In this document: positions 1 to 64,000 of the stretch, piece by piece
How the letters are laid out: every line of letters starts with the position of its first letter
How positions within the stretch are numbered: position 1 is the stretch's first letter
From: Candidatus Melainabacteria bacterium 17Bon1m
GTDB lineage: Bacteria > Cyanobacteriota > Vampirovibrionia > Obscuribacterales > Obscuribacteraceae
Assembly (NCBI GenBank): GCA_032128875.1
Contig: JAVLKG010000003.1
Location: 161,008-225,007 of the forward strand
Length of the DNA: 64,000 nucleotides
Direction of reading: 5' to 3'
Notes under the pieces: model-generated
What the model was told of the DNA's origin: nothing
Databases searched by the model: none
What the model saw: the letters and a program-made list of their open reading frames with translations, nothing else
Made by a program: the position numbers and the translations under genes

Positions 1-511
1 AGGTGTTCCGCTGGTCGTCAAATATGGCTTGCAAGGCTGCCCGCCCTGCATCGCGATGGACAAGCAAGCAATGGGTCCCACTTCTAAGGACCTTAATGGA
101 AAGGCGGTTGTCGCTAATGTTGACGGACCCGCCGCGGAAATGGTCTTGCGCGAGCACGGCTATCAGCTTAAGGCGCCGAATGGCTTCCCGTTTGTAGACG
201 GGTTTGACGTAAGCGCCTCAGGCAATTTGACTCGTGGGCAGAACGGTCATTTGGAAGGAAAGCAGCTTACGGTTACGACTCCACAAGGACTCGATGCTTC
301 GCCGACCAAGACGAGCATTCCACAAATGGTTGAAGGTTTGCGCGCAGAGCGTGCTGCTCGCATTGAGAGAGAAAAGCAAGCCAGCGAGCAAGCCGCTAAA
401 CAAGCGCAGGACGCTCAGAAGCTTGTCGAAGCTGAGACGATGAGAAAGATCAATGAAATGATGCGCATCAACCCTTATCAATTCTCGGGTGACGGCGCGG
501 CCAAGAAGTGA
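1..511 (+). CDS. Thioredoxin-like (CxxC) protein, 5'-truncated by the window edge
   Basis: Frame is open from base 2: GVPLVVKYGLQGCPPCIAMDK. A hydrophobic strand followed by CPPC is typical of the thioredoxin fold. C-terminus is coiled-coil-like. Confidence 0.6.
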   Translation, partial: GVPLVVKYGLQGCPPCIAMDKQAMGPTSKDLNGKAVVANVDGPAAEMVLREHGYQLKAPNGFPFVDGFDVSASGNLTRGQNGHLEGKQLTVTTPQGLDASPTKTSIPQMVEGLRAERAARIEREKQASEQAAKQAQDAQKLVEAETMRKINEMMRINPYQFSGDGAAKK

Positions 512-522
512 GCAGGTTTTTG

Positions 523-753
523 TTAGTCGGCGACTTCTTCCAATTCCAGCATTTGTCTGGCGATTGATTTGGAGTTTTTCGCGGTCATTGAACAATATGT
601 GAATATGCCAAACAAAATGAAGGCGACACTAGCAAACAGCAGGGTGAATTCCGCTGCGTCTGCTGTTGGATGGTCCCACGGAGTGATATGCGATGCAATC
701 ATCGCTAGGACGATTCCCGTGAGGATAGGAATAACGGCTTTTTCTTCATTCAT
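523..753 (-). CDS. Small two-TM membrane protein
   Basis: 76 aa with two hydrophobic stretches. Confidence 0.55.
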   Translation of the reverse strand: MNEEKAVIPILTGIVLAMIASHITPWDHPTADAAEFTLLFASVAFILFGIFTYCSMTAKNSKSIARQMLELEEVAD

Positions 754-1410
754 GCGGTCTTTCCCCAGCTGACCAGTGGGTGGTCAACTTTATGCGGCAA
801 GTTGTCTGGAGGATTGAATGCGCCCAAAAATACGCACGCAGAGTTGCCACCTCTGCTCGCACTGAGCGCGGGAGAAATTTGGCGAAGGAGTTTCCCTTAT
901 ATGCCGAGTATAGTCTTCGAAAATGCAATGTCAATATGACGGATTTAATAAAAGGAAAGCCTGAAGACCTCACAGAGTTTGCGTTTCACTTTCAATTTCG
1001 CCCCTTACCTTGCAAAACTTGCAACGCCAATAGTGGGGTTTTCCGCACAAAGCTTTCGTAGTTCGAGACACACAGCGCGTTTTGCCCGAGCGAACCTTTC
1101 GCCTGAAAGCTTTCATCGGCATTTGAATTTCGATTTCGCTGCGCGCGGATCTTAGGTGTTTTTCTTGGTAGATATTCTCTAAGCTTTTTAGAATGATTCT
1201 CGCGGGAAATTTCCGAACTCAAATCTTGGTGCACCATATATGGTTGCGCGTGGTGATTGCTTGGTTCGAAGTTGTCTCTTCTTGTAAATTCGATACTACC
1301 TTTGGTAGTGTTCGCGCAGCGTTTATCCGCCGTTAAATGGGGGCATTTGAATTAGGAGCCGTGATGGCTCTTTGTTTTGGTTCAGATGCTGCAAATGAGG
1401 TGAGAACGCA

Positions 1411-2355
1411 ATGACGACGGTCAAAGAAGGCACTAAATATAGGTTGGTGACCCGAAGCGACTTCGATGGACTGGTATGTGCCGTTCTGTTGAAGCATCTG
1501 GATATGATTGACGACATCAAATTCGTCCATCCTAAGGATATGCAGGACGGGAAGGTCGATATTACGTCTCGCGACATTACGACTAACTTGCCTTACGTTG
1601 ATGGCGTACATTTGTCGTTCGATCACCACTTGAGCGAAACCATCCGCAACAAAGATCAAAAAGACAACCACATAATTGATCCTGACGCGATGTCTGCTGC
1701 GCGTGTCGTGTACGACCATTTTGGCGGTGCAAAAACATTCCCGGCGCGTTGGAACGACATGATGAAGGAGGTGGACAAGGCTGATGCCGCGCAGTTCACC
1801 AAGGACGAGATTCTCAATCCCAAAGGATGGGTGTTGCTGAACTATTTGATGGACCCGCGGACTGGCTTAGGTCGCTTCCGCGAATTCCGAATTTCGAACT
1901 ATAACTTGATGATGGATCTGATTGATTACTGCAAGGATCACGACATTGACGACATCATGAAAATGCCTGATGTAGTCGAGCGCGTCGAGCTCTACAACGA
2001 GCAAGCAGAGAAATTCAAAGAGCAAGTCAAACGTGTAGCGAAGATCCACAAGAATTTGATTGTGCTGCACCTGAAGGGTGAAGACCCTATTCATGCGGGA
2101 AATCGCTTCATGATTTACGCGATGTATCCGGACATCAATATCTCCATCCACGAGATGTGGGGGCTGAAGCAGCAGAATACAGTCTTTGCGATTGGGCATT
2201 CGATCGTAAACCGCACCTCGAAAACCAATGTGGGAGAGCTTTGCCTCAAGTACAACGGGGGCGGTCACGAGAAGGCCGGCACATGCCAGATCGAAAACGA
2301 AAAGGCTGAAGGCGTGCTGAAGGAGCTGATCGACAAGATTACTGCTGACGGTTAA
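1411..2355 (+). CDS. DHH-family phosphoesterase (exopolyphosphatase-like / NrnA-like)
   Basis: Motifs TRSDFDG, FDHH and GGGH. SD-like GAGGTG upstream. Confidence 0.9.
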   Translation: MTTVKEGTKYRLVTRSDFDGLVCAVLLKHLDMIDDIKFVHPKDMQDGKVDITSRDITTNLPYVDGVHLSFDHHLSETIRNKDQKDNHIIDPDAMSAARVVYDHFGGAKTFPARWNDMMKEVDKADAAQFTKDEILNPKGWVLLNYLMDPRTGLGRFREFRISNYNLMMDLIDYCKDHDIDDIMKMPDVVERVELYNEQAEKFKEQVKRVAKIHKNLIVLHLKGEDPIHAGNRFMIYAMYPDINISIHEMWGLKQQNTVFAIGHSIVNRTSKTNVGELCLKYNGGGHEKAGTCQIENEKAEGVLKELIDKITADG

Positions 2356-2408
2356 TGCCGGTTCTTGTTCTGTCTGAAAGAACTTTTGAAAGAACCTTCT
2401 AGAAATTG

Positions 2409-2441
2409 AAAACTCGCGTTCTATGCCAGAACGCGAGTTTT
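2409..2441. terminator. Bidirectional intrinsic terminator
   Basis: AAAACTCGCGTTCT-atgcc-AGAACGCGAGTTTT, a perfect stem between convergent genes. Confidence 0.85.
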
Positions 2442-2463
2442 GTTTTATTGCGATTGTGGTGGT

Positions 2464-3174
2464 CTAGAACCGGCGCCCAGGCAACCCAATGCCAGGAAGA
2501 CCGATGCCACCCATGCCAGGGACGCCCATGTTAATTCCGGGCGCATACATGCCCGGCACACCGTAACCGTAGTTTGGAACCAAACCAGGTGTGCCGATGA
2601 AGCCGTTGTTCAAGGGTACTGCTGGGTTAATTATCACCGAACTATTGGGCATTCCATTGAGAGGTGTGTACGTGCTCGTGTTGTATCCGTAAGTGGTCGG
2701 GTACATGGGATATCCACCACCGAGCGAGATTCCACCAGCTCTGCCGAGATTGATATTGATGCCACCCGGCGCGCCGTAGGGCACCACGCCTGGTGCAAAG
2801 TATGGATTGACTCCGCCCATATAAGGCTGAGCAAAACCAGGATAATATGCGCCTGGCTGAACCACATACTCGTTGGAAATTTCCAGTTGTGATCCTTGAG
2901 TCATTACCGGCGTGTCACTTTTTAAGGGCACGATACGCCCATCTTCAGTCAATGGCACGCCTACATTGGCAGCTTGCCCAGGCGTTATCTTTGGTTGGCG
3001 CTTTGGCTGCTTGGGGGTGGTTTCTTCCATAAACCAGTCATCGTCGTCCCCATCCAACGTCTTTAAGGGAGACTTGAAAGGCGGCGGGTCGCTTTGCGCG
3101 TAGACCGGCGGCAGCGCAATAAGTGCTGCGGTTACCGCGAGGAGCAGTTTGGTTTGCATATTAAATGTTTTCAT
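2464..3174 (-). CDS. Secreted Pro/Gly/Tyr-rich hypothetical protein
   Basis: Signal peptide ending VYA-Q and a low-complexity PG/GY C-terminus. Confidence 0.75.
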   Translation of the reverse strand: MKTFNMQTKLLLAVTAALIALPPVYAQSDPPPFKSPLKTLDGDDDDWFMEETTPKQPKRQPKITPGQAANVGVPLTEDGRIVPLKSDTPVMTQGSQLEISNEYVVQPGAYYPGFAQPYMGGVNPYFAPGVVPYGAPGGININLGRAGGISLGGGYPMYPTTYGYNTSTYTPLNGMPNSSVIINPAVPLNNGFIGTPGLVPNYGYGVPGMYAPGINMGVPGMGGIGLPGIGLPGRRF

Positions 3175-3399
3175 AATTCCACTCTACCATTCAAGTGTCT
3201 AACCGGTATGAGGTGGGGCTGCATTCCCTTTCTACCCGAGACCAACAGGAAGTTAGGAGTTTTCGTAACAGTTGTTAAGTGGGTGCATAGGGTCCAGCAC
3301 AGTGCCGGGGCTGTATCCGAGTCTGTGCGCTACAGTTACGAAACTGTTCGTATCTGGCTTCTGCACCAGCGCCTACCGTTCCATAATCCGAGGAATCGG

Positions 3400-5628
3400 A
3401 TGGTTGGAACGATGCGTAAAAATCAAATTTTCGTTTTATGCGCTCTGGCTGCACTCTTTGTTATGCGTGTGGCGGGGCAATTCGCTGTGGCCTTTTTTCA
3501 CGTAGGATTTTTGCCACCTATGGAAGCATGGATGTCCGGCGTAATGCCCTATCCATGGTTGTTAGGAGCGCAGATTGCCATTATTTTTTTGATGGCGAAA
3601 GTTTGCCTTGACTTGCAGCGAGGCAACGGTTTCTTCGCCCGCAGAGGCGGGCGTTTTGGCAGATTTTTACTTGAGGGCGGCGCACTTTATCTGCTGGTAA
3701 TGAGCTTGCGCTACGTAATACATATGGCACTTTATCCACATGAGCGCTGGCTCGGCGGAGCAATACCAATCTTCTTTCATGTCGTATTGGCTGGTTTTGT
3801 CCTGGTATGGGGCAGTTTTCATTTACAGGCTGTCCGGAAAAAAGTTGGTAATCGCTGGACTGCGCGAGTATTTCGTGTGTTTGCCGTGCTCGGAATACTC
3901 ATGTGGGTTGCCTATCTGTTGGCACCGTATGTAATGGCACAACAATTTCATTTGCGCCCTGCCGTCTATGCCGTAAAGATTGAGCGTGATGTTCAAGTGC
4001 CTGTAGCCGCGGGCGTGATGTTGGTCGCAGACATCTATCATCCGATGGGCTTGGAGCGAAGCCCGACCGTGCTAGTGCGCATTCCCTATACAAAAACCCC
4101 CACCAACATGCTGACTGCCAATATTATTGGGCGTCTTTGGGCCGAGCGAGGTTATACGGCGGTTGTGCAATGTACGCGAGGCAGGGGCGGCTCCGGAGGA
4201 GAATATTATCCGCTCAGCAATGACCGAGAGGACGGAATCAAGACACTGCAATGGTTGTCGAAACAGTCATGGTATGACGGACATATTGCTGGCTGGGGCG
4301 GTTCGTCGTTTGGCATCAGCCAGTGGGCTATTGCAGACCGGTCTGCGCCAGGATTTTCCGCGATGCACATTTATGAAGCGAGCACAGATATCTATAGGAT
4401 GTTCCATCCAGGTGGGGCATTTTCACTTTATAGTGCGCTTGCTTGGACTGTAACGTGCCATGGGAAAACGGATTTGCCACAGTGGCCGAAGCCGGAGAAG
4501 ATTGCCGAAGGCGCTGATGTTTTCCCGCTAATTGATGCAGATTGCAATTCCACAGGAATGGAAGTGAACTTCTTCAATGATTGGGTCAGTCACTCGGAGC
4601 GTGATCTTTACTGGCAGAACATTGATGGTACTGAACGTACAAAGTCTCTCAAAGCTCCAGTTTTGCTAATGGCAGGTTGGTGTGATGCTTTCCTGCCGAC
4701 CCAGTTGGAGGATTATCTGAAAGTCAAGGCCGAAGCAGAACCGGATATCGCGCGACGAACAAAACTCGTGATTGGTCCTTGGATTCATGGAGATGAGTTT
4801 GTTCTGCCAGACGGAACCAAGCCTTCGTTATTTCGTGCAGCAACTCTGGCATTGAGTCTTGATTGGTTTGACCATATTGTTTTGGGTAGGCCACTTCCAG
4901 CCCAGACAGGTTGCTTAAACCTGCATCAACCTCGCGACTTGTGTCGATGCAATGTGCCGCATTTGTCTTCTGCTCCTATTCAAATTTTTATTATGGGTAA
5001 GAACTTTTGGCGTTCAGAAAATGAGTGGCCGCTGGCGCGGACGCAATTTACGAGTCTGTATTTGAACCGTGACAAACTGAGCTTTTCTAAGCCTGTCGAC
5101 AGACAAAAGCCTGATAGGTTTGTTTATGATCCAAGGGTCCCTGTGCCCACCGCAGGTGGTGCCATGATTGGAAAGGTTCCAGCGATGATAAAGCAGAGGG
5201 CCGCACAGTCTCGCCCTGATGTCCTGTGTTTCACGACTGATCTTCTCAAGCATGATGTTGAGTTGACCGGTCCGGTGAAAGCGGAGCTGTTTGTTTCGAG
5301 TGACGCGCCGTGCACCGATTTTACGGCGAAATTGGTTGACATTCATCCTGATGGAACAGCATACAACGTGTGTGACGGAATTCTTCGCCGCCGTTTTTCA
5401 GGCTCTAAGGTTCAGAAAATTGAAATTGAATTGTGGCCTACAAGCATGGTGTTCTTCAAAAATCACAAAATCAGATTGGATGTGAGCAGCAGCAATTTTC
5501 CTCGCTACGACCGTAATCCAAATACTGGCAGACCAAGCGCATTTGAAACAAATCCTCGCATTGCGATTCAGAAAGTTTTTCATGACAGCGATTTCCCTTC
5601 GCGGTTAATCGTGCCGGTGATTCCATGA
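3400..5628 (+). CDS. CocE/NonD-family serine hydrolase with N-terminal multi-TM domain
   Basis: LVRIPY, QCTRGRGGSGG, nucleophile GWGGSSFG, IGPWIHG and the C-terminal SSSNFPRYDRNPNTG. Start moved to ATG 3400 (or 3412) after AGGA. Confidence 0.88.
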   Translation: MVGTMRKNQIFVLCALAALFVMRVAGQFAVAFFHVGFLPPMEAWMSGVMPYPWLLGAQIAIIFLMAKVCLDLQRGNGFFARRGGRFGRFLLEGGALYLLVMSLRYVIHMALYPHERWLGGAIPIFFHVVLAGFVLVWGSFHLQAVRKKVGNRWTARVFRVFAVLGILMWVAYLLAPYVMAQQFHLRPAVYAVKIERDVQVPVAAGVMLVADIYHPMGLERSPTVLVRIPYTKTPTNMLTANIIGRLWAERGYTAVVQCTRGRGGSGGEYYPLSNDREDGIKTLQWLSKQSWYDGHIAGWGGSSFGISQWAIADRSAPGFSAMHIYEASTDIYRMFHPGGAFSLYSALAWTVTCHGKTDLPQWPKPEKIAEGADVFPLIDADCNSTGMEVNFFNDWVSHSERDLYWQNIDGTERTKSLKAPVLLMAGWCDAFLPTQLEDYLKVKAEAEPDIARRTKLVIGPWIHGDEFVLPDGTKPSLFRAATLALSLDWFDHIVLGRPLPAQTGCLNLHQPRDLCRCNVPHLSSAPIQIFIMGKNFWRSENEWPLARTQFTSLYLNRDKLSFSKPVDRQKPDRFVYDPRVPVPTAGGAMIGKVPAMIKQRAAQSRPDVLCFTTDLLKHDVELTGPVKAELFVSSDAPCTDFTAKLVDIHPDGTAYNVCDGILRRRFSGSKVQKIEIELWPTSMVFFKNHKIRLDVSSSNFPRYDRNPNTGRPSAFETNPRIAIQKVFHDSDFPSRLIVPVIP

Positions 5629-5886
5629 ACGGAACACCTGGTGGAGATTTCGGGTGTCCGTGAAGACGAAAAGGCGAGGGGGCGACTGGCTGATTTGGGC
5701 TACTTGATCTCCTTATTAGATAAACCTTCTCTCTTATTCAATCTATGCGGGGGTTTTTGGCCGCATACTGTGCTCCGTAATCGCGCTCAGGCGCATGGGT
5801 GCCCGTTATCCCCCGGTGGGGGATAGCTGCTTAAAGGTCTGGATCAAAACGATAACCGTTTTCATTTTCGTGTTAACCTTGAAATC

Positions 5887-7125
5887 ATGGACAGCCAGGT
5901 AAAACCAGTTTTCGCCCCAAATAGCATTTATTTGGACTACGCCGCGACCACCGCAGTGGATCGGCGCGTGCTCGACGCGATGTACGGCATCATGGCTCAG
6001 GGGCACACCGGCAATGCGCATGCACGCCATCATGTTTATGGTGCGGCGGCTCACCGCAGTGTTGAAGCTGCCCGACAGCAGGTCGCGGACGCTATTGGAG
6101 CGGATTCTGCCGAAATATTCTTTACTTCGGGCGCGACCGAGGCGAACAATCTCGCCATCAAGGGAATAGCGGCGCATCTCAAGGCCGAAGGGCGCATGCA
6201 CCTGGTCACCTCGGCAGTCGAGCATGCCAGCGTTTTGGAACCTTTGCGTGAGTTGGAAGCTCAGGGATTCGAACTGACTGTTCTCGGCGTGAAACCATGC
6301 GGCATGATTGAAGCCGACATGATTGAGCGCGCAATAAGACCTGATACCGGGTTGGTTTGCGTTCAGGCAGTCAATAACGAAGTCGGCGTAATTCAGCCGA
6401 TTAAAGAGATTGCAGTGATGTTGAAGGGTAGAGGAATACTCTTCCATTGCGATGCAGCGCAAGCGCTCGGCAAGACGAATTTCAAAGTCGACAGCAGCGC
6501 ATGCGCTGCGCAAACAGGGAGCCGCATGCGGCTCTCCTACGACAATGAGAGCACTGGTCCGGATTTCGTCAGTCTCTCTTCGCATAAAGTCTACGGTCCT
6601 CAAGGCATCGGTGCGCTTTATGTGCGAGCCGAAAAGAAGCACCTGCTTACTGCGGTAAGCCGCGGTGGCGGGCAGGAAGGTGGGCTGAGATCTGGAACAT
6701 TGCCGACTGCGCTTTGTGTTGGATTCGGCAAGGCGTGTTCTTTGCTCGAAGACGACACTCGGCATGTTCGTAGTTTGCGCTGGGCGTTTCTGAATCGATT
6801 GAGTTGGCTAAAACCCACAGTCTATGGTCATTCGCATTCTGATTGGAATGTGCCCGGTATACTCTGCGTTCGTTTTACAGGCATTGAAACCGAAACCCTC
6901 ATCATGGCATTGCCTGATCTCGCCTTCGGTATTGGAGCCGCATGCAGCAGCGGCGGTGCAAAATTGTCGCACGTCGTACGCGCCACCACCGGTAGTGATG
7001 AAGCTGCCCGCGAGAGTATGCGCATATCGTTTGGTCGTTTTACTACACATCAAGAAGTCCTCAGGGCTGCCGATTTGATAATCGAGGCAGTCGAAGAAAT
7101 TAGAGAAGTTCAGGGAGTTGCATAG
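5887..7125 (+). CDS. Cysteine desulfurase (IscS/NifS class I) carrying an in-frame REP-derived insertion
   Basis: YLDYAATT, FTSGATEANN, HCDAAQ, SSHKVYGPQG (PLP Lys), RSGT and GAACSSG (catalytic Cys). Confidence 0.93.
   Translation: MDSQVKPVFAPNSIYLDYAATTAVDRRVLDAMYGIMAQGHTGNAHARHHVYGAAAHRSVEAARQQVADAIGADSAEIFFTSGATEANNLAIKGIAAHLKAEGRMHLVTSAVEHASVLEPLRELEAQGFELTVLGVKPCGMIEADMIERAIRPDTGLVCVQAVNNEVGVIQPIKEIAVMLKGRGILFHCDAAQALGKTNFKVDSSACAAQTGSRMRLSYDNESTGPDFVSLSSHKVYGPQGIGALYVRAEKKHLLTAVSRGGGQEGGLRSGTLPTALCVGFGKACSLLEDDTRHVRSLRWAFLNRLSWLKPTVYGHSHSDWNVPGILCVRFTGIETETLIMALPDLAFGIGAACSSGGAKLSHVVRATTGSDEAARESMRISFGRFTTHQEVLRAADLIIEAVEEIREVQGVA
6494..6540. repeat. REP-like palindrome family A copy inside a CDS
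   Basis: GCAGCGCATGCGCTGC followed by CAGGGAGCCGCATGCGGCTCTCCTAC. The second half nearly matches 38863-38888 and 56843-56868. Confidence 0.9.
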
Positions 7126-8130
7126 ATGAAAATCGCGTTTGTAGGTAAGGGTGGATCGGGCAAAAGTACGCTCTCATCGCTGTTTATTCGCTATTTGCAA
7201 AACGTACGCAAACGCAACGTACTGGCAATCGATGCTGACTTAAACATGAACCTCGCCGGACTTCTTGGTGTGAAAGTCGATGAAAAGACGCTCATGGCGC
7301 GCCCTGAAGTAGCTGAGTCCATTCGCAATTTTCTTAAAGGCGGCAACAAACGGGTGCCGGACGTTTCGAAGTTTTTGCCGACAACTCCTCCGGGGGCTGG
7401 CTCAAACCTTGTTTGCTCTGCGCAAGAGCCTGGTCTTCAGCCTTTCTGTGTGAATGTTTCTCAATCACCGATAGTGAATTTGTTGACTGTCGGCTCTTAT
7501 GACAAAGATGGGATAGGGCAAACTTGCTACCACTCGCATCTCTTCGTCGCTGAGAATATCCTCTCGCATACGGTCACTTCGCCCGACTTCACTATCGTCT
7601 GCGATATGGTCGCCGGCACCGACGCATTTGCTTACTCCATGCATTTGCAATTCGATGCGATTGTTTTGATCGCTGAGCCCACACCGGAATCTACTGAAGT
7701 CTGCAAGTTGTATATGGACCTGGCTCGCCAATGCGGCGTTGATGAGCTGATTCATCTGGTTGGCAATAAGATCGAAGATGCTGACGATATCGAATTCATC
7801 AGCAAGACTGTGGATAAGAAGTTGCTCGTGTCCGTGCCGGCGATGCCTAAGCTGAAGAAAGCACGCCAGAGAGGAGAAATCGTTGGCGGTGAGTTGCTCG
7901 ACCCAACGCTAACGCAGGTGATGCGCATCATTGAGAACGAAGCTCAATTGCCGTCTATCAGCCCGGCGCAAAGGCTGGAGATGCTTCACAAACTTCATTT
8001 GAAATTGAACGATAAGCAATGGGTGCAACTCGGTTATGGCGACGTTGCAGATCAAATTGATCCCGATTTTCAATACCTTCCTCGGCACGCAGGAGTTGCT
8101 GCAGTCGGTTCTATAGGTAAATTAAGATGA
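7126..8130 (+). CDS. CooC/MinD-like P-loop ATPase
   Basis: MKIAFVGKGGSGKST deviant Walker A, AIDAD, DMVAG and VGNK. CYHSH at the CooC metal-binding position. Confidence 0.85.
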   Translation: MKIAFVGKGGSGKSTLSSLFIRYLQNVRKRNVLAIDADLNMNLAGLLGVKVDEKTLMARPEVAESIRNFLKGGNKRVPDVSKFLPTTPPGAGSNLVCSAQEPGLQPFCVNVSQSPIVNLLTVGSYDKDGIGQTCYHSHLFVAENILSHTVTSPDFTIVCDMVAGTDAFAYSMHLQFDAIVLIAEPTPESTEVCKLYMDLARQCGVDELIHLVGNKIEDADDIEFISKTVDKKLLVSVPAMPKLKKARQRGEIVGGELLDPTLTQVMRIIENEAQLPSISPAQRLEMLHKLHLKLNDKQWVQLGYGDVADQIDPDFQYLPRHAGVAAVGSIGKLR

Positions 8131-9743
8131 GCACGATTGAAGCACGAGAAGACAAGGCAGCTACCAAAAGAGCGGATCAGTGTTTGGCTGATGATTTGTT
8201 GTCCGCAGATAATTGCCGGCTGGAAGCCGGCGCTCTGTCCGCTGGCGCAAGTGGCGCTGCGGCCAATTCAGCAATCGATCGGGCGCGACCAAGGGTCAGA
8301 CCGGCCATGCACCCGGCTATTGCGCGTTTTCTCCAAAATGAAAAATTGGTCTTCTCTTTAGTTGATGGACTTGGATCACCGCTCAATGTGCTCTTTCCCA
8401 GGCATATCGAAGAGACGATTGGACGCTTCGAGCAGGTGTATAAAGATCGCCAAATGCAAGGCACGATTTACTACACATCGAAGCCAAACAAATCACTCGC
8501 ATTGAAAAAACAAGCTTCGACGACTGCCGTCGGATTGGATGTTTCTTCCGAAGGTGAGCTGAAGAGTGCGCTGGCTAGCGGCTTTCACCCGGAGCGAATC
8601 GAAGCGACTGGGCCAAAAAATATCGACTACCTTAGTCTTGCTATTCAGCAAAACGTTCTTATCAATGTGGATAATTTCACCGAGCTCAAGCAGATTGCGC
8701 AGATGAGCAGGTATTCTCCGCGCGGAAAGAAGGCGCGGGTCTTGGTGCGTCTTGATGGTTTTGAGCCCGGTCGCGTGAAGTTTACCGCTCAAGACAGCGC
8801 TTTCGGCACGCCGGTTAAGGATGCTCCAGCGATCATCGATTTCCTCCTTGAGCACAAGGACTGCATCGACTTCCATGGTTTCTCATTTCACTTCAATGCC
8901 GGTGATTACATACGGCGCCCACCAGCGATTGAAGAATGTTTGCAGCTCACTTTCCGCTGCCTGGAGTTAGGTTTAAACCCCCGCGCTATCGACATTGGCG
9001 GCGGCTATCGAATTCGCTACGCTGCCGATCAAGATGAGTGGAATACATATGTCGAAGAATTGAAAGCATCGGTTCTGGGCAATCGCGAATCGTTGACCTG
9101 GAATGATTCCGGTCTCGGATATCATCGCGAAGACGGCGTGTTGAAGGGCGCTCCCAACTTTATGGAGCACTACCATAAGAATGACGGGCACGAAGATTTT
9201 GCGTCTGTCATTGATACTCCGCTACCTGCGTTTGATGGATATTCCACGGCAAGAATTGTTTCCGACAATATGTTCGAGCTGCATATCGAGCCGGGTCGAG
9301 CGTTGTTGGATCAGTGCGGTATCACACTGGCGCACGTCAATTTCGATAAGACTTCTATTCTCGGTGAGCAGTTGTCCGTGCTCGATATGAATCGCACCAA
9401 CTTGAATTCAACGCAATTGAAATTAATGACCGATCCGATCGTCATTTATCGAAACACCGATAGAAAGCCAGCTGACAGAGGTGTTATGTATGTCGGAAAT
9501 TTGTGTTTGACGCACGACATGATTCAATATCACAAGACTTTCCCTGATGCGGTTCCGCAAACTGGGGATTTAGTCGCTTTTATAAACACCGCTGCATATC
9601 AAATGGATTTTGCCGAGACGCATGTTCTTGAGCAGTCGATTGCGAAGAAGGTTGCGGTCATTGAGAGTGAAGAAGGCGTATTCCGCTGGTTCCTCGATGA
9701 GCTGTACAACCCAATGGCTATTGCCGAGGGAGTCAAACCATGA
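8127..9743 (+). CDS. Y4yA-like PLP-dependent decarboxylase (LysA/ODC fold type III)
   Basis: YYTSKPNKS, DVSSEGEL, HFNAG, DIGGGY, EPGRALL, GNLCLTHD and NTAAYQMDF. ATGA overlap with the upstream gene. Confidence 0.85.
   Translation: MSTIEAREDKAATKRADQCLADDLLSADNCRLEAGALSAGASGAAANSAIDRARPRVRPAMHPAIARFLQNEKLVFSLVDGLGSPLNVLFPRHIEETIGRFEQVYKDRQMQGTIYYTSKPNKSLALKKQASTTAVGLDVSSEGELKSALASGFHPERIEATGPKNIDYLSLAIQQNVLINVDNFTELKQIAQMSRYSPRGKKARVLVRLDGFEPGRVKFTAQDSAFGTPVKDAPAIIDFLLEHKDCIDFHGFSFHFNAGDYIRRPPAIEECLQLTFRCLELGLNPRAIDIGGGYRIRYAADQDEWNTYVEELKASVLGNRESLTWNDSGLGYHREDGVLKGAPNFMEHYHKNDGHEDFASVIDTPLPAFDGYSTARIVSDNMFELHIEPGRALLDQCGITLAHVNFDKTSILGEQLSVLDMNRTNLNSTQLKLMTDPIVIYRNTDRKPADRGVMYVGNLCLTHDMIQYHKTFPDAVPQTGDLVAFINTAAYQMDFAETHVLEQSIAKKVAVIESEEGVFRWFLDELYNPMAIAEGVKP
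8214..8235 (-). repeat. REP-like palindrome family B copy inside a CDS N-terminus
   Basis: TGCCGGCTGGAAGCCGGCGCTC is the reverse complement of 16355-16376 with one mismatch. Confidence 0.7.
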
Positions 9744-11062
9744 AGTACGATCACATAACTGAATTGATTGGCAACACGCCGTTGCTGAAAATTCCGGCGC
9801 ATGTTCATGGTTTGAAGAACATCGATCTTTACGCGAAGTTGGAGATGATGAACCCTTTTGGTTCGGTCAAAGACCGCATCGCCTGGGGCATTATCAAGGA
9901 TGACATCGACGAGATTCAAGCCAAAGGCAAAACGATTTACGAAAATTCCAGCGGCAACACTGCAAAGGCATTGCAGGTAATCGCTAATATGCACGGCGTG
10001 AAGACGCGTTTGATCACGTATCTTGCCAAGGTTGATGGCGTAAAAGACATCGTTCGAATGCTTGGCGCGGACATCGAAGAGGTGCTTGGCGGCAGCGAAT
10101 GCTTCGATCCGAACGATCCAAATGATCCGCAATTTCTCATTGCCAAAATGGTCAAAGATGACCCGGAGAAAAACTATTTCCCGTCGCAATTCACTAATCC
10201 GAAAAATCCGGATGTGCATTACAAGACGACGGGCAAAGAAATCGTCGATGATTTGAAGGAGGTCGACTTCTTCTTTGGTGGTCTAGGAACCAGCGGTTCA
10301 ACACTTGGTGCTGCTCGCCGGATTCGCGATGAAGGAAATCCGGATCTCGTCTCTGTAGGCGTTTGTGCTAGCAAGAACGATTTCATTCCCGGCATTCGCA
10401 GCCTGGATCAGATGTGGGAATCCGGACTGTTCGTCAAAGAAAACTATAGCGACTTTGTGTATGTCGATTCTGGTGAGTCGGTTGACGCGATGATGGATTT
10501 GATCCGAGGCGCCGGTTTGCTTTGCGGGCCAACGAGCGGAGCCAGCTATCTGGGCGCTTTGCGCTACCTTCGGAAAATTGACGGACAACTGACCAAGAAG
10601 AAAAATGCAGTCTTTATCGCTTGCGATCGCGTCGAGTGGTATACCGACTACATTCGTGAGCGCCGTCCGCAATTGTTCGGACTGAAGATGAAGCCCGGCT
10701 CTCTGCGCGCCTTTGAGTTTGATCCCAGCGGTAGCAAAGAAAGATTCACCATTAAAGTGGACAAGGCTCAAACTTGGATCGATGACGAGAATCCCCTTAT
10801 CATCGATGTTCGTGGCAACCTTGCTTACAAAATGACGACTATTCCTAACGCGATCAACATTCCGTGGGAATTGTTTGAAACCATGATCGATGGTGCCGAT
10901 CCGTTTCCAAAAGATCGTCCGCTGTTGCTGGTATGTCCGGTCGGAGAGAAAACTGCGCGCTATGCTGCGTACCTGCAAACTCGCGGGTACCGGTCGTTTA
11001 GCCTTGACGGGGGCATACTCGAGTGGCGTAATGCAAGCTGCCGCTTGGTGAAAGTTTCGTAG
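9740..11062 (+). CDS. Cysteine synthase-family PLP enzyme fused to a C-terminal rhodanese domain
   Basis: IGNTPL, KLEMMNPFGSVKDR, SSGNT, GLGTSGS and GPTSGA. C-terminal IIDVR, CPVGEKT and LDGGILEW. Confidence 0.9.
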   Translation: MKYDHITELIGNTPLLKIPAHVHGLKNIDLYAKLEMMNPFGSVKDRIAWGIIKDDIDEIQAKGKTIYENSSGNTAKALQVIANMHGVKTRLITYLAKVDGVKDIVRMLGADIEEVLGGSECFDPNDPNDPQFLIAKMVKDDPEKNYFPSQFTNPKNPDVHYKTTGKEIVDDLKEVDFFFGGLGTSGSTLGAARRIRDEGNPDLVSVGVCASKNDFIPGIRSLDQMWESGLFVKENYSDFVYVDSGESVDAMMDLIRGAGLLCGPTSGASYLGALRYLRKIDGQLTKKKNAVFIACDRVEWYTDYIRERRPQLFGLKMKPGSLRAFEFDPSGSKERFTIKVDKAQTWIDDENPLIIDVRGNLAYKMTTIPNAINIPWELFETMIDGADPFPKDRPLLLVCPVGEKTARYAAYLQTRGYRSFSLDGGILEWRNASCRLVKVS

Positions 11063-11295
11063 CGAACTGAAACCAAATAGGCAAGCCGCCCGCGCTCTCA
11101 GTAATGCGATAACGTGTAGTAAACTGTTGTGGTACTTACTAAGGTTTTAATCGAAAGAAACACTTGACTGGGTTGTCAGAAGAAGATCTGAGATCATTTT
11201 TCAGTCAAGAGGAAGCCTAACCTAAAGACAAGCGTTTACAGTAAGTACTTTCGAGTAGATAGGAGACGGGGCGTCTCTCAAAGGGTGTATTTAGA

Positions 11296-12363
11296 ATGAA
11301 AAAGTTAGCCGTTACTATGCAAATGTCGCTCGGGCTGCTCGCCGGGACATTGATGTCACTTGCCACGCTCACCGGATGCGGACAGGCGACTGCTCCTCAG
11401 CAGGCGGTTTCCGCAGGTTGGGGCTACATAGACACCACTGGTAACGTGGCAATCCCACCGCAATTCGAGGCTGCGATGCCTTTCTCGCAAGATAGAGCGG
11501 GAGTACTCAAGGGCGGACGCTGGGGCTTTATTGACAAGAAAGGCACGTTCGTCATCCCCGCACAGTACAACACGGTCGAGTCCTTCTCTGAGGGGCGCGC
11601 AGCAGTACAGGTCGGGGACAAATGGGGCTTTATCGATTTGAACGGACGTATGGCGGTGCAACCAAATTGGGAAAACACCCAGCCATTCTCGGACGGCTGC
11701 GCACCTGTTCGCTACAACAAGCAATGGGGCTACGTCGGTAAAGAAGGCGAGACCATCATGCCTGCCAATGCCATGAATGTAAAGCCGATGACCGAAGGTC
11801 GCGGCGCCGTTCAGATGATGTATGACGCAAAGTGGAATCCGTGGGGCTTCGTCAACGACAAAGGTGAAGTCGTTATCAAGCAACAGTACGCCAGCGTTGT
11901 TCCGTTTAAAAACGGCGTTGCCGAAGTCAAAGATGAGAAGGGTAAGACTGGTCTGCTCGACCGCGACGGCGTCATCATCTACAAGGATGAAACCGAGTTG
12001 CCGTCACTCTTTCACGATGGTTTGGCAATTACGTCTAACAGAGGCAAGCAAGGATTTGCTGATTCTAAGGGCAACATCGTTATCCCGACCGAGTACGACC
12101 AGGTTGAGAATTTCACTGAAGGCATAGCAATGGTCCGCCAGGACCTGCGTTGGGGCTACGTCAACAACAAAGGCGAAATTGTCGCGAAGATGCAGTACGA
12201 CAAAGCAACGCCCTTCAAAGAAGGTTTGGCGGCTGTGAAGCTGGCCGGCGGGCGTTGGGGCTATCTCAATAGCAAAGGTAAGTTGGCGATTGAGCCGATC
12301 TACGACGAAGCCCAGCCTTTCTCTGAAGGGTTGGCAGCCGTAAAGCAAGAGCAAGCCAAGTAA
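11296..12363 (+). CDS. WG (KWG) repeat lipoprotein
   Basis: Lipobox LTGC and repeated WG(Y/F)ID...PF(S)EG units. Confidence 0.9.
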   Translation: MKKLAVTMQMSLGLLAGTLMSLATLTGCGQATAPQQAVSAGWGYIDTTGNVAIPPQFEAAMPFSQDRAGVLKGGRWGFIDKKGTFVIPAQYNTVESFSEGRAAVQVGDKWGFIDLNGRMAVQPNWENTQPFSDGCAPVRYNKQWGYVGKEGETIMPANAMNVKPMTEGRGAVQMMYDAKWNPWGFVNDKGEVVIKQQYASVVPFKNGVAEVKDEKGKTGLLDRDGVIIYKDETELPSLFHDGLAITSNRGKQGFADSKGNIVIPTEYDQVENFTEGIAMVRQDLRWGYVNNKGEIVAKMQYDKATPFKEGLAAVKLAGGRWGYLNSKGKLAIEPIYDEAQPFSEGLAAVKQEQAK

Positions 12364-12539
12364 CACACTGATCTGGCTAATCCAGTTGTTCGCAAACAAC
12401 ATTTCAAGCCCGGCAATTTCGATTTTGCCGGGCTTGTCGCTTAAATACGGTCATCCTCGGGTTATCATATCCAGAAGATATGTGCGTCGCCTCTGGGGCT
12501 TGGCGGCGAGGGTGGTCGGTATTTTGGCAGGGGAGCTGA

Positions 12540-14000
12540 ATGCGAGACTTTGTCCTTTTGTACGTCAATGGCGTCGAACACCAGGTAAGCGGCGATGATG
12601 CGTTTTTGTCGCTGTCCGATTACTTGCGCTACTCACTGAATAAGTGCGGTACAAAAGTTGTTTGTGCAGAAGGGGATTGTGGCGCTTGCACAGTATTCCT
12701 GGGGCGTCTGAACGCGGCGAAGAATGGCATTGAGTACATCCCGGTCAACGCGTGCATCCAATACATGTATCAGTTGGATTGCACTCACATCGTCACAGTT
12801 GAAGGGCTAAAAGTCGACGGAGACCTCAACAGAATTCAGCAGTCGATGGTTGATTGTCACGGCGCACAGTGCGGTTATTGCACGCCCGGCTTTATCGTGG
12901 CTATGTGCTCGCTGTTCGAACAGTGCGATAAGAGCCAGAAGTCTTGCAATGTCACAAGGCAGGAAGTGAGTGATGCGCTCACAGGCAATCTCTGCCGTTG
13001 TACTGGATATGAGGCGATCATCAAAGCTGCGATGAGCGTCGATGAAAAAGAGTACAAACGTTTGGAGAATTTGTATCCCCCGCAGCCACTTCTGAGTGCG
13101 TTCAAAAAGCACCATGATGAGCCTGTCTTAGTGAAAGGCGAAGACGCAGAGTTTTTCAAGCCCACCGATGTTAAATCAGCGGTCGAGTATAAAAGCAAGC
13201 ATGCTGGTGTTGTCATCGTATCTGGTGGCACTGATGTGTGTGTCAATTTGAATAAGGGTCGCATCGAACCGAAGAACATAATGGTTCTCACCCATGTTGC
13301 TGGGCTGGATGACCTTGAGATAAACGGTAATACCGTCGTGGTTGGTGCGCGAGTTTCGCTGCGCAAACTGGAAGAGTTTTTCCAAAAGTCGCTGCCTGAG
13401 TTTCACCATATTTTGTGGGTCTTTGGTTCTCCCCAAATTCGATATGCCGGGACATTAGCCGGCAACATCGCTAACGGCTCTCCCATTGCTGATTCGCTGC
13501 CCTTCTTGTTTGTCTCCGGCGCGGAAGTTGAAGTGGCCGGGCTGAAAGGCGAGCGTCGTATCAAGGTCAATCAGCTCTATAGTGGTTACCGCAAAATGGT
13601 TTTGACTGACGACGAAGTCATCGTCAAGATTCACATCCCGATGCCGTCCAAATCAGCAAAGCTGAAGCTGTACAAAGTTTCAAAACGTGAGCATTTGGAT
13701 ATTTCCAGCTTCACTGCTGCAATTAGTTTGGAACGCAATGGCGACAAAATTTCCAATGCGCAAGTTGCATATGGTGGTGTTGCTGCGGTTGTTTTGAAAC
13801 TGGCGAAGACCGAAGAATTCCTCAACGGCAAGCCCTTCTCGCTGGAAACATTCCGCGAGGCCGGTGAAATTGCGATGAAAGAGATTACGCCGATTAGCGA
13901 TGTCCGCGGCTCGAAAGACTATCGGTTGCAGCTTGCAGCAAACATCATGGAAAAGTTTTACTTCGAAACCGCTGACGCGAAGGAGCTAGTATGTCCGTAG
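12540..14000 (+). CDS. xdhA: Xanthine dehydrogenase small subunit (2Fe-2S + FAD)
   Basis: GTKVVCAEGDCGACTV, QCGYCTPGF, GNLCRCTGY, GNIANGSPIAD and PISDVRGS. Confidence 0.93.
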   Translation: MRDFVLLYVNGVEHQVSGDDAFLSLSDYLRYSLNKCGTKVVCAEGDCGACTVFLGRLNAAKNGIEYIPVNACIQYMYQLDCTHIVTVEGLKVDGDLNRIQQSMVDCHGAQCGYCTPGFIVAMCSLFEQCDKSQKSCNVTRQEVSDALTGNLCRCTGYEAIIKAAMSVDEKEYKRLENLYPPQPLLSAFKKHHDEPVLVKGEDAEFFKPTDVKSAVEYKSKHAGVVIVSGGTDVCVNLNKGRIEPKNIMVLTHVAGLDDLEINGNTVVVGARVSLRKLEEFFQKSLPEFHHILWVFGSPQIRYAGTLAGNIANGSPIADSLPFLFVSGAEVEVAGLKGERRIKVNQLYSGYRKMVLTDDEVIVKIHIPMPSKSAKLKLYKVSKREHLDISSFTAAISLERNGDKISNAQVAYGGVAAVVLKLAKTEEFLNGKPFSLETFREAGEIAMKEITPISDVRGSKDYRLQLAANIMEKFYFETADAKELVCP

Positions 14001-16348
14001 TCGGAAAAGACATGCCGCACGATTCAGCCGTTGGACACGTTAGCGGAGAGTCGATTTATATCGACGACATGCCGTCTGCGAAGAATGAATTGCTCGTTGA
14101 CTTCGTTGGCAGCCCGGTTGCATACGGGCACATCAGGTCGGTCGATTACAGCGAAGCGCTGAAAATCAAAGGCGTTGTCGCTTGCTACACATATAAAGAT
14201 CTGCCGGGCATCAATAAATTCGGTCCGATTATTCAAGACGAAGTCTTGCTCTGCGAAGACCATTCTTCTTTCATCGGAGAACCGATTGTTGTAATTGCCG
14301 CCGAGACCCGCAAAGCCTTGGCGAAGGCAAAGAAAGCCGTTAAGCTCGTTGTTGAAGAACTGGAGCCGGCTTTGAGCATTGATGCTGCGATAAAGAAGCA
14401 AGATTTTCTGGATAAAACATATCGAATCGCGCGCGGTGATGCCGAACGTGTTTTGAAAGAAGCCAAGCATAAGCTGGAAGGAACTTGCATCATCGGCGGT
14501 CAAGAGCACTTCTATCTTGAATCGCAAGCGGCGCTCGTAGTGCCGGGTGAGTACGATCAGTTGGTTGTTCATTCCTCCACGCAACACCCAAGTGAAATTC
14601 AACAGGTGCTGGCGAAAGTTTTGGGGCTGCAACAAAACCAAGTTGTCGTAGTTACCAAACGCATGGGCGGCGGCTTCGGCGGAAAAGAATCGCAAGCCAC
14701 GCACCCAGCTGGAATGGCGGCACTTGTGGCTTTGAAGACGAAGCGCCCAGCACGTATTATCTACACCAAAGATGACGACATGAAATTCACAGGCAAGCGT
14801 CATCCATTTCAAAACAACTTCCAAGTCGCCTTTGACGACAATGGTCGAATACTCGCGCTGAAAGCTCATCTCTATGCCGACGGCGGGGCTGCCGCTGATC
14901 TTTCGACGGCTGTGCTCGGGCGCGCCATCACTCACATCGACAATGCGTACTACATCGAAAACGCTGATGTCGTCGGGCAAATCTGCAAGACGAATTATCC
15001 TCCAACCACTGCTTTCCGCGGGTTTGGTGGACCACAAGGCGTGGCGACGATCGAAAGCATTGTTCAAGACATCGCTGCCTATCTGAAGAAAGATCCGCTC
15101 GACGTGCGCCTGGCGAATTTATATGGAATAACCGAGCGCAACACGACTCACTATGGTCAATTGTTGAAGCACAACACGCTGCCGCAGTTGTTTGACGAAA
15201 TAGTGGAGAGCTCTGACTACAGAAGTCGTCGCAAGCTCGTCGATAAGTTTAATTCCGAGTCGAGAACACATCTGAAGGGGCTCGCGCTCACGCCCGTTAA
15301 ATTCGGCATTTCGTTTACCAATACAATGCTCAACCAAGCCAATGCCCTGGTGAACATCTACCTCGACGGCACTATTCAGGTTTCTACCGGTGCAACCGAA
15401 ATGGGTCAGGGCGTTAACACAAACATCAAAATGCTGGTCGCGGACGAGTTTTCCATCGACCCGAAGAGCGTTATTGTGATGACGACTTCCACGGAGAAGA
15501 ACAACAATACGTCAGCGACAGCGGCATCATCAGCGACAGATTTGAATGGAAGCGCGGCGGTAAACGCCTGCCAGAAGATCAAAAAATCTATGGCGGAAGT
15601 TGCTGCGCGACACTTTGATCGTGTGGAAACCGGCATCGGCGCATTCCCTGACAGAATAGTTTTTGCCGACGGACACATCTATGACGAGCGCAGACCGCAC
15701 AACAAATTGAAGTGGCAAGAGCTTGTCGCCATGTCGTATCGCGAGCGCGTCAGCCTAGGCGAGCGTGGATACTACGCGACGCAAGGTATTGGCTTTGATT
15801 GGAGTAAAGGGCAAGGCTCGCCCTTTTTGTACTTTACGTGCGGTTGCTGTGTTGCCGAAGTCATCATCGATCGATTCACCGGTCAAATGAAAGTTGAACG
15901 CGTAGACATCCTGATGGATATCGGCAAGTCAATCAATCCCGGCATCAATCGTGGACAGGTGGTTGGCGGATTTGTTCAAGGAATGGGTTGGGTAACCAAC
16001 GAAGAGCTGAAGTATTCGGATAAAGGTGCGCTGCTTTCCTACTCGCCTACGACGTACAAGATTCCGAACATCCAAGACGTTCCGGCAGATTTGCATTGCA
16101 ATTTCATCGACAATCCAAACAACACGGTCAATGTGCGTGGCAGCAAAGCCGTTGGTGAACCGCCGCTGCTCTTGGGTCTTGCCGTATGGGCTGCGGTGAA
16201 AGATGCACTTGCCTATGCCGCAAAAGGACAAGTTCCGAAATTGAATTTGCCTGCAACTGGCGAAGAAATTTTGATGCGTTTAACTGAACTCAAAAAGACA
16301 ACGCTGTCCGTGAAGAGCAAAGGCAAAGAGCCCGCGAAGATCAGCTAG
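13991..16348 (+). CDS. xdhB: Xanthine dehydrogenase molybdopterin-binding subunit
   Basis: GGQEHFYLE, RMGGGFGGKE, AFRGFGGPQG, GATEMGQG and SKAVGEPP. Confidence 0.95.
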   Translation: MSVVGKDMPHDSAVGHVSGESIYIDDMPSAKNELLVDFVGSPVAYGHIRSVDYSEALKIKGVVACYTYKDLPGINKFGPIIQDEVLLCEDHSSFIGEPIVVIAAETRKALAKAKKAVKLVVEELEPALSIDAAIKKQDFLDKTYRIARGDAERVLKEAKHKLEGTCIIGGQEHFYLESQAALVVPGEYDQLVVHSSTQHPSEIQQVLAKVLGLQQNQVVVVTKRMGGGFGGKESQATHPAGMAALVALKTKRPARIIYTKDDDMKFTGKRHPFQNNFQVAFDDNGRILALKAHLYADGGAAADLSTAVLGRAITHIDNAYYIENADVVGQICKTNYPPTTAFRGFGGPQGVATIESIVQDIAAYLKKDPLDVRLANLYGITERNTTHYGQLLKHNTLPQLFDEIVESSDYRSRRKLVDKFNSESRTHLKGLALTPVKFGISFTNTMLNQANALVNIYLDGTIQVSTGATEMGQGVNTNIKMLVADEFSIDPKSVIVMTTSTEKNNNTSATAASSATDLNGSAAVNACQKIKKSMAEVAARHFDRVETGIGAFPDRIVFADGHIYDERRPHNKLKWQELVAMSYRERVSLGERGYYATQGIGFDWSKGQGSPFLYFTCGCCVAEVIIDRFTGQMKVERVDILMDIGKSINPGINRGQVVGGFVQGMGWVTNEELKYSDKGALLSYSPTTYKIPNIQDVPADLHCNFIDNPNNTVNVRGSKAVGEPPLLLGLAVWAAVKDALAYAAKGQVPKLNLPATGEEILMRLTELKKTTLSVKSKGKEPAKIS

Positions 16349-16353
16349 TGCCC

Positions 16354-16376
16354 GGAGCGCCGGCTTCCAGCCTGCA
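16354..16376 (+). repeat. REP-like palindrome family B copy
   Basis: GGAGCGCCGGCTTCCAGCCTGCA between convergent genes. Confidence 0.7.
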
Positions 16377-16401
16377 TCGGAAATTGTTTTTGTGATAGTT
16401 T

Positions 16402-17466
16402 CTATCTAAGGGCATGTTTCTCGAAAAAGTTCCAAATTGCGACGTTGCCATTGAAGTCGCGACATACCGGTCCAATGATTGTTTTTGGAAGATACTGCTG
16501 ACCATCGGGCCACGTATGCCCGCCGCCTTTGATTTCATAGAGTACTACTTCGTTGAGGCTGTCCGGCGCTCCGTATTGCTCAACGAAGACGCGCGAATTA
16601 TCGCTCGGGTCTGTGTCTGGTAATTCAGAGCAATTTGGTCGAGCGTTGTTTTTATTTTTTGCCAGCCAGAATTCGAGCGCTTGCCTTCCAGGAATCACTT
16701 CGCCTCTGCCTTTGCGTAAGACCTTGCCGCCGACTTTGCCGCCTTCCCACGGAACAAGTGTATCGTTGGTGCCCAACAGCATCATGATGGGCACTGGTGC
16801 AACATTGAGATCAAGGAATGTTTTAGAAACTGACGCCGCCACACTTGCGACTGCTGCAATTTTGCCCGGTAGTTTGATCGCTAGATATTGGCTGAAGAAG
16901 CCACCGTTTGATATGCCTGTTGCGTAAACGCGCTTTGGATCGATGAGTTTTTGTGCGTTCAGATCATCAATGAGTTTTGAAATGAAACCGACGTCATCGT
17001 AGCTTGTCTTCGACAAATCAGGTCGTCCGTCGTTCCAATGTTTGTCGATGGCATCTGGATAGACGACGATAAAACCCTTCTCGTCAGCCAGCTTCGCGAG
17101 CCCGCCTGCGCACCTGTCGGTACCTTCAGCATTGCCTCCGCCGCCGTGGAACGCTAACACAAGCGGCGCAGGCAACGATGCTGTATCAGGTTGGTAAATG
17201 TAGTAACGTCGTTTGACGCCGTCGATTGTCAATTCCCGAAGCATTGGTTTTCCAGCGCCTGACCAACCCCTTTCGATGTTCGGGCGCCGCATCATTGCGA
17301 AATTGCGAGCGTTGCCGTTCTGCGCCTGCCCCTGGCGAAACCCTAGTCCGCGCCCGAAGCGAGCTCCATAAGGGCTTTCTTGAGCTTGTACGAAGGGCGC
17401 CAGGGCAAGGCAAGCAAACACGGCTGGAGTCACTGACAATAACGCTCGCCTTGCCCATATACTCAT
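16402..17466 (-). CDS. Secreted PHB-depolymerase/LpqC-like alpha/beta hydrolase
   Basis: FHGGGG, HWNDGR, DDVGF, TGISNGG and GGGHTWP. Signal peptide from MSIWARR (start 17466; the ORF track start is 17520). Confidence 0.88.
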   Translation of the reverse strand: MSIWARRALLSVTPAVFACLALAPFVQAQESPYGARFGRGLGFRQGQAQNGNARNFAMMRRPNIERGWSGAGKPMLRELTIDGVKRRYYIYQPDTASLPAPLVLAFHGGGGNAEGTDRCAGGLAKLADEKGFIVVYPDAIDKHWNDGRPDLSKTSYDDVGFISKLIDDLNAQKLIDPKRVYATGISNGGFFSQYLAIKLPGKIAAVASVAASVSKTFLDLNVAPVPIMMLLGTNDTLVPWEGGKVGGKVLRKGRGEVIPGRQALEFWLAKNKNNARPNCSELPDTDPSDNSRVFVEQYGAPDSLNEVVLYEIKGGGHTWPDGQQYLPKTIIGPVCRDFNGNVAIWNFFEKHALR

Positions 17467-17634
17467 TTGGTCATCAACCTCGAGTCCGCCCTCGTACAGA
17501 GTCCAATACCCGCCGTGCATGGAAAAGTTTCGCTTAGTTCTTTGATGGGGTAAAAATGGAACTGTGAGGTTAATGTAGGGATTGCTGAATCTCTTCTTTG
17601 CCGCCGCACGGAGCAGCTCAGCCAGGATTTACTG

Positions 17635-18351
17635 ATGTTTAGACAACCGCCCAATTTGCCTACCATCGAAGATTGGCTCGCGCTCAAGGATTGGTCACGG
17701 ACTCCGTACTGGACTGAAGGAACCCACAATGAGTATTTCTGGGTTCGATGTGAAGGTGCCAGCTTTGGAGATGCGCTTTCTACAACTCTATTTATGCCGA
17801 GCGAGTTTCGAGTACAGGTTATTTATTGGGGGTCTGACGGTGGTGCACCTGATTTTTACAGATGTGAACCAGGTTGGAAAATCATTGGAGACTACGCTTT
17901 GGGTCCACCTTTAAGGCATCTGCCTGAGATGCAGTTTGGTACACCTAGTGCCGCGATGTTGATCCCTGGCACTGTAACTGAGTCTGAGCTCGAAGAATTT
18001 CTGGATGGTTTTGAACTGGCTCAGCTTTATTTTGAGGAAACAGAAGAATTTTGGACAATAGTTGATCATTTAAAGCCGATCGCATTCTTTTCGGACCGAG
18101 AGGAAGGAATTTTTCTTGCACAAGGGCGAGAGCTCTACGAGTTAGGCTTTAACGAAAGTGTGATCGCAGAGATTACCAATCGCTTTCGTACAAGCGAGCA
18201 AAGGCAGCGAGAGTCCATTTGGAACACTCTTGGTCCAGAGTCTGGCCCTGAGAAGTGCATCGAACCTGGTTGTGAGCATCTAAGAATTCAACTAGCTGTG
18301 AGGTGTTTACTACACCAACTCAATGGTTGTTGGAAGACACAAGAGTATTAA
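17635..18351 (+). CDS. Hypothetical protein with C-terminal C-x4-C...C-x2-H motif
   Basis: 238-aa ORF filling the gap; no family recognised. Confidence 0.6.
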   Translation: MFRQPPNLPTIEDWLALKDWSRTPYWTEGTHNEYFWVRCEGASFGDALSTTLFMPSEFRVQVIYWGSDGGAPDFYRCEPGWKIIGDYALGPPLRHLPEMQFGTPSAAMLIPGTVTESELEEFLDGFELAQLYFEETEEFWTIVDHLKPIAFFSDREEGIFLAQGRELYELGFNESVIAEITNRFRTSEQRQRESIWNTLGPESGPEKCIEPGCEHLRIQLAVRCLLHQLNGCWKTQEY

Positions 18352-18372
18352 AACGACCACAAGAATAAAACC

Positions 18373-18404
18373 GGGCGATGCATGGCATCGCCCCTACGCT
18401 TCGC
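18373..18404 (+). repeat. REP-like palindrome (CCCCTAC-ended, family A variant)
   Basis: GGGCGATGCATGGCATCGCCCCTACGCTTCGC, 30/32 identical to 44770-44801. Confidence 0.85.
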
Positions 18405-18444
18405 TGTACGTAACTGCGTCCCCGCCCGGAAGCAGATTCCAGAA

Positions 18445-18470
18445 GCCGGCGAGCCGCCGGCGCTCCCAGG
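18445..18470. repeat. REP-like palindrome family B variant
   Basis: GCCGGCGAGCCGCCGGCGCTCCCAGG shares the GCCGGC...GCCGGCGCTC core. Confidence 0.6.
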
Positions 18471-20192
18471 TTAAGCGGCGCCGGTGGCGGGAAGCGTATA
18501 GCGCTTTTCGATGGCGGCGCAGATCAAATTGCGCGTCTCTTTTGCGCCGATGTTTTTATTCGATTCAATCATTTGTGTTTCTTGCGAAAGTTCATCGTCT
18601 TTGATGAATTCCTTGAACCACTTCGAATAGTCGTGATTGCGCAGATGGAAATTCCATGTGTCGTCGTCCACACCTTGTGCGATTTGATTGAACAGCACAA
18701 GGTTTTGCACGCGTAGATTGAGTTTGTTTCCTGGTCCGCGGAAGTAAAAGCTTCTCTCTTCCGGCAGCTGACCTTCAGCATATTTGCGACGGTGACGAAC
18801 TTTCTCAATTTCGGAGCGTTCAAGCTTGAGCAGTTCAACCTGTTTTGACTTCTTGGTGAACCAACCGAAGCCGTAACCTTGCTCCAAGTCCTTTTGCTTC
18901 GGCATTTTTGGTGCATCGATACCGGCACTTTTGGCGAACTTCTTGATTTTTTCTTGCGCGTTTTCGCCAATGGTGAGCAGAAGATCGATGGATGAATACA
19001 CTTCCGGTGCAATGAGTTCTGGATGGACTGTAATCATCAAAATTGAACGCAAGTTTTCTGGCGCAAAGCGCGACATCTTTTTCCACTCTACGGGGAACAT
19101 GTGGTGCGCTTCGTCTACGACCGTCCAGTGTGGTCTTCCATGCAGTGTGCGAAGTTCTTGCAGCCGAGGAAGAAGGTTGGTGAAAAACTCCGGACGATCC
19201 TCCAACGGAATTCCGAGAAGGTTGACGATCACACTTTTGGTCGGATCCGCCAACAGTTGGAGAACTTCGTCGATGGTGGGGGCGCGCTCGGTGTCCCCGA
19301 TAACGACCGCGTTGTGGAAACTTTCGTAGTCACCTTCCGGATCTATCAAGCAAAATTGGTATTCGCTGTGGCACAGCTGATCGAGAATTCCCAGGGTCGT
19401 TGTCGATTTGCCTGCGCCAGAGCTGCCGCAAATCAGGATGCCCGTGTTATATGGATCGATCATCTCTTTCTCTGAATCTTCGCGAGTTCCTGCAGAAATG
19501 AAGTGGCGCTTCGGTGAAAAGTCGATCATGTCGTCTTCGATAAGCATCTCGATGAGTTCTTCAACACCCGCTCCACGCTTGGCATTCGTCACGAAATCTG
19601 CGCGCTCTTTTAGCGCTGGCAGCGCGTTGCCAACTGCAACAGAAAATTCACTGGAAGTGAGAAAAGCGTGATCGTTCTCAGCGTCGCCTACTGCGACAAC
19701 GTTGTGTGGTGAGAGTTGCAAATGCTTGAGTGCAGCAGCTAGGCCACTTGCTTTGTTAACACCTGGCGGCAAAATCATTACCGCGCCCTTGTTGAAGATA
19801 ATTTGCGATTCCAGACCAAGTTCTTTGATGCACTGGAGTACCAGCCCGTCATGCGGAACCCAGGTGGCAAGAATGCCTTTGCCAACCGATAGAGGTTCTA
19901 CCTCATGCTTCTTCAAATCATCAATTAATGCTTGCGGCGGCGGCTCGCAAAGCAGTTCTTCGTGCTTAGTGGAAGGAATGACCAAGAGTGCTCCGTTTTC
20001 TGCAACGACTGCGTCAAACATCTCCCACTCAGGAAAATGCTCGATGAGACTTGGCATTTCGCGTCCAGTTACGAGAATCAGCTTGCGCCCCGATGCTTTC
20101 AACCGTTGCAGAGCTTCCACTGTCGACTCATCTACTGTTCCATCACCCGCTATCGTGCCATCGTAATCCGTTGCCAGTGCCAGATACCGCAT
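18471..20192 (-). CDS. HAD-IIB (Cof-like) phosphatase fused to a P-loop ATPase (HerA/DUF87-like)
   Basis: DYDGT, VTGR, NKASGL and GDAEND, then GSSGAGKST, IDPEGDY and VVDEAHH. Confidence 0.88.
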   Translation of the reverse strand: MRYLALATDYDGTIAGDGTVDESTVEALQRLKASGRKLILVTGREMPSLIEHFPEWEMFDAVVAENGALLVIPSTKHEELLCEPPPQALIDDLKKHEVEPLSVGKGILATWVPHDGLVLQCIKELGLESQIIFNKGAVMILPPGVNKASGLAAALKHLQLSPHNVVAVGDAENDHAFLTSSEFSVAVGNALPALKERADFVTNAKRGAGVEELIEMLIEDDMIDFSPKRHFISAGTREDSEKEMIDPYNTGILICGSSGAGKSTTTLGILDQLCHSEYQFCLIDPEGDYESFHNAVVIGDTERAPTIDEVLQLLADPTKSVIVNLLGIPLEDRPEFFTNLLPRLQELRTLHGRPHWTVVDEAHHMFPVEWKKMSRFAPENLRSILMITVHPELIAPEVYSSIDLLLTIGENAQEKIKKFAKSAGIDAPKMPKQKDLEQGYGFGWFTKKSKQVELLKLERSEIEKVRHRRKYAEGQLPEERSFYFRGPGNKLNLRVQNLVLFNQIAQGVDDDTWNFHLRNHDYSKWFKEFIKDDELSQETQMIESNKNIGAKETRNLICAAIEKRYTLPATGAA

Positions 20193-20328
20193 GAGAAACT
20201 CCTGCTGAGGGGATGGACTAATTCTCGGTCTATGAAAAACCTGCCGTGCAAGTCAGGCTCTGTGTTATAGAGCGAACGGATATCCTGAAAGTTCCGGCTC
20301 AATAATTTTTGAAACTGCTATAGAAATG

Positions 20329-20358
20329 CAGAAAGCTCCGCAATTGCGGAGCCTTCTG
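20329..20358 (-). terminator. Probable intrinsic terminator
   Basis: Hairpin CAGAAAGCTCCGC-AATT-GCGGAGCCTTCTG downstream of the 20460-21119 gene. Confidence 0.55.
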
Positions 20359-20459
20359 TGCCCGTGGAGGGGCATATTTATTGGATGCCTGTGGATTCCG
20401 AGAGGCCGGGATTCGCTTTAGGTTACCGGTTTCTGGATTCCGTGGCTGCCAACCTTTCG

Positions 20460-21119
20460 CTACTTCGCTGCGCTATCGAGGTCAGAACCGATCTTGTCGA
20501 ATTCGCTGTAAAGGGTGCGACCTTCTTTAAGATCGAGATTGCCGTCAGCGCGCATTCCTGCTTCTTGAGTTGCAATCAAGTCCATACGGCTGCGTAGATT
20601 GTTTGCAGTCGAGGCGGAAATTTTGTTTTCCAAATACAACTTGTTGATCTTACCTTCGAGATCCCAACGACGTTTTGCTACGTCATCCAACTCAACTACC
20701 TTACCTTCAACGATCGTGAAGTGTGAACCTTCAACGATTGGAACGAAAACCGGCTTCTTCAACACGATGTTGAATCTGTCGCCGAGGGTATCAATATCGC
20801 GTGCCAGAATAACAACTTTGCTGCTGGCTGCAACGCCCGTCAATGCTTTTGCTGCTGCTTCTTCGGCTGCGATTCTATCGAGTTCTGCCTTCAACAGATT
20901 CTTTTCTGCTTCAGCCAAAAGGTTCTGTGCCAACGCGTCAGCGTAGAGCTTGTTCAACTCTTCACGACGAGTTGTAATTGTTCCGAACAACATACCAGGG
21001 TCAGTGGTAGTGATAGTTCGCGTGACTACAACGCTGTCTTGCGCAAATGCACCAGTGCCCAGGCACATGGTCAACGCTACAGCCGCGATGCCTAAGGTTG
21101 CCGCAATTGAAATTCTCAT
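20460..21119 (-). CDS. Secreted helical hypothetical protein with an internal two-fold repeat
   Basis: Signal peptide ending AFA-Q. RREELNKL...ELDRIAAEEA recurs as RRWDLEGKINKL...RMDLIATQEA. Confidence 0.8.
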   Translation of the reverse strand: MRISIAATLGIAAVALTMCLGTGAFAQDSVVVTRTITTTDPGMLFGTITTRREELNKLYADALAQNLLAEAEKNLLKAELDRIAAEEAAAKALTGVAASSKVVILARDIDTLGDRFNIVLKKPVFVPIVEGSHFTIVEGKVVELDDVAKRRWDLEGKINKLYLENKISASTANNLRSRMDLIATQEAGMRADGNLDLKEGRTLYSEFDKIGSDLDSAAK

Positions 21120-21284
21120 TTGTTTTCTCCGTATTTAGTGGAGATGCTACCCGGCCCACGAGCCCGGCACATCTATAGATGCCGGGTGGACGGGGTACCC
21201 CTCGATTAGTTCCTGACGTTACGAAAGGAAGTTACATTAAATTCGGAGGCTGTAAAGTGGGTGGGCTTTTGGGCGAAACGCCCA

Positions 21285-21761
21285 TCACTTGGATGGGCTT
21301 TGCTTGACGGCTTGGAACTCGGCGAGTTTGGCGGCGATATCAGCTCGACTGATGGTCGAGTCGTAACCCGATTCTTCATCCTTTGCCTCAATAAGGTTCG
21401 CTCCACCGTCATAGTTGTCGAGCAAAAATCGGATGAAAGCTTTGTCCAATTGTTTATCGTTTTCGCCAAAAGTAAGATCGCGATTTACCGACCTGAGCTC
21501 GCTGCGCAAATCTTCGCGACTGAGATCGGCGCCAAGCTGATCCGCATAAACAAGCGACAGCTCTGGCAACTGGTTGGTCTCTCGCAGCTTTTGCGTGAGC
21601 TGCAACATGTAGTCTTTCGCCTGTTCAGAACTCATTGCACTGGTGTCCGCTTTCGCGTCATTGCGCAACGATTCCAGCGCCGTTTTCTGCTCTTCGCTCG
21701 CCTGAGTGATTTCCGCGTTAGGGCAAACGTTGTCTGCTATTTCAATGTGGGAATTTGTCAT
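21285..21761 (-). CDS. Acidic hypothetical protein
   Basis: 158 aa; SD GGAG upstream. Confidence 0.7.
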   Translation of the reverse strand: MTNSHIEIADNVCPNAEITQASEEQKTALESLRNDAKADTSAMSSEQAKDYMLQLTQKLRETNQLPELSLVYADQLGADLSREDLRSELRSVNRDLTFGENDKQLDKAFIRFLLDNYDGGANLIEAKDEESGYDSTISRADIAAKLAEFQAVKQSPSK

Positions 21762-21847
21762 TTTTGGTCAACTCCATTGAGAAACGGTTGTTGACCCAGC
21801 CACCGTCACCATAGCCCAACCTAAGTGGCACGAACGTGGCAACGCAG

Positions 21848-23488
21848 TTAGTACTTGCTCATGTAATTCCGAGTAGCTTGGAATTTTGCAACTGAAGTTG
21901 TCGAAAGCTTCTGTTCGTTTTCCGCATGCTGCTGCTCGGTCGCCGCGAACTGCTGTTCAAGCGCATCTTCTTCGGTTGTGTAAACGATTGAGGGCGTTGG
22001 TGCGAGCAAGAGAGTATTGATATGCGCGCTCGCCTCGTTGAGTTTTTCTTTTAACTCGCTTGACGGTGCTGACAGTGCACGAGCGTATGCGTTGCGCTTT
22101 TCATTGCGCTGATCGATGCTGTAATTGAGGCACAGCTGCCAGAAAAAACGTGCGGCGGGAAACGCGATCAAGAAAGTTGCGTAAGCAAGCATGAAAATCG
22201 ACATGTGATGGAACGGTACGAGAATTTTTGTGCTGGCCGAAGCGGTGTAGAACCAGAAGCTGCCGATGAAATTTAAAAGCGCGATGGACGCCATCTTCAC
22301 TGAGGAGTCAGTGCCTTGAAGCGAAAACTGCCAACGGCGCTCGGCCAAATATCGCGAAAGATGGTTTTGAGTGTTCGCCGCAGGACCAGCCCAAGACTGA
22401 TCTGCCTGGCGTTTTAAATGGCTGCGATACAAGTCTCTAAGCTGATCTCCACCACCCATATTCTGATGTGGTTTCAAACTCAATTGTTGGGTGGCGAGAT
22501 TATCTTCGCGGACGAATGAAGGGAAAACGTACAGAATGTTGCCCTTGTCCGTCACTTCTGGTGAGCCGTTGAAATGCACGAGAATGGGTAACATCCAGTC
22601 TTCCGTTCCGCTGTCGTCGCCTGCATATGGTGCGATTTGTTCTGCCACCACAACGCCATGACTGCGTTTTATCACTAGACCTATTTGATGCCAAAAGCGC
22701 TCTTTTAAATCGGCGTTGGGATGCCCGTCTCCGAAGAGATATGAGAAGCAGTTGGTTACGAAGTCGCCGTTCTGCCCGCTGTCGCTGCGCGTCGATTGAC
22801 CGTTGGTGAGCGGCCTTGCTGCATTTGCTTGCGGCGAGTAATAGTAGTCGTATGAATATCCGTACGAATGGTAGTAGCACGGGTCAGACCAGTAATAGCC
22901 CCAGTCCAACAGTCGAATCATGTCGTAGGCGAAGTAATCGAAGTGGAAGTGTCCGAAATCGATGTTGGAGAGTCCAGAGAATAAATCGCCGCCACCCACG
23001 TCTCCGATGTCGAGACTTGGACCGTCGCCGTCGAAGATTGATGCGATTGCCGCAAAAATGCCGATGACGATGGCAATTATCGAGCCGATGAGCAAGATGC
23101 CGAACATCGCGCGAAAGAGAAAGTTGGCTAATAGCAAGACGATTTTTATCGCCGCTACCGTCAAGCCAATCGCAAGGCGCACCAACAGACGGAGCACGCG
23201 TAGGAAGAAATTGCCATTTGCAGTGAAGAGTTGTTTGGTGACGTCGTATATGTATGCGCGCTCGAAGCCTGGCGCGAATTCATAGAGCAATGCGCCTGCG
23301 GAATCCACCTTAAGGTGAGCGGAAGTTTCTGCGGCAATGATGTTCAGCTGTTGAGTTGCTGTTGCGATTGGGAGGCTTGTAGAGAGCGCTACGTTTTCCG
23401 GGGTGACCTTGAAGCGCAGCGTGTTGATTGCTTCAAGTACCTGGGTCTTTTCCTTGCTGTGAAACGGTTTTAGGATTTCGGCTAACAT
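21848..23488 (-). CDS. Membrane protein resembling the cyanobacterial/plastid At5g03900 family
   Basis: N-terminal KVTPENVA...IAAETSAHLKVDSAGALLYEF, then FSYLFGDGHPN, GVVVAEQIAPY and FNGSPEVTDKGNILYVFP. Confidence 0.75.
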   Translation of the reverse strand: MLAEILKPFHSKEKTQVLEAINTLRFKVTPENVALSTSLPIATATQQLNIIAAETSAHLKVDSAGALLYEFAPGFERAYIYDVTKQLFTANGNFFLRVLRLLVRLAIGLTVAAIKIVLLLANFLFRAMFGILLIGSIIAIVIGIFAAIASIFDGDGPSLDIGDVGGGDLFSGLSNIDFGHFHFDYFAYDMIRLLDWGYYWSDPCYYHSYGYSYDYYYSPQANAARPLTNGQSTRSDSGQNGDFVTNCFSYLFGDGHPNADLKERFWHQIGLVIKRSHGVVVAEQIAPYAGDDSGTEDWMLPILVHFNGSPEVTDKGNILYVFPSFVREDNLATQQLSLKPHQNMGGGDQLRDLYRSHLKRQADQSWAGPAANTQNHLSRYLAERRWQFSLQGTDSSVKMASIALLNFIGSFWFYTASASTKILVPFHHMSIFMLAYATFLIAFPAARFFWQLCLNYSIDQRNEKRNAYARALSAPSSELKEKLNEASAHINTLLLAPTPSIVYTTEEDALEQQFAATEQQHAENEQKLSTTSVAKFQATRNYMSKY

Positions 23489-23819
23489 CGCATTTCTTTC
23501 CTATGATGCAAGAAACTGGCGAACGCTTACGTGGTTTCGCCTTGAATGTTTGTTGTGCTGACGAGAGAGGGTTCCGCGGTCAATACCGCTGGATTAAATC
23601 AATTGACGCAGGGCTTGGCTTATTTCGGCATATTGTGCGTTGTTTTGTTCGTTTTCGATGTTCCGAGTATAAGCGACCTGTTGGCAACCTTTCGCTTTTG
23701 TTATCATTGCTTCACAATTATCAAAGAACGCACCCAGTTGCCCTTCTCCGGCTTGGATGCGTTAGGTGTAGGCTATTAGCGCTGTTGCGCCGTGCTCGCT
23801 CAGTTTGGCGATTGCATTT

Positions 23820-24122
23820 TTAATTCGGCGGGTGGAATGCGATGTTCGATTGTAGGTAAGCCGCTTCCCGGCTAAAGCGTCTTTCGAGCGTCTGGAAATT
23901 TGGCGTCACAACGCATTCTGGCAGGCTTACAGACGCATCAATTGGCAGATCGGCGTACAACACATCTTCCTCGACGCCGACTTCAACCAACCATTGAGCA
24001 AGGTCTTCAAACTCATCGTCCCTGGCGGCTAACATTGGATAACCCGGGGCGACGAACGACGCGCAGAAGTAGCCGTCGGACTCGAACACCTTCAGTTTTC
24101 CGGGGATCAATGTTGATTGCAT
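23820..24122 (-). CDS. Hypothetical protein
   Basis: 100 aa; SD GAGGA upstream. Confidence 0.6.
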   Translation of the reverse strand: MQSTLIPGKLKVFESDGYFCASFVAPGYPMLAARDDEFEDLAQWLVEVGVEEDVLYADLPIDASVSLPECVVTPNFQTLERRFSREAAYLQSNIAFHPPN

Positions 24123-24306
24123 GTTTTCCTCTTTCTATTTTTATGAGCGCAAACACTATAGGTGTATTGCTCTCCTAGAAAAACATTCCTTAAGACCCTC
24201 GTCAATTGGGCTGACTGGATATGCGAGGCGTATGCTTTGGGGCGGGCAAATTTGCGTATTCCCAATGTGCGTGGCAGGATGGTATTTCTGGTTGTGAGCT
24301 TTTCAC

Positions 24307-24609
24307 ATGAATGCAGAAGTCGCTGCTGACGCAGCAATATTCCGGACGATTTTGATGTTTGTCGTTTGTGGTGCAGTTTTGTATCCGGCGTACTGTTTTT
24401 TCAAAAAGTTTCGCGAATTGCTCGGTAGACTCGACCTGCGTCCTCACCAACAAGATGAAGCGAGAGTTCTGAATCTAATTAGCGTGTCTGTGGAGCATGG
24501 ACTTCGGGCTATTTGGATATCGTGGTTAGTTATTGTTGGCACCTTTTTGCTTTTCCTTTTCGGACTGTCTCTTTATCGGTATTTCCACACTGTAGTCAGA
24601 TTGTTTTGA
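24307..24609 (+). CDS. Small two-TM membrane protein
   Basis: Two hydrophobic helices. Confidence 0.5.
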   Translation: MNAEVAADAAIFRTILMFVVCGAVLYPAYCFFKKFRELLGRLDLRPHQQDEARVLNLISVSVEHGLRAIWISWLVIVGTFLLFLFGLSLYRYFHTVVRLF

Positions 24610-24657
24610 GCAACAGTTCGTGCACAGAATCGCGCCGAAACGCGTATAGTAGTTTGA

Positions 24658-25677
24658 ATGAATTCGATCAAGGAAAAACTTGCAGGCATGCGGTGGCTTT
24701 TCATAAAGCCCGGCAAGTTTTTTGATGATGTAGCCCGCAACGGAAGTTATTGGGACGGCTTGGTTTTCATGGCTTTTCTTGCGCTCGTAGTTGGATATGG
24801 CGCTGTATTCGGCGACCCTACGCTTTCAGCGGACATGGTGCTCGCTGATGGTGCGAAAGTCGCGATGGTGCTATTCGTGGTTCTACTGGTCGTTACGGCT
24901 GTCTGGGGGCTGTTCTCCGCGCTTATTGGCATGAAGATGCGCCCTCGCATCGCCGTCGCGCTGACCTTTAAGGAGGCGGTTCAACGTTGCCTCCGCATGG
25001 TTTGTTTTGCATTGGCTCCGATTACACTCCTATTTTTTCACGGGCAGTTGTTAATAGGCTTAGCCCTTGTAGGCGTACTTGTTTTAGCGGTGATTGGTGT
25101 GTCGAAGGCGCTCTCAATCAAAATTATTCCTGCGCTTATCGTGCAGGCGCTGGTGTGTGGAAGCATTGTGGGTGGCGCCGCCCTTGCAGTTGACTCCTTC
25201 TTCAAAGATCCGGAATTCCAGGCGCGTCGCAGTCGCTCTTATCCAGCGAAGAAGCTGATTGGAAAGCCCGCTCCTGACATTTTGATATCGCCGACGGGTG
25301 GTGTGCCCATTCATTTGTCAGAGTTGAAAGGGAAAGTCGTCATCATCGACTTCTGGGCAACCTGGTGTCCTCCTTGCCGTTTTGGACTTCCGATGGTGAG
25401 CGAGGTGGCGTCTAAGTATAAAGACAAAGGCGTAGTGTTTTACGCAATTGGTGATGGCAGCATCAATCAGGAAAAGCTTTATTTGGAACAGCGAAAGATC
25501 GATGCGATTCCCGCCAGCTCAAACGCTGAAGCTTTTGAAGCATTCATGGTCCAGGCGATCCCTGAAACTATCGTCATAGACAAGGAAGGCGTCGTCAAGT
25601 CGGTGCACATAGGGCTTTCGCAAAATGAGAAAGAAGAGCTGACAAGCGAAATTGAAGCAGCTCTTAATGGCAAATAA
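24658..25677 (+). CDS. TlpA/ResA-like thiol-disulfide oxidoreductase with N-terminal Yip1-like TM domain
   Basis: LKGKVVIIDFWATWCPPC. About five N-terminal TM helices beginning FIKPGKFF. Confidence 0.85.
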   Translation: MNSIKEKLAGMRWLFIKPGKFFDDVARNGSYWDGLVFMAFLALVVGYGAVFGDPTLSADMVLADGAKVAMVLFVVLLVVTAVWGLFSALIGMKMRPRIAVALTFKEAVQRCLRMVCFALAPITLLFFHGQLLIGLALVGVLVLAVIGVSKALSIKIIPALIVQALVCGSIVGGAALAVDSFFKDPEFQARRSRSYPAKKLIGKPAPDILISPTGGVPIHLSELKGKVVIIDFWATWCPPCRFGLPMVSEVASKYKDKGVVFYAIGDGSINQEKLYLEQRKIDAIPASSNAEAFEAFMVQAIPETIVIDKEGVVKSVHIGLSQNEKEELTSEIEAALNGK

Positions 25678-25783
25678 GACACCTGCAGCGGCAGCTTGAA
25701 GCGTTTTTTGCAGCGAACCGAGCGAGTGGTGTCTTCGCATTCCACATGAGTCATAATATGCATAACCTCATGGGATAAAACAC

Positions 25784-26647
25784 GTGATTACCTTCTACGA
25801 GCGCATGAGTGACTTAATTGCCACGGGCACACCATTTGTGTGCGCGACGATTGTTGACACGCAAGGCAGCGTGCCTGCTGATATCGGTGCCAAGATGCTT
25901 GTTACAGCGGATGGCGCTCATTTTGGAACGGTTGGCGGCGGAAAAATCGAAGCTCGCGTTATCCAAGAATCCAAAGAGATGTTGAAGTCTGCAGGTCTGG
26001 CTGGAACATCCGGCAAGGAAGATTCAACTGCGAAGTTTTTCGAGTGGAGTCTGAACAGAGATATTGGAATGACCTGCGGCGGGTCAATGCGCGTGTATCT
26101 TGAAGCTTTCAATCATCGCGCCTGGAATATCACCGTATTTGGTGCTGGACATGTGGCGAATGCACTGATTAGTTTGTTGGAAAAACTGGACTGCAGAATC
26201 ACTTGCATTGACTCGCGCGTAGAGTGGCTCGACAAGCTGCCCGACTCGCCCAAGCTACGCCGCGTTTTGCTATCCGAAATGAAAGAGTTTGTCGCAGAAA
26301 TTCCAAACGATTCCTTTGTCCTGCTTATGACAATGGGTCATAGTTCTGACAAACCCATCTTGTTGGAAATTTTGAGTCGCTGGGAAGAAGTGAAGTTTCC
26401 GTACCTGGGCGTCATCGGTAGTGACGCTAAGGCTGCACGTATTCGAAAGGATATTGCAGAAGCTGGTCTACCTGCCGAACTTTCAAAAGTTTTCTTCTGC
26501 CCGATCGGCTTGCCGCTGGGTTCAAATCATCCACAGGAAATCGCGGTCAGCGTGGCAGCTCAGCTGTTGCAAGTTCGAGATACGTCTGTTACAGCTGGTG
26601 CGCCGCAATCAGCCGTTTCACCTGATGCAGCAAGCGTTGCAGATTAA
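25784..26647 (+). CDS. xdhC: Xanthine dehydrogenase accessory protein
   Basis: GSVP, GTVGGGKIE, GMTCGG, FGAGHV, LGVIGS and CPIGL. Confidence 0.92.
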   Translation: MITFYERMSDLIATGTPFVCATIVDTQGSVPADIGAKMLVTADGAHFGTVGGGKIEARVIQESKEMLKSAGLAGTSGKEDSTAKFFEWSLNRDIGMTCGGSMRVYLEAFNHRAWNITVFGAGHVANALISLLEKLDCRITCIDSRVEWLDKLPDSPKLRRVLLSEMKEFVAEIPNDSFVLLMTMGHSSDKPILLEILSRWEEVKFPYLGVIGSDAKAARIRKDIAEAGLPAELSKVFFCPIGLPLGSNHPQEIAVSVAAQLLQVRDTSVTAGAPQSAVSPDAASVAD

Positions 26648-26703
26648 GCACGCTCTCCAGCTACGGAAGTGCAGAAATCTTATTTTGAACGCACAAATTG
26701 CTC

Positions 26704-28830
26704 TTACTTATTGCCAGTGCCAAAGTGATCTTCGCCATCCGGCAAAATCCGGGTGAGATTGTTGTGAGTCGGTAGACCAATGTATTCCCATTGAAACGGC
26801 AGCAGAACTGATGGATCATATGTCAACTTGTTTCGATACCAGATATCGATTTTGGGATTGGCTTTCTTCAACTCCGCTGAGAATGCGTTGACGTCCTTTG
26901 TCGGCCATGTCGCCGGCACGATTTCGAGTATTCGTAGGTTTTTCAATTTAACCAATGACTTAATGCATTTCGGGGTGACGTGCGATTGGCTGAGATCAAG
27001 CCATTCTAAAGTTTGCATATTCTCTAGATGTTTGACCCCTTCATCCGTAATCAAGTTGTTTGCCAGGTTTAGTACTCTGATTGTTTTGCTTTTACCAATC
27101 AGCTTGAGGTCGCTATCACCCATTGCGTTGGTAGCAAGCACGAGCTCTTGTAGGTTTTTAAATTTCGGAATTAGTTTAAGAACATGCTCCGGCGCGTTTA
27201 GGTGGCTGATGTCCAAAAACTGAAGATTGAGGATCTCTTTGTATTTCGCTAATTGAGCGCAATCAACATCGCACGTCGAGAGATTCAGAAAAATCAAGTT
27301 GGGAAGATGCGGGAGAATTTCCAGATCTTTGTCACCAAATGTGGTGCCAGATACATTGAGGCAGCGCAGGCTGGTAAACTCTTGGAACTTAGAGTAAATT
27401 GAGGAATTCCCCGCGCTGCCCTTGTAGTCCAATACGACTAAATCATCCGGTCGAAATCGAGTTAGCAGGCTCGGATCTTTATCCACTTCATCGTCTAACA
27501 TCAAACCGACATCGTCGGCCATGCCCAACTTGATTTGCCCACTGGCAGTTTTGAACCTATTGTTTCTCAAGATTATCGTGCCGACCGAGAAGTCCGGAAA
27601 GCTAAAAACCTTCAAACGCCCCTCGATTTGCGACCAGTACTGCGGGTATGCACCAGCGGTTTTTGGTGGAGGCGGAGGCTCTGGTGTTGTGTTTTTGAAA
27701 AACATTGACGAGCTTGCTACACCAAGACCGTAGATCAGAGCGCCAAAGGCAGCCATCTTGAGCACGTTGCCCATTCCATTTGTCTGAGCCGACTCAATCT
27801 TTTTAGTTTGAATGGTCCGTTCACGAATGTCGGATGCTTTGTATTTTCCGCTTGCGGTAATGTTTTGATTGCTGCCGCCGTCTTTCATGTCTCGCTCTAG
27901 CGCAATCAAGTCGGTCGCCAATTGGTGCGCTGATTGGTAGCGTTTTTCGGGATCTTTCTGTAACAGCAATTCGATAATAAGTTCGAGCGCTGGCGGATAG
28001 TTTCCACCCATCGATGCTTCCTTCAGCGACATTTGTTTTTCGCCTTGATGTTTCATCATTGTGGATAACGCCGTTTCGCCCATGAATGGTGGCGCGCCGG
28101 TCAACGTTTCATACATGACGCAACCCAAGGAATAGAGGTCGCTGCGATGATCGACCGGCAAACCCATACACTGCTCAGGGCTCATGTAGAAAGGGCTTCC
28201 GAAGATTTCTCCAGTTTTCGTAAGCGTCTGTTGATTGAATTCATCGACGCCGGTCAACTTAGCAATACCGAAGTCCACGACCTTGACGCTTTCGCGCTCG
28301 TACTCCCCCTTGGGTGGCACGATCATAATGTTGCTAGGTTTCAAATCCCGGTGAACAATGCGCTGCGTGTGGGCGCAGTCAATGGCAAATGCGACCTGGA
28401 TAAACAGTGCGATGGCGCGCTCTGTAGGTAAGTGGCCGAGCCTTTTGATCTCGTCCGCCAGCGTTTGCCCTTCAATGAGTTCCATAAGGAAAAAGGGTTG
28501 TCCTTTTTCAAGCAATCCGAATTCAAAGACTTTGAGCAAATTCGGATGGTCTAGCAGTTGAGCCGCTTTTGCTTCATTTTGAAAGCGCTTCCAGCTTGCA
28601 TCTGCGGCTTCCTGAGATTTGTTGAGGCATTTGAATGCAAACTGCTTTTCCAGCAAAAGGTGATCCACCCGATAGACGCTGCCCATCCCGCCCGCGCCGA
28701 GCAGTTCGATCACTCTAAATTTGTCGAGGAGAATCGTGCCAGGTGCAATGGTCGCATTGACTGCACCCGAAAGCACCTGTGTGCTTTCGCTGTCATGCAA
28801 GTTGTTCTGATATGAATTCTCCATGTGCAT
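26704..28830 (-). CDS. Hanks-type Ser/Thr kinase with TM segment and C-terminal leucine-rich repeats
   Basis: LGAGGMGSVY, HRDLKPSN, DFG, YMSPEQ and LxxLNL repeats. Confidence 0.93.
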   Translation of the reverse strand: MHMENSYQNNLHDSESTQVLSGAVNATIAPGTILLDKFRVIELLGAGGMGSVYRVDHLLLEKQFAFKCLNKSQEAADASWKRFQNEAKAAQLLDHPNLLKVFEFGLLEKGQPFFLMELIEGQTLADEIKRLGHLPTERAIALFIQVAFAIDCAHTQRIVHRDLKPSNIMIVPPKGEYERESVKVVDFGIAKLTGVDEFNQQTLTKTGEIFGSPFYMSPEQCMGLPVDHRSDLYSLGCVMYETLTGAPPFMGETALSTMMKHQGEKQMSLKEASMGGNYPPALELIIELLLQKDPEKRYQSAHQLATDLIALERDMKDGGSNQNITASGKYKASDIRERTIQTKKIESAQTNGMGNVLKMAAFGALIYGLGVASSSMFFKNTTPEPPPPPKTAGAYPQYWSQIEGRLKVFSFPDFSVGTIILRNNRFKTASGQIKLGMADDVGLMLDDEVDKDPSLLTRFRPDDLVVLDYKGSAGNSSIYSKFQEFTSLRCLNVSGTTFGDKDLEILPHLPNLIFLNLSTCDVDCAQLAKYKEILNLQFLDISHLNAPEHVLKLIPKFKNLQELVLATNAMGDSDLKLIGKSKTIRVLNLANNLITDEGVKHLENMQTLEWLDLSQSHVTPKCIKSLVKLKNLRILEIVPATWPTKDVNAFSAELKKANPKIDIWYRNKLTYDPSVLLPFQWEYIGLPTHNNLTRILPDGEDHFGTGNK

Positions 28831-28909
28831 AGCTTAACCGATCGGCAAAGGCCCGCAGCCGTCGCTTTGCAAGCCCGGGGCGCTTGCGGTGGTTGGTTTT
28901 CGAGGTTGG

Positions 28910-29629
28910 TTACCGGGAGGTGTGCAGTTTGACTTTCGCGCTTTTGCTGGCGACAAGACCATTTACCCAATCTCCCAGCTCGCCGCCGGATTTCCAAATC
29001 AAGTGCGGGCAGTCGTCGTCGAGCCTGTAGACCGTGTACATGTGGTAATCGGTGTCGTCGAGTTTTTCATGCAAGAATGCGATTTCCAGTTTGCCGTCTT
29101 TGTCAGCGTCGATTGCGACTGGTTGTTCTTTTGGCAATGCGGTCAAAGGATCAACCAATTTAACGTATTCATAAGGCGGCGTGATCTCGGTGAGAACAAC
29201 CTTTCCGCCCTTCGAGAATTGAGTTGCCGCGATCCACTTGTCGAAAATCCAGCCTGTGCGCAGAGCGTATTTGCCGACCTTGCTTTCCTTCCACTTCAGT
29301 GAATTTAGAAACGGCTTGTCACGCTCAGTGACCTGCTGTATGGTCCAAGACTTGCTGGTGCTGCCGGTATTTGCGGAGTCTTTGGTTGGCGAATTCCACT
29401 GCATGTCTTTTACTTTCTCGCGGTCTCTAGCCATGTTCATCACATGTTGGGAGAAGCCTTTGTCAGGCTCTGCGAGTGCTGGGATTGAGCGACTAGATGC
29501 GAACACAGCGCAAAATGCCAAGGCAACGCCACAACGGAACACAGGGCACGCTGCCAAAGCAGTGCCGAAAAGCTGCGCTTTATGCGCTCTACGCCCTCTT
29601 TCTGGCGTTTTGGCGAATTTGAACTTCAT
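28910..29629 (-). CDS. Hypothetical exported protein
   Basis: Hydrophobic N-terminus and a DADKDGKLE Dx[DN]xDG-like loop. Confidence 0.65.
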   Translation of the reverse strand: MKFKFAKTPERGRRAHKAQLFGTALAACPVFRCGVALAFCAVFASSRSIPALAEPDKGFSQHVMNMARDREKVKDMQWNSPTKDSANTGSTSKSWTIQQVTERDKPFLNSLKWKESKVGKYALRTGWIFDKWIAATQFSKGGKVVLTEITPPYEYVKLVDPLTALPKEQPVAIDADKDGKLEIAFLHEKLDDTDYHMYTVYRLDDDCPHLIWKSGGELGDWVNGLVASKSAKVKLHTSR

Positions 29630-29749
29630 ACACTAACCTTACCCACTGGCCTGGCGAGGCAAAAGGGTGAAAACCCTGGGCTGTTCGCGTCAGGGCGAAG
29701 GGCTTCGGCCGGCTTGCATCGAAAGCAGGTCTTATCTGTAACATCTTTC

Positions 29750-29779
29750 TTGACGAATACTAGACGACCGGTCTAATAT
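29750..29779 (+). promoter_or_regulatory. Sigma70-like promoter with an overlapping palindromic operator
   Basis: TTGACG-18 bp-TAATAT, with TAGAC-gaccg-GTCTA in the spacer. Confidence 0.5.
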
Positions 29780-29821
29780 TGGTTAGGGTAGAATGGTCGG
29801 ACCAATGGAGGAGGAGACGTC

Positions 29822-30820
29822 ATGGCAACCGGAGTTAAGACAAAAGTCCAAGGGATAAGGATTTCGAAGACTGGTGAGGCAGACGTCCTCAAATTGGAAG
29901 ACTATGAGTTGCCGGCGCCTGGACCAGGCGAGGCGCTGATAAGGCTTCATGCGGCGGGGCTTAATTTCCTCGACATCTACCAGCGCCGTGGCAGTCTCGG
30001 GTACAGCCTGCCGTTGCCCTACACGCCAGGGCATGAAGGTGCAGGTGTTGTAGAGCAAGTTGGGGAAGGGGTCACTGTTGTAAAACCGGGCGACAGGGTC
30101 GCTTACACGAGCGTTTTAGGTTCGTATTCGCAGGCTATTATTGCTCCAGCCGACAAGCTCGTCATTCTTCCATCCGAATTGAGTTTTGAACAAGGTGCCG
30201 CGTTTCCCCTTCAGGGCATGACCGCCCATTATTTGCTGCATGAATATCACCAGATCAAGAAGGGCGACACTGTGTTGATCCACGCTGCAGCCGGTGGCAT
30301 GGGGTTGCTTTTGGTTCAGTGGGCGAAACATTTGGGTGCTGAAGTTTTTGGCACAGTGTCCAATGAAGAGAAGGCAAAACGCGCTAAGGAAGCCGGTGCC
30401 GATCATGTAATCAATTACACTGAAAAGGATTTCGTCGCGGAAATAAAACGCCTTACAAATGATAAGGGGGTCGATTTCATTATTGACGGAGTCGGCAAAG
30501 ATACATTTGCGAAAAACCTTCAAGCAGTGGCTACACGCGGGCATGTTGTCATATTCGGTGCGGCTAGTGGTGTGGCTGATCCGGTAGTTCCTAATGCGTT
30601 GATGTCGCGTGCTATCACCATATCCGGTGGCAGTCTGTATAACTTTTTGCGCGACCGCGACGAACTTTTGAAGAGAGCGAATGATGTTCTTGCCGGCATC
30701 AAAGAAGGTTGGCTGAAACTGACAATTGATCACGTTTTGCCACTCGGCGAGGCTGCCAAAGCACATGCGCTTTTGGAAGACCGAAAGACGATCGGTAAGG
30801 TCGTTTTGAAGTGCAACTAG
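29822..30820 (+). CDS. qor: NADPH:quinone oxidoreductase (zeta-crystallin type)
   Basis: GLNFLDIYQR, PGHEGAG, LQGMTAHYL, HAAAGGMG and IGKVVL. Confidence 0.92.
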   Translation: MATGVKTKVQGIRISKTGEADVLKLEDYELPAPGPGEALIRLHAAGLNFLDIYQRRGSLGYSLPLPYTPGHEGAGVVEQVGEGVTVVKPGDRVAYTSVLGSYSQAIIAPADKLVILPSELSFEQGAAFPLQGMTAHYLLHEYHQIKKGDTVLIHAAAGGMGLLLVQWAKHLGAEVFGTVSNEEKAKRAKEAGADHVINYTEKDFVAEIKRLTNDKGVDFIIDGVGKDTFAKNLQAVATRGHVVIFGAASGVADPVVPNALMSRAITISGGSLYNFLRDRDELLKRANDVLAGIKEGWLKLTIDHVLPLGEAAKAHALLEDRKTIGKVVLKCN

Positions 30821-31789
30821 TTATTGTTGGTTCTGCTTCGTTTGAGCCAACTTGTAATTGACTTCGCGAACGTAGCCTTGGCCGGGCGCGCTGTCCATCA
30901 TGTTTAGAACGGCTGCCATCTTGGACATATCCGACAAGATGCGACGTTCTTTCACGCCTGTAGTATTTTGATTGATTGCCACGACGAGGTCGCAAGACTG
31001 CAATAACGTGTCAACCGAAAACTGATTTACGGCTGCGTATCCTTTCAAAACAACGGAAGCCTTGCGGCGGCCGATGCCGTCTCTAGGACGCAAATCGCTG
31101 CGCTTCAAAGTTCTCTCTGACGCAACTAATTCGAAACCTGGCTTCAAGGCAACAACTTTTGCGTCGTTACCTGTAAATGGCCCGCCTTCCAGCTTAATAC
31201 GTACATTGTTGCCGAGCCCATCGATGTTCATGACGCGAACAACTCCATCGGTGTTCTTGATCACCGCGTCACCATTGGCGGTGATTGCAATTTTGCCGAG
31301 ATCGGTTTTCACAAAAGCAGCTGTCGATGGTTTTCTCACGCTTACCAGCACCGCGCCGACTTTGAGTTCTACGGCAATGGGCGACGGGCGCGAATATGTT
31401 GTGTTTTGCTCCGCTCGAACTAAAACCCATTCGCCTTTGTCCTTGTTGTTTTCTTCCTTTGGAAAATCATTCATCTTCAATGGAATGAGACCGGACATCG
31501 CAGAAGGAATCTGGAGTGACGGCGAGTTGTACGCTGCACCTAGTGCCGGTCCGGGATTAGTTACATCGGTCGGAACGAAAATAGGCACACCGTCGCGATT
31601 TGGCGTGTTTACGATGGGGGGAATAATCAGCTTCGGCGGTTCTTGCTGAGGCGGAATATAGACAGGAGGCTGGACGCGCGGGCGGTCGTCGGGATCTCTT
31701 TGCGCAAAAGCGTTTGGCGATGCCATCGTCGCGATAGCAAGTGCGGTTGTTGCCAGAAAAACTATTTGTTTATTCCGAGTAGTCATCAA
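30821..31789 (-). CDS. Secreted hypothetical protein (Pro-rich N-terminus, beta-rich FecR-like core)
   Basis: Signal peptide ending AFA-Q; the fold call is tentative. Confidence 0.7.
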   Translation of the reverse strand: MMTTRNKQIVFLATTALAIATMASPNAFAQRDPDDRPRVQPPVYIPPQQEPPKLIIPPIVNTPNRDGVPIFVPTDVTNPGPALGAAYNSPSLQIPSAMSGLIPLKMNDFPKEENNKDKGEWVLVRAEQNTTYSRPSPIAVELKVGAVLVSVRKPSTAAFVKTDLGKIAITANGDAVIKNTDGVVRVMNIDGLGNNVRIKLEGGPFTGNDAKVVALKPGFELVASERTLKRSDLRPRDGIGRRKASVVLKGYAAVNQFSVDTLLQSCDLVVAINQNTTGVKERRILSDMSKMAAVLNMMDSAPGQGYVREVNYKLAQTKQNQQ

Positions 31790-31831
31790 TAGTCGATCTC
31801 AAAATCAAAAACGAAGAGAGGGGTTTTCGAA

Positions 31832-32152
31832 CTACATCGAAACCAATGTCGGGTTGTAGGTCGTCACCATTTGGTGAACAAGCCTGAACACGTCGTGACT
31901 ATCGCTTGTGCGACCTTGCTCTTCGTAGCACCCTGCAAGCTTGACCAGGATGTTGCTCGCGTGCGGGTGATTGGGACCATATTCGTCCGACACCGCCGAG
32001 AGCGCCTCTTTGTACAACTGTTCGGTCTCATCATAATTGCCGTCTTCAAGACACACATCTGCCTGTTTCATCAATTGCTTCCAGGACAGTGCGTGCGACA
32101 AAGAATTCATTCTGAGATGGGTATTCAGTTTTAAAGGTGGAAGACGACTCAA
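31832..32152 (-). CDS. Small TPR protein
   Basis: EQLYKEAL...GPNHP...LAGCYEEQGR, a kinesin-light-chain-type TPR. Confidence 0.75.
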   Translation of the reverse strand: MSRLPPLKLNTHLRMNSLSHALSWKQLMKQADVCLEDGNYDETEQLYKEALSAVSDEYGPNHPHASNILVKLAGCYEEQGRTSDSHDVFRLVHQMVTTYNPTLVSM

Positions 32153-32384
32153 ATACTAATGCATGCACTCCTGAGCCTAAAGTGCTTGTATCGAAATCTT
32201 ATCACTGCGGATCTTCCCATTGAAGCTGATTGTGAGAGCGATTTCACGAATTCGATTGGCGACGAAGCAAGCCTTTTTGGTTCCAGACAGCTATCTAACC
32301 TGGCATGCAGCAGAACCCAGCGGTGGCGGGAACTTGCGGGCTTGTGCCGCGTCCCACTCTAAGCCAAAAGAAAGTGGGAAGACG

Positions 32385-33692
32385 ATGAGTGAATTTATTG
32401 CGCCAAAGCCTGACCCGATAACGCTCAATATTGTGAAGGCGATTGTGCCTTTGTATTTGAAGTCGGAGAATTTAGCTGTTCGCCCGAGTGAGCACTGCAT
32501 CTCCGTAATTCAGTCGCAGAAAGGCATTCCAGCTGTTCTTGCGCTCAATCATATCGATAGATGCGACCCCGCTGTCGCCGCGATGCTTTCTACAATGTGC
32601 GGTGAGGAGAATTACTATCTCGCTGCGCGGGAATTGTTTGACGAAAACTTCGGCATTCGTGGCTGGCTGATGCAGCATTGCGGAGTTTATTCCGTGATAC
32701 GTGGATTGCCTGAGGATGCGGAGTCTCGTAAGGCGACTGTCAACCTAATTGCGGAAGGAAAGCATAAGCTTGTAATGTTTCCCGAAGGTGATGTTACAGG
32801 CAGAGACGACATTATCTCGCCGCTTAAGAAAGATGGAATCAGAAATATCTTTGAAGCACAGGAAAAATCGCTGCGCATCAATGAACAGCGCGCTGTGCAT
32901 GTAATACCGACTGCAATTTATTATCAGGTGCACGAGGATGCGTGGGACCCCTTGCGCAGTTGTCTGGCTCAGATTGAAGGTTGTCTGGGTATCGTCGAAA
33001 GCACCGCGCCAATTGAAATTAGAATCCAGCGCGCTGTCGAGCGCATGTTGCAACGCCTCGAAGCTAATTATGGCGTTGTTGCGGAAAAACATGCGCACGG
33101 CGCACATTCGAGTATTCAGCACAATTCGACCAGGACAAGCCTCTCAACGAACGCGCGATTGGTCAATTTGTGCCGCCACATTATAACTTCCGTGGCTAAT
33201 ATCACTGGTGCGCAGGTTCTGGAGAATCCTTCCATTCATGTGTTTCTCTACTCCGTGCGCGGCAAGCTTATAAGAATGAAGGAGGTCGTCAACGATTTGG
33301 ACGGCACCTTTGATGACCGCTTGCACGCAGAAACCATTGAGCGTCTCGATTCTTGCGATCGCGATTTGGAGCGCGTGCAAAACTTGCTTATTCTTGCTTC
33401 CACTCTGCATCAGAAACCCCGCACGCTGGATGTTTTGTGGCGAATTATCGATAGGTTGGAGAACCTTGTGCTTGGGCGTGTTTCTGCTAAAGGGCATCGC
33501 ACCGCCTGGATTGAAGCCGGAGAGCCCATTAGTTTGATACGCCGCAGCAGAGACTATAGAGTGCACCCTACAACTGCTGTTGAGCGTGCGGAAAAACGCA
33601 TTCGCGCCGCCATGCAGGCTGTCCTGGATGACCTGAAAAAACCTCAAGAGGGCGAGAAGAAGCCGGCGCAAGCAGACGAGAAAGCTTCCTAA
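32385..33692 (+). CDS. PlsC-like acyltransferase, long cyanobacterial type
   Basis: NHIDRCD (HxxxxD), GVYSVIRG and MFPEG. Start moved to ATG 32385. Confidence 0.85.
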   Translation: MSEFIAPKPDPITLNIVKAIVPLYLKSENLAVRPSEHCISVIQSQKGIPAVLALNHIDRCDPAVAAMLSTMCGEENYYLAARELFDENFGIRGWLMQHCGVYSVIRGLPEDAESRKATVNLIAEGKHKLVMFPEGDVTGRDDIISPLKKDGIRNIFEAQEKSLRINEQRAVHVIPTAIYYQVHEDAWDPLRSCLAQIEGCLGIVESTAPIEIRIQRAVERMLQRLEANYGVVAEKHAHGAHSSIQHNSTRTSLSTNARLVNLCRHIITSVANITGAQVLENPSIHVFLYSVRGKLIRMKEVVNDLDGTFDDRLHAETIERLDSCDRDLERVQNLLILASTLHQKPRTLDVLWRIIDRLENLVLGRVSAKGHRTAWIEAGEPISLIRRSRDYRVHPTTAVERAEKRIRAAMQAVLDDLKKPQEGEKKPAQADEKAS

Positions 33693-33699
33693 TTCAAAC

Positions 33700-35091
33700 C
33701 TAACTATCGATCATCTTGCCGCAAGGCTTTGGCATGAAGAATGACACGACTGTGCCGAGCAAAAAGATGCCCGCAACTGACGATGCTGCCATCGCGTATG
33801 AACCGCCAAACACCTTGATGAGCTCGCCGCTAATCAATGTCGCAACTGCAGCAACAATTCTTCCAACGTTATATGTGACACCAAAGGCGGTGCTGCGCAT
33901 GCGGGTGGCGTACAGCTCGGGAATGTAACCCCAGAGCAGTACGAAAGGCACGTGGGCAAAGAAACCTACGGCAAAAATGAACGGGAAGATCATCGGCGTG
34001 AATGATTTGAACGACATAAACATTCCGACCGTCGCGATAAACGCGAGTGCAAATGTCCAGCCCATGCATTTTCTGTAGCCAAGTTTTGTGATGATTAATC
34101 CGCCCAACAGACCGGACATAATCATTCCGATGTCTTTGAAGAACATTACGTGACTGCGCTGTTCGATTGCCAGGTCGCCGGTTATCTGATTGATCCAGGA
34201 AGGAATCCACGATAAAACCGCCCACCATGCGATGATTGCGCAGCTCGTGAGGGCGGAAACGATGCATGTTTTACGGAGATTTTCTTTCGAGACAAGTGAC
34301 TTGAACGCCGATTTCAGCAGTTCGTGCTGTTCTTCAGTGCGTTCGGTGTGATGAACTTGCAAAGCTTCTGCTCTGAGCTCTTGCACCCGATTAAAGTGTT
34401 CAGGCTCTTTGAGTTTTGACCGAATGTAGAGAGTGAGGAAGGCCGGCATGATGCCTGCGACGAAAAGCCAGCGCCATCCAAAACCACCGATGAGCAGGTT
34501 GAGGCTAGCTGTAAGCAGATAGCCGCAGCCCAGCGAAGTAGCCATGATGCCGACAGCATGGATGCGCGACTTCTTCGGCCAGCATTCTGAGAGAAACACA
34601 GCGCCAATGCCCATCTCGCCACCAATTCCGGCGCCGACGAGAAAACGGTACAAGCCCATTTCCCACCAGCTGTGGGCGGTTGCGCAGAGCCCTGTGCATA
34701 GCGCGTAGACGAGAATTGTCAGTGTAAGGGTCTTTGCTCTGCCTATTTTGTCAGCGAGCGCGCCGAAGAATGCTGCGCCGATTGCCCAGCCGACCAGGAA
34801 GAGCGCGATAACGTAAGACCCATAAACGCCAACTTCGGATGGCGATTTTGAGCCAATCAGCTCAGACATCGCCGGAAAGAGGACCATTGCAAAAATAGAT
34901 GAATCGAAGCCGTCAAAGACTCCGCCCAACCACGTCGCCAGCAGTACGTGCCAGGGCTTTGGACCGTCTTCGTTGACCGGTTGATGCTCTTGGAGCTGAA
35001 CTGCCTGTGTCACTTTGTTCTCTTCCTGTGCTGCAGGGGGTGATTCGAGAACCGAACTTGTTGCGCCTTCTATTTTTAATCCGCCAGCCAT
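33700..35091 (-). CDS. MFS transporter
   Basis: DGFD, GALADKIGR, GAGIGGE and PELYATRMRSTA; 12-TM pattern. Confidence 0.92.
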   Translation of the reverse strand: MAGGLKIEGATSSVLESPPAAQEENKVTQAVQLQEHQPVNEDGPKPWHVLLATWLGGVFDGFDSSIFAMVLFPAMSELIGSKSPSEVGVYGSYVIALFLVGWAIGAAFFGALADKIGRAKTLTLTILVYALCTGLCATAHSWWEMGLYRFLVGAGIGGEMGIGAVFLSECWPKKSRIHAVGIMATSLGCGYLLTASLNLLIGGFGWRWLFVAGIMPAFLTLYIRSKLKEPEHFNRVQELRAEALQVHHTERTEEQHELLKSAFKSLVSKENLRKTCIVSALTSCAIIAWWAVLSWIPSWINQITGDLAIEQRSHVMFFKDIGMIMSGLLGGLIITKLGYRKCMGWTFALAFIATVGMFMSFKSFTPMIFPFIFAVGFFAHVPFVLLWGYIPELYATRMRSTAFGVTYNVGRIVAAVATLISGELIKVFGGSYAMAASSVAGIFLLGTVVSFFMPKPCGKMIDS

Positions 35092-35432
35092 GACGTGACT
35101 CCTTGGGAGGAAATTCCGGGCTTCCTGGTTGGACTTTGGCAGGCAAAAACGCCGCCTGCGCTAGGCGAGGGGGTCTTATAGTAGTAAATAGCCAGGATCT
35201 ACGTATTAAATAAATCCTCTATATGCAAATCCGCCGCTGGCAGGTTGAGGTGGGGCGGCGGTGTTCTGGCGCCCGCATTAGGGCCGCGAAACTCTCTGGG
35301 TTTTGGGGAATTTTGAAAGGTTTCCTCCACCAAAAAATTGCTGTCGCAAAATCTCACGTCATTTTTATGCAGTGAAAGGCAAAGTGAAAGCATCCCCTTT
35401 GGCCCTCCCTTTCACACAGCAGGTACTACTCT

Positions 35433-35960
35433 ATGTTTAGAGATAACTTCGACGTCGCCGAATCCACCGCTAAAGCTCCTAGAGAAACCTCAGCGCTTAG
35501 CAGTGATGCTGATTTGAGCCAATATTCATCGTTAGTCGGCAACGGCAAGAAATTAGACACTGACAAATTAGGGATCGCTGGCGACACCGAGCTGCTCATG
35601 GCGTTGAATGACCAACGCGAAGCGTCGGACGACCAAAGCCAATCTGGCTTAGATAGTCATTCTCAAGAGATTGCAAAGCTGTTGAAAGGCGCATCGCCGG
35701 AAGATGCCGCTGAGGCCTTTGCCGACTACATTGACCAGAATGGTGATGCCATGTATGCAGCAGCTGAAGCGGCTGATCCTAATGATCCTCTAGGCTGTCT
35801 CGAAAGTCAGTTAAATCAAGAACTTAAAGACACCGACTATACGGCCTACGGTGACCGACAAGCGGCGGAGTTGTCTCTCTATAGCAAGGGCGGCGATTTC
35901 ATAACAAATGTTCCAATAGGTCCATCGAACTCTGATATGTTCGGAATTCCCAAAAACTAA
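35433..35960 (+). CDS. Acidic hypothetical protein
   Basis: 175-aa ORF followed by a hairpin. Confidence 0.7.
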   Translation: MFRDNFDVAESTAKAPRETSALSSDADLSQYSSLVGNGKKLDTDKLGIAGDTELLMALNDQREASDDQSQSGLDSHSQEIAKLLKGASPEDAAEAFADYIDQNGDAMYAAAEAADPNDPLGCLESQLNQELKDTDYTAYGDRQAAELSLYSKGGDFITNVPIGPSNSDMFGIPKN

Positions 35961-36003
35961 ATGGGATTGCCGCCTACCTAATACGCAGACTTACGCAAAG
36001 GGA

Positions 36004-36033
36004 ACCGCCGCCTGGATTATTCCAAGCGGCGGT
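36004..36033 (+). terminator. Probable terminator hairpin
   Basis: ACCGCCGCCTGGA-ttat-TCCAAGCGGCGGT. Confidence 0.55.
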
Positions 36034-36244
36034 AATGCGTTGTGTTTGGTCCGAGAAATGATTTCGCGTGTACATATGCCCAAAAGGTTGGAGTCCACAC
36101 GGAAGCCTGAAGACGCCGCCGCGAAAAGTTATGTTCCCGAAGGCTTGGTCTGCCCTTTTCTCTTGGTTATTGGTTCGTATTGAACGGTCTATACGCTAAT
36201 CTTGCAAACTGGTACGTTCTGCTGATTCAATAGACGCGGATTAA

Positions 36245-37765
36245 TTGGACTCGCGTTTGATACTGACAAGCTCTGCCAGCAAAACACAGACAAAATCGAG
36301 ACAGCGCTTTGCATGTTTTGCAAAGATTGTCTCGCTCGCATTGAGCTTGCAGATTGTTTTCGCTTCTACTTACACTACTGCAGCGTTTTCATATTCGCCA
36401 GAAATAACTGCTGAAGAAGCGCATGTAGAAGAGGTCACCAACGAGATTTTTCACAAGTTGGTTGCTTTGGAGCGGTACTACCTGCAGTATCGCAAGATTG
36501 GCACTGCTACTCCGAAGTTGAGGCGCATTCGATATTTCCTTGCGCAGGTCGCGTCCAGTTCTACGACGATGGCGTCGAACATTATGCTCACCGACGTTGC
36601 GCGAAAAGGTTTGAAAGACAACAAAATTACTAACTTCGGTCGCGGCGATGGAGATGTGGATCCCCCGGGCACTTCTGCGCCGACGTCTGGTATTGCTAAC
36701 ACCAACGGTGAGGTACGCCGTGCTCTTGTTCTGGCGATCATCGGTACGGTCCTGGGTCCCGGAAGCTCACTGATGGAGCTTTGTTCGAACGGTTATACTG
36801 CGGCAAAAAACGTAAAACAAGGAAAGAATCCCGCAACCGCGGTGAAAAACGTCCAAGCGCGACTGAAGGAGATCGACGCGCTCATGGAGGAGCGCAGGAG
36901 TTTTCTTGACGCGCATCCCGAATTGCGTGCTCTTGCAATCAACAAAGCAGAGCATGCGGTTCTACACGCTTTTCGCGATTGGTGCGTTGCTGAATTTGTC
37001 GAAATTTATTCTGATGTGAAGGCGGGTCAAAGGGGGGCGAATGTCTACTATGCTCTCGATGCGACCAATGGTAGTTTGGGGTTGACCGGACAAATTCTCG
37101 GTTTGAAGTCAACGTATCCGAATTACGACCATCTTGCTGGCCCGTCTGCGACGGTCTCGGTGGTAGGTGATGCTTTCAGCTTGATTAGCGCGCCTGCAAG
37201 TGCGTACGCCGGTAAAAAGTTCAAAGCCCACTACAAGAAAATTGCGCAAAATACCTTCAAAGATCATTTGAAACTTGGTGAAGTTGAAGCGAAAGCTTCA
37301 ATGGCGCAGCTTCGAAAGATTGTTGATTTTGCCGACCCGCTGGCTGCTTCTGCGTCCACTGACGTAGAATCGCGCATGGCCGGCTATTTGATGTGGTCAG
37401 TCAGGTCTCACGATATTATTGCTCGAGAAGAAGTCGAACTTTCTCACCGCAGTAAAGTTGCTCATCAAGGTCAGCGCATTGGACCTTTGATTGCCGGAAG
37501 CGGAATGGCGCAAGATATCCTGGCTGACATTGCTTTCTACGGCTATCCGAATAACGAGCGCCGCGGTGCAAGTCTTGCCTACGCGGGCGGTATTTCAGCG
37601 ACGAGCGGCAACGCTGCAGCGCTCGCGTACACCAACTATAATTTCGTTAGCGAATATCTGTACAGGCGAAAACTGCGTAGTCAGCGGCTGCTTCCTCAGC
37701 AGCTACTAGATGAGCGGCTGCGTCTGCTGGACCAAGTTGACTTGATGTTGCCAAAAGGAAAATAG
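36245..37765 (+). CDS. Hypothetical exported/membrane protein
   Basis: 506-aa ORF with a hydrophobic N-terminus; 2 bp from galM. Confidence 0.7.
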   Translation: MDSRLILTSSASKTQTKSRQRFACFAKIVSLALSLQIVFASTYTTAAFSYSPEITAEEAHVEEVTNEIFHKLVALERYYLQYRKIGTATPKLRRIRYFLAQVASSSTTMASNIMLTDVARKGLKDNKITNFGRGDGDVDPPGTSAPTSGIANTNGEVRRALVLAIIGTVLGPGSSLMELCSNGYTAAKNVKQGKNPATAVKNVQARLKEIDALMEERRSFLDAHPELRALAINKAEHAVLHAFRDWCVAEFVEIYSDVKAGQRGANVYYALDATNGSLGLTGQILGLKSTYPNYDHLAGPSATVSVVGDAFSLISAPASAYAGKKFKAHYKKIAQNTFKDHLKLGEVEAKASMAQLRKIVDFADPLAASASTDVESRMAGYLMWSVRSHDIIAREEVELSHRSKVAHQGQRIGPLIAGSGMAQDILADIAFYGYPNNERRGASLAYAGGISATSGNAAALAYTNYNFVSEYLYRRKLRSQRLLPQQLLDERLRLLDQVDLMLPKGK

Positions 37766-37767
37766 AA

Positions 37768-38820
37768 ATGAACGCTGTTTGCACGGAAAGAGAGTTCGGA
37801 ACAATGCCTTCAGGTGAGAAGGTGTCGCTGTTCGAGTTGAAAAACTCCCGCGGAATGGTTGCTCGTGTCACCAATTACGGTGCCATTCTGACTGAGCTTC
37901 ATGTGCCGGACAAAAACGGAAAAGTTGCAAATGTTGTTCTTGGGTTTGATGCGTTTGCGCCGTATTTGGCTAAGCACCCACACTTTGGTGGAACGATTGG
38001 CCGCTATGCGAATCGCATTGCGGGTGGCACTTTTGATCTGGATGGAGAAACCTACACGCTCGCGAAAAACAATGGCGAGAATTGTTTGCATGGTGGAATC
38101 AAGGGTTTTGATAAGCAATTGTGGAAGGTCGAGAGCGCAGGCGAGTCGGTAAAACTGTCGTATTTTAGTGCTGATATGGAAGAGGGATTTCCTGGAAATC
38201 TGACGGTACATTTGACGTACACGTTGACAGAAAACAACGCTTTGCGAATGGAATATCGTGCCACCACCGACAAAGCTACGCCGATCAATTTCACCAACCA
38301 CACGTATTTCAATCTTAAGGGCGCTGGCAATGGTGATGTTCTCGATCACGAACTTCAGCTAAACGCGGACCAGTACACCCCTTTTAATGAGAAGCAAATA
38401 CCCACTGGAGATGTGGCTTCGGTTGAAGGTACTGCGCTAGACTTCCGCAACTTGCATCCGGTGAAAGACCGAATTGCGGAAGTTGACTTTGGTGGCTACG
38501 ACCACAATTTTGTTTTGCGCGGTTCTGATGGAAAAGCTAAGGGAAACAGTGGTGAATTGACCGTTGCTGCAGTGGTATTTGAACCTGTTTCAGGACGAAA
38601 ACTTACCGTGCATACGACTGAACCCGGTATTCAAATTTATACCGGCAACAGTCTGAATGGTTCCGTCACTGGGCTCGGCGGCGCATACCAAAAGTATTAC
38701 GCCATCTGCACAGAGACGCAGCATTACCCTGATTCCATGCACCATCCGCAATTCCCCAACGTCATTCTCAGACCCGGCGAAGAATATCGTCAGACGACGA
38801 TTTTTGATTTCGGCGCGTAA
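37768..38820 (+). CDS. galM: Aldose 1-epimerase
   Basis: GRYANRI, LHGG, FPGNL, NFTNHTYFNL, YDHNF and ETQHYPD. Confidence 0.95.
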   Translation: MNAVCTEREFGTMPSGEKVSLFELKNSRGMVARVTNYGAILTELHVPDKNGKVANVVLGFDAFAPYLAKHPHFGGTIGRYANRIAGGTFDLDGETYTLAKNNGENCLHGGIKGFDKQLWKVESAGESVKLSYFSADMEEGFPGNLTVHLTYTLTENNALRMEYRATTDKATPINFTNHTYFNLKGAGNGDVLDHELQLNADQYTPFNEKQIPTGDVASVEGTALDFRNLHPVKDRIAEVDFGGYDHNFVLRGSDGKAKGNSGELTVAAVVFEPVSGRKLTVHTTEPGIQIYTGNSLNGSVTGLGGAYQKYYAICTETQHYPDSMHHPQFPNVILRPGEEYRQTTIFDFGA

Positions 38821-38835
38821 TTTCGATTTTTCTTT

Positions 38836-38941
38836 GTAAGGGAAGCGCATGCGCTTCCCTTGCAGGGAGCCGCATGCGGCTCCCCTACGGCATGGTTAAA
38901 GCCAGCGCATGCGGCTCAGCTATGGCATGGTTTAAGCCAGC
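38836..38941. repeat. REP-like family A doublet plus 35-bp tandem duplication
   Basis: GTAAGGGAAGCGCATGCGCTTCCCTTGCAGGGAGCCGCATGCGGCTCCCCTAC. 38872-38906 is repeated at 38907-38941 (31/35). Confidence 0.9.
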
Positions 38942-40245
38942 ACCTGCGCGGCTACTTTCTTGAACGCGGCGATGATGTCTTCGACATCTTTGTCGGTAAG
39001 TGTCGAAGCGATTGCCAGCATCGCGCTGCGCTCTGCTAGCTCGTCGCACTTCGGCAGCGTTCCTTTCTCATACGAAATGGATTTGCCGAATTCGTTCGAC
39101 GGATGGGTCCACGGGAATCCATCTGCCGAGATAGAGCGCTTCTTCACGAGGCTCGGGTTGTTGTAATACCAGTGCATACCCCAGTCCGACATCGGAATAC
39201 AGGTCAAGCTGCCGTCCGGTCCTTTGATACCTTCAGCTTGCAGTGCTTTGGTGAATTCCAAGCACTTCTCTTTGGACGGATACATCGTAATGAGGAAAGG
39301 TCCGCTGTCGCCATCCGGATCGATGATGTTGCGGAATTCGAGACCGGGCGTTCCTTCCAGAGCACGGCGGATTTTCCACTTCGCTGTGCGCATGGCACCA
39401 GTGATTTTGTCGAGCTTTCCAAGCTGTGCCAGGAGCATCGCCCCTGCCAACTCGTTCAATCTGCAACCGAATCCCCACATCTGGAAATTCTCGTCGTTGG
39501 GCATCAAGCGACCTTCGTTGCTTCTTGCATATCCCAAGTCGTGAATGGCGACGCAGCGCTTGTACAGCGTGTCGTCGTCGCACAAGATCAAGCCGCCTTC
39601 GCCGCTTGTGATGTTTTTGTTCAATTGAAAACTGAAGATCGCAATGTCACCGTGGCTGCCGGCGGGTTTTCCATTTTGGCTGGAGCCACAAGCTTGTGCG
39701 CAATCTTCGAGAACTTTGACGCCCTTCTCGTGCGCGATTTTTGTGATTTTTTCGATGTGACCGGGCGCGCCGCTCATGTTGACTACGAGCACTGCCTTGG
39801 TCTTTGGACCGATTTTGGCAGCCATGTCATTTGGGTCCATGCAGAAGGTTTCGTCAATGTCGACGAGTTTTGGAATAGCTCCTTGCAGCACTATCGCGCC
39901 AATGCAGCTCACCCACATGTAGCCGGGGAGCAATACTTCATCGCCAGGTCCAACATTAAATGCAGCCAGCGCGATACGCAGCGCCGCTGTTCCGCTCGAA
40001 ACACCCAGCGCGTGCTTGCGATTCCAGCGCGTGGTGAATGTTTCTTCGACCTTAGCCACCATCTGTTGGCTGTCGAGTCCGTAGAAGCGGAATGGGCTCT
40101 GCGCCTTAACCACTTTGCTGACAAGGTCGAGTTCTTCATCAGCGATCCAGTGAGCACCAGGCAATTCCCAAGGCAGCGGTGCTTTGCGAACCGGCTCGCC
40201 ACCATTGATGGCAAGTACTGCTTCACTCTCTTTGACTTTGGTCAT
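38932..40245 (-). CDS. DegT/DnrJ/EryC1/StrS aminotransferase (KdnA-like)
   Basis: SSGTAAL, GPGDEV, EDCAQA and SFQLNKNITSGEGG. Start moved to MTKVKE after an AGGAG SD. Confidence 0.9.
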   Translation of the reverse strand: MTKVKESEAVLAINGGEPVRKAPLPWELPGAHWIADEELDLVSKVVKAQSPFRFYGLDSQQMVAKVEETFTTRWNRKHALGVSSGTAALRIALAAFNVGPGDEVLLPGYMWVSCIGAIVLQGAIPKLVDIDETFCMDPNDMAAKIGPKTKAVLVVNMSGAPGHIEKITKIAHEKGVKVLEDCAQACGSSQNGKPAGSHGDIAIFSFQLNKNITSGEGGLILCDDDTLYKRCVAIHDLGYARSNEGRLMPNDENFQMWGFGCRLNELAGAMLLAQLGKLDKITGAMRTAKWKIRRALEGTPGLEFRNIIDPDGDSGPFLITMYPSKEKCLEFTKALQAEGIKGPDGSLTCIPMSDWGMHWYYNNPSLVKKRSISADGFPWTHPSNEFGKSISYEKGTLPKCDELAERSAMLAIASTLTDKDVEDIIAAFKKVAAQVLA

Positions 40246-40391
40246 CGCTTCGCTCCTGTGGATGGGCGGAAATTGCCCCGCTTCGCGCCGGACAACTGGA
40301 ATTGGGTGCATAGTATACTGCATGCTCGTGCGCGCGAAATCGGTTTTTAATCGTTGCGATTGCAGTTTCATCTGTAGCCTGGAGAATACGA

Positions 40392-41900
40392 ATGCTTGCG
40401 TCCGTTCTTGAAAGTGATATCGAATTCGTTGTGAAAGGTGCGGACAAAGTTGATTACTTTGTCATCGGCAGCGGCACGGCAGGCGTTACAAGCGCGCTGG
40501 AGCTAGCAAAAGGCGGATTCAACGTTGTCATCATCGAAGCAGGACCGTTCATCACCGCCAATCACGTCGGCACCTCGCCGTTTCGCAGCCAGCCGGAAAT
40601 TGTGCCCAAGATTCACGGATTGGTGAAGTATGAAACCGCTTGGGTGCCCGAAGAGAGCTTCAACTGTCGCGACACTAATCCCTATGTTTCCAACAACACC
40701 GCCTGGTCTTTGGTGGGTGGTCGGACCGTTTTCTGGGGAGGATGCGCGCCGCGTTTTATCGACAGCGATTTTGAGCATTGGCCTTTTAGCTACAAGGATT
40801 TCGCGCCGTACTACGATGAAGCCGAGGAGATGATTCACGTCTCTGGCACAGCGCCGACGCGCCCGCCATTCATTCGCAGCGACTGGCAGACTCTCGCAAT
40901 GGAGCGCTTGAATCGAAACGGATTCAAAGCGATGCATGCGCCGGTGAGTGTTGATACGAATAATGTGGCCAACGGTTATATCTCTCAGGGATTTGACAGC
41001 TCGGTTGCGCGGTTGTTGCGCAGCGGAAGGCTTGTTCAATTTGGCGAGAAACAGGGTGTGAGCCTGGTGGCGAACACCTGCGTGACGAAGATTGAGGGTG
41101 ACAATGGAAAAGTCACCAAGCTTCATTTGCTGCAACCCGCGAGCGGGAAACTTTATGAAGTTACGCCGAAGAATGTCATTCTGGCGTGTGGTGGAATTCA
41201 ATCGACGCGACTTGTGATGTCGTCTGGTTTGGAAAAAGACAGCGATGTATTAGGCAAATACATTGGCGACCACATTTTTGTGCAAGGGCTGATGCGTTTG
41301 AAAAAGCCGCTTGGACTTCCGCTTTATATTCTCATTCACGCAACGCAGAAGATGCCGTTTCAAGTCCAAATCCAAGGTTCGTTCGAAGCTGATTGGTATA
41401 GCCCATATCACTCGACCGTTTGGCTGGATCACCAATCGAATGGTTTGAACGTTCTTTTCTACTGCTTCGGTATCGCAACTGTTGAGAAGAACAACCGCGT
41501 TGCGCTATTGGACGACGCCGGTTGCAAACGCGGTGGCGCCAGCAATTACTGCGTCATTTACGATCGCAGCGAGCAAGACAAACTTTTGATCAAACAAATG
41601 ATGGATAGCATGCCTGAGGTTGCAAAACAACTCGATGCCGAAGTTATTCGCATTCAGGAAAACCCGCCGGGAAGCGCGTTGCACGAGATTGGAGGATTGC
41701 GCATGGGCGACGATCCAAACACCAGCATCACAGATCAATACGGTAGATTTTGGCGCTACAAAAATCTCTATTCTGCTGATTCAAGCACGTGGAGAAACCA
41801 GGGCGCCGCAAATCCATATCTGACGATCACCGCATACGCATTGCGCGTTGCGCGTAAGCTCGTGGCAGAAAAACGCGCGAGTCTGTCGGTGAGTTCATGA
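40392..41900 (+). CDS. GMC-family FAD oxidoreductase
   Basis: IGSGTAG, VGGRTVFWGG, HEIGGLRMG and ANPYLTI. Confidence 0.9.
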   Translation: MLASVLESDIEFVVKGADKVDYFVIGSGTAGVTSALELAKGGFNVVIIEAGPFITANHVGTSPFRSQPEIVPKIHGLVKYETAWVPEESFNCRDTNPYVSNNTAWSLVGGRTVFWGGCAPRFIDSDFEHWPFSYKDFAPYYDEAEEMIHVSGTAPTRPPFIRSDWQTLAMERLNRNGFKAMHAPVSVDTNNVANGYISQGFDSSVARLLRSGRLVQFGEKQGVSLVANTCVTKIEGDNGKVTKLHLLQPASGKLYEVTPKNVILACGGIQSTRLVMSSGLEKDSDVLGKYIGDHIFVQGLMRLKKPLGLPLYILIHATQKMPFQVQIQGSFEADWYSPYHSTVWLDHQSNGLNVLFYCFGIATVEKNNRVALLDDAGCKRGGASNYCVIYDRSEQDKLLIKQMMDSMPEVAKQLDAEVIRIQENPPGSALHEIGGLRMGDDPNTSITDQYGRFWRYKNLYSADSSTWRNQGAANPYLTITAYALRVARKLVAEKRASLSVSS

Positions 41901-43285
41901 CAGACACAGCTTCGTCAAAAAGCACAGAAGCTTCCAAAAACATACTTTTGCTGCTCGGCGCAATTCCTGCGCTTGGTGGTTTGCTTGTTGGCTACAACAC
42001 GGCCGTCGTCGCTGGCGCACTCGAATTTATAACAAAGGACTTCACGCTCAATACAGTTTTTCAAGAACTGGTTGTAACCTCTGTCCTTGCAGGAGCACTT
42101 CTGGGTGCGTTCTTGAGCGGACCACTGACGGACAAGTTGGGACAGAGAAAGGTCATTCAGTTTGCGGGGCTGATTTGCACGGTTGGCGCCGTCGGGCTTT
42201 TTTTTGCGCCAAACGTGATGATGCTAATTGCTTTCCGCTCGTTGCTAGGCATCGCATGTGGTATCGCGACCATGGTTGCGCCATTGTATGTGGCTGAGAC
42301 AGCGCCCGCGAAGTATCGCGGTATGTTCGTCTCCTTCGTGCAGTTGGCTATTACTATCGGAATCTTTCTTTCCTACATCACAGACTTCCTTTTTTCGAAC
42401 GCAGGCAACTGGAAAGCGATGTTAGGGCTCGGTGCGCTGCCTGGATTTTGTCTCATGCTGGGCATGTTGGCGTTGCCGGAAAGCCCTCGTTGGTTGGCAA
42501 TGAAAGGGCGCATAGATGAGGCAAAAACTGTTCTCGCACGTTTGGGCAACCAGGACGATTCTGAGATTTTTGCAGATAGTGGAAAACCTGCGGAAGCCGC
42601 GTCATGGGGAGAACTTTTTAGCGGGCGCGTTGTGGCTGCGTCTATAACCGCTTCAGTTTTGTTCTTGGTGCAAAACTTGTCCGGCATTGATGGTGTTTTG
42701 TACTACGCACCAACCATTTTCAAGATTGTCGGCTTCGAAGGAACGACCGCGCAAATCCTTGCAACTGCTGGACTTGGCGCTGTAAATGTAATCGCCACGG
42801 TTATCGCTACCGGTTTTGTAGATCGCGCAGGGCGACGCCCTTTGCTGTTGGGCGGATTAGGTGTAATGGTTGTTTCGTTGGCAGTGCTCAGCTTTAGCTT
42901 GATGCAGGCGCACGCTGGTCCCATGCTTAGCTACATTGCCGCCGGTTCTTTGGCTGTTTTCGTTGCAGCGTTTGCGGTCAGCCTCGGACCAATTCCGTAC
43001 GTAATCATGTCTGAGATTTTTCCATTGCGTGTGCGCAGCATGGGAATGAGCCTCGCTGCGGCGTCGGCGTGGGGCTGCAACATGGTGGTCACTGTGACTT
43101 TCCTCAGCCTTCTCGAAGCGCTCGGGCAGGCGAATGTTTTCTGGTTGTACTGCGCAATCTGTCTCGGCGGGCTCGTCTTCTCGTATTTCAATGTTCCAGA
43201 AACCAACAATTGCTCGCTTGAAGACATCGAAGCAAACTTGATGGAAGGCGTGCCCAGTCGGCATCTCGGAAGGAAACGCGCATGA
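41897..43285 (+). CDS. Sugar porter family MFS transporter
   Basis: GYNTAVV, DKLGQRK, PESPRWL, DRAGRRPLL, SEIFP and VPET. ATGA overlap with the GMC gene. Confidence 0.93.
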   Translation: MTDTASSKSTEASKNILLLLGAIPALGGLLVGYNTAVVAGALEFITKDFTLNTVFQELVVTSVLAGALLGAFLSGPLTDKLGQRKVIQFAGLICTVGAVGLFFAPNVMMLIAFRSLLGIACGIATMVAPLYVAETAPAKYRGMFVSFVQLAITIGIFLSYITDFLFSNAGNWKAMLGLGALPGFCLMLGMLALPESPRWLAMKGRIDEAKTVLARLGNQDDSEIFADSGKPAEAASWGELFSGRVVAASITASVLFLVQNLSGIDGVLYYAPTIFKIVGFEGTTAQILATAGLGAVNVIATVIATGFVDRAGRRPLLLGGLGVMVVSLAVLSFSLMQAHAGPMLSYIAAGSLAVFVAAFAVSLGPIPYVIMSEIFPLRVRSMGMSLAAASAWGCNMVVTVTFLSLLEALGQANVFWLYCAICLGGLVFSYFNVPETNNCSLEDIEANLMEGVPSRHLGRKRA

Positions 43286-43405
43286 GAAGACTAAATTGAA
43301 AGTCACCCTCTTCAGAAGTATGACACCAGCTATAATGGAATTTATAGTTTGCTTTTGAGTTAGGTCAGTATTCGTAGGACGGAACCCATTTAAGAGGTCT
43401 CCGGG

Positions 43406-44050
43406 ATGACACATTCAAGGCGCCAGTTTTTGAAGATTTTGGCAGCAGCCCCGTCGTTCCTGATCGCGGGAATGACCGTTTCGCCTGTTTTCCGGTATTT
43501 AAAACCCACGATGAAGCCGCTCGGCTTTCTTGATCCTCCAGATTTTCCGGTCCCTAGTGAAGCCGTGTCTTTTCCCGCGGAAGTTTTCAACCAGCCATGG
43601 GTTTGTATTCCATTCGTCTACAAAATGAAGATATCCGAGTTCAATCCTGAAAAGGAAGAAGTTCGAGAAGTCCTTGGTTTCATGATTAGCTTAGGCAATA
43701 AAGAAGTGGTTGCTTACAGCAGGCTCTGCCCCGCTCACGGTAACGAATCTCCGTACATAGATGACGCTTTTGGCTGTCGTAGATGTGTTCCTCACAAATG
43801 TCCTCTAAACTATCTTGCTGACGACGATCTCTGCCATGCCGGATGTTTTCTGCCACTGAAAGACTGTAAGTGCTCAAAGAAGATTGCGAACCCTGTCCTT
43901 TACTGTGCGTGCACGGGAGCGACATACGATTTGGCGAATGAGCCACGCGCCAGTGCCGGCTGTCGACAGGCGGCGCAAAAATTCATTTTGAGAAGGATTG
44001 GAGACACAATCACGGTCGAAGGGCTCATGGGCGACGAGCGTATACTTTAG
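43406..44050 (+). CDS. Tat-exported, Cys-rich divergent Rieske-like protein
   Basis: SRRQFLK Tat motif; AYSRLCPAHG and LYCACTGATYDL. Confidence 0.7.
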   Translation: MTHSRRQFLKILAAAPSFLIAGMTVSPVFRYLKPTMKPLGFLDPPDFPVPSEAVSFPAEVFNQPWVCIPFVYKMKISEFNPEKEEVREVLGFMISLGNKEVVAYSRLCPAHGNESPYIDDAFGCRRCVPHKCPLNYLADDDLCHAGCFLPLKDCKCSKKIANPVLYCACTGATYDLANEPRASAGCRQAAQKFILRRIGDTITVEGLMGDERIL

Positions 44051-44118
44051 AAGGCATCTCTGAGAACTTTGGTCCGCGAGTGGTTAAGCTCGTCGCAAGC
44101 TGTTGTCTTTTATCGAGT

Positions 44119-44154
44119 ATTTTGATATACATCTAATTAGATGAGTATCAAAAT
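44119..44154. promoter_or_regulatory. Palindromic operator upstream of the ArsR-family gene
   Basis: ATTTTGATA-ta-CATCTAATTAGATG-ag-TATCAAAAT. Confidence 0.7.
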
Positions 44155-44192
44155 AGATGACCGTCGAAATAAGGATGTGAAAAAGTGCAATC

Positions 44193-44750
44193 ATGGCTAG
44201 TGTTGAATTCTCAAAAGTTCTGAATTTTTTCAAGGCGCTGTCTGACGAAAGCCGCCTGAAGATAGTTGGGGCGCTGGCGTCGAACGAGCGCAGTGTGGAA
44301 GAGCTTGCGACATTGCTCGAGCTGAAGGCTCCGACTGTTTCTCATCACCTGGCAAAACTGAAAGAAGTCGGGTTGGTCGACATGCGTTCTGAAGGGACGA
44401 CGCACATCTACCATCTGGTGATGTCGGAAATGCGTTCGCTTGCGAAGCGCGTTCTCTCGCTCGACACAATGGAGACGTTTACGGAGGAAGTTGTTGCTGA
44501 CGCCTGGGAACGCAAGATTCTTGGAGACTTCTTTGTCGGTCAAAAGTTGAAAGAGATTCCTGCCAGTCGCAAAAAGCGCGAGGTGGTTTTGCGTTGGTTG
44601 GTGGAACGCTTCAACTCCGGGAAGCGCTATACAGAGAAGGAAGTGAACGCCATCATCGGGAAACATCATCCGGACTTCGCTACTTTGCGACGCGAGTTGA
44701 TTTGTGCGAAATTGTTAGCGCGAGAATCTGGTATTTACTGGCGTACGTAA
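44193..44750 (+). CDS. ArsR/SmtB regulator with C-terminal DUF2087-like domain
   Basis: FKALSDESRLKI, PTVSHHLAKL and YTEKEVN...DFATLRREL. Confidence 0.88.
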   Translation: MASVEFSKVLNFFKALSDESRLKIVGALASNERSVEELATLLELKAPTVSHHLAKLKEVGLVDMRSEGTTHIYHLVMSEMRSLAKRVLSLDTMETFTEEVVADAWERKILGDFFVGQKLKEIPASRKKREVVLRWLVERFNSGKRYTEKEVNAIIGKHHPDFATLRRELICAKLLARESGIYWRT

Positions 44751-44769
44751 GGACGCAAATAAGAACTGC

Positions 44770-44801
44770 GGGCGACGCATGGCGTCGCCCCTACGCTTCG
44801 C
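44770..44801 (+). repeat. REP-like palindrome (family A variant)
   Basis: GGGCGACGCATGGCGTCGCCCCTACGCTTCGC; compensatory stem change relative to 18373. Confidence 0.85.
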
Positions 44802-44823
44802 AACCTATGTAGCGCCCAGATCG

Positions 44824-46086
44824 CTACCTGCGTAGCAGCCAGAGTTTGCGCTCTTTCAAATCGATGTTGTACTGCCAGCCTTCGAAGAAGTCGTGGCCAA
44901 GCAAAGGCGCTTCGGAGTCACTGAGCGCGTCCACGTTGGCGCTCACCCGGACGTTGCTCTTGTCTATTGGTCCCAATTTCAATCTCGTTGCTGTGTATTC
45001 CAGTGCTTTTCCAGAGCCTGACACACCAGTGTGAGTTGATGTCTCTGCATCTGCCGGAGGCTTGCATCCGTAGGAAGTCGCTTGCTGGGTGCTCATGAAT
45101 TTGACTGTGCATGCGGAATTCCCGGTATCGAGCATCATCGGTAACTTCTTGCCGTTCAACTCAACTTCTACGATTATCCGATTGCCTGCCTCTTGGAAGA
45201 TAAACGGAACCGCGATGCCAGACTTCGAAGCCGTTGAGCTCGCGCTGCCCTTGCGCCTGAAGCGGATGCAGTGGGCACTCTGGTCTACTGTGTAATCGAA
45301 GAATTGAAGAAATGCCTGACCGAGAAGCGGCGACGCGTAGTTGTTGGCCACAACTTTCACGGACGCATTTTTTACTGTGAAAGGACCGACGCGCAGGTTC
45401 GCAGGCATAAGCCAAAAACTCTGCACGCTGCTGTTGCTCGAGCCGCCTGATACGCCATGTGCGTCACCGTCTGGGGGACGAATACCTGCTGCTTCGAGTT
45501 GGTTTTTTCCCAAAAAAACCGTTGGTGCCCCGGTATCAAGTTCCATCTCTATAGTTCGATTGTTTATTTCTACCGGCACCCAAATTTGTCTGTTGGTTTC
45601 TCGATAATAAACGGAGCCTTCATCGGGTCCTGATAGTGTGCCTTCCTCCCCGCTCGATTTAAATGGAGGCGCCGATGAACCACCGCCCGATCCCATGCTA
45701 GAGCTTGGACTATAACTAGACCCTGCGCCTGCATATTGTGAGCCTGGGTCGAGTTTGCTCAAAACGCCCTTCGCATACTGCGCGATTGTGCTGTTGGGAG
45801 AAAGGTAAACAACTTGCTTGTAGAGTGTCTTTGCTTTACTGGTATTGCCGGCAAAGTGGTTGCTTAGTGCCGCGTAATAGCAAACGTTCGGGTCCGGCTG
45901 CGGAGTGTTCGCGAAAAACTCGAACATCTGCGCCGCCTCTTTGTAGCGTTTTTCCTGATAGAGCTTGTACGCTTGCGCGACGCTGTCTGCCGCGTACGCT
46001 TCACTCAATCCAACAAATGTCGACGCCAACGCCAATGCGCAACCAGCGGCTGCAACTAGAGGCGTGAGCGATTTGCGATGTTTCAA
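44824..46086 (-). CDS. Secreted TPR + tandem retropepsin-like aspartic protease
   Basis: Signal peptide and TPR, then LDTGA...LLGQAFL and LDTGN...LLGHDFF. Confidence 0.85.
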   Translation of the reverse strand: MKHRKSLTPLVAAAGCALALASTFVGLSEAYAADSVAQAYKLYQEKRYKEAAQMFEFFANTPQPDPNVCYYAALSNHFAGNTSKAKTLYKQVVYLSPNSTIAQYAKGVLSKLDPGSQYAGAGSSYSPSSSMGSGGGSSAPPFKSSGEEGTLSGPDEGSVYYRETNRQIWVPVEINNRTIEMELDTGAPTVFLGKNQLEAAGIRPPDGDAHGVSGGSSNSSVQSFWLMPANLRVGPFTVKNASVKVVANNYASPLLGQAFLQFFDYTVDQSAHCIRFRRKGSASSTASKSGIAVPFIFQEAGNRIIVEVELNGKKLPMMLDTGNSACTVKFMSTQQATSYGCKPPADAETSTHTGVSGSGKALEYTATRLKLGPIDKSNVRVSANVDALSDSEAPLLGHDFFEGWQYNIDLKERKLWLLRR

Positions 46087-46160
46087 AGCGGCGAGTCTCG
46101 GCGATGTGTGACCGCTCAGGACCGAATGGGTTCTGACTTTGTTATTTTAAAACAGAATCG

Positions 46161-46574
46161 CTAAGAAGCCTCGCCGACAACTTCCGGCACTTTGGCTGTT
46201 TCTCTGTCGCCGCAACCATTGGCTGCCGCTACAACCTTGGCGCGCGCCGCCATCAGTTCTTCGGCATGCTCTTGCGCCCATACTTCTAAGTGATCGAGCA
46301 CGGGAATGAGCGTCTGCCCCAGCTCGGTCAATGTGTATTCGACCCTCGGCGGAACTTCCGCAAAAATAGTGCGTTTGACTAACCCGTCAGCTTCTAATTC
46401 ACGCAACTGATGCGTCAAAACTCGTTGTGTTACGCCCTTCAGCTCTCGCCGCAATTCGTTGAATCTGAGAGTGCCCTTCTTCAACTTACATATGATAAGT
46501 ACCTTCCATTTATCGGAAATCATGGCCATAGTTGCCATGATCGGGCATTCAAGCTTTGCGTACATATTGGTCAC
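46161..46574 (-). CDS. HxlR-family winged-helix regulator
   Basis: CPI...DKWKVLI, RFNELRR and EVPPRVEYTLT. Confidence 0.92.
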   Translation of the reverse strand: MTNMYAKLECPIMATMAMISDKWKVLIICKLKKGTLRFNELRRELKGVTQRVLTHQLRELEADGLVKRTIFAEVPPRVEYTLTELGQTLIPVLDHLEVWAQEHAEELMAARAKVVAAANGCGDRETAKVPEVVGEAS

Positions 46575-46861
46575 CTGGTATCGAAATGGATACTACACTA
46601 CTTTTGTGTTCCTGCGTGCAGTTGTATACCATTCGATTCTAGTACGCCGCTTACGATCTCGACAACACCTTTAAGGTGAAATTTGACATTGGTAACTTTT
46701 CGACCCTGTTTAGGGCGTGGCAGCCGTTTTGCCGCCTATTGATGCCTTTGAGCAAGATCTATAAACCAACTATGCCAAAATAATGGCTTCCGTAATGCAC
46801 GGGACCATGTTTTGAAAATTGACGTCTTTGATTTAGTACTTAGGAATCCGATAGGAGAGAG

Positions 46862-47488
46862 ATGATGATTAGAAAGAGTGCTGTACTGGCTCTCGTGGCT
46901 TTTGGGCTCGTAACGCCCAGCGCTCATGCGGCTGATACCTGGACTATTGACCCGATGCACACTGCTGCCAATTTCAGCATCAAACACATGATGATATCGA
47001 CTGTGCGCGGAGGGTTCGGAAAAGTAAGCGGTACTGTCGAATACGACGGCAAGAATTTGGCCAAAGCCAAGGTTGACGCGACAATTGATGCCAGCACCAT
47101 CAATACCAACGAAGCAAAGCGCGACGAACATCTTCGCGGCAAAGATTTCTTCGATACTGAGAAATTCCCGAAAATCACCTTCAAGTCGACCGGCATCAAG
47201 CCGAAAGGCAAAGACAAATTTGCTATGACCGGCGATTTGACGATGCATGGCGTGACCAAACCGGTAACGCTCGATGTTGACGGTCCGAGCCCGGTCATCA
47301 AAGACAAACAAGGCAACCACAAGGTCGGGTTTTCTGCCCGCGGAACGATCAAGAGAAAAGACTTCGGCATCACCTACAACTCTGTCCTTGATGGCGGTGG
47401 CGTAGCGTTGGGTGAAGAAGTGCCGATCACCTTAGACGTAGAAATGTCTAAGCCTGCCGATGATGCAAAACCGGCAGCCAAAGGCTAA
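46862..47488 (+). CDS. yceI: YceI-family periplasmic lipid/polyisoprenoid-binding protein
   Basis: WTIDPMHT, HMMISTVRG, RDEHLR and GDLTMHGVTKPV. Confidence 0.9.
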   Translation: MMIRKSAVLALVAFGLVTPSAHAADTWTIDPMHTAANFSIKHMMISTVRGGFGKVSGTVEYDGKNLAKAKVDATIDASTINTNEAKRDEHLRGKDFFDTEKFPKITFKSTGIKPKGKDKFAMTGDLTMHGVTKPVTLDVDGPSPVIKDKQGNHKVGFSARGTIKRKDFGITYNSVLDGGGVALGEEVPITLDVEMSKPADDAKPAAKG

Positions 47489-47562
47489 AAAGTAAGGTCC
47501 GGCGGCGGGGTGCAGACCGAATCTCGCTGCCGGAACCGAAAATAAATTTGCGTGGGAAAACA

Positions 47563-48237
47563 ATGAGCAAAGTACTCCTGGTGGAAGACGAAGCTGATCT
47601 CGCTTCACAGATCAAACTGTCATTGACTCGTGAGCACTACACCGTCGAACATGTCGACAACGGTCAATCCGCGCTAGATATGCTGCGTGTCTATCAGTAC
47701 GATGTCGTTGTACTCGATTGGGGTCTGCCTGGAATGACTGGGCTCGAAGTGATGAAGAAATTTCGCGAGAAAGGCGGTAAGACGCCGATTCTCATGCTCA
47801 CTGCCCGCTCTAGCGTTGACGATCGCGCTGAAGGTCTTGACTCTGGTGCTGACGACTATTTGCCTAAACCCTTTCACGCCAAAGAGCTAAACGCGCGATT
47901 GCGTGCATTGATTCGGCGCGCCTCTCAGAGCACAACCACTGTGTTGAACGTCGGAAATTTGTCTTTAGATCCGGTCGCACGCAAAGTTGAGCGGAACGGT
48001 GTTGAGTTGAAGTTGGAACCCAAAGAGTTCAACCTGCTCGAATTTTTGATGCGCAATCCTAATACAGTGTTCAGTGCAGAGGCGCTTATCGACAGAGTTT
48101 GGGAATCCGATACTCTCGTCAGCACAGATGCGATTCGCACTTACATCAAAGGCATTCGGAAAAAAGTCGACACCGATGGTGAACAGTCAATCATCTCCAC
48201 GGTACACGGCGTGGGCTACAGGTTGGACGCGAAGTAA
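47563..48237 (+). CDS. OmpR-family response regulator
   Basis: LLVEDE, LDWGLP, GADDYLPKPF and TVHGVGY. Confidence 0.93.
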   Translation: MSKVLLVEDEADLASQIKLSLTREHYTVEHVDNGQSALDMLRVYQYDVVVLDWGLPGMTGLEVMKKFREKGGKTPILMLTARSSVDDRAEGLDSGADDYLPKPFHAKELNARLRALIRRASQSTTTVLNVGNLSLDPVARKVERNGVELKLEPKEFNLLEFLMRNPNTVFSAEALIDRVWESDTLVSTDAIRTYIKGIRKKVDTDGEQSIISTVHGVGYRLDAK

Positions 48238-49463
48238 TGTTCAAAGGGCTGCGCATCCGACTGACGCTCTGGTTTATGCTTCTGTCCGGCGTTGCTTTTT
48301 TCATTCTCGCCATCGGCAACACATATCTTTTTCAGAAGTCGCTGACCCAACAGCTCGATGATGAGCTGAAAGCGCTAACTGAGCAAGTTGCGCCATTGGT
48401 TTATATCGTGCGCAATGACTTGCAAGCGCGTGGTTTAGTTGAGCAATTGCACAAAAGTCCCTTTGGATATAAAACTACCGTTCAGCTTTTCGACGCGCAT
48501 GGAAACATTGATGAAGAGCATGGGGAGAAAGGAGATCCCAAGCTTTTTCTGAACAACTGCGAGGTCGAAAGCGTCTCCGGTACGCTGCGCTCAAAGTCTG
48601 TTCCGTTGTTTCAAGATGGGCATCTTTTCGGCTATTTGCAAATTCAAATTCCTACGGCTCAGCGCGATCTCTCTGTCGATAAATTTGTTTTGTCGAAAAT
48701 TCTCCTAGGTCCCATTTTCCTTTTGGGTCTCACTTGGGCTGGTTATTTGGTCTCTGGAAAAGCCGTAGAGCCGGTGGAAGAGTCATATCGCATTCTGAAG
48801 ATGTTCGTTCAGGACGCCAGCCATGAGCTGAAGACACCGGTGGCTACGATTCAGATTACGGCAGAGAATTTGGCAGAGGATGTAAAAGAAGATCCTGATC
48901 TTAGCGAACGATTAGCCATCATTACTCGTAATACAGATCGTATGTCTAATTTGGTTTCTGACATGCTTACTCTTGCGAAAATGGAAGTTGTTCAAACAGA
49001 GGCTAAGCTGATAAGAACGTCTCTGAAAGCCATCCTTGAGCGCCAGACCGAAGAGTTTGCTCCGCGTTTTGAATCTAGTGAGAAGAGGCTAGATGTGCAT
49101 CTAGGTGAAACACCAGCAATCCTGGGTGACGCTGAGTCTCTGAATCATTTGTTTTCTAACTTGATCGAGAACGCGCTCAAATATTCCGAGAAAGGAGCGG
49201 TCGTCAAAGTTGTATTACGCACGCGCGACGGCAAGGCATGCGTGATTGTAGAGGACAATGGCTTAGGCATTCCGAAAGAGGCGATACCGCGCTTATTCGA
49301 TCGCTTTTACCGCGTTGATAAGAAAGCCGCGCGCGCAAAAGGCGGCACAGGTCTCGGCTTGTCCATCGTCAAAACCATCGCCGATATGCACCACGCCGTT
49401 ATCGAAGTCGCTAGTACTGAAGGCAAAGGCACAACCTTTACGGTGACGTTTCCATCCGCTTAA
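48237..49463 (+). CDS. Membrane sensor histidine kinase
   Basis: ASHELKTP, NLIENALKY, DNGLGI and GGTGLGL. Confidence 0.93.
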   Translation: MFKGLRIRLTLWFMLLSGVAFFILAIGNTYLFQKSLTQQLDDELKALTEQVAPLVYIVRNDLQARGLVEQLHKSPFGYKTTVQLFDAHGNIDEEHGEKGDPKLFLNNCEVESVSGTLRSKSVPLFQDGHLFGYLQIQIPTAQRDLSVDKFVLSKILLGPIFLLGLTWAGYLVSGKAVEPVEESYRILKMFVQDASHELKTPVATIQITAENLAEDVKEDPDLSERLAIITRNTDRMSNLVSDMLTLAKMEVVQTEAKLIRTSLKAILERQTEEFAPRFESSEKRLDVHLGETPAILGDAESLNHLFSNLIENALKYSEKGAVVKVVLRTRDGKACVIVEDNGLGIPKEAIPRLFDRFYRVDKKAARAKGGTGLGLSIVKTIADMHHAVIEVASTEGKGTTFTVTFPSA

Positions 49464-49552
49464 TCTCACGTAGGGGAGGCGCATGCGCTGAATCTTACGT
49501 AGGGGAGGCGCATGCGCCTCCCTGTGCAGGGCGCCGCATGCGGGGCCCCTAC
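49458..49552. repeat. REP-like family A doublet plus 29-bp tandem duplication
   Basis: 49458-49486 is repeated at 49487-49515 (27/29). Full unit GTAGGGGAGGCGCATGCGCCTCCCTGTGCAGGGCGCCGCATGCGGGGCCCCTAC at 49499-49552. Confidence 0.9.
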
Positions 49553-49631
49553 ATTTTCTCTTTATATTCGCCCTCACACGTCCCTCACGAACGCTCCGTA
49601 GGATTGCAGTATCGGTTGCGAGGCAGAGAAC

Positions 49632-51188
49632 GTGATGACGAACGGTGTCTACATCCAAAGAAGTTTAGAAGGTGTTCTTCCTGACGCGAATCTTCTGCAC
49701 GTGAAGGTTCGAACTAAGGAGATCCTCGAGAAGGAACTTCAGAGAAGGGAAATTGCCAGTAAGTATTACCCTGATCTGGAGTTCCAAACCGAGGGAACAG
49801 CGACCGCGGCTCGGACGAAGAGTTCTAAAACAAACAGTTCCAATACAAAGAATTCCAATACAAAGAATTCTAAATCTACGAGTTCTAGAGCTAATAGTTT
49901 GGCCAAGGAAGAGAGGCAGTGCAAGCAAAGTCTCATGGTTCATGGGGCTGATACCATGAAAAACCTTGCCGGCATCAAGCCTCTTCTTCCTTATGTGGTC
50001 GCGGTTTCAGTAACCGTTTTGTGCACGCTGGTTGGCATAGCAATGACACCAGTTGTTGACGAAGAGAACTTCTGCATGCTTTATCTGCTGGGCGTTGTTC
50101 TAGTCTCTTGCAGATATGGCTTAGGCGCATCGTTACTCACTGTTCTTTTGAGCGTGATCAGTTATGACTTCTTCGTTGTGTCTCCGCACTACACCTTGGT
50201 GAGGTTTGAAACGCCGTGCCTTCTTACCTTTGTTGCAATGCTAGTGGTGGCATTGACGATGAGCGGTCTGACCGCCAGAGTCAAACAGCACGCACGGCAA
50301 CTCGATACAAGAGTCAAAGAGCGCACATATGAGCTGGCTCTAGCTAACGAAGCTCTTAGGGTTGAAGTAGCTTCGAGAGCGCAAGCCGAAGAACGGCTCA
50401 AAGAGGCGGTTGAAGAACTGGCACGCTCAAATACTGCCCTGGCACAGTTTGCCAAAATAGCGTCGCACGATCTGCAAGAACCTTTGCGTTCGTTGCGCGG
50501 GTTCACAGATTTGTTGACACGACGCTATGAAGGCAAACTGGACACCAAAGCCGATGAGTTTATCGAGCACATCAATGACTGTGGCATCCGTATGGAACGC
50601 ATTATCGAAAGTGTACTGAGCCATGCGCGTGTCCAAGGATGTGACCGTCCGTTTACGAAGGTCGATCTCAATGACAGTGTGAAGGAGGCGATGAAAAACC
50701 TTGAGGTAGCTATCAAGGAAAGTGGAGCGAACATAAGTATTGATGAACTTCCAACAGTGAAGGGCGACGCTCTGCAACTGGTTCAACTTTTCCAAAACTT
50801 CTTGGCGAATGCGATCAAGTTCAGACGCGATGAGCCGCTCAGAGTGAAGATTTCTTGTGCCGAGTCCGTAGGTAGCGATGAAATGGCAGCTTACTTGGAC
50901 GTGGACGATGACTTGCCCAGAGCCTTCTGGCACGTGTCAATAAGAGACAACGGAACTGGGTTCGAAAGCCGTCACACGAAAGATGTCTTCACGATGTTCA
51001 AACGAGTCCACTCTGGTCAGGTGTATGCCGGTACGGGTATTGGCCTGGCGATCTGCAAAGCAATTGTAGAGCGGCATGGGGGGAACATCTGGGTGGACAC
51101 GATGAGGAACGGCGGCTCGACCTTTCACTTTACGATGCCGATAGTGACTGACTGCGAACAAAGTACTGACCGAGTAGAGACTAAGTAG
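49632..51188 (+). CDS. Histidine kinase with DUF4118 (KdpD-like TM) input and phytochrome-type kinase core; start may be 49956
   Basis: Four TM helices, ASHDLQEPLR, NFLANAIKF and GTGIGLAIC. Confidence 0.85.
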   Translation: MMTNGVYIQRSLEGVLPDANLLHVKVRTKEILEKELQRREIASKYYPDLEFQTEGTATAARTKSSKTNSSNTKNSNTKNSKSTSSRANSLAKEERQCKQSLMVHGADTMKNLAGIKPLLPYVVAVSVTVLCTLVGIAMTPVVDEENFCMLYLLGVVLVSCRYGLGASLLTVLLSVISYDFFVVSPHYTLVRFETPCLLTFVAMLVVALTMSGLTARVKQHARQLDTRVKERTYELALANEALRVEVASRAQAEERLKEAVEELARSNTALAQFAKIASHDLQEPLRSLRGFTDLLTRRYEGKLDTKADEFIEHINDCGIRMERIIESVLSHARVQGCDRPFTKVDLNDSVKEAMKNLEVAIKESGANISIDELPTVKGDALQLVQLFQNFLANAIKFRRDEPLRVKISCAESVGSDEMAAYLDVDDDLPRAFWHVSIRDNGTGFESRHTKDVFTMFKRVHSGQVYAGTGIGLAICKAIVERHGGNIWVDTMRNGGSTFHFTMPIVTDCEQSTDRVETK

Positions 51189-51269
51189 AGACCGAGTAGA
51201 GAAAGTATAGGCACCAGTATGAGGATTGTTGAACCGTGGATATTGCAACTGATGAGGAGGAGGTTACCA

Positions 51270-51677
51270 ATGAATAAATTCATCGAAGTACTTTTGGTAG
51301 AAGACAGTCCGGCTGACGTAAGAATTGCAGAGGAGGCGATTATAGATGCAGGAATGAATGTCAACCTGCACGTGGTAAACGACGGTGAGGCGGCAGTTCG
51401 ATATCTAACTCAGCAGGCACCCTACAGCGATGCTGCGACACCAGATATAGTGCTGCTTGACCTAAACATGCCCAAAATGAATGGACACGATGTACTAGAG
51501 GAGATCCGGATTCAAAACAACATGAAAGATGTGCCAATTGTTCTGTTGACCGCTTCAGAAAGCTGTGATGATGTCGAAAAGGCTCACAGTTTGGGCATCA
51601 ACTACTACTTGAGGAAGCCGGTACAAGGACCAGGCTTAAGCGAACTGCTCACCGCTGTTCAAAGTCTCTGGCACTAA
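51270..51677 (+). CDS. Single-domain response regulator (Rcp1-like)
   Basis: LLVEDSPAD, LLDLNMPK and YYLRKP. Strong SD GGAGGAGG. Confidence 0.9.
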   Translation: MNKFIEVLLVEDSPADVRIAEEAIIDAGMNVNLHVVNDGEAAVRYLTQQAPYSDAATPDIVLLDLNMPKMNGHDVLEEIRIQNNMKDVPIVLLTASESCDDVEKAHSLGINYYLRKPVQGPGLSELLTAVQSLWH

Positions 51678-51752
51678 TCGACCGCGTAGCGGCGCATTTT
51701 ATGCGCCTTTCAAAAATAGCTGTTATGTTGCTGAAAAATTGAGGATAGGACA

Positions 51753-52127
51753 ATGGATTTTTATTACATCTTCGCTGGAAGCCCAAATACACCCCAAAGA
51801 GTTTTGACCCGTCTGGCATTGAGCGGACAACAAAAAGTCCGTGGCCGAATTGCCGAAAACCGAGAGACTCCGGCAGATATTTTGCAAGTGCTGGCTGGTG
51901 ACGAAAATTGGGAAGTACGTGCGTCGGTGGCGACAAATCCGAGAGCACCACACGAGGTTGTCGAAATTCTCTCGCGCGATGAGAATGCCGATGTGCGCTA
52001 TTCGATGGCAGAATGCTATCACATGCCATTCCATGTATTGGATAGACTCGCGCAAGATGAAAATCCATACGTCGCGGAACGTGCGCGAATGACTCTAGAA
52101 GAAATGTTTGTTCGTCTAGCTATTTAA
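51753..52127 (+). CDS. LRV/HEAT-like repeat protein
   Basis: Repeats of NPxTP...LAxDEN..VR. Confidence 0.8.
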   Translation: MDFYYIFAGSPNTPQRVLTRLALSGQQKVRGRIAENRETPADILQVLAGDENWEVRASVATNPRAPHEVVEILSRDENADVRYSMAECYHMPFHVLDRLAQDENPYVAERARMTLEEMFVRLAI

Positions 52128-52169
52128 GAACAGTGTTTCAAGTTTGATTAGCGACAGGCGCAGCTAGGG

Positions 52170-52206
52170 AAGAGAGGAGCGGTGAACTCCTCTCTTTCTT
52201 CTTTTT
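52170..52206 (+). terminator. Intrinsic terminator
   Basis: AAGAGAGGAG-cggtgaa-CTCCTCTCTT followed by a T-rich tail. Confidence 0.75.
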
Positions 52207-52298
52207 GAATGCGTTTTCAAGGGAGGGCGTTCTCAAAGGGTCGCAATCAGCGAGAGTTTGCGAGTATTATTGAATCTTGTGAATTTACCCTGTGGCTT

Positions 52299-53795
52299 AT
52301 GCAAATAAGAAAATTGTTTTTGCCAAAATGTCGAGCGTCCGCGCCCTCGATTAATGCATCCATTATTCCCGCGTCGACTATTTTGGTTGCTTCTGCTGCT
52401 TTGATTTTTGTACCCGCTCTTTTGTTGTCGGGTAGCGTTCCCGCCCAAGCTCACCAGTTTGCACATTGTTATAAGGTTTTGAAACCACTTGGTGCTCATG
52501 ATGCTGATGCGTCACTTACATCTGCTCGCGCGAAACTCGCGAAGAATCCCAATGACACAAAATCACTGTGGATTGAAGGCATGGTTCTACAGCTACAGTT
52601 GAAACCTATAGAGGCTGAGAGAGCGTTTTTGAAACTGCTCGATGCCGCGAAGAAGCAGAAAGCATCGAAAAAGGAACTCGCCGCCATTTATGGTGAGTTG
52701 AGTATTTTGCAAACGCAGAACGGCCACGGTCAGGATGCGACAGCGTCGTTCAAGAAGTCCTTGGAGTTAGACTCCCAATCAGAGAATTCGCATCTCATCC
52801 GAGGTTGGCAGCTTTGGCAAGAGATGAATAAAGATGCGCTTGCGGAATTCGACGATTACATAGCGATGGCAAAAGATGAAGATAGTTACGTCTCCAAGGC
52901 GCACTATTTATTCCAGATTGGGCGCAGAGAGGAGGGTTTCAAGCTCCTCGCGGAAGCGGATAAGAAGTTTCCCGATTCGCCATTCTTGAATTTCGAGCGC
53001 GCGTACATGTGTTTGATGCGCAATGATCTCATTGGCGCGGAAAAGTACGCAGACATGGCGCAGAAAAAACTTCGCATAGGCGGCTACATCTACGGCGATA
53101 TTGCGACACAGTACAAGCGCCAAGGCGATATCGAGAAGCAGCTGAGTGCCCTTCGCAAAATGGGAGTTTATTGGCCGCGTCCCGAAACCTACAGCGTCCT
53201 CGCACTCTATTTGCAACAGCGCGGAAAAATCGATGAAGCTGCAAAAGCACTCGATAAGGCGCATGAACTCTACCCTTCTATAGAAGAGTATGTGGATCGA
53301 AAATGCAAAATGTATCGAATGGCTGGTCGCTGGAAGGAAGCATTAGCGGTTGCACAGTACAAAGTCGAGAAGTTTCCAAAAACTACACACAGCTATATTG
53401 CGCGCGGGCTCTGCTATGAAGCACTGGGCGAATACAAGAAAGCCGTCGAAGATTTTGATCGTGGAATAGCTAAGAATGCAAACTGGCGCGAGGTCGTTAA
53501 TCGCGCGAAGTGCAATTTGATTTTGAAAAACTACAAACGAGTGCTGGATGATGCGAATGCAATGATTGCTAATCATCCTGGTCACATCACAGGGATTCAA
53601 TTGAAGGCGCGCGCCTATATGGGGATGGGCAAGTTGAATGAGGCTTTGGCTGAAGCAGATACTTTGTCAAAGATGAGCGCCGACAACGTTGAGTTTATTA
53701 AGTTGCGGGCGGAGGTTCTCCAGAAAATGGGGAGGACCAAAGAGGCAAGCGCAGAATTAGCGAAAATCAAAAAGATTAAGGCCGCATATGAGTAA
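52299..53795 (+). CDS. Secreted TPR protein
   Basis: Signal-like hydrophobic stretch and many TPR units; start uncertain. Confidence 0.82.
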   Translation: MQIRKLFLPKCRASAPSINASIIPASTILVASAALIFVPALLLSGSVPAQAHQFAHCYKVLKPLGAHDADASLTSARAKLAKNPNDTKSLWIEGMVLQLQLKPIEAERAFLKLLDAAKKQKASKKELAAIYGELSILQTQNGHGQDATASFKKSLELDSQSENSHLIRGWQLWQEMNKDALAEFDDYIAMAKDEDSYVSKAHYLFQIGRREEGFKLLAEADKKFPDSPFLNFERAYMCLMRNDLIGAEKYADMAQKKLRIGGYIYGDIATQYKRQGDIEKQLSALRKMGVYWPRPETYSVLALYLQQRGKIDEAAKALDKAHELYPSIEEYVDRKCKMYRMAGRWKEALAVAQYKVEKFPKTTHSYIARGLCYEALGEYKKAVEDFDRGIAKNANWREVVNRAKCNLILKNYKRVLDDANAMIANHPGHITGIQLKARAYMGMGKLNEALAEADTLSKMSADNVEFIKLRAEVLQKMGRTKEASAELAKIKKIKAAYE

Positions 53796-53928
53796 CATTT
53801 CCGTAATTGGCTCGAGTGTCAGCCTGTTTGGGTTTGCGAGAAAATGAAAGGTTAGATTAGATTTGTATCTGATCGGCAACTTCTCGAGGTTCCCGCAGTC
53901 TCTAGCTTCGTAGACTGACAGGTGCAAC

Positions 53929-54348
53929 ATGCAAAAAGATCCCGCTCAGGCGAGCGAGAAAGACGAGGTTAGCGGGGAGAGGCCCCTTGTGCTGATCATC
54001 GATGACCAGCCGGAGTATGCGCGTTTGTTCGAACTCATTTCCGACAGCCTGGGAATTAGATCATATATAGTGAATAGCTGTGCGGAAGGTTTGAAAGCCC
54101 TTGAAACCGTCAAAGTGGACATCATCTTGATGGACTGGTTGATGCCGGACACTGATGGACCGGAGTGCGCCTGCAAGATACGTAAAATCGAGGAGACTGC
54201 TGGCGGACGTGTACCGATCATTGGCGTCAGCGGGTATGTGAAGGCGACTCGCCAGGAGTGTCTAAACGCAGGTATGGACGATTACCTGGCGATTCCCTTT
54301 ACGATGGAACAGCTACAGGCAACGCTGTCTAAGTGGTTGAAGCGATAG
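53929..54348 (+). CDS. Single-domain response regulator; conserved KP reads IP
   Basis: IIDD, MDWLMP and AGMDDYLAIPF. Confidence 0.85.
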   Translation: MQKDPAQASEKDEVSGERPLVLIIDDQPEYARLFELISDSLGIRSYIVNSCAEGLKALETVKVDIILMDWLMPDTDGPECACKIRKIEETAGGRVPIIGVSGYVKATRQECLNAGMDDYLAIPFTMEQLQATLSKWLKR

Positions 54349-55440
54349 TTACTCACTTTGCGATTTATCAATGTCGGGAGGGAACTTTAACGGAACGCCA
54401 ACTTGTTTCTTGCGGAATTCAGGAGGGGGGCTTGTTGGATTTTTCTTGCGAGTATTGTTGATTTCGGCAGGGAAGTTTCTTTGCGCGGACCTGACGGACT
54501 TATTCCAGTTTGCGCCAGCGCCCAGCTCTTCTAGCTTAACTTCAAGTTCGGTAGCTTTAGTTTCTTCGCCCAGCTGTTCGTACGCGTGCATTTTTACTTG
54601 AAGCACTTGGATCTGGTCTCCCTTATTCAAGCTTTTGGTATTGATGACCTCAATTGCTTTCAAGGCCTCAGTTGGCTCTCTTAGGGCAAGATTCGATTTT
54701 GCGAACAAAATCCTAGCTTGCGTTTGGAATTCTGTGTCCACTTCCGGTGGACCAAATTTTCCGGCAACCGCAATCTCAAAGTTTTTCCGTGCTTCTAGAT
54801 TTCGACGTTTTGCATCCGCCGCATTGAGAGAGAGTTCTGCCGCCTGTGCTGTTTGCAAATAGGCCAACCCGATCTTTAGTCTTGAAACCAAACTGTTTGG
54901 ATTACTCGCTCTTTCTCTTTCAAGATCGATGAGGGCTATGTCCATATGTTTGATCGCATCAGCGTAGTTTCTTGCCATATAACAGTCGTATGCACAATGC
55001 GATTGTGCTTCTGTGCGTGCGCTTATTAAAGGTAGATCGTTCGGCGTTAAGTTTGCTGCTCTGTCAAGATCTGAAGCTGCGTCCGCGTACTGCTTAAGGG
55101 ATAAGTAAGTTAGACCTCTTTGTTTGTGTCCACGAGCACTATCAGAGTTTATAGCAATCGCCTTTGTGTAGCACTGGATAGCCTCTGCATCGCGGTGCAT
55201 TTCTCTAAGCAGTTTGCCCTTTTTCATTAAGGCTTGAAAGTCCTTCGGATCGGACTTCAGCGTTTCTTCCAGTACGCGAAGAGATTTAGCCTTCGCGGCA
55301 GAGTCATCGCCTTTGCCACGGAAGAAAATGAATTCGGATGGTGTGTCTGGGTCTGCAGTTAATGGATTGGCTGAGGAGCGTTGTACGGTCGCAATGGCAC
55401 AAAGCGCAGCGATGGCAGCAGTGATTCGCCGAATGCGCAT
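54349..55440 (-). CDS. Secreted TPR protein
   Basis: Signal peptide and TPR units (AIQCYTKAIAIN...RGLTY). Confidence 0.8.
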   Translation of the reverse strand: MRIRRITAAIAALCAIATVQRSSANPLTADPDTPSEFIFFRGKGDDSAAKAKSLRVLEETLKSDPKDFQALMKKGKLLREMHRDAEAIQCYTKAIAINSDSARGHKQRGLTYLSLKQYADAASDLDRAANLTPNDLPLISARTEAQSHCAYDCYMARNYADAIKHMDIALIDLERERASNPNSLVSRLKIGLAYLQTAQAAELSLNAADAKRRNLEARKNFEIAVAGKFGPPEVDTEFQTQARILFAKSNLALREPTEALKAIEVINTKSLNKGDQIQVLQVKMHAYEQLGEETKATELEVKLEELGAGANWNKSVRSAQRNFPAEINNTRKKNPTSPPPEFRKKQVGVPLKFPPDIDKSQSE

Positions 55441-55466
55441 TGCAAAACGCGGCTCCTTTGCGTGGT

Positions 55467-56081
55467 CTAAGCCGGTGACTGTTTCTTCAATGCGGCAAGT
55501 TCGGCTTGCGCTGCGTCGGCTTCAGCCGCGAGTCCGTTAGCGCGTAAAACACCATCGTAAGTCGTGTAAACCATTTTTCGAGTGATAGGCTCGGCTGTTT
55601 TAGACCATTCCAGCACTTCGGCGAACATCAAACGGCATTTGTCCAAGTCTTTGACGTGCATTCCGTACATCTTCGCCAGATTCATCAGGCTCATCTTATA
55701 CTCGAATGAGTCCTGTCCATGTTTGGCGTGCATTTGCTGGGCGTCGGTGGTGAGTGCCTGTTCTAGCTCCGGAAGGCGTTGCTGCTTAACGAGCAAGCGC
55801 TCGAGGTCATTGAACGGCGAGACGGGCTCACGCGCGAGTCGGTCTGAGAATTGCCAGCGCAGTTGCAGAGCCTCTTTCAGCAGTTGCTCGCATTCTGCAA
55901 ATTCATCCAGCAACCTGAGCAGCCCTGCCAGCGCGCATTGACTGTAGTAAGCGTTGGACGGGTCGCTGCGCTGCATCGCATCTGCCAGCGCCTGCCGGTA
56001 GCAATCTTTCGCTTCGGCATAACGCCCGCCGCGTGCCGCTGATTCGGCATTAGCTGTCAGCGTCGACCAATTTTCGCCCAT
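55467..56081 (-). CDS. TPR-like helical hypothetical protein
   Basis: GRYAEAKDCYRQAL. Confidence 0.7.
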   Translation of the reverse strand: MGENWSTLTANAESAARGGRYAEAKDCYRQALADAMQRSDPSNAYYSQCALAGLLRLLDEFAECEQLLKEALQLRWQFSDRLAREPVSPFNDLERLLVKQQRLPELEQALTTDAQQMHAKHGQDSFEYKMSLMNLAKMYGMHVKDLDKCRLMFAEVLEWSKTAEPITRKMVYTTYDGVLRANGLAAEADAAQAELAALKKQSPA

Positions 56082-56291
56082 AACGTTTCCCCCACTGGAA
56101 TCGTACTTTTGTCTTATGCCCGGTTATACCAAAGCCTGTTATGAAAGTGCGTACCTTTTTACATTGGAGCCGATACTTCTGAAGGCTCCATTTGGTAGAC
56201 AATTGTATTAGCAGAATTTGGAACTAAGCGGCGCCTCCTGCGTCTTCACTTCACCGTGGACAGTCGGGCAAACTCGTGGGCGGATAGTATC

Positions 56292-56807
56292 ATGCAAAAT
56301 AAGTCAATTCAAGAAGCAGCGGATGAGTTACTCTACGAGTCGGCGAAGTCGTCCGACCTGTTGATGCGCTTACGAAATGGTGTCGGTGATTTCGTGAAAG
56401 CAAAGCGCGCATATGTGGACACTGATGAGCTGCGCGAAACATATTTAGCTGGATTGGAACAGCTTTTGGCTGAGGGCAAAATTCAGCAGACGTTGGGATC
56501 GCGCGACATGACAGTGTTTCGTGTGACAGACGAAGGAAAGCGAAACAGAGTCACCTTCGAAATGGCGCGGACCACTTTGCTAGAAGCAGTAAAAGCAGAT
56601 GGGTTCATCGCCAAAGTGCATAGCCCTGACGGTGAGTATCTGCAGAGCGGAACCCAGGTCTATTCCGATGTAGACGAGGAGCGCATTCTGTATTTGGAAG
56701 CTTTCTGCGACCTGTTGCATCACGGATATGTGTTACCGACAAGCGAAACGAAAGAAATGTCGCTTTATTCATACGCAAATAAAAGTCCATTGAAGCGCGC
56801 GATATAG
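56292..56807 (+). CDS. Hypothetical protein (possible tandem winged-helix)
   Basis: Repeated YL...L(L)..G(K/Y) segments and FRVTDEG. Confidence 0.65.
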   Translation: MQNKSIQEAADELLYESAKSSDLLMRLRNGVGDFVKAKRAYVDTDELRETYLAGLEQLLAEGKIQQTLGSRDMTVFRVTDEGKRNRVTFEMARTTLLEAVKADGFIAKVHSPDGEYLQSGTQVYSDVDEERILYLEAFCDLLHHGYVLPTSETKEMSLYSYANKSPLKRAI

Positions 56808-56815
56808 TTTGTTTC

Positions 56816-56868
56816 GTAGGGGCGGCATACATGCCGCCATGCCAGGGAGCCGCATGCGGCTCCCTTAC
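56816..56868. repeat. REP-like family A doublet
   Basis: GTAGGGGCGGCATACATGCCGCCATGCCAGGGAGCCGCATGCGGCTCCCTTAC. Confidence 0.9.
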
Positions 56869-56922
56869 TCAAGCTTTGAGAGATCGGCTAAAATACGGTT
56901 TTCCGACAGAGGGTATTTGTGT

Positions 56923-57387
56923 TTGCTAAAACCAGATTATTCGAATGATTGCGTGTTGGTGGATCTTGATGGCACGCTAGCCGATTGCGGGCATCGAATG
57001 CACTTCATTGAAAGAAGTCCAAAAAATTGGAAAGGTTTTCTCGATCCTTTTCTGGTAGCTGAAGATCCGCTGATAGAGCCTGTTGCACGGGTTGTGCGCA
57101 CATTGGGCGAGAAGTACCCGATTATTTATGTTTCTGGTCGAACCATAGACCTTTACGACACAACCAAGACATGGCTTACCAAACACGGATTTTGGACACA
57201 CCCGTTCTTGCTGTTTATGCGTCCAGCTAAAGACTTTCGCAGTGACGTCATTGTCAAACGCGAGCTGCTAAAGAAAATTCGCAAAGAATGGAATCCTTGG
57301 CTGGCAATTGATGATCGGACCGGTGTCGTTAAGATGTGGCGTGATGAAGGGATTACGTGCTTTCAAGTCAGTGATGAAACTGATTGA
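56923..57387 (+). CDS. Stand-alone HAD phosphatase resembling the 3'-phosphatase domain of T4 polynucleotide kinase
   Basis: VDLDGTL, VSGR, LFMRPAKDFRSDVIVK and IDDRTGVVKMWR...CFQV. TTG start after AGAGGG. Confidence 0.82.
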   Translation: MLKPDYSNDCVLVDLDGTLADCGHRMHFIERSPKNWKGFLDPFLVAEDPLIEPVARVVRTLGEKYPIIYVSGRTIDLYDTTKTWLTKHGFWTHPFLLFMRPAKDFRSDVIVKRELLKKIRKEWNPWLAIDDRTGVVKMWRDEGITCFQVSDETD

Positions 57388-58880
57388 TTTCGCTCGTTTT
57401 TTGATTCGCTATCAGCAGGCTTAGCGCTTTCGCCTATCGGAATACGAAACCAAAATGTGCTTCCTTGCCCGTCTTTGCTAGTGGCGCCTATGGTGCCTCC
57501 GTGTGCTTCAACCAGTGCTTTGCAAATCGTCAACCCCAGTCCGCTTCCCTTCTTTTCTGCCTCGTTTTTACCGTCAACCTGATGGTAGCGTTCGAAGATT
57601 TTTACTTCTTCGCCCGCGGGCATTCCACGACCTTGATCTTTTACTTCGAACAGAATTTTGTTGCCTTCGACCGAAGTGGCGATAACAACTTTCGAATCGT
57701 CCGGGGAGAACTTTATCGCGTTTGATAGCAAATTGGTTATCACCCTGATAATCCGCTCTTCATCGCAATGCACGTCGATATTCGCTGGTCTGGCTTCGAT
57801 TGTAATTTTGCGAGCATCCGCGCTGTGTTGAATCAACTCGGTTGCTTGAGAGATCATCGATGCATCTTCGACCTCTTGAATGTCCAAGTTGAATCTGCCG
57901 GATTCTATTTTGTCGATGTCTAACAAATCGTTGATCAGCTGTATGAGTTTTCCCACTGATGAATCCGCGCGACTTAGCATGTTGCGTGCTTTTTCGCTCG
58001 AATTGTCCATTGATCCACTGGCTAACAAATTGAGAGTCAATTGCAACGACGTCAATGGTGAACGCAAATCATGCGTTATCATCGCCAGTACTTCTTGCTT
58101 CGAACGCTCTGCTTCCTGTAAGGCGCTAGAGACGGCGTGCACTACGTCATCCAGCATGGCTAGTTCATCTACGCCATCTAGGTGTTCTGGTATATTCTTG
58201 CCGGCTCCGAGGCTGACAATGTTTTTCGAAAGAGTATTGAAGCGCTTGGTTGTTCGATTGTTGAAGTACAAGAGCAAGCCCACGACAAGGGCAATGTTGA
58301 TTGTCAGTCCGCCATACACAATGCTGTTGACCCAAACCCGAAGTTCGGTTTCTCTCTTTTGATGCATAACGGATTTCGCTTCTTGCCTTTCAAGAAACTC
58401 GTCGTTGACTTTGTATAATCCGCGCGCTTGTTTTGAAATCTGTAGTACGGCAAACTTTTTTCCCTCTTCGTCAGAAGAATCAAAAATGTTTTGCACGTCT
58501 TTGAACAGCTTAAATGCTTGATCGAAGTTCTTCAGCATTTCATTGACTTCAAGTTGATCTTTAGCGTCGACCGGTATGCTTCTGAGTTCTTCTGCGCGCC
58601 TGGTGAGGTCTACCAAATCAGAATCGAAGCTACGCTTGAAAGCTTCATCCTTGTTGAACTGATACAAGCCCATGTGCGTCGCGAGACGCAAAAGAGTCGA
58701 GATAAGCCCATTACCGGCGGAGACCAATTTCTTCGAGCGCGCTTCTTCCTCGAGTTGCATCTCGAGCCTGTGATGCGCATATGCGAGCGTGCCAACGAAA
58801 GCGAGCTGAAATGCGAGCGCAATGCCGATGACCGCTGTCATTTGTTGGCTGAGGCTAAGTTTGCTCGGAGTGAAGCGCAT
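57363..58880 (-). CDS. Membrane sensor histidine kinase
   Basis: Two TM helices, THDLRSPL, NLLSNAIKF, DQGRG and GSGLGL. Confidence 0.92.
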   Translation of the reverse strand: MRFTPSKLSLSQQMTAVIGIALAFQLAFVGTLAYAHHRLEMQLEEEARSKKLVSAGNGLISTLLRLATHMGLYQFNKDEAFKRSFDSDLVDLTRRAEELRSIPVDAKDQLEVNEMLKNFDQAFKLFKDVQNIFDSSDEEGKKFAVLQISKQARGLYKVNDEFLERQEAKSVMHQKRETELRVWVNSIVYGGLTINIALVVGLLLYFNNRTTKRFNTLSKNIVSLGAGKNIPEHLDGVDELAMLDDVVHAVSSALQEAERSKQEVLAMITHDLRSPLTSLQLTLNLLASGSMDNSSEKARNMLSRADSSVGKLIQLINDLLDIDKIESGRFNLDIQEVEDASMISQATELIQHSADARKITIEARPANIDVHCDEERIIRVITNLLSNAIKFSPDDSKVVIATSVEGNKILFEVKDQGRGMPAGEEVKIFERYHQVDGKNEAEKKGSGLGLTICKALVEAHGGTIGATSKDGQGSTFWFRIPIGESAKPADSESKNERNQSVSSLT

Positions 58881-59043
58881 GCTGATTTGGGAGTTGCCTT
58901 TCTGGTTTTTGTGATTAAGTTAGAAAATCACTCGAATCTATGTCAAGGGGCGCCGCAGGGGCTCTTCGATATTATTGTGATTTGCCGGTTGGCTCTGTGT
59001 AAGTGTGGGAAGATAATTTTGGCGGGGAGAAATAGCGTAACGA

Positions 59044-59724
59044 ATGTCCAAAATTTTACTAGTCGAAGACGACGAACTTGTACTGGAGGCTGTTGCCGAC
59101 ACTCTGGAGACCAATAATTTTGTGGTCGAAAAGGTGCGAGACGGGCAGGAGGCCGCAGACCGCCTCAAGCTATATTCCTACGATTTGGCTATTTTAGACA
59201 TCGGACTGCCCAAGATTAACGGCATAGACGTCTGTCGAAACTACCGGGCAACAGGCGGAATCACGCCAATACTCATGCTTACGGGAAAAGGCGATATTGA
59301 AGATCGCGTGCAAGGGCTAGACTCAGGCGCTGATGATTATCTGCCTAAGCCTTTCCATATGCGCGAGCTCATCGCGCGTGTACGCACACTTTTGCGACGT
59401 CCAGTTGGATTAGTTGCAGATGTTTTGACAGTTCGCGATATCACTCTCAATCCTGCGACCGGCAAAGCGACAAGAGGCGGCGTGGAAATTGATTTGTTGG
59501 CAAAAGAGTTGGCGCTGATGGAGTTTCTCATGCGTCACAAGGATCAGATTTTCAGTGTAGATGATCTGCTCGACAAAGTTTGGCACTCGGAATCTGAGTC
59601 TTCGGAAGATGCTGTCAGGCAGTGTGTTACACGTGTACGCAAGAAGCTTGACGTTGACGGAAAGCCATCGATAATCACAACTGTCAAAGGCATGGGCTAC
59701 AAGATCGACAGCAGTTCGATCTAG
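59044..59724 (+). CDS. OmpR-family response regulator
   Basis: LLVEDD, LDIGLP, GADDYLPKPF and TVKGMGY. Confidence 0.93.
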   Translation: MSKILLVEDDELVLEAVADTLETNNFVVEKVRDGQEAADRLKLYSYDLAILDIGLPKINGIDVCRNYRATGGITPILMLTGKGDIEDRVQGLDSGADDYLPKPFHMRELIARVRTLLRRPVGLVADVLTVRDITLNPATGKATRGGVEIDLLAKELALMEFLMRHKDQIFSVDDLLDKVWHSESESSEDAVRQCVTRVRKKLDVDGKPSIITTVKGMGYKIDSSSI

Positions 59725-59807
59725 CATTGTGCTGCAGGTAAAGTTGCGGCAACGCCAGGTTCGTGCGCGTGGTCTGTTCGTGTGAGTAGATGACGCGTCG
59801 TTAGGTC

Positions 59808-60536
59808 GTGTCAACTCCATGTCAGATTGCCGTATTACAAAGAGAGGACAGCGCGCCTCTCTCGGCATACTTTCTGCTCATTGCACAAATAATGTTTCAA
59901 ACAACACCAACCGTTTATTTAACTTCAATTGTTGGTTCGCGCAGTTCTGACGGACAACCAAGTGCTGTTCAATCAGCGGTTGCTGCTGCGCCCACTACCA
60001 AACCATTTGGTGCGGTCGAAAGTTTGAGCGGGCTTTTGATTTCGCTCTGTACGAGCGATTGGGCCGAGTTTTTCTCAATGAAGAAAAAATTGTCGGACTT
60101 TGCAGCGTTGGAAGTATGCACGGAAGCCGCACGTCTGCTTGCCAAAAACTCGCGCAGCTTCAGGTTGTTGGCGGTCATTTCGCACCCTGAATTCTTTTCT
60201 GATTGGGAGGAAGTTGAGGCGAAACATCAAGTGGCTCTGTTCGGTGGACTGGCTGTGCATTCGTTAAATAAGAACATGAAAGAATGTGCTTTCCATCGTG
60301 TGGCAAAGGCTCTTAGAAAAGATTGTCTTTCGCAGCAAAACGTCTCCAAGCCGACGAAGCTGAGACTCAGGGATTGCCACACGCTTATTGGTCAATTCAT
60401 GCACGACTATGCGCTCATAAGCGATGTTAATCGCGCCATTGTATTGGCTGCGCTGGCGGAAGGCGAGCAGTCCGGATGTGGGCATTTGCCGAGCCAGCAA
60501 AGCGTCGCTTTAATGAAGAAATTGGGACGCGTCTGA
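59808..60536 (+). CDS. Hypothetical protein (start uncertain)
   Basis: 242-aa ORF; no family recognised. Confidence 0.5.
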   Translation: MSTPCQIAVLQREDSAPLSAYFLLIAQIMFQTTPTVYLTSIVGSRSSDGQPSAVQSAVAAAPTTKPFGAVESLSGLLISLCTSDWAEFFSMKKKLSDFAALEVCTEAARLLAKNSRSFRLLAVISHPEFFSDWEEVEAKHQVALFGGLAVHSLNKNMKECAFHRVAKALRKDCLSQQNVSKPTKLRLRDCHTLIGQFMHDYALISDVNRAIVLAALAEGEQSGCGHLPSQQSVALMKKLGRV

Positions 60537-61287
60537 ACGATATTGTCCGAACACGTTTGAGCCTCTAATCAGTGTCCTAATCGATCAGTCTAAAGACTGA
60601 TTTTTGCCCGGGAAAATTTCATCCCTTAAACCCGATTTTTTTTGAAATTCTGAAAAGCCCGTGCGGCGGGAAAACGCTCACTCGGACGAGGGGTAAAGGG
60701 TCTGAGCGGGAATCTGTCAAGGGCGAGAACTGTTTTGTTGGTGACAGTATTTCTGTGAAACCCTGGGTATAAACGATCTACGACAGACGGTCTGTCGTTT
60801 TAGTAACATGTCTTGGTCTAGCCTGCCGGAGCCCTCGAGGTAATGGCAGGCTTTGCCATTTCAGGGGTTATTCTCTAACGATATTTACTAATTTCGCTAT
60901 GCGCGCTGTTAGCGAGTTGGTTCGCCTTGGCGCAATTAATGTTATGAACAACGCGAGTCGGGCCACTGATGCCGGGCTCACCTTATGAGCACTTTTACAC
61001 TGCCATATCGGCGCTCTTGGTATTACTTACCGATTTTTCACTGATGAAAGATGTTGAGAACGGTTAATTGCGCCAGCATTAAATTGAAAATGAATCGGAA
61101 GTGCGACACGTTCGATTTCTGAAAACCCTGAAGTGTGCAAAAGTTAGACGCACAGGCCCCCGCTTTCGTTGATTTGCAGAGACATCATCTGCAAGCCTTT
61201 GGCGTGTTTTTCTTTAGACCGCAAAGGAGTGTCTTCGCGCAAGCAGGCAAGTTTTCCGACTTAACGTCAACTGTGAATGGAGGTCGC

Positions 61288-62253
61288 ATGACCTTTCTCG
61301 AACCATACTATCTCGTCTTGATCGCGCTGCTCGTACCAATCTTGTGGTTGGGGGCAAAACGCAGAAACTCGCTCGGACACTCGCAAGTGAACATCCACAT
61401 GCGGGTGATCGGCTTTTCTGTCTTGCGTCAGGCTCCATGGTTTATCTTCGCTCTGTTTTGGATCGCTGCGTGTGCAGCGCTCGCTCGACCCGTCTTGCCG
61501 CAAGTTGCGGAAAGGCAGACAATCGAGACGCGTGACATTGTGATTCAGACGGACATCTCTGGCTCGATGAGTGATCCGGTGGAAGGTAGTCGGCAATGGC
61601 CGCCACCGGCGCCTGGAACTTCTCAGACACCCACACGTATCGCAGCTGCAAGAGCCGCGGTGATCGACTTTGTGCAACATCGCGAAGGAGATCGCGTCGC
61701 TCTGCTATTTTTCAACGACGAGTCGTTCTATGGCTGGCCTCTCAGTCGCGACCTCGCCGTTGTGCTTCGTCGAGTTAGTGACATAGAGCGCTACGTCACC
61801 GGCGGCACCAACTTTGACAGTCCGCGTGGGGCTATTCAGGGCGCGATCGATCACTTTCGCGAAATGAGCGACGCGCAATCGCGAGTGCTGATTCTCGTCA
61901 CTGACGGGGAAGCTTCTATGGACCACCAGCGCTCTCAAGAATTAGTTCGGCAAATCGCCGAGCTGAATATTCGGGTCTATGTTCTGGGCGTCGGACCCGG
62001 CTGGGTCAACAACTCTGCGATGACGCGCGATTTGCGGCGCGTTGTCGAAACCGTAAACGGCACTATCATCCCCGTCGGCAACGACGCAGAGATGCGTGCC
62101 GCCTTCGATACCATCAATCAACTCGAGCGCTCTTCGGTACAGATCGAGCGCTCCGTAACCCATCTCGAAATCTACGGGCTCTTCGCCATTGCCGCCGCAA
62201 TTCTGCTGCTGTGCTATCTGGCAATTGGTGCCCTGATTCTCGAAGATGCATGA
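61288..62253 (+). CDS. Membrane-anchored VWA-domain protein (MxaC/BatA-like)
   Basis: MTFLEP, ALARP, MIDAS DISGSM, GTNF and LVTDGE. SD GGAGG. Confidence 0.85.
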   Translation: MTFLEPYYLVLIALLVPILWLGAKRRNSLGHSQVNIHMRVIGFSVLRQAPWFIFALFWIAACAALARPVLPQVAERQTIETRDIVIQTDISGSMSDPVEGSRQWPPPAPGTSQTPTRIAAARAAVIDFVQHREGDRVALLFFNDESFYGWPLSRDLAVVLRRVSDIERYVTGGTNFDSPRGAIQGAIDHFREMSDAQSRVLILVTDGEASMDHQRSQELVRQIAELNIRVYVLGVGPGWVNNSAMTRDLRRVVETVNGTIIPVGNDAEMRAAFDTINQLERSSVQIERSVTHLEIYGLFAIAAAILLLCYLAIGALILEDA

Positions 62254-62263
62254 GGAGACTTCG

Positions 62264-62842
62264 ATGAAGATGAGCAGAAAGACCAGGGTTTTAGCCTGGG
62301 CAACAATGATTGGTTTGGGCGCGCAGCTGACAATATACGGCGTCAACATGGCGCAGTGGCGCAGCGAGCAGATCGACTTCTTTAATGCGGGCGTGTCCGC
62401 CTATCAGGAGGGGAACGCCGAGAATGCAGTCGAGTTTTTCGATCGCAGTCTCAGTGCTTATCAGCGCACGCTCAGCGCACCTTGGATGGAGCGCTTCGCC
62501 TATCCTCGGGCGGATGTAGAACTCGCTGCACGTGCCGCTTTCCTTAAGGGCATGGCGCACATTCGCTCTCAGCAGGCGGAGCCGGCGGTGGCTGCTCTGC
62601 GGCACTCTCTTCGGTTGAATCCCGGCAGAATGAATGCCTATTACGCTGCGGACGGCGACCGATTGAGCGAATTGTCGATGTTCGCTCGCTTCAATTTGGA
62701 GCTGCTTTTCAATCAGCGCCCGGATCTGGCTTATGCACAGGGCGCCGGTCGCAATGCGTCCGAAGGAGGACCGGACGCACAGCGTTTACCGGGGCAAAAC
62801 CCAGGCAACATGCCTGGTCCCGGTAATCGCGATGACCTATGA
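62264..62842 (+). CDS. TPR-like membrane-anchored protein (MxaK/BatC-like)
   Basis: N-terminal TM; SLRLNP...ARFNLELL. Confidence 0.7.
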   Translation: MKMSRKTRVLAWATMIGLGAQLTIYGVNMAQWRSEQIDFFNAGVSAYQEGNAENAVEFFDRSLSAYQRTLSAPWMERFAYPRADVELAARAAFLKGMAHIRSQQAEPAVAALRHSLRLNPGRMNAYYAADGDRLSELSMFARFNLELLFNQRPDLAYAQGAGRNASEGGPDAQRLPGQNPGNMPGPGNRDDL

Positions 62843-62854
62843 GGAGTAAATGTC

Positions 62855-63928
62855 ATGTTCGGCATTACTTTTCAAACGCCCCTGTTCATCGGCGGTGCGT
62901 TATTGCTGTCCGTGGTCGCCTCGATCTTTTGGTGGCTCGGATTTCGAGCGCGACAGGCTGCCCGTGCTGCATACGGAGAGGCTGTCCTGGTAAATCGTTA
63001 CAGCTCACCACTCAACCCGCGCAAGGAGGTGCTCTTTCTTTCCGGCTACACGGCAACCATGCTTCTACTGGGAATAGCCGCCGCCGGTCCGGTAATGCAG
63101 GGCTCTCCGGTATCGGTCAGCGCCGGCGCAATCGATGTCGTCGTTGTCACTGACGTTTCTCCAAGCATGGCGAGTGAGGAATATCGCTCGTTTATGCCCA
63201 GTCGCGATGGGGTGGAACCGTCACAGGTGCGAGGCGCGTACGGCAGCAGGCTCGATTTTGTGAAACACACGATCGAGTCGCGCATTATGGCTGCACTCTC
63301 CAACAACCGGCTGGGCATCGTCACTTATTCCGGGCTTGGTTTTACTCAGGCAGAACTCACGCACGATCACCCGTCGTTGCGATGGATTCTCCGGCATTGG
63401 ATGCCGATTGGTGGTGCCCCCGGCAATGGCTCGGATTTTGCTTCCGGTCTCAGAGAAGCGCTGATGCTGTATGGTGATGAGGCGCGCGAACGCGTGATTA
63501 TCCTCTTTTCCGACGGTGGGTTTACCGGAAGCAGAGACGATCTGCGCCAGGTCGTTGCAGAACTCGAGCGACTCGGAGTGCGCCTGGTGATTGTGGGAGT
63601 CGGCAGTGACGAACCGTCTCCGATTCCGCAGTACTCTTCTCTGGGGGAGTTGCGCGGCAATCTCCTGCGAAACGGGCGACCTGTGCTCACTCACTTCGAG
63701 GAGGAGCCGTTACTCGCTTTGCGTGCTGCGACAAACGGTGAGTACATTCGAATGGCGCCCGGTGACGCGCTGAATATTCGCTGGGCTAATGTGCTTGCCG
63801 GAGAAAGAGTGGAAATGGGAGAGAGGCATCTCTTCGCATTTCCTCTCTCGGCGGCACTCTTGCTGTTGTGTCTTTTGCAGATGCGCGGCATCTTCCGCAA
63901 GACCGAATCAATGAAGGAGAATAGCTAA
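62855..63928 (+). CDS. Membrane-anchored VWA-domain protein (MxaL/BatB-like)
   Basis: DVSPSM, SRLD, LFSDGG and VGVGS. Confidence 0.85.
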   Translation: MFGITFQTPLFIGGALLLSVVASIFWWLGFRARQAARAAYGEAVLVNRYSSPLNPRKEVLFLSGYTATMLLLGIAAAGPVMQGSPVSVSAGAIDVVVVTDVSPSMASEEYRSFMPSRDGVEPSQVRGAYGSRLDFVKHTIESRIMAALSNNRLGIVTYSGLGFTQAELTHDHPSLRWILRHWMPIGGAPGNGSDFASGLREALMLYGDEARERVIILFSDGGFTGSRDDLRQVVAELERLGVRLVIVGVGSDEPSPIPQYSSLGELRGNLLRNGRPVLTHFEEEPLLALRAATNGEYIRMAPGDALNIRWANVLAGERVEMGERHLFAFPLSAALLLLCLLQMRGIFRKTESMKENS

Positions 63929-64000
63929 TGTACGAGCGTTGTCGACAAACTCTGCTCTGCTTGCTTTCCGGACTGGCGCTTGCAGTGATACTGTGCGCGG
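63928..64000 (+). CDS. Next operon gene (signal peptide), truncated by the window edge
   Basis: TAATG overlap, SD AAGGAG, MYERCRQTLLCLLSGLALAVILCA. Confidence 0.6.
   Translation, partial: MYERCRQTLLCLLSGLALAVILCA

What the first reader, a model, noticed from the sequence alone, without database searches (positions are those of the whole stretch)
6493..6540. A genome-dispersed REP palindrome is inserted in frame in a cysteine desulfurase, beside the PLP lysine
Seen: codons 203-218 (SSACAAQTGSRMRLSY) consist of two GCATGC-centred palindromes ending in CCTAC. The segment CAGGGAGCCGCATGCGGCTC(T/C)C(C/T)TAC also occurs intergenically at 38863 and 56843, and the latter likewise translates to GSRMRL. 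Known: in E. coli IscS the DxxQ aspartate and the PLP lysine are 26 residues apart (D180, K206). Here they are 45 apart (D189, K234), so about 19 residues are extra. All catalytic motifs and the reading frame are intact. Inference: selfish palindromic DNA has been recruited as new protein sequence, analogous to Rickettsia palindromic elements but from a GTAG-type REP family.
Basis: partly seen in the sequence, partly recalled or inferred. Interest (0 to 1): 0.85.

Follow-up and report, generated by a model that had tools for sequence, protein, structure and literature searches.

The report
REP hairpin repeat translated inside enzyme
A small mobile DNA hairpin repeat that normally sits between genes has landed in frame in a floppy loop of a sulfur-mobilising enzyme of a non-photosynthetic cyanobacterial relative; this is a clear case of a kind of event already described in other bacteria.

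Summary
Window 6493-6540 lies in frame in a 412-aa IscS/NifS-like cysteine desulfurase (5887..7125, +). It consists of two GCATGC-centred palindromes.

- **Repeat family.** The right palindrome plus its CTAC foot matches a GTAG/CTAC-footed REP family. This family has 213 units in the 7.55-Mb genome, mostly as ~53-nt doublets. A REP-flanked RAYT-like transposase gene is present.
- **Insertion.** The Asp-to-PLP-Lys spacing is 25-26 in 46 of 51 homologues and 45 only in the two REP bearers. Seven of 9 same-genus orthologues have the short loop. The nearest relative (90% identity) is 13 codons shorter and has 1 master REP copy, against 40 here.
- **Retention.** All 9 protein variants at 95-99% identity keep the insert, and contigs from three studies carry it. 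dN/dS against the nearest relative is 0.12, and the three-gene arrangement is conserved.
- **Structure.** The AlphaFold model is confident (pLDDT 90.6) except for the insert (<50).
- **Open points.** Transcription and translation were not shown.

A second doublet sits in frame in a CopA-like ATPase linker. Intragenic in-frame GTAG REP dimers were published in 2013 (PMC3733652), and this scan has met the same kind on other DNA before. Verdict: a real new member of a known kind, of modest interest.

The parts
5887..7125 (+). Cysteine desulfurase gene (412 aa), an IscS/NifS-like class-V PLP enzyme. It is a paralogue, not IscS proper.
   Evidence: ORF. Pfam Aminotran_5 E=1e-65. NCBIfam IscS 384 bits, below the cut-off of 548. 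PDB NFS1/IscS E~1e-91/1e-86. Invariant H113, D189, Q192, H233, K234, C353.
6494..6509 (+). Left, diverged REP unit. It is a perfect 16-nt palindrome with the CGCATGCG core, encoding SACAA. It lacks the GGG/CCC outer stem and the GTAG foot.
   Evidence: It starts 25 nt before the right unit when read as a 20-mer (2106 vs 2131 in L001). This is the commonest doublet spacing (44 of 71 spacings).
6517..6540 (+). Right REP unit (20 nt) plus CTAC foot, encoding GSRMRLSY. It has one mismatch (C->T at 6535) to the master copy. Most sister variants have Pro at residue 217, as the master sequence would encode.
   Evidence: The master 20-mer occurs 40 times exactly in the genome.
6541..6558 (+). DNESTG. 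These six extra loop residues are shared with the two nearest relatives and are not REP-derived.
   Evidence: Codon alignment: L002 has DDSSLG and L003 has ENDALG. They are absent in the 11 other orthologues of that alignment.
38836..38888 (.). Canonical intergenic REP doublet: GTAA foot, unit, TTGCA junction, master unit, CTAC foot. It lies between convergent ORFs.
49470..49552 (.). Intergenic cluster of three REP units of the same family.
56817..56868 (.). REP doublet (diverged left unit, master right unit, TTAC foot) just downstream of an ORF end.

Best explanation
A two-unit element (doublet) of this genome's own REP family was copied into the cysteine desulfurase gene. The family is GTAG/CTAC-footed, and its likely mobiliser is the single RAYT-type HUH tyrosine transposase encoded in the genome.

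The insertion lies in the DNA coding for a loop between the strand that carries Asp189/Gln192 and the strand that carries the PLP lysine (Lys234). It is a multiple of three, lies in a stop-free frame of the repeat, and falls in a length-variable loop that is probably exposed. The enzyme therefore survived, and the repeat is read as about 13-17 extra residues.

The event is specific to the species-level lineage of this genome, in which the REP family expanded. The insert is most likely a tolerated passenger, not an adaptation.

**Shown:**
- repeat identity
- copy numbers
- absence of the insert in orthologues
- retention among variants and in independent assemblies
- purifying selection on the gene

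**Inferred:**
- RAYT as the mobiliser
- surface exposure of the loop
- neutrality of the insert
- translation of the insert
For: **Repeat family.**
- There are 223 hits at <=2 mismatches to the family pattern in the 7.55-Mb genome.
- Of these, 213 are hairpin-forming units in 142 clusters: 69 doublets, 1 triplet and 72 singles.
- Unit spacing is 25 nt in 44 of 71 cases and 26 nt in 25 of 71.
- The left foot is GTAG in 41 of 69 doublets, and the right foot is CTAC in 43 of 69.
- Stems covary among subfamilies.

**RAYT.**
- One Y1_Tnp match in the genome scores 25.4 bits, over the cut-off of 23.
- The protein has 162 aa and scores 66.7 bits against NCBIfam REP-associated tyrosine transposase.
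- Master REPs lie on both sides of the gene.

**Insertion.**
- Seven of 9 same-genus orthologues and all four from other genera have the short loop.
- G008 has +6 aa, G011 (90% identical) has +7, and this genome has +20.
- D-to-K spacing is 25-26 in 46 of 51 homologues and 45 only in the two REP bearers.

**Lineage-specific expansion.** Exact master copies number 40 here, 1 in G011, 6 in G006, 1 each in G004 and G009, and 0 in the other 20 genomes searched.

**Retention.**
- All 9 distinct cluster members (95-99% identity) carry the insert.
- The exact protein is on record on 28 contigs.
- Contigs of runs from two further studies (X8, X12) span it without an indel.

**Selection and context.**
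- dN/dS against G011 is 0.12, with dS 0.41.
- Of the 14 listed X12 differences in the gene, 9 nucleotides are synonymous and 5 are non-synonymous.
- The downstream ATPase gene follows in 15 of 16 loci.

**Structure.** The AF2 model has mean pLDDT 90.6 and pTM 0.89, with residues 205-216 below 50.

**Same process elsewhere.** A second doublet lies in frame in a CopA-like ATPase linker and is absent from all seven genus relatives that have the gene.
Against: **No expression evidence.** The three RNA-labelled runs that hold the gene do so on 10-16 kb contigs with flat depth, identical to the genome. This can equally be DNA in the library.

**The left unit is diverged.** It has no GGG/CCC stem and no GTAG foot. 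Reading the whole 51 nt as one inserted doublet rests on its core, its perfect 16-nt palindrome and its canonical 25-nt spacing.

**Boundaries and timing are unresolved.** G011's shorter loop reads S-P-C-A where this genome reads S-A-C-A, and it shares TGCGC with the left unit. So part of the left palindrome may predate the event, or G011 may be a partial-deletion derivative.

**No empty-site allele** at >95% identity was seen.

**Low pLDDT** means 'not predicted', not proven disorder. No coordinates were available to measure exposure or distance to the active site or dimer interface.

**The RAYT scores below NCBIfam's curated cut-off** (66.7 against 80).
Confidence: 0.86

Rival explanations
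1. The REP-derived loop has been co-opted for function. Its invariant Cys206 could act as a persulfide relay or partner-docking element next to the PLP site. Alternatively, the two hairpins in the mRNA could modulate translation or stability of the three-gene transcript.
For: - Cys206, Ser204 and Ala207 are invariant in all 10 aligned sequences, including G011's short S-P-C-A loop.
- All 9 variants retain the insert.
- The 61-nt RNA folds into two hairpins at -27.6 kcal/mol, z = -2.9.
- The insert sits between the Asp/Gln strand and the PLP-lysine strand.
Against: - The variants are only 1-5% diverged, so invariance is expected by descent.
- Four of the ~17 insert residues already vary (A208S, G211E, S217P, Y218C). 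G211E and S217 break the hairpin stem.
- The same loop carries unrelated inserts of +6, +7 and +10 residues in other lineages, which marks it as a permissive site.
- The same family inserted in an unrelated linker in a CopA-like ATPase.
- The published view for such inserts is neutrality in loops and linkers (PMC3733652 discussion passage).
Confidence: 0.08
2. The gene was inactivated by the insertion and is a young pseudogene that has not yet accumulated stops.
For: - The insert lies only 16 residues from the PLP lysine.
- The genome has at least four other class-V desulfurase-like genes that could compensate (5 matches in G000).
- This gene is less conserved than its ATPase neighbour: 89.6% against 96.3% identity to G011.
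Against: - The frame is intact in 9 of 9 variants.
- dN/dS is 0.12 against G011.
- Synonymous changes are in excess in the 99.3%-identical X12 variant.
- All catalytic residues are kept.
- The model is confident outside the loop.
Confidence: 0.04
3. The palindromes are an assembly or chimera artefact, or a chance resemblance to the intergenic repeat.
For: REPs are repeated, and short-read assemblers can mis-join at repeats. Several contigs of this assembly end in a REP (copies at C1:138, C29:101, C31:50, C34:56).
Against: - Contigs from three studies span the site without an indel or joint: X2/X3, X8 and X12. X12 is a 10.8-kb contig with 54 differences.
- Nine distinct protein variants from several sources carry it.
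- The 26-nt match is exact at 3 places in the window, against 0 in 100 shuffles.
Confidence: 0.02

Closest known systems
Intragenic GTAG-tagged REPs (Di Nocera, De Gregorio & Rocco 2013, BMC Genomics 14:522, PMC3733652; passages read)
   Same: - A short GC-rich hairpin repeat with a GTAG foot, mostly intergenic.
- A few copies lie entirely inside ORFs in frame.
- More than half of such inserts are dimers.
- The authors argue that the inserts sit in flexible loops or linkers and are probably neutral.
- RAYT genes are flanked by the repeats.
   Different: - The host is a Melainabacteria-type organism. That paper lists Cyanobacteria, but my term search turned up no paper among the 15 listed of 92 that joins these taxa with REP/RAYT.
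- The target is a cysteine desulfurase next to its PLP lysine. [quoted passage not shown]
- The doublet here encodes about 17 residues, against 20-30 in that paper.
'Double-foot' REPs and in-frame REP insertions of TnpA-REP subclass 2.4 (Quentin, Siguier, Chandler & Fichant 2018, PMC6006769; passages read)
   Same: - The element carries 5' GT[AG]G and 3' C[TC]AC feet.
- The stem bottom consists of three G-C pairs.
- Insertions that keep the reading frame are documented.
- The subclass is abundant in Cyanobacteria.
   Different: - There the in-frame insertions are in the transposase gene itself. Here they are in a metabolic enzyme and a transporter.
- I did not assign this RAYT to a subclass. 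Its motifs are NHLH and YIADNP.
Rickettsia palindromic elements (RPE; Ogata et al. 2000, Science 290:347; cited in PMC3184786, passages read)
   Same: Selfish palindromic DNA inserted in frame in protein-coding genes and tolerated.
   Different: - RPEs are ~105-146 nt (table in PMC3184786). This element is about 51-53 nt.
- The organism and repeat family are different.
- A cognate RAYT is present here.
REPIN-RAYT systems (Bertels & Rainey 2011, PMC3116915; abstract seen in listing)
   Same: REP doublets are the unit of amplification, the RAYT is single-copy, and the REP population is lineage-specific.
   Different: The two units here are 5-6 nt apart and each is itself a full palindrome. No mobility was tested.

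Membership tests
GTAG-type REP / REPIN-RAYT system | Short (20-40 nt) GC-rich palindromic hairpin unit | tested here: met
   The 20-nt unit has 9 possible stem pairs. 213 units have >=8 of 9 pairs. The subfamilies have compensatory stems.
GTAG-type REP / REPIN-RAYT system | High copy number, dispersed, predominantly extragenic | tested here: met
   There are 142 clusters on many contigs. Among 233 candidate units, only two loci with family-like stems have coding signal on both sides in an open frame, plus one ambiguous locus at C5:106937. This is a crude hexamer test that needs +-40 open codons, so copies near gene ends are missed.
GTAG-type REP / REPIN-RAYT system | Conserved GT[AG]G tetranucleotide at the hairpin foot | tested here: met
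   For the family, the left foot is GTAG in 41, GTAA in 12 and GTAC in 8 of 69 doublets. The right foot is CTAC in 43 of 69. For the copy in the gene, the 3' CTAC is present and the 5' GTAG is absent.
GTAG-type REP / REPIN-RAYT system | Cognate RAYT (Y1 HUH transposase) gene flanked by the REPs | tested here: met
   There is a single Y1_Tnp match in the genome, 25.4 bits over the cut-off of 23. NF047646 scores 66.7 bits, under the cut-off of 80. Master REPs lie 30 nt downstream and about 160 nt upstream of the gene, the upstream copy followed by two further partial units.
GTAG-type REP / REPIN-RAYT system | RAYT binds and cleaves its REP; the element is mobile | not testable with these tools
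   The only indirect evidence is 40 exact master copies here against 0-6 in 24 relatives.
Rickettsia palindromic elements (RPE) | Element of ~105-146 nt belonging to the Rickettsia RPE sequence families | tested here: not met
   The element here is 51-53 nt. The RPE size comes from the table in PMC3184786. No sequence comparison with RPEs was run.
Group-I (IscS/NifS-like) cysteine desulfurase | Class-V aminotransferase fold with the PLP lysine, Asp/Gln PLP ligands and the catalytic-loop cysteine | tested here: met
   Pfam PF00266 E=1e-65. H113, D189, Q192, H233, K234 and C353 are invariant in 51 homologues. NFS1/IscS chains match at E 1e-91 to 1e-86.
IscS proper (NCBIfam equivalog NF010611/TIGR02006) | Score over the curated equivalog cut-off | tested here: not met
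   384.3 bits against 548, and 378.1 against 643.2. DndA scores 353.9 against 480. It is a paralogue in a conserved trio with a CbiA/ParA-like ATPase and a PLP decarboxylase.

The most novel reading that the evidence does not exclude
The REP-encoded loop is not a passenger. The invariant Cys206 that it brings or keeps next to the PLP site may serve as an extra persulfide-carrying or partner-docking arm of this paralogous desulfurase. If so, a mobile hairpin repeat has given an enzyme a new working part. More broadly, REP families in this lineage may act as a steady source of new loops. Three in-frame copies from two families were seen in one genome, two of them in this one three-gene cluster.
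Probability: 0.07. Interest if true: 0.6.

Novelty: new member of a known kind. Interest (0 to 1): 0.3.

Why it matters
This is a clean, datable example of how a mobile hairpin repeat becomes protein sequence.
- The filled site, several empty orthologous sites, the expanding repeat family and its putative transposase are all visible together.
- The target is an enzyme with many solved relatives, so the cost or neutrality of a 17-residue insert near a PLP site can be measured directly.
- It extends REP/RAYT systems with translated copies to the non-photosynthetic sister group of cyanobacteria.

It does not change the current picture, because in-frame REP insertions in loops and linkers are already in print.

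Tried and rejected
**Expression.**
- The look-up of sequencing runs listed 6 RNA rows.
- The two laid (X2, X3) hold the gene on 10-16 kb contigs identical to the genome with flat depth. The tool itself warns that this does not show transcription. No conclusion on expression follows.
- The 'joint' 6539->8214 in X2/X3 comes from other repeat-bearing contigs, not from a spliced form.

**Nucleotide sequences of the 95-99% variants.** The one metagenome scan returned only relatives of <=83% identity, 39 loci in all. The post-insertion dN/dS therefore could not be computed properly.

**Other in-frame REPs.** Of 22 loci with a REP inside a stop-to-stop frame of >=150 aa:
- Most have the REP 25-60 codons from the frame's start, with no start codon or only a few ahead of it.
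- Eleven frames went to Pfam. Only the CopA-like ATPase has domains on both sides of the REP.
- In the Ldh-like frame the domain starts 57 residues after the REP.
- One frame had only a sub-threshold match (DUF6069, 17.1 bits against the cut-off of 27.2), and the remaining eight had none.

**Chance hits.**
- About 24 of the 223 two-mismatch hits are expected by chance (my arithmetic).
- The non-palindromic hits inside genes are of that kind.
- C5:106937 and the 18-nt palindrome at C5:559939 stay ambiguous.

**The 9-aa insert of G006 near residue 72.** It showed no REP-like sequence.

**Supplement search of PMC3733652.** A search for 'desulfurase', 'aminotransferase', 'ATPase' and 'GSRMR' found no occurrence in the 4 files held. 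These files may be incomplete.

**Not run.** No fold search and no complex prediction were run, because sequence matches to solved IscS/NFS1 were already decisive.

Full report
**What is there**

Window 5887..7125 (+) is a 412-aa open reading frame.
- It is a class-V aminotransferase-fold cysteine desulfurase: Pfam PF00266, E=1e-65.
- Its best solved relatives are human NFS1 and E. coli IscS, E about 1e-91 and 1e-86.
- It scores below NCBIfam's equivalog cut-offs for IscS (384 against 548 bits), DndA and NifS, so it is a paralogue.
- The genome has four further class-V matches.

Codons 203-218 (window 6493-6540) read SSACAAQTGSRMRLSY. They consist of three parts:
- a perfect 16-nt palindrome at 6494-6509
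- a 20-nt hairpin unit at 6517-6536
- CTAC at 6537-6540

**The repeat family**

The genome is 7.55 Mb in 35 contigs, and the window is C3:161008-225007.
- The pattern GGG-N3-CGCATGCG-N3-CCC has 223 hits at up to two mismatches. About 24 of these are expected by chance by my arithmetic.
- With a hairpin requirement, there are 213 units in 142 clusters: 69 doublets, one triplet and 72 singles.
- Successive units start 25 nt apart in 44 of 71 cases and 26 nt apart in 25 of 71.
- Doublets carry GTAG on the left in 41 of 69 cases, and GTAA or GTAC in 20 more.
- They carry CTAC on the right in 43 of 69 cases.
- A TGNCA-like junction separates the two units.
- One unit is usually the master sequence, which has 40 exact copies. 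The other unit has a different but self-complementary stem.

This is the 'double foot' GT[AG]G...C[TC]AC layout described for some REP families in PMC6006769 (passage read).

In the window the 26-nt pattern matches six times, against none in 100 shuffles.
- The copies at 38863 and 49499/49527 are intergenic.
- The copy at 56843 lies just past an ORF end.

**The transposase**

A single Y1_Tnp match exists in the genome, at 25.4 bits against a cut-off of 23.
- The 162-aa product has NHLH and YIADNP motifs.
- It matches NCBIfam 'REP-associated tyrosine transposase' at 66.7 bits, under that model's cut-off of 80.
- Master REPs lie on both sides of the gene, and the upstream copy is followed by two further partial units.

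That is the usual REP-RAYT arrangement. Activity was not and could not be tested.

**It is an insertion**

*Orthologues in related genomes*. Orthologues were found in 13 related genomes: 9 of the same genus and 4 of other genera of the family.
- Seven of the 9 same-genus orthologues have a four-residue loop (type D-V-S-N-R-V-D-F).
- All four orthologues from other genera have a five-residue loop.
- G008 has six more residues, G011 (90% identical protein) has seven more, and this genome has twenty more.
- The six residues DNESTG are shared in kind with G011 and G008 and are not repeat-derived.
- The repeat accounts for 13 codons more than G011 and 14 more than G008.

*Asp189-to-Lys234 spacing across 51 homologues*.
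- 25 or 26 in 46 sequences
- 31, 32 and 35 in one sequence each
- 45 only in the two REP bearers

The loop is, however, a site where unrelated short inserts recur.

**It is lineage-specific and recent**

Exact master copies:
- 40 in this genome
- 1 in G011
- 6 in G006
- 1 each in G004 and G009
- none in the other 20 genomes searched, several of which are incomplete

The right unit in the gene differs from the master by one base. Most sister variants have Pro at residue 217, as the master sequence would encode.

**It is not an artefact, and the gene looks alive**

- The protein's 90%-identity cluster has nine distinct members at 95-99% identity. Eight are full length, and all nine carry the insert.
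- The exact protein is on record on 28 contigs.
- Contigs of two further studies span the site without an indel. One is a 10.8-kb contig (X12) with 54 differences over 8 kb. The other is a 584-nt contig (X8).
- Four insert positions vary among the nine members: A208S, G211E, S217P and Y218C. Two of these changes weaken the hairpin, as expected for a loop that is no longer kept as a DNA hairpin.
- dN/dS against G011 is 0.12 at dS 0.41.
- Of the 14 listed X12 differences in the gene, nine nucleotides are synonymous and five change a residue. The table was truncated.
- The trio of desulfurase, CbiA/ParA-like ATPase and PLP decarboxylase is conserved. The ATPase follows in 15 of 16 loci checked.
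- H113, D189, Q192, H233, K234 and C353 are invariant.

**Structure**

An AlphaFold2 model built on 51 sequences has mean pLDDT 90.6 and pTM 0.89.
- The only internal stretch below 50 is 205-216.
- This stretch lies between strand 185-189 and strand 227-231.

That fits a flexible surface loop, but I had no coordinates, so exposure and distance to the active site are inferred.

**What was not shown**

Transcription and translation.
- The RNA-labelled runs hold the gene on 10-16 kb contigs identical to the genome, which can be DNA carry-over.
- As RNA, the insert would fold into two hairpins at -27.6 kcal/mol, z = -2.9.

The exact boundaries also remain open.
- The left unit lacks the GGG/CCC stem and the GTAG foot.
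- G011's loop reads S-P-C-A where this genome reads S-A-C-A, and it shares TGCGC with that unit.
- G011 may therefore be a true empty site, with part of the palindrome pre-existing, or a partial deletion of an older insertion.

**The same process elsewhere in the genome**

I ran a hexamer coding-potential screen of all 233 candidate units.
- True 120-nt coding windows scored 0.02 at the 5th percentile and 0.33 at the median.
- Non-coding windows scored 0.21 at the 95th percentile.

The screen found one more family-like locus with coding signal on both sides. It is a canonical doublet at G000 C8:197872-197924, in a 946-aa open frame.
- Pfam shows two YHS domains, an HMBD, an E1-E2 ATPase domain and a HAD domain in this frame.
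- The seven genus relatives that have the gene have one continuous frame there without the doublet.
- The closest of these (G007) is 17 residues shorter in that linker.

The other candidates have the REP upstream of the likely start, or have no support.

**Comparison with what is known**

- In-frame intragenic GTAG REPs are described in PMC3733652 (passages read). More than half are dimers, and the authors argue that they sit in loops or linkers.
- Frame-keeping REP insertions in RAYT genes are described in PMC6006769.
- The Rickettsia RPE precedent and other repeat-in-ORF cases are summarised in PMC3184786.
- My search for Melainabacteria-type names together with REP, RAYT or REPIN terms returned 92 papers holding two or more of the six terms. 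None of the 15 listed joined a taxon name with a repeat term. This is not proof that none exists.
- Earlier notes of this scan report the same kind of finding on other genomes. Thirty-three notes hold the search words, and eight were shown. None concerns this place or this sequence.

**Verdict**

The observation and the interpretation hold. The case is unusually well documented by comparative data, but it is a new member of a known kind. Interest is about 0.3. The one reading that would raise it is a functional role for the loop and its invariant cysteine. That reading is not excluded but has no positive support beyond retention over a short time.

Noticed in passing
G000 C8:197872-197924 (L022 472-524), outside the window: A second canonical REP doublet of the same family lies in frame (V-GEPHAAPSQGGACAAP-T). 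It sits in the linker between two YHS domains of a CopA-like P-type ATPase, in a 946-aa open frame. All seven genus relatives that have the gene lack it.
   Followed up: yes
window 8215-8241, inside ORF 8127..9743: A second, different dispersed repeat family is present, with a hairpin plus tail and a consensus near TGCCGGCTGGAAGCCGGCGCTCCGGCC. It has 46 hits at <=2 mismatches in the genome, against about 1 expected. One copy lies in frame (CRLEAGA) in the variable N-terminal part of the PLP decarboxylase. G011 shares it, and the 13 other loci aligned lack it.
   Followed up: partly
window 5887-9743 and loci L002-L014, L042, L043, L045: The gene trio of cysteine desulfurase, CbiA/ParA-like ATPase and DAP-decarboxylase-like PLP enzyme is conserved across the family. 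The ATPase is found in 15 of 16 loci. The pathway is unknown.
   Followed up: partly
G000 C12:144340-145100 (L021 1404-2180): The RAYT-like gene (162 aa, minus strand) has a master REP 30 nt downstream. Upstream lies a master unit followed by two partial units about 27 nt apart. Read as protein, this array repeats YGSRMR.
   Followed up: partly
protein P0016 (73% identical homologue), same loop: This homologue carries an unrelated 10-residue insert (SHEDGKPRVRGWG region) at the same loop position. The loop is a recurrent indel site.
   Followed up: no
G000 C5:106937-106956 and C5:559939-559956: A GU-containing hairpin resembling a REP unit, and an 18-nt perfect palindrome with the CGCATGCG core, each lie inside a frame with coding signal on both sides. 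They may be old genic REP remnants or chance.
   Followed up: no
contig ends of G000 (C1:138, C29:101, C31:50, C34:56): Several contigs begin within about 150 nt of a master REP. This suggests that the repeat family breaks the short-read assembly.
   Followed up: no

Follow-up and report, generated by a model that had tools for sequence, protein, structure and literature searches.

To our knowledge, few bacterial zinc-scavenging molecules have been described, namely those of the opine type, EDDS, coelibactin and some borrowed siderophores. The EDDS (aes) cluster of Amycolatopsis japonicum pairs an SbnA-like PLP enzyme with a DAP-decarboxylase-like enzyme and includes an SbnB-like dehydrogenase; we know of no desulfurase, rhodanese or CooC-like ATPase in this cluster. 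It is a Zur-repressed route to a zinc-binding aminopolycarboxylate and, according to the available part of the source, TonB-dependent receptors and the gene clusters for several metallophores (EDDS, coelibactin, pseudopaline) are among the members of Zur regulons (PMC6103462). The opine metallophores (cntOLMI, pseudopaline) are also encoded, as far as the available text describes them, by compact Zur-controlled operons with a TonB-dependent receptor and an exporter, and their enzymes are a nicotianamine-synthase-like enzyme and an opine dehydrogenase. In staphyloferrin B biosynthesis, which is iron-regulated, a CysK-fold O-phosphoserine enzyme and a fold-III decarboxylase (SbnA and SbnH) take part in one metallophore pathway. 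Persulfide relays from a cysteine desulfurase to a rhodanese are exemplified by ThiI and EanB, beside which stands CysO-CysM of Mycobacterium; we know of no fusion of carrier and PLP enzyme, and no coupling to a decarboxylase, in any of these three. According to the available portion of a further source, two fungal PLP enzymes, aspergillomarasmine A (AMA) synthase and Fda4, join O-phosphoserine to an amino acid, Fda4 bears a rhodanese-like domain, and the marasmins chelate metals (PMC12751119).

The locus studied here resembles each of these systems in part. It is located in 17Bon1m, within a stretch of 64,000 nucleotides (the window), in which a first-pass annotation had singled out four coupled genes as a candidate undescribed system (Table 1). 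The gene junctions were found as claimed, TAG being immediately followed by ATG at 7123-7128, and ATGA lying at 8127-8130 and at 9740-9743, and the four coupled plus-strand genes are best explained as one operon. Pfam searches upheld the presence of three PLP enzymes of three folds, assigning the desulfurase to type I (Aminotran_5, E 1e-65), the decarboxylase to type III (Orn_Arg_deC_N, E 1e-24) and the fusion protein to type II (PALP, E 7e-48, with Rhodanese at E 7e-13). The two quoted cysteine motifs were also located, GAACSS in the desulfurase and CPVGEKT in the rhodanese domain, and no isc/suf scaffold, CO dehydrogenase or NRPS/NIS gene adjoins the operon, just as had been noted. Its flanks encode an S15/CocE-NonD hydrolase, a WG-repeat protein and the xanthine dehydrogenase XdhAB; an SbnB-like or FAD oxidase partner that would release L-Dap was absent from both the 17Bon1m cassette and these flanks.

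Table 1. Features of the four-gene locus and its upstream region (positions in the window).
Feature	Positions	Strand	Remarks
Predicted Fur-family-type operator box	5846..5868	.	23-base near-palindrome (11-1-11)
IscS/NifS-like cysteine desulfurase gene	5887..7125	+	group I, 412 aa
CooC-like deviant-Walker-A ATPase gene	7126..8130	+	334 aa; putative metallochaperone
Fold-type III PLP decarboxylase gene	8127..9743	+	538 aa; LysA-like, distinct family
Fused CysM/AMA-synthase-like PLP beta-replacement domain and single-domain rhodanese	9740..11062	+	440 aa

The fusion protein has its closest structural relative among fungal enzymes. When the AlphaFold model (pLDDT 85.4) was submitted to Foldseek, the first four ranks were occupied by aspergillomarasmine A synthetase (8h4h/8h4q, E 1e-26, 466-475 aligned columns), whose structures were the only full-length matches, and SbnA structures and Mtb CysM were also found among the fold matches. 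As in AMA synthase and Fusarium poae Fda4, a cysteine-synthase-like PLP beta-replacement domain is followed by a rhodanese-like domain; the fungal enzymes, however, are only 21-22% identical to the fusion protein, form C-N bonds and have no partner decarboxylase, desulfurase or ATPase. The PLP lysine, the Asn loop and the pocket glutamine of CysK/CysM enzymes were recognised in Lys44, Ser70-Ser-Gly-Asn73 and Gln150, which were invariant in 80/80 loci together with Cys121, placed in a family-specific Ser-Glu-Cys-Phe-Asp-Pro motif, and Cys399. The latter would be the catalytic cysteine of a rhodanese-type six-residue loop (Cys399-Pro-Val-Gly-Glu-Lys-Thr), in which Gly402 and Ser/Thr405 were likewise retained in all 80 loci. 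HMM scores fell below the curated cut-offs (cysKM 150 vs 344, cysM 145 vs 394, SbnA 141 vs 350), failed to distinguish CysM-type from SbnA-type enzymes (150 and 141 bits) or sulfur-type from nitrogen-type relatives, and three other CysK-like genes are present in the 17Bon1m genome.

The remaining PLP enzymes also stand apart from their named relatives. By its sequence, the desulfurase is a class-V enzyme of the expected fold, with a lysine for PLP (Lys234), a catalytic cysteine in the loop (Cys353) and a substrate arginine (Arg379); these residues, His113 and Asp189 were invariant among nine orthologues. Its best NCBIfam model was IscS, and its scores were below the curated cut-offs (IscS 384 vs 548, DndA 354 vs 480, NifS 300 vs 531); four further class-V enzymes are encoded elsewhere in the genome. 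The decarboxylase displays the features of fold type III, namely the PLP lysine Lys119, the glycine-rich Gly291-293, a Glu-Pro-Gly-Arg motif (Glu388) and an active-site Cys460, with Lys119 retained in 77/77 loci, and Glu388, Cys460 and Tyr491 in 79/79 each. It scored only 123.7 bits against the LysA model TIGR01048 (cut-off 297.9) and carries an insert of about 60 residues, and a separate LysA-like gene was found on contig C10.

The 'CooC-like' label given to the ATPase by the first-pass annotation was found to hold by sequence and by fold. The protein matched CbiA/MinD-type P-loop families (Pfam, E 1e-9), its sole PDB sequence match was CooC (3kje), and Foldseek ranked CooC1 first (3kje, E 1e-9, target TM-score 0.72), followed by NifH, the ATPase-type HypB and MinD. 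The deviant Walker A motif of the MinD/Mrp-type fold (Gly-Lys-Gly-Gly-x-Gly-Lys) is invariant. CooC1 (PDB 3KJE) and the ATPase share this motif and the position of the metal motif, but they are only 20% identical, and the Cys-Tyr-Cys of CooC aligns with Cys134-Tyr-His136, so that the ATPase bears Cys-x-His instead of Cys-x-Cys. Both residues were retained in 60/60 loci, and His148 in 58/60. Unlike CooC1, the ATPase contains about 60 inserted residues and is extended by helices at its C-terminus, and CooC1 is associated with CO dehydrogenase, whereas no CO dehydrogenase/acetyl-CoA synthase gene was found beside the ATPase at the 17Bon1m locus or recurring in related loci.

The first-pass annotation had stated that its proposal would fall if the gene combination were not conserved elsewhere. 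This was not the case: the order desulfurase-ATPase-decarboxylase-fusion was kept in 17/21 loci recovered with the decarboxylase, which argues against a chance arrangement, and the other four comprised two cut by contig ends and two (L005 and L019) in which only the ATPase gene was missing. Among 80 loci found via the fusion protein, a decarboxylase was present in 78, a class-V desulfurase in 60 and the ATPase in 60, as expected of a self-contained conserved pathway module; the desulfurase was undetected in 20/80, some of them truncated, and the ATPase was also undetected in 20/80. A second cassette type, from the same bacterial family, keeps the ATPase, decarboxylase and fusion genes and carries a SufS/CsdA-type desulfurase in place of the IscS-type one, which indicates that desulfurase function, rather than one gene lineage, is retained. 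This type also encodes a 2OG oxygenase, an FAD oxidase (found in 35/80 related loci, belonging to this type), a GNAT-like protein and two methyltransferases; it thereby recalls the Fda cluster, for which the available part of the source lists an FAD oxidoreductase, an N-acetyltransferase and an MFS gene. In other lineages the module is adjoined by COG0523 genes, a His-rich protein and MFS exporters, the last in only 11/80 loci, and no scaffold or client gene is conserved beside it in related loci.

In a scan of species genomes, 408 relatives were recovered. The presence of the module in hundreds of species, among Obscuribacterales, Micavibrio, Bdellovibrionota and some Clostridia and Patescibacteria, suggests a common, unrecognised metal-acquisition route. 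No published description of the four-gene module was found in the literature; it is widely conserved yet undescribed, and its most likely product is a small molecule, rich in sulfur or nitrogen, that captures the metal.

One link to metals comes from the region upstream of the operon. The predicted operator box, which was absent from the first-pass annotation, stops 19 bases short of the operon's first start codon, a location that fits repression, and shares 21/23 positions with the perfect palindrome of locus L017; equivalent boxes (at least 17/23) were observed upstream of the cassette in 10/12 upstream regions examined. In a genome-wide matrix scan, the operon box, itself a training site, was the top match (35.0 bits), and nine sites of at least 20 bits were found in the 17Bon1m genome against two in a reversed-sequence control; the eight sites outside the training set are grouped in three loci. 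Some of them precede an operon of TonB and a Fur-family gene, a TonB-dependent receptor and both MerC-like genes of the genome. As in a Zur regulon, a predicted promoter box is common to the operon and to metal-uptake genes. However, a box also precedes an RND efflux operon with a CusB-like adaptor, and others lie near two CDF exporters, so a resistance or other-metal regulon is also possible.

A Fur-family gene was found within 8 kb in 38/80 fusion-protein loci, often within the operon, and at 6/6 proteobacterial-type loci tested the Zur model was by far the best for the regulator (102-112 bits vs at most 44 for others). For the box-linked regulator of 17Bon1m, the best PDB matches were 3mwm, 7vo0 and 2o03; the best NCBIfam model was nonetheless a Bacillus-type Fur (97 bits), and a valine is aligned with a cysteine of the S. 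coelicolor protein that we take to be a zinc ligand. This regulator cannot be typed by its sequence. ZnuA was not found in the 17Bon1m genome (93% complete), which we count in favour of control by zinc starvation; against it, the genome has no COG0523, second L31 or FolE2 gene that would anchor a zinc regulon.

Taken with the enzymes, these signals led to the reading that we prefer, in which we have about as much confidence as doubt: the operon would be a metal-starvation-controlled pathway, probably under Zur, to a small metallophore with nitrogen and/or sulfur donors. The regulator's metal, the chemistry, the product and its secretion, as we infer them, would be as follows. Repression through the box would be exerted by a member of the Fur family, most probably a zinc sensor (Zur), and would be lifted when the metal is scarce. 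The CysM/AMA-synthase-like domain would convert O-phospho- or O-acetyl-serine into a PLP-aminoacrylate, whose beta carbon would be attacked either by sulfane sulfur passed from Cys353 of the desulfurase to Cys399 of the rhodanese, or by the amine of an amino acid, as in AMA synthase. The LysA-like decarboxylase may then remove one alpha-carboxylate, leaving a 2-aminoethyl end of the cysteamine or ethylenediamine type, and the ATPase, with Cys-x-His where CooC has its nickel-binding Cys-x-Cys, could be a metal chaperone driven by nucleotide, one that the pathway can do without. The product would be exported and taken up again through the box-carrying RND efflux system, TonB-dependent receptor and MerC-like membrane proteins. 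The sulfur branch resembles ThiI and EanB, in that a desulfurase lies beside a rhodanese with a catalytic loop cysteine, and CysO-CysM, in that a sulfur donor bound to a protein might be used by the CysM-like domain. The use of cysteine sulfur to make cysteine would be a futile cycle. In overall logic, the pathway would parallel EDDS and SbnA/SbnH, although the module lacks the SbnB-like dehydrogenase of both and the NIS synthetase of staphyloferrin B, and its enzymes are unrelated to those of the opine metallophores.

The first-pass annotation had offered three kinds of product, a sulfur-containing amino acid or amine, a metallophore or a cofactor. The metallophore gains most from the Fur-family box, the Zur-like regulators, the COG0523 and MFS neighbours and the AMA-synthase fold match. 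Characterised PLP-rhodanese enzymes of the same fused architecture form C-N, not C-S, bonds, so that a sulfur-containing product is no more than plausible and the relayed sulfur may not end up in the product. A bolder version is put forward only tentatively: a new sulfur-containing zincophore would arise by rhodanese persulfide attack on the PLP-aminoacrylate and decarboxylation to a cysteamine-type N,S ligand, and the Cys-x-His ATPase would represent a new family of zinc metallochaperones that act together with MerC-like importers where an organism has no ZnuABC. If the metallophore reading is true, a bacterial protein related to the fungal synthase of the zinc chelator aspergillomarasmine A would be given a function, a CooC-like ATPase family would be defined outside CO dehydrogenase biology, and MerC-like proteins would become possible metal importers.

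The same metal-starvation signals could, however, reflect an internal metal economy, in which the enzymes form or degrade a thiol or amine that mobilises or buffers zinc inside the cell, with the ATPase delivering the metal to clients, much as COG0523 proteins work with histidine breakdown in other bacteria. The chaperone-like ATPase, the COG0523 genes adjoining several loci, the scarcity of adjoining exporter genes and the small genomes of some carriers (1.6-2.5 Mb) agree with this idea, which we nevertheless consider unlikely, as the second cassette type has tailoring enzymes typical of natural-product clusters, both an RND exporter and a TonB-dependent receptor belong to the host regulon, and the closest structural relative of the fusion makes a secreted chelator. 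Less probable still is a detoxification ligand against an excess of a thiophilic metal (Cu, Cd, Hg, Ni, Zn), with the box serving activation in a resistance regulon. Box sites before the MerC-like genes and the RND/CusB-like system and near the CDF exporters would suit it, as would the nickel chaperones CooC and HypB among the relatives of the ATPase, and Zur can activate CDF exporters, according to the available text of PMC6103462. Nonetheless, the box location fits repression, the Zur-like regulators, COG0523 genes and His-rich protein indicate scarcity, and the TonB and receptor genes of the same regulon are uptake parts.

The pairing of a desulfurase with a SIMIBI ATPase is reminiscent of Fe-S and Ni-Fe-S cluster assembly and, with the invariance of Cys121 and Cys399, brings to mind a maturation system that would assemble a metal-sulfur or thiolate site on a PLP enzyme or an outside client, with no free small molecule; it is improbable, given that the invariant pair consists of two PLP enzymes with full catalytic residues, that the ATPase and the desulfurase each went undetected in a quarter of the loci, and that no scaffold or client gene is conserved. 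We are a little more sceptical of the route favoured as an example by the first-pass annotation, from lanthionine or cystathionine, made by the CysK-fold enzyme, to thialysine, formed by decarboxylation by the LysA-like enzyme, as an antimetabolite or a peptidoglycan/lysine substitute. A beta-replacement enzyme accompanies a LysA-related decarboxylase and a sulfur relay, and predatory lineages (Micavibrio, Bdellovibrionota) are enriched among the carriers, but thialysine would poison its own producer, the decarboxylase scores far under the LysA cut-off and has a large insert, and both the metal-regulator linkage and the need for a desulfurase would be left unexplained. It is hardly credible, finally, that ordinary housekeeping IscS, CysM and LysA were clustered by chance: these are the best named HMMs (IscS, CysK/M, LysA), but all scores are far under the curated cut-offs, the genome has other class-V, CysK-like and LysA-like genes, and the module has kept its fusion, its ATPase and its linkage to a regulator in different phyla.

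The four genes at 5887-11062 of the window, encoding a cysteine desulfurase, a CooC-like ATPase, a fold-III PLP decarboxylase and a fusion of a CysM-like PLP domain with a rhodanese, are best read as an operon under metal-starvation, probably Zur, control that serves a small N/S-donor metallophore, of which we infer the product, the metal and the secretion. The gene junctions described in the first-pass annotation proved correct, since a stop codon abuts the next ATG and two ATGA overlaps follow. For all four proteins, every named NCBIfam equivalog model scored far under its curated cut-off, and they are therefore considered distinct subfamilies. The operon is flanked by genes for a CocE/NonD hydrolase, a WG-repeat protein and a xanthine dehydrogenase (Pfam, NCBIfam). 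The literature searched held no published description of the module; supplementary tables, possibly with regulon lists, lay outside that search. A paper on zinc in Burkholderia and a review of metallostasis likewise contained nothing pertinent.

Location of the operon, of its regulatory and variable segments, and of related or box-linked loci
Feature	Location	Strand	Description
Cysteine desulfurase gene	window 5887-7125	+	class-V aminotransferase fold, nearest IscS/NifS/DndA (Pfam, NCBIfam)
ATPase gene	window 7126-8130	+	CbiA/MinD-type P-loop protein (Pfam, NCBIfam)
Decarboxylase gene	window 8127-9743	+	Orn/DAP/Arg-type decarboxylase, nearest LysA (Pfam, NCBIfam)
Fusion gene	window 9740-11062	+	PALP domain nearest CysK/CysM/SbnA, joined to rhodanese domain (Pfam, NCBIfam)
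Putative operator box	window 5846-5868		23-base near-palindrome
Conserved stretch	window 5700-5835		about 130 bases 5' of the box
Desulfurase insertion	window 6490-6550		residues about 204-222
Decarboxylase insertion	window 8175-8275		residues about 17-49, Ala-rich
Sites of ATPase gene loss	L005 3630-3683; L019 334-341		close relatives
12-gene operon	L024 233-13830; L027 5514-19198		other Obscuribacteraceae
Distant variant	L043 6430-15764		
Second locus in genome of L021	L044 9904-14060		
Box sites, host contig C2	814004-818852		before TonB-like gene and Fur-family regulator; before 913-residue TonB-dependent receptor; before MerC-like gene
Box sites, host contig C17	20168-39090		before the only other MerC-like gene of the host genome; divergent promoter of RND efflux operon (CusB-type adaptor, AcrB-type pump, outer-membrane factor) and VanY-like gene; two further sites, one upstream of CDF exporter gene
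Box site, host contig C4			before unknown gene

When species genomes were scanned for the decarboxylase, 21 loci were retrieved, belonging to Obscuribacterales (Melainabacteria), Micavibrio and Bdellovibrionota; in 17 of them the set of four genes was complete and its order unchanged. Two of the others (L009 and L020) ended at contig ends, and two (L005 and L019) lacked only the ATPase gene, whose loss was clean in these close relatives while the other three genes were retained; the module can therefore do without the ATPase. When ten distant loci were compared, the four core genes alone recurred in all of them. In whole-genome searches, a decarboxylase relative at E 1e-60 or better was found in 71/107 genomes of the host's order, against 1/301 in a phylum-wide sample, namely the host genome, and 3/301 in a sample of the alphaproteobacterial class, so that the distribution is patchy. 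The relatives within the order comprised 18 places at 67-100% identity, the window's own gene included, and a second tier at 35-42%. MAGs with such labels as 'Actinobacteria' (L016) and 'Oculatellaceae' (L021) were placed by the genome search among members of the host's order.

A wider scan with the fusion-protein alignment yielded 408 relatives, and the best 80 of these 408 loci were searched for partners with tblastn at E 1e-6 or better, requiring 40% or more of the query to be covered and reaching up to 8 kb to either side, a procedure by which diverse families are undercounted. Under these settings, the decarboxylase was present in 78/80 loci, the two without it being short contigs, and the class-V desulfurase and the ATPase in 60/80 each. 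A Fur-family gene lay within 8 kb in 38/80, and an FAD oxidase (35/80), a GNAT-like gene (30/80), MFS (11/80), COG0523 (5/80) and MerC-like genes (2/80) were also found. Predatory or epibiotic lineages were enriched among the carriers, with many Micavibrio, Bdellovibrionota and Pseudobdellovibrionaceae and one Patescibacteria genome.

The evidence for metal control comes in part from the putative operator box, of Fur-family type, which ends 19 bases 5' of the first ATG. Equivalent boxes, matching the perfect palindrome of the related locus L017 in at least 17/23 positions, were found 5' of the cassette in 10 of the 12 regions examined, the other two (L014 and L015) having weaker Fur-type palindromes (13/23 and 14/23 positions); because six of the ten regions come from close relatives of the window, the independent lineages with a box number about five. 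A matrix built from the cassette-upstream sites was used to scan the host genome, giving 22 sites against 14 in the reversed-sequence control at 15 bits or more, 9 against 2 at 20 bits or more, and 4 against 0 at 25 bits or more. One of the nine sites at 20 bits or more is the window box, a training site, and the other eight sit in three loci, on contigs C2, C17 and C4. CDF and MgtC genes lie nearby in the C17 locus. In the host genome, which is 93% complete, no ZnuA, no FolE2 and no clear COG0523 were found, and only one L31 gene; since ZnuA was not found there and the box marks MerC-like loci, the MerC-like proteins may be inner-membrane metal importers. Within the window, Rfam gave no match at 5400-6000, and promoters and terminators predicted at 5600-11400 were no better than in shuffles. 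The stretch 5' of the box, kept among genus-level relatives (L001-L009), includes a G+C-rich hairpin, has no Rfam match and could be either a leader element or the terminator belonging to the preceding gene.

The metal sensed by the host regulon is less certain than the presence of the box. The box-linked host regulator, encoded at 814569-815027 of contig C2, had 3mwm, 7vo0 and 2o03 as best PDB matches, the last labelled zinc uptake regulator and the first two being Streptomyces Zur, but its best NCBIfam model was Bacillus-type Fur, below cut-off. Its alignment with the S. coelicolor protein places a Val at a Cys that is a zinc-site ligand. The zinc link is clearer in other lineages than in the host genome. 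In Micavibrio, the regulator gene lies directly 3' of the fusion gene, and its product scored 102 bits with the Zur model against at most 41 for others and matched Zur structures; all five further proteobacterial-type regulators tested beside the module were Zur-like (102-112 bits). Model scores gave no type for the four regulators from Obscuribacterales, Clostridia, Eubacteriales and Patescibacteria. The regulator gene is often inside the operon, as in a Clostridia locus with the order regulator, ATPase, decarboxylase, fusion and desulfurase, and its neighbours in various loci include MFS/BT1 exporters, a His-rich protein, COG0523 genes and one MerC-like gene. A GTTATAnTATAAC-type palindrome (up to one mismatch) occurred at four places in one Micavibrio genome, a raw count no higher than that of the control pattern. 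Of these four, one lies 5' of the cassette, two precede an ABC ATPase with a MacB-like permease, and one is close to an AI-2E transporter. According to a review, clusters for metallophores (EDDS, coelibactin, pseudopaline) belong to Zur regulons, as do TonB-dependent receptors and an autoregulated zur, and CDF exporters are sometimes activated (PMC6103462).

The fusion-protein model (mean pLDDT 85.4) had as its four best PDB matches aspergillomarasmine A synthetase, apo and O-phosphoserine-bound, with both domains aligned, followed by CBS, Mycobacterium CysM and SbnA. Aspergillomarasmine A (AMA) synthase is described as converting O-phosphoserine and aspartate to the metal-chelating marasmins toxin A and AMA, and the PLP enzyme Fda4, which carries a rhodanese-like domain, as joining O-phosphoserine to alanine before an FAD oxidoreductase releases L-Dap (PMC12751119). 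These known enzymes with the architecture of the fusion protein form C-N bonds. Among the best 80 of the 408 loci, the PLP Lys44, Ser-Ser-Gly-Asn loop and Gln150 of the fusion protein, its Cys121, which lies in an insert specific to the family, and its rhodanese Cys399 were each kept in 80/80, also in the 20 where no desulfurase was detected, together with Lys119 (77/77) and Cys460 (79/79) of the decarboxylase and Cys134 and His136 (60/60) and His148 (58/60) of the ATPase; the PLP lysine, loop cysteine and arginine of the desulfurase were conserved in nine orthologues. The ATPase model (mean pLDDT 85.7) had CooC1 as its best match, ahead of NifH, ATPase-type HypB and MinD, and its invariant Cys-Tyr-His aligned in sequence onto the Cys-Tyr-Cys of CooC. 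A predicted ATPase-decarboxylase complex scored 0.00, which counts neither for nor against binding. In the proposed pathway, beta-replacement on a serine-derived aminoacrylate would come first and decarboxylation second; the desulfurase would pass sulfur on to the rhodanese domain of the fusion protein, and the CooC-like ATPase would have an accessory role as chaperone for the metal.

Four points chiefly weaken the metallophore reading: the efflux genes within the same regulon, a host regulator whose type is not assignable from sequence, the desulfurase and the ATPase each going undetected in a quarter of the best 80 of 408 loci, and the C-N bond formation by the known enzymes of the same architecture. 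The module could instead, though less probably, supply a ligand for metal detoxification, against which stand the position of the promoter box so close to the first ATG and the sharing of this box by TonB and a TonB-dependent receptor. Rival roles in internal zinc economy, in a maturation system or in the thialysine route of the first-pass annotation are likewise to be weighed against the metallophore reading. Plain housekeeping genes for cysteine and lysine synthesis were rejected on the low model scores and on the presence, elsewhere in the 7.55 Mb host genome, of three CysK-like genes and a separate LysA-like gene; four class-V enzymes also occur there, and no second ATPase of the CooC-like kind was found in this 93% complete assembly. 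A link to CO dehydrogenase was rejected on the gene content of the operon and its flanks (Pfam, NCBIfam).

The module also varies among its carriers. The desulfurase of the window has a 19-residue insertion missing from all eight aligned orthologues, and the decarboxylase has an N-terminal insertion that its own orthologues lack, conservation beginning near residue 52. The second-tier decarboxylases reside in a 12-gene operon. Besides the ATPase, the decarboxylase and the fusion protein, this operon encodes a SufS/CsdA-type desulfurase, a second CooC-like ATPase, a Fur-family regulator, an FAD oxidase, two methyltransferases, one GNAT-like and one 2OG-oxygenase-like protein and the product of an unknown gene. 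Because the desulfurase of the window is IscS-like, two desulfurase families fill the same slot. Some genomes hold two decarboxylase-fusion pairs, 10-18 kb apart. The distant variant L043 (decarboxylase 29% and fusion 43% identical) neighbours a SpoIIE-type phosphatase and two Fe-S proteins that resemble [FeFe]-hydrogenase, with no metal-uptake genes adjoining. At L044, an 895-residue protein with a C-terminal PALP domain adjoins a decarboxylase of 31% identity and a PLP enzyme of Cys/Met metabolism.
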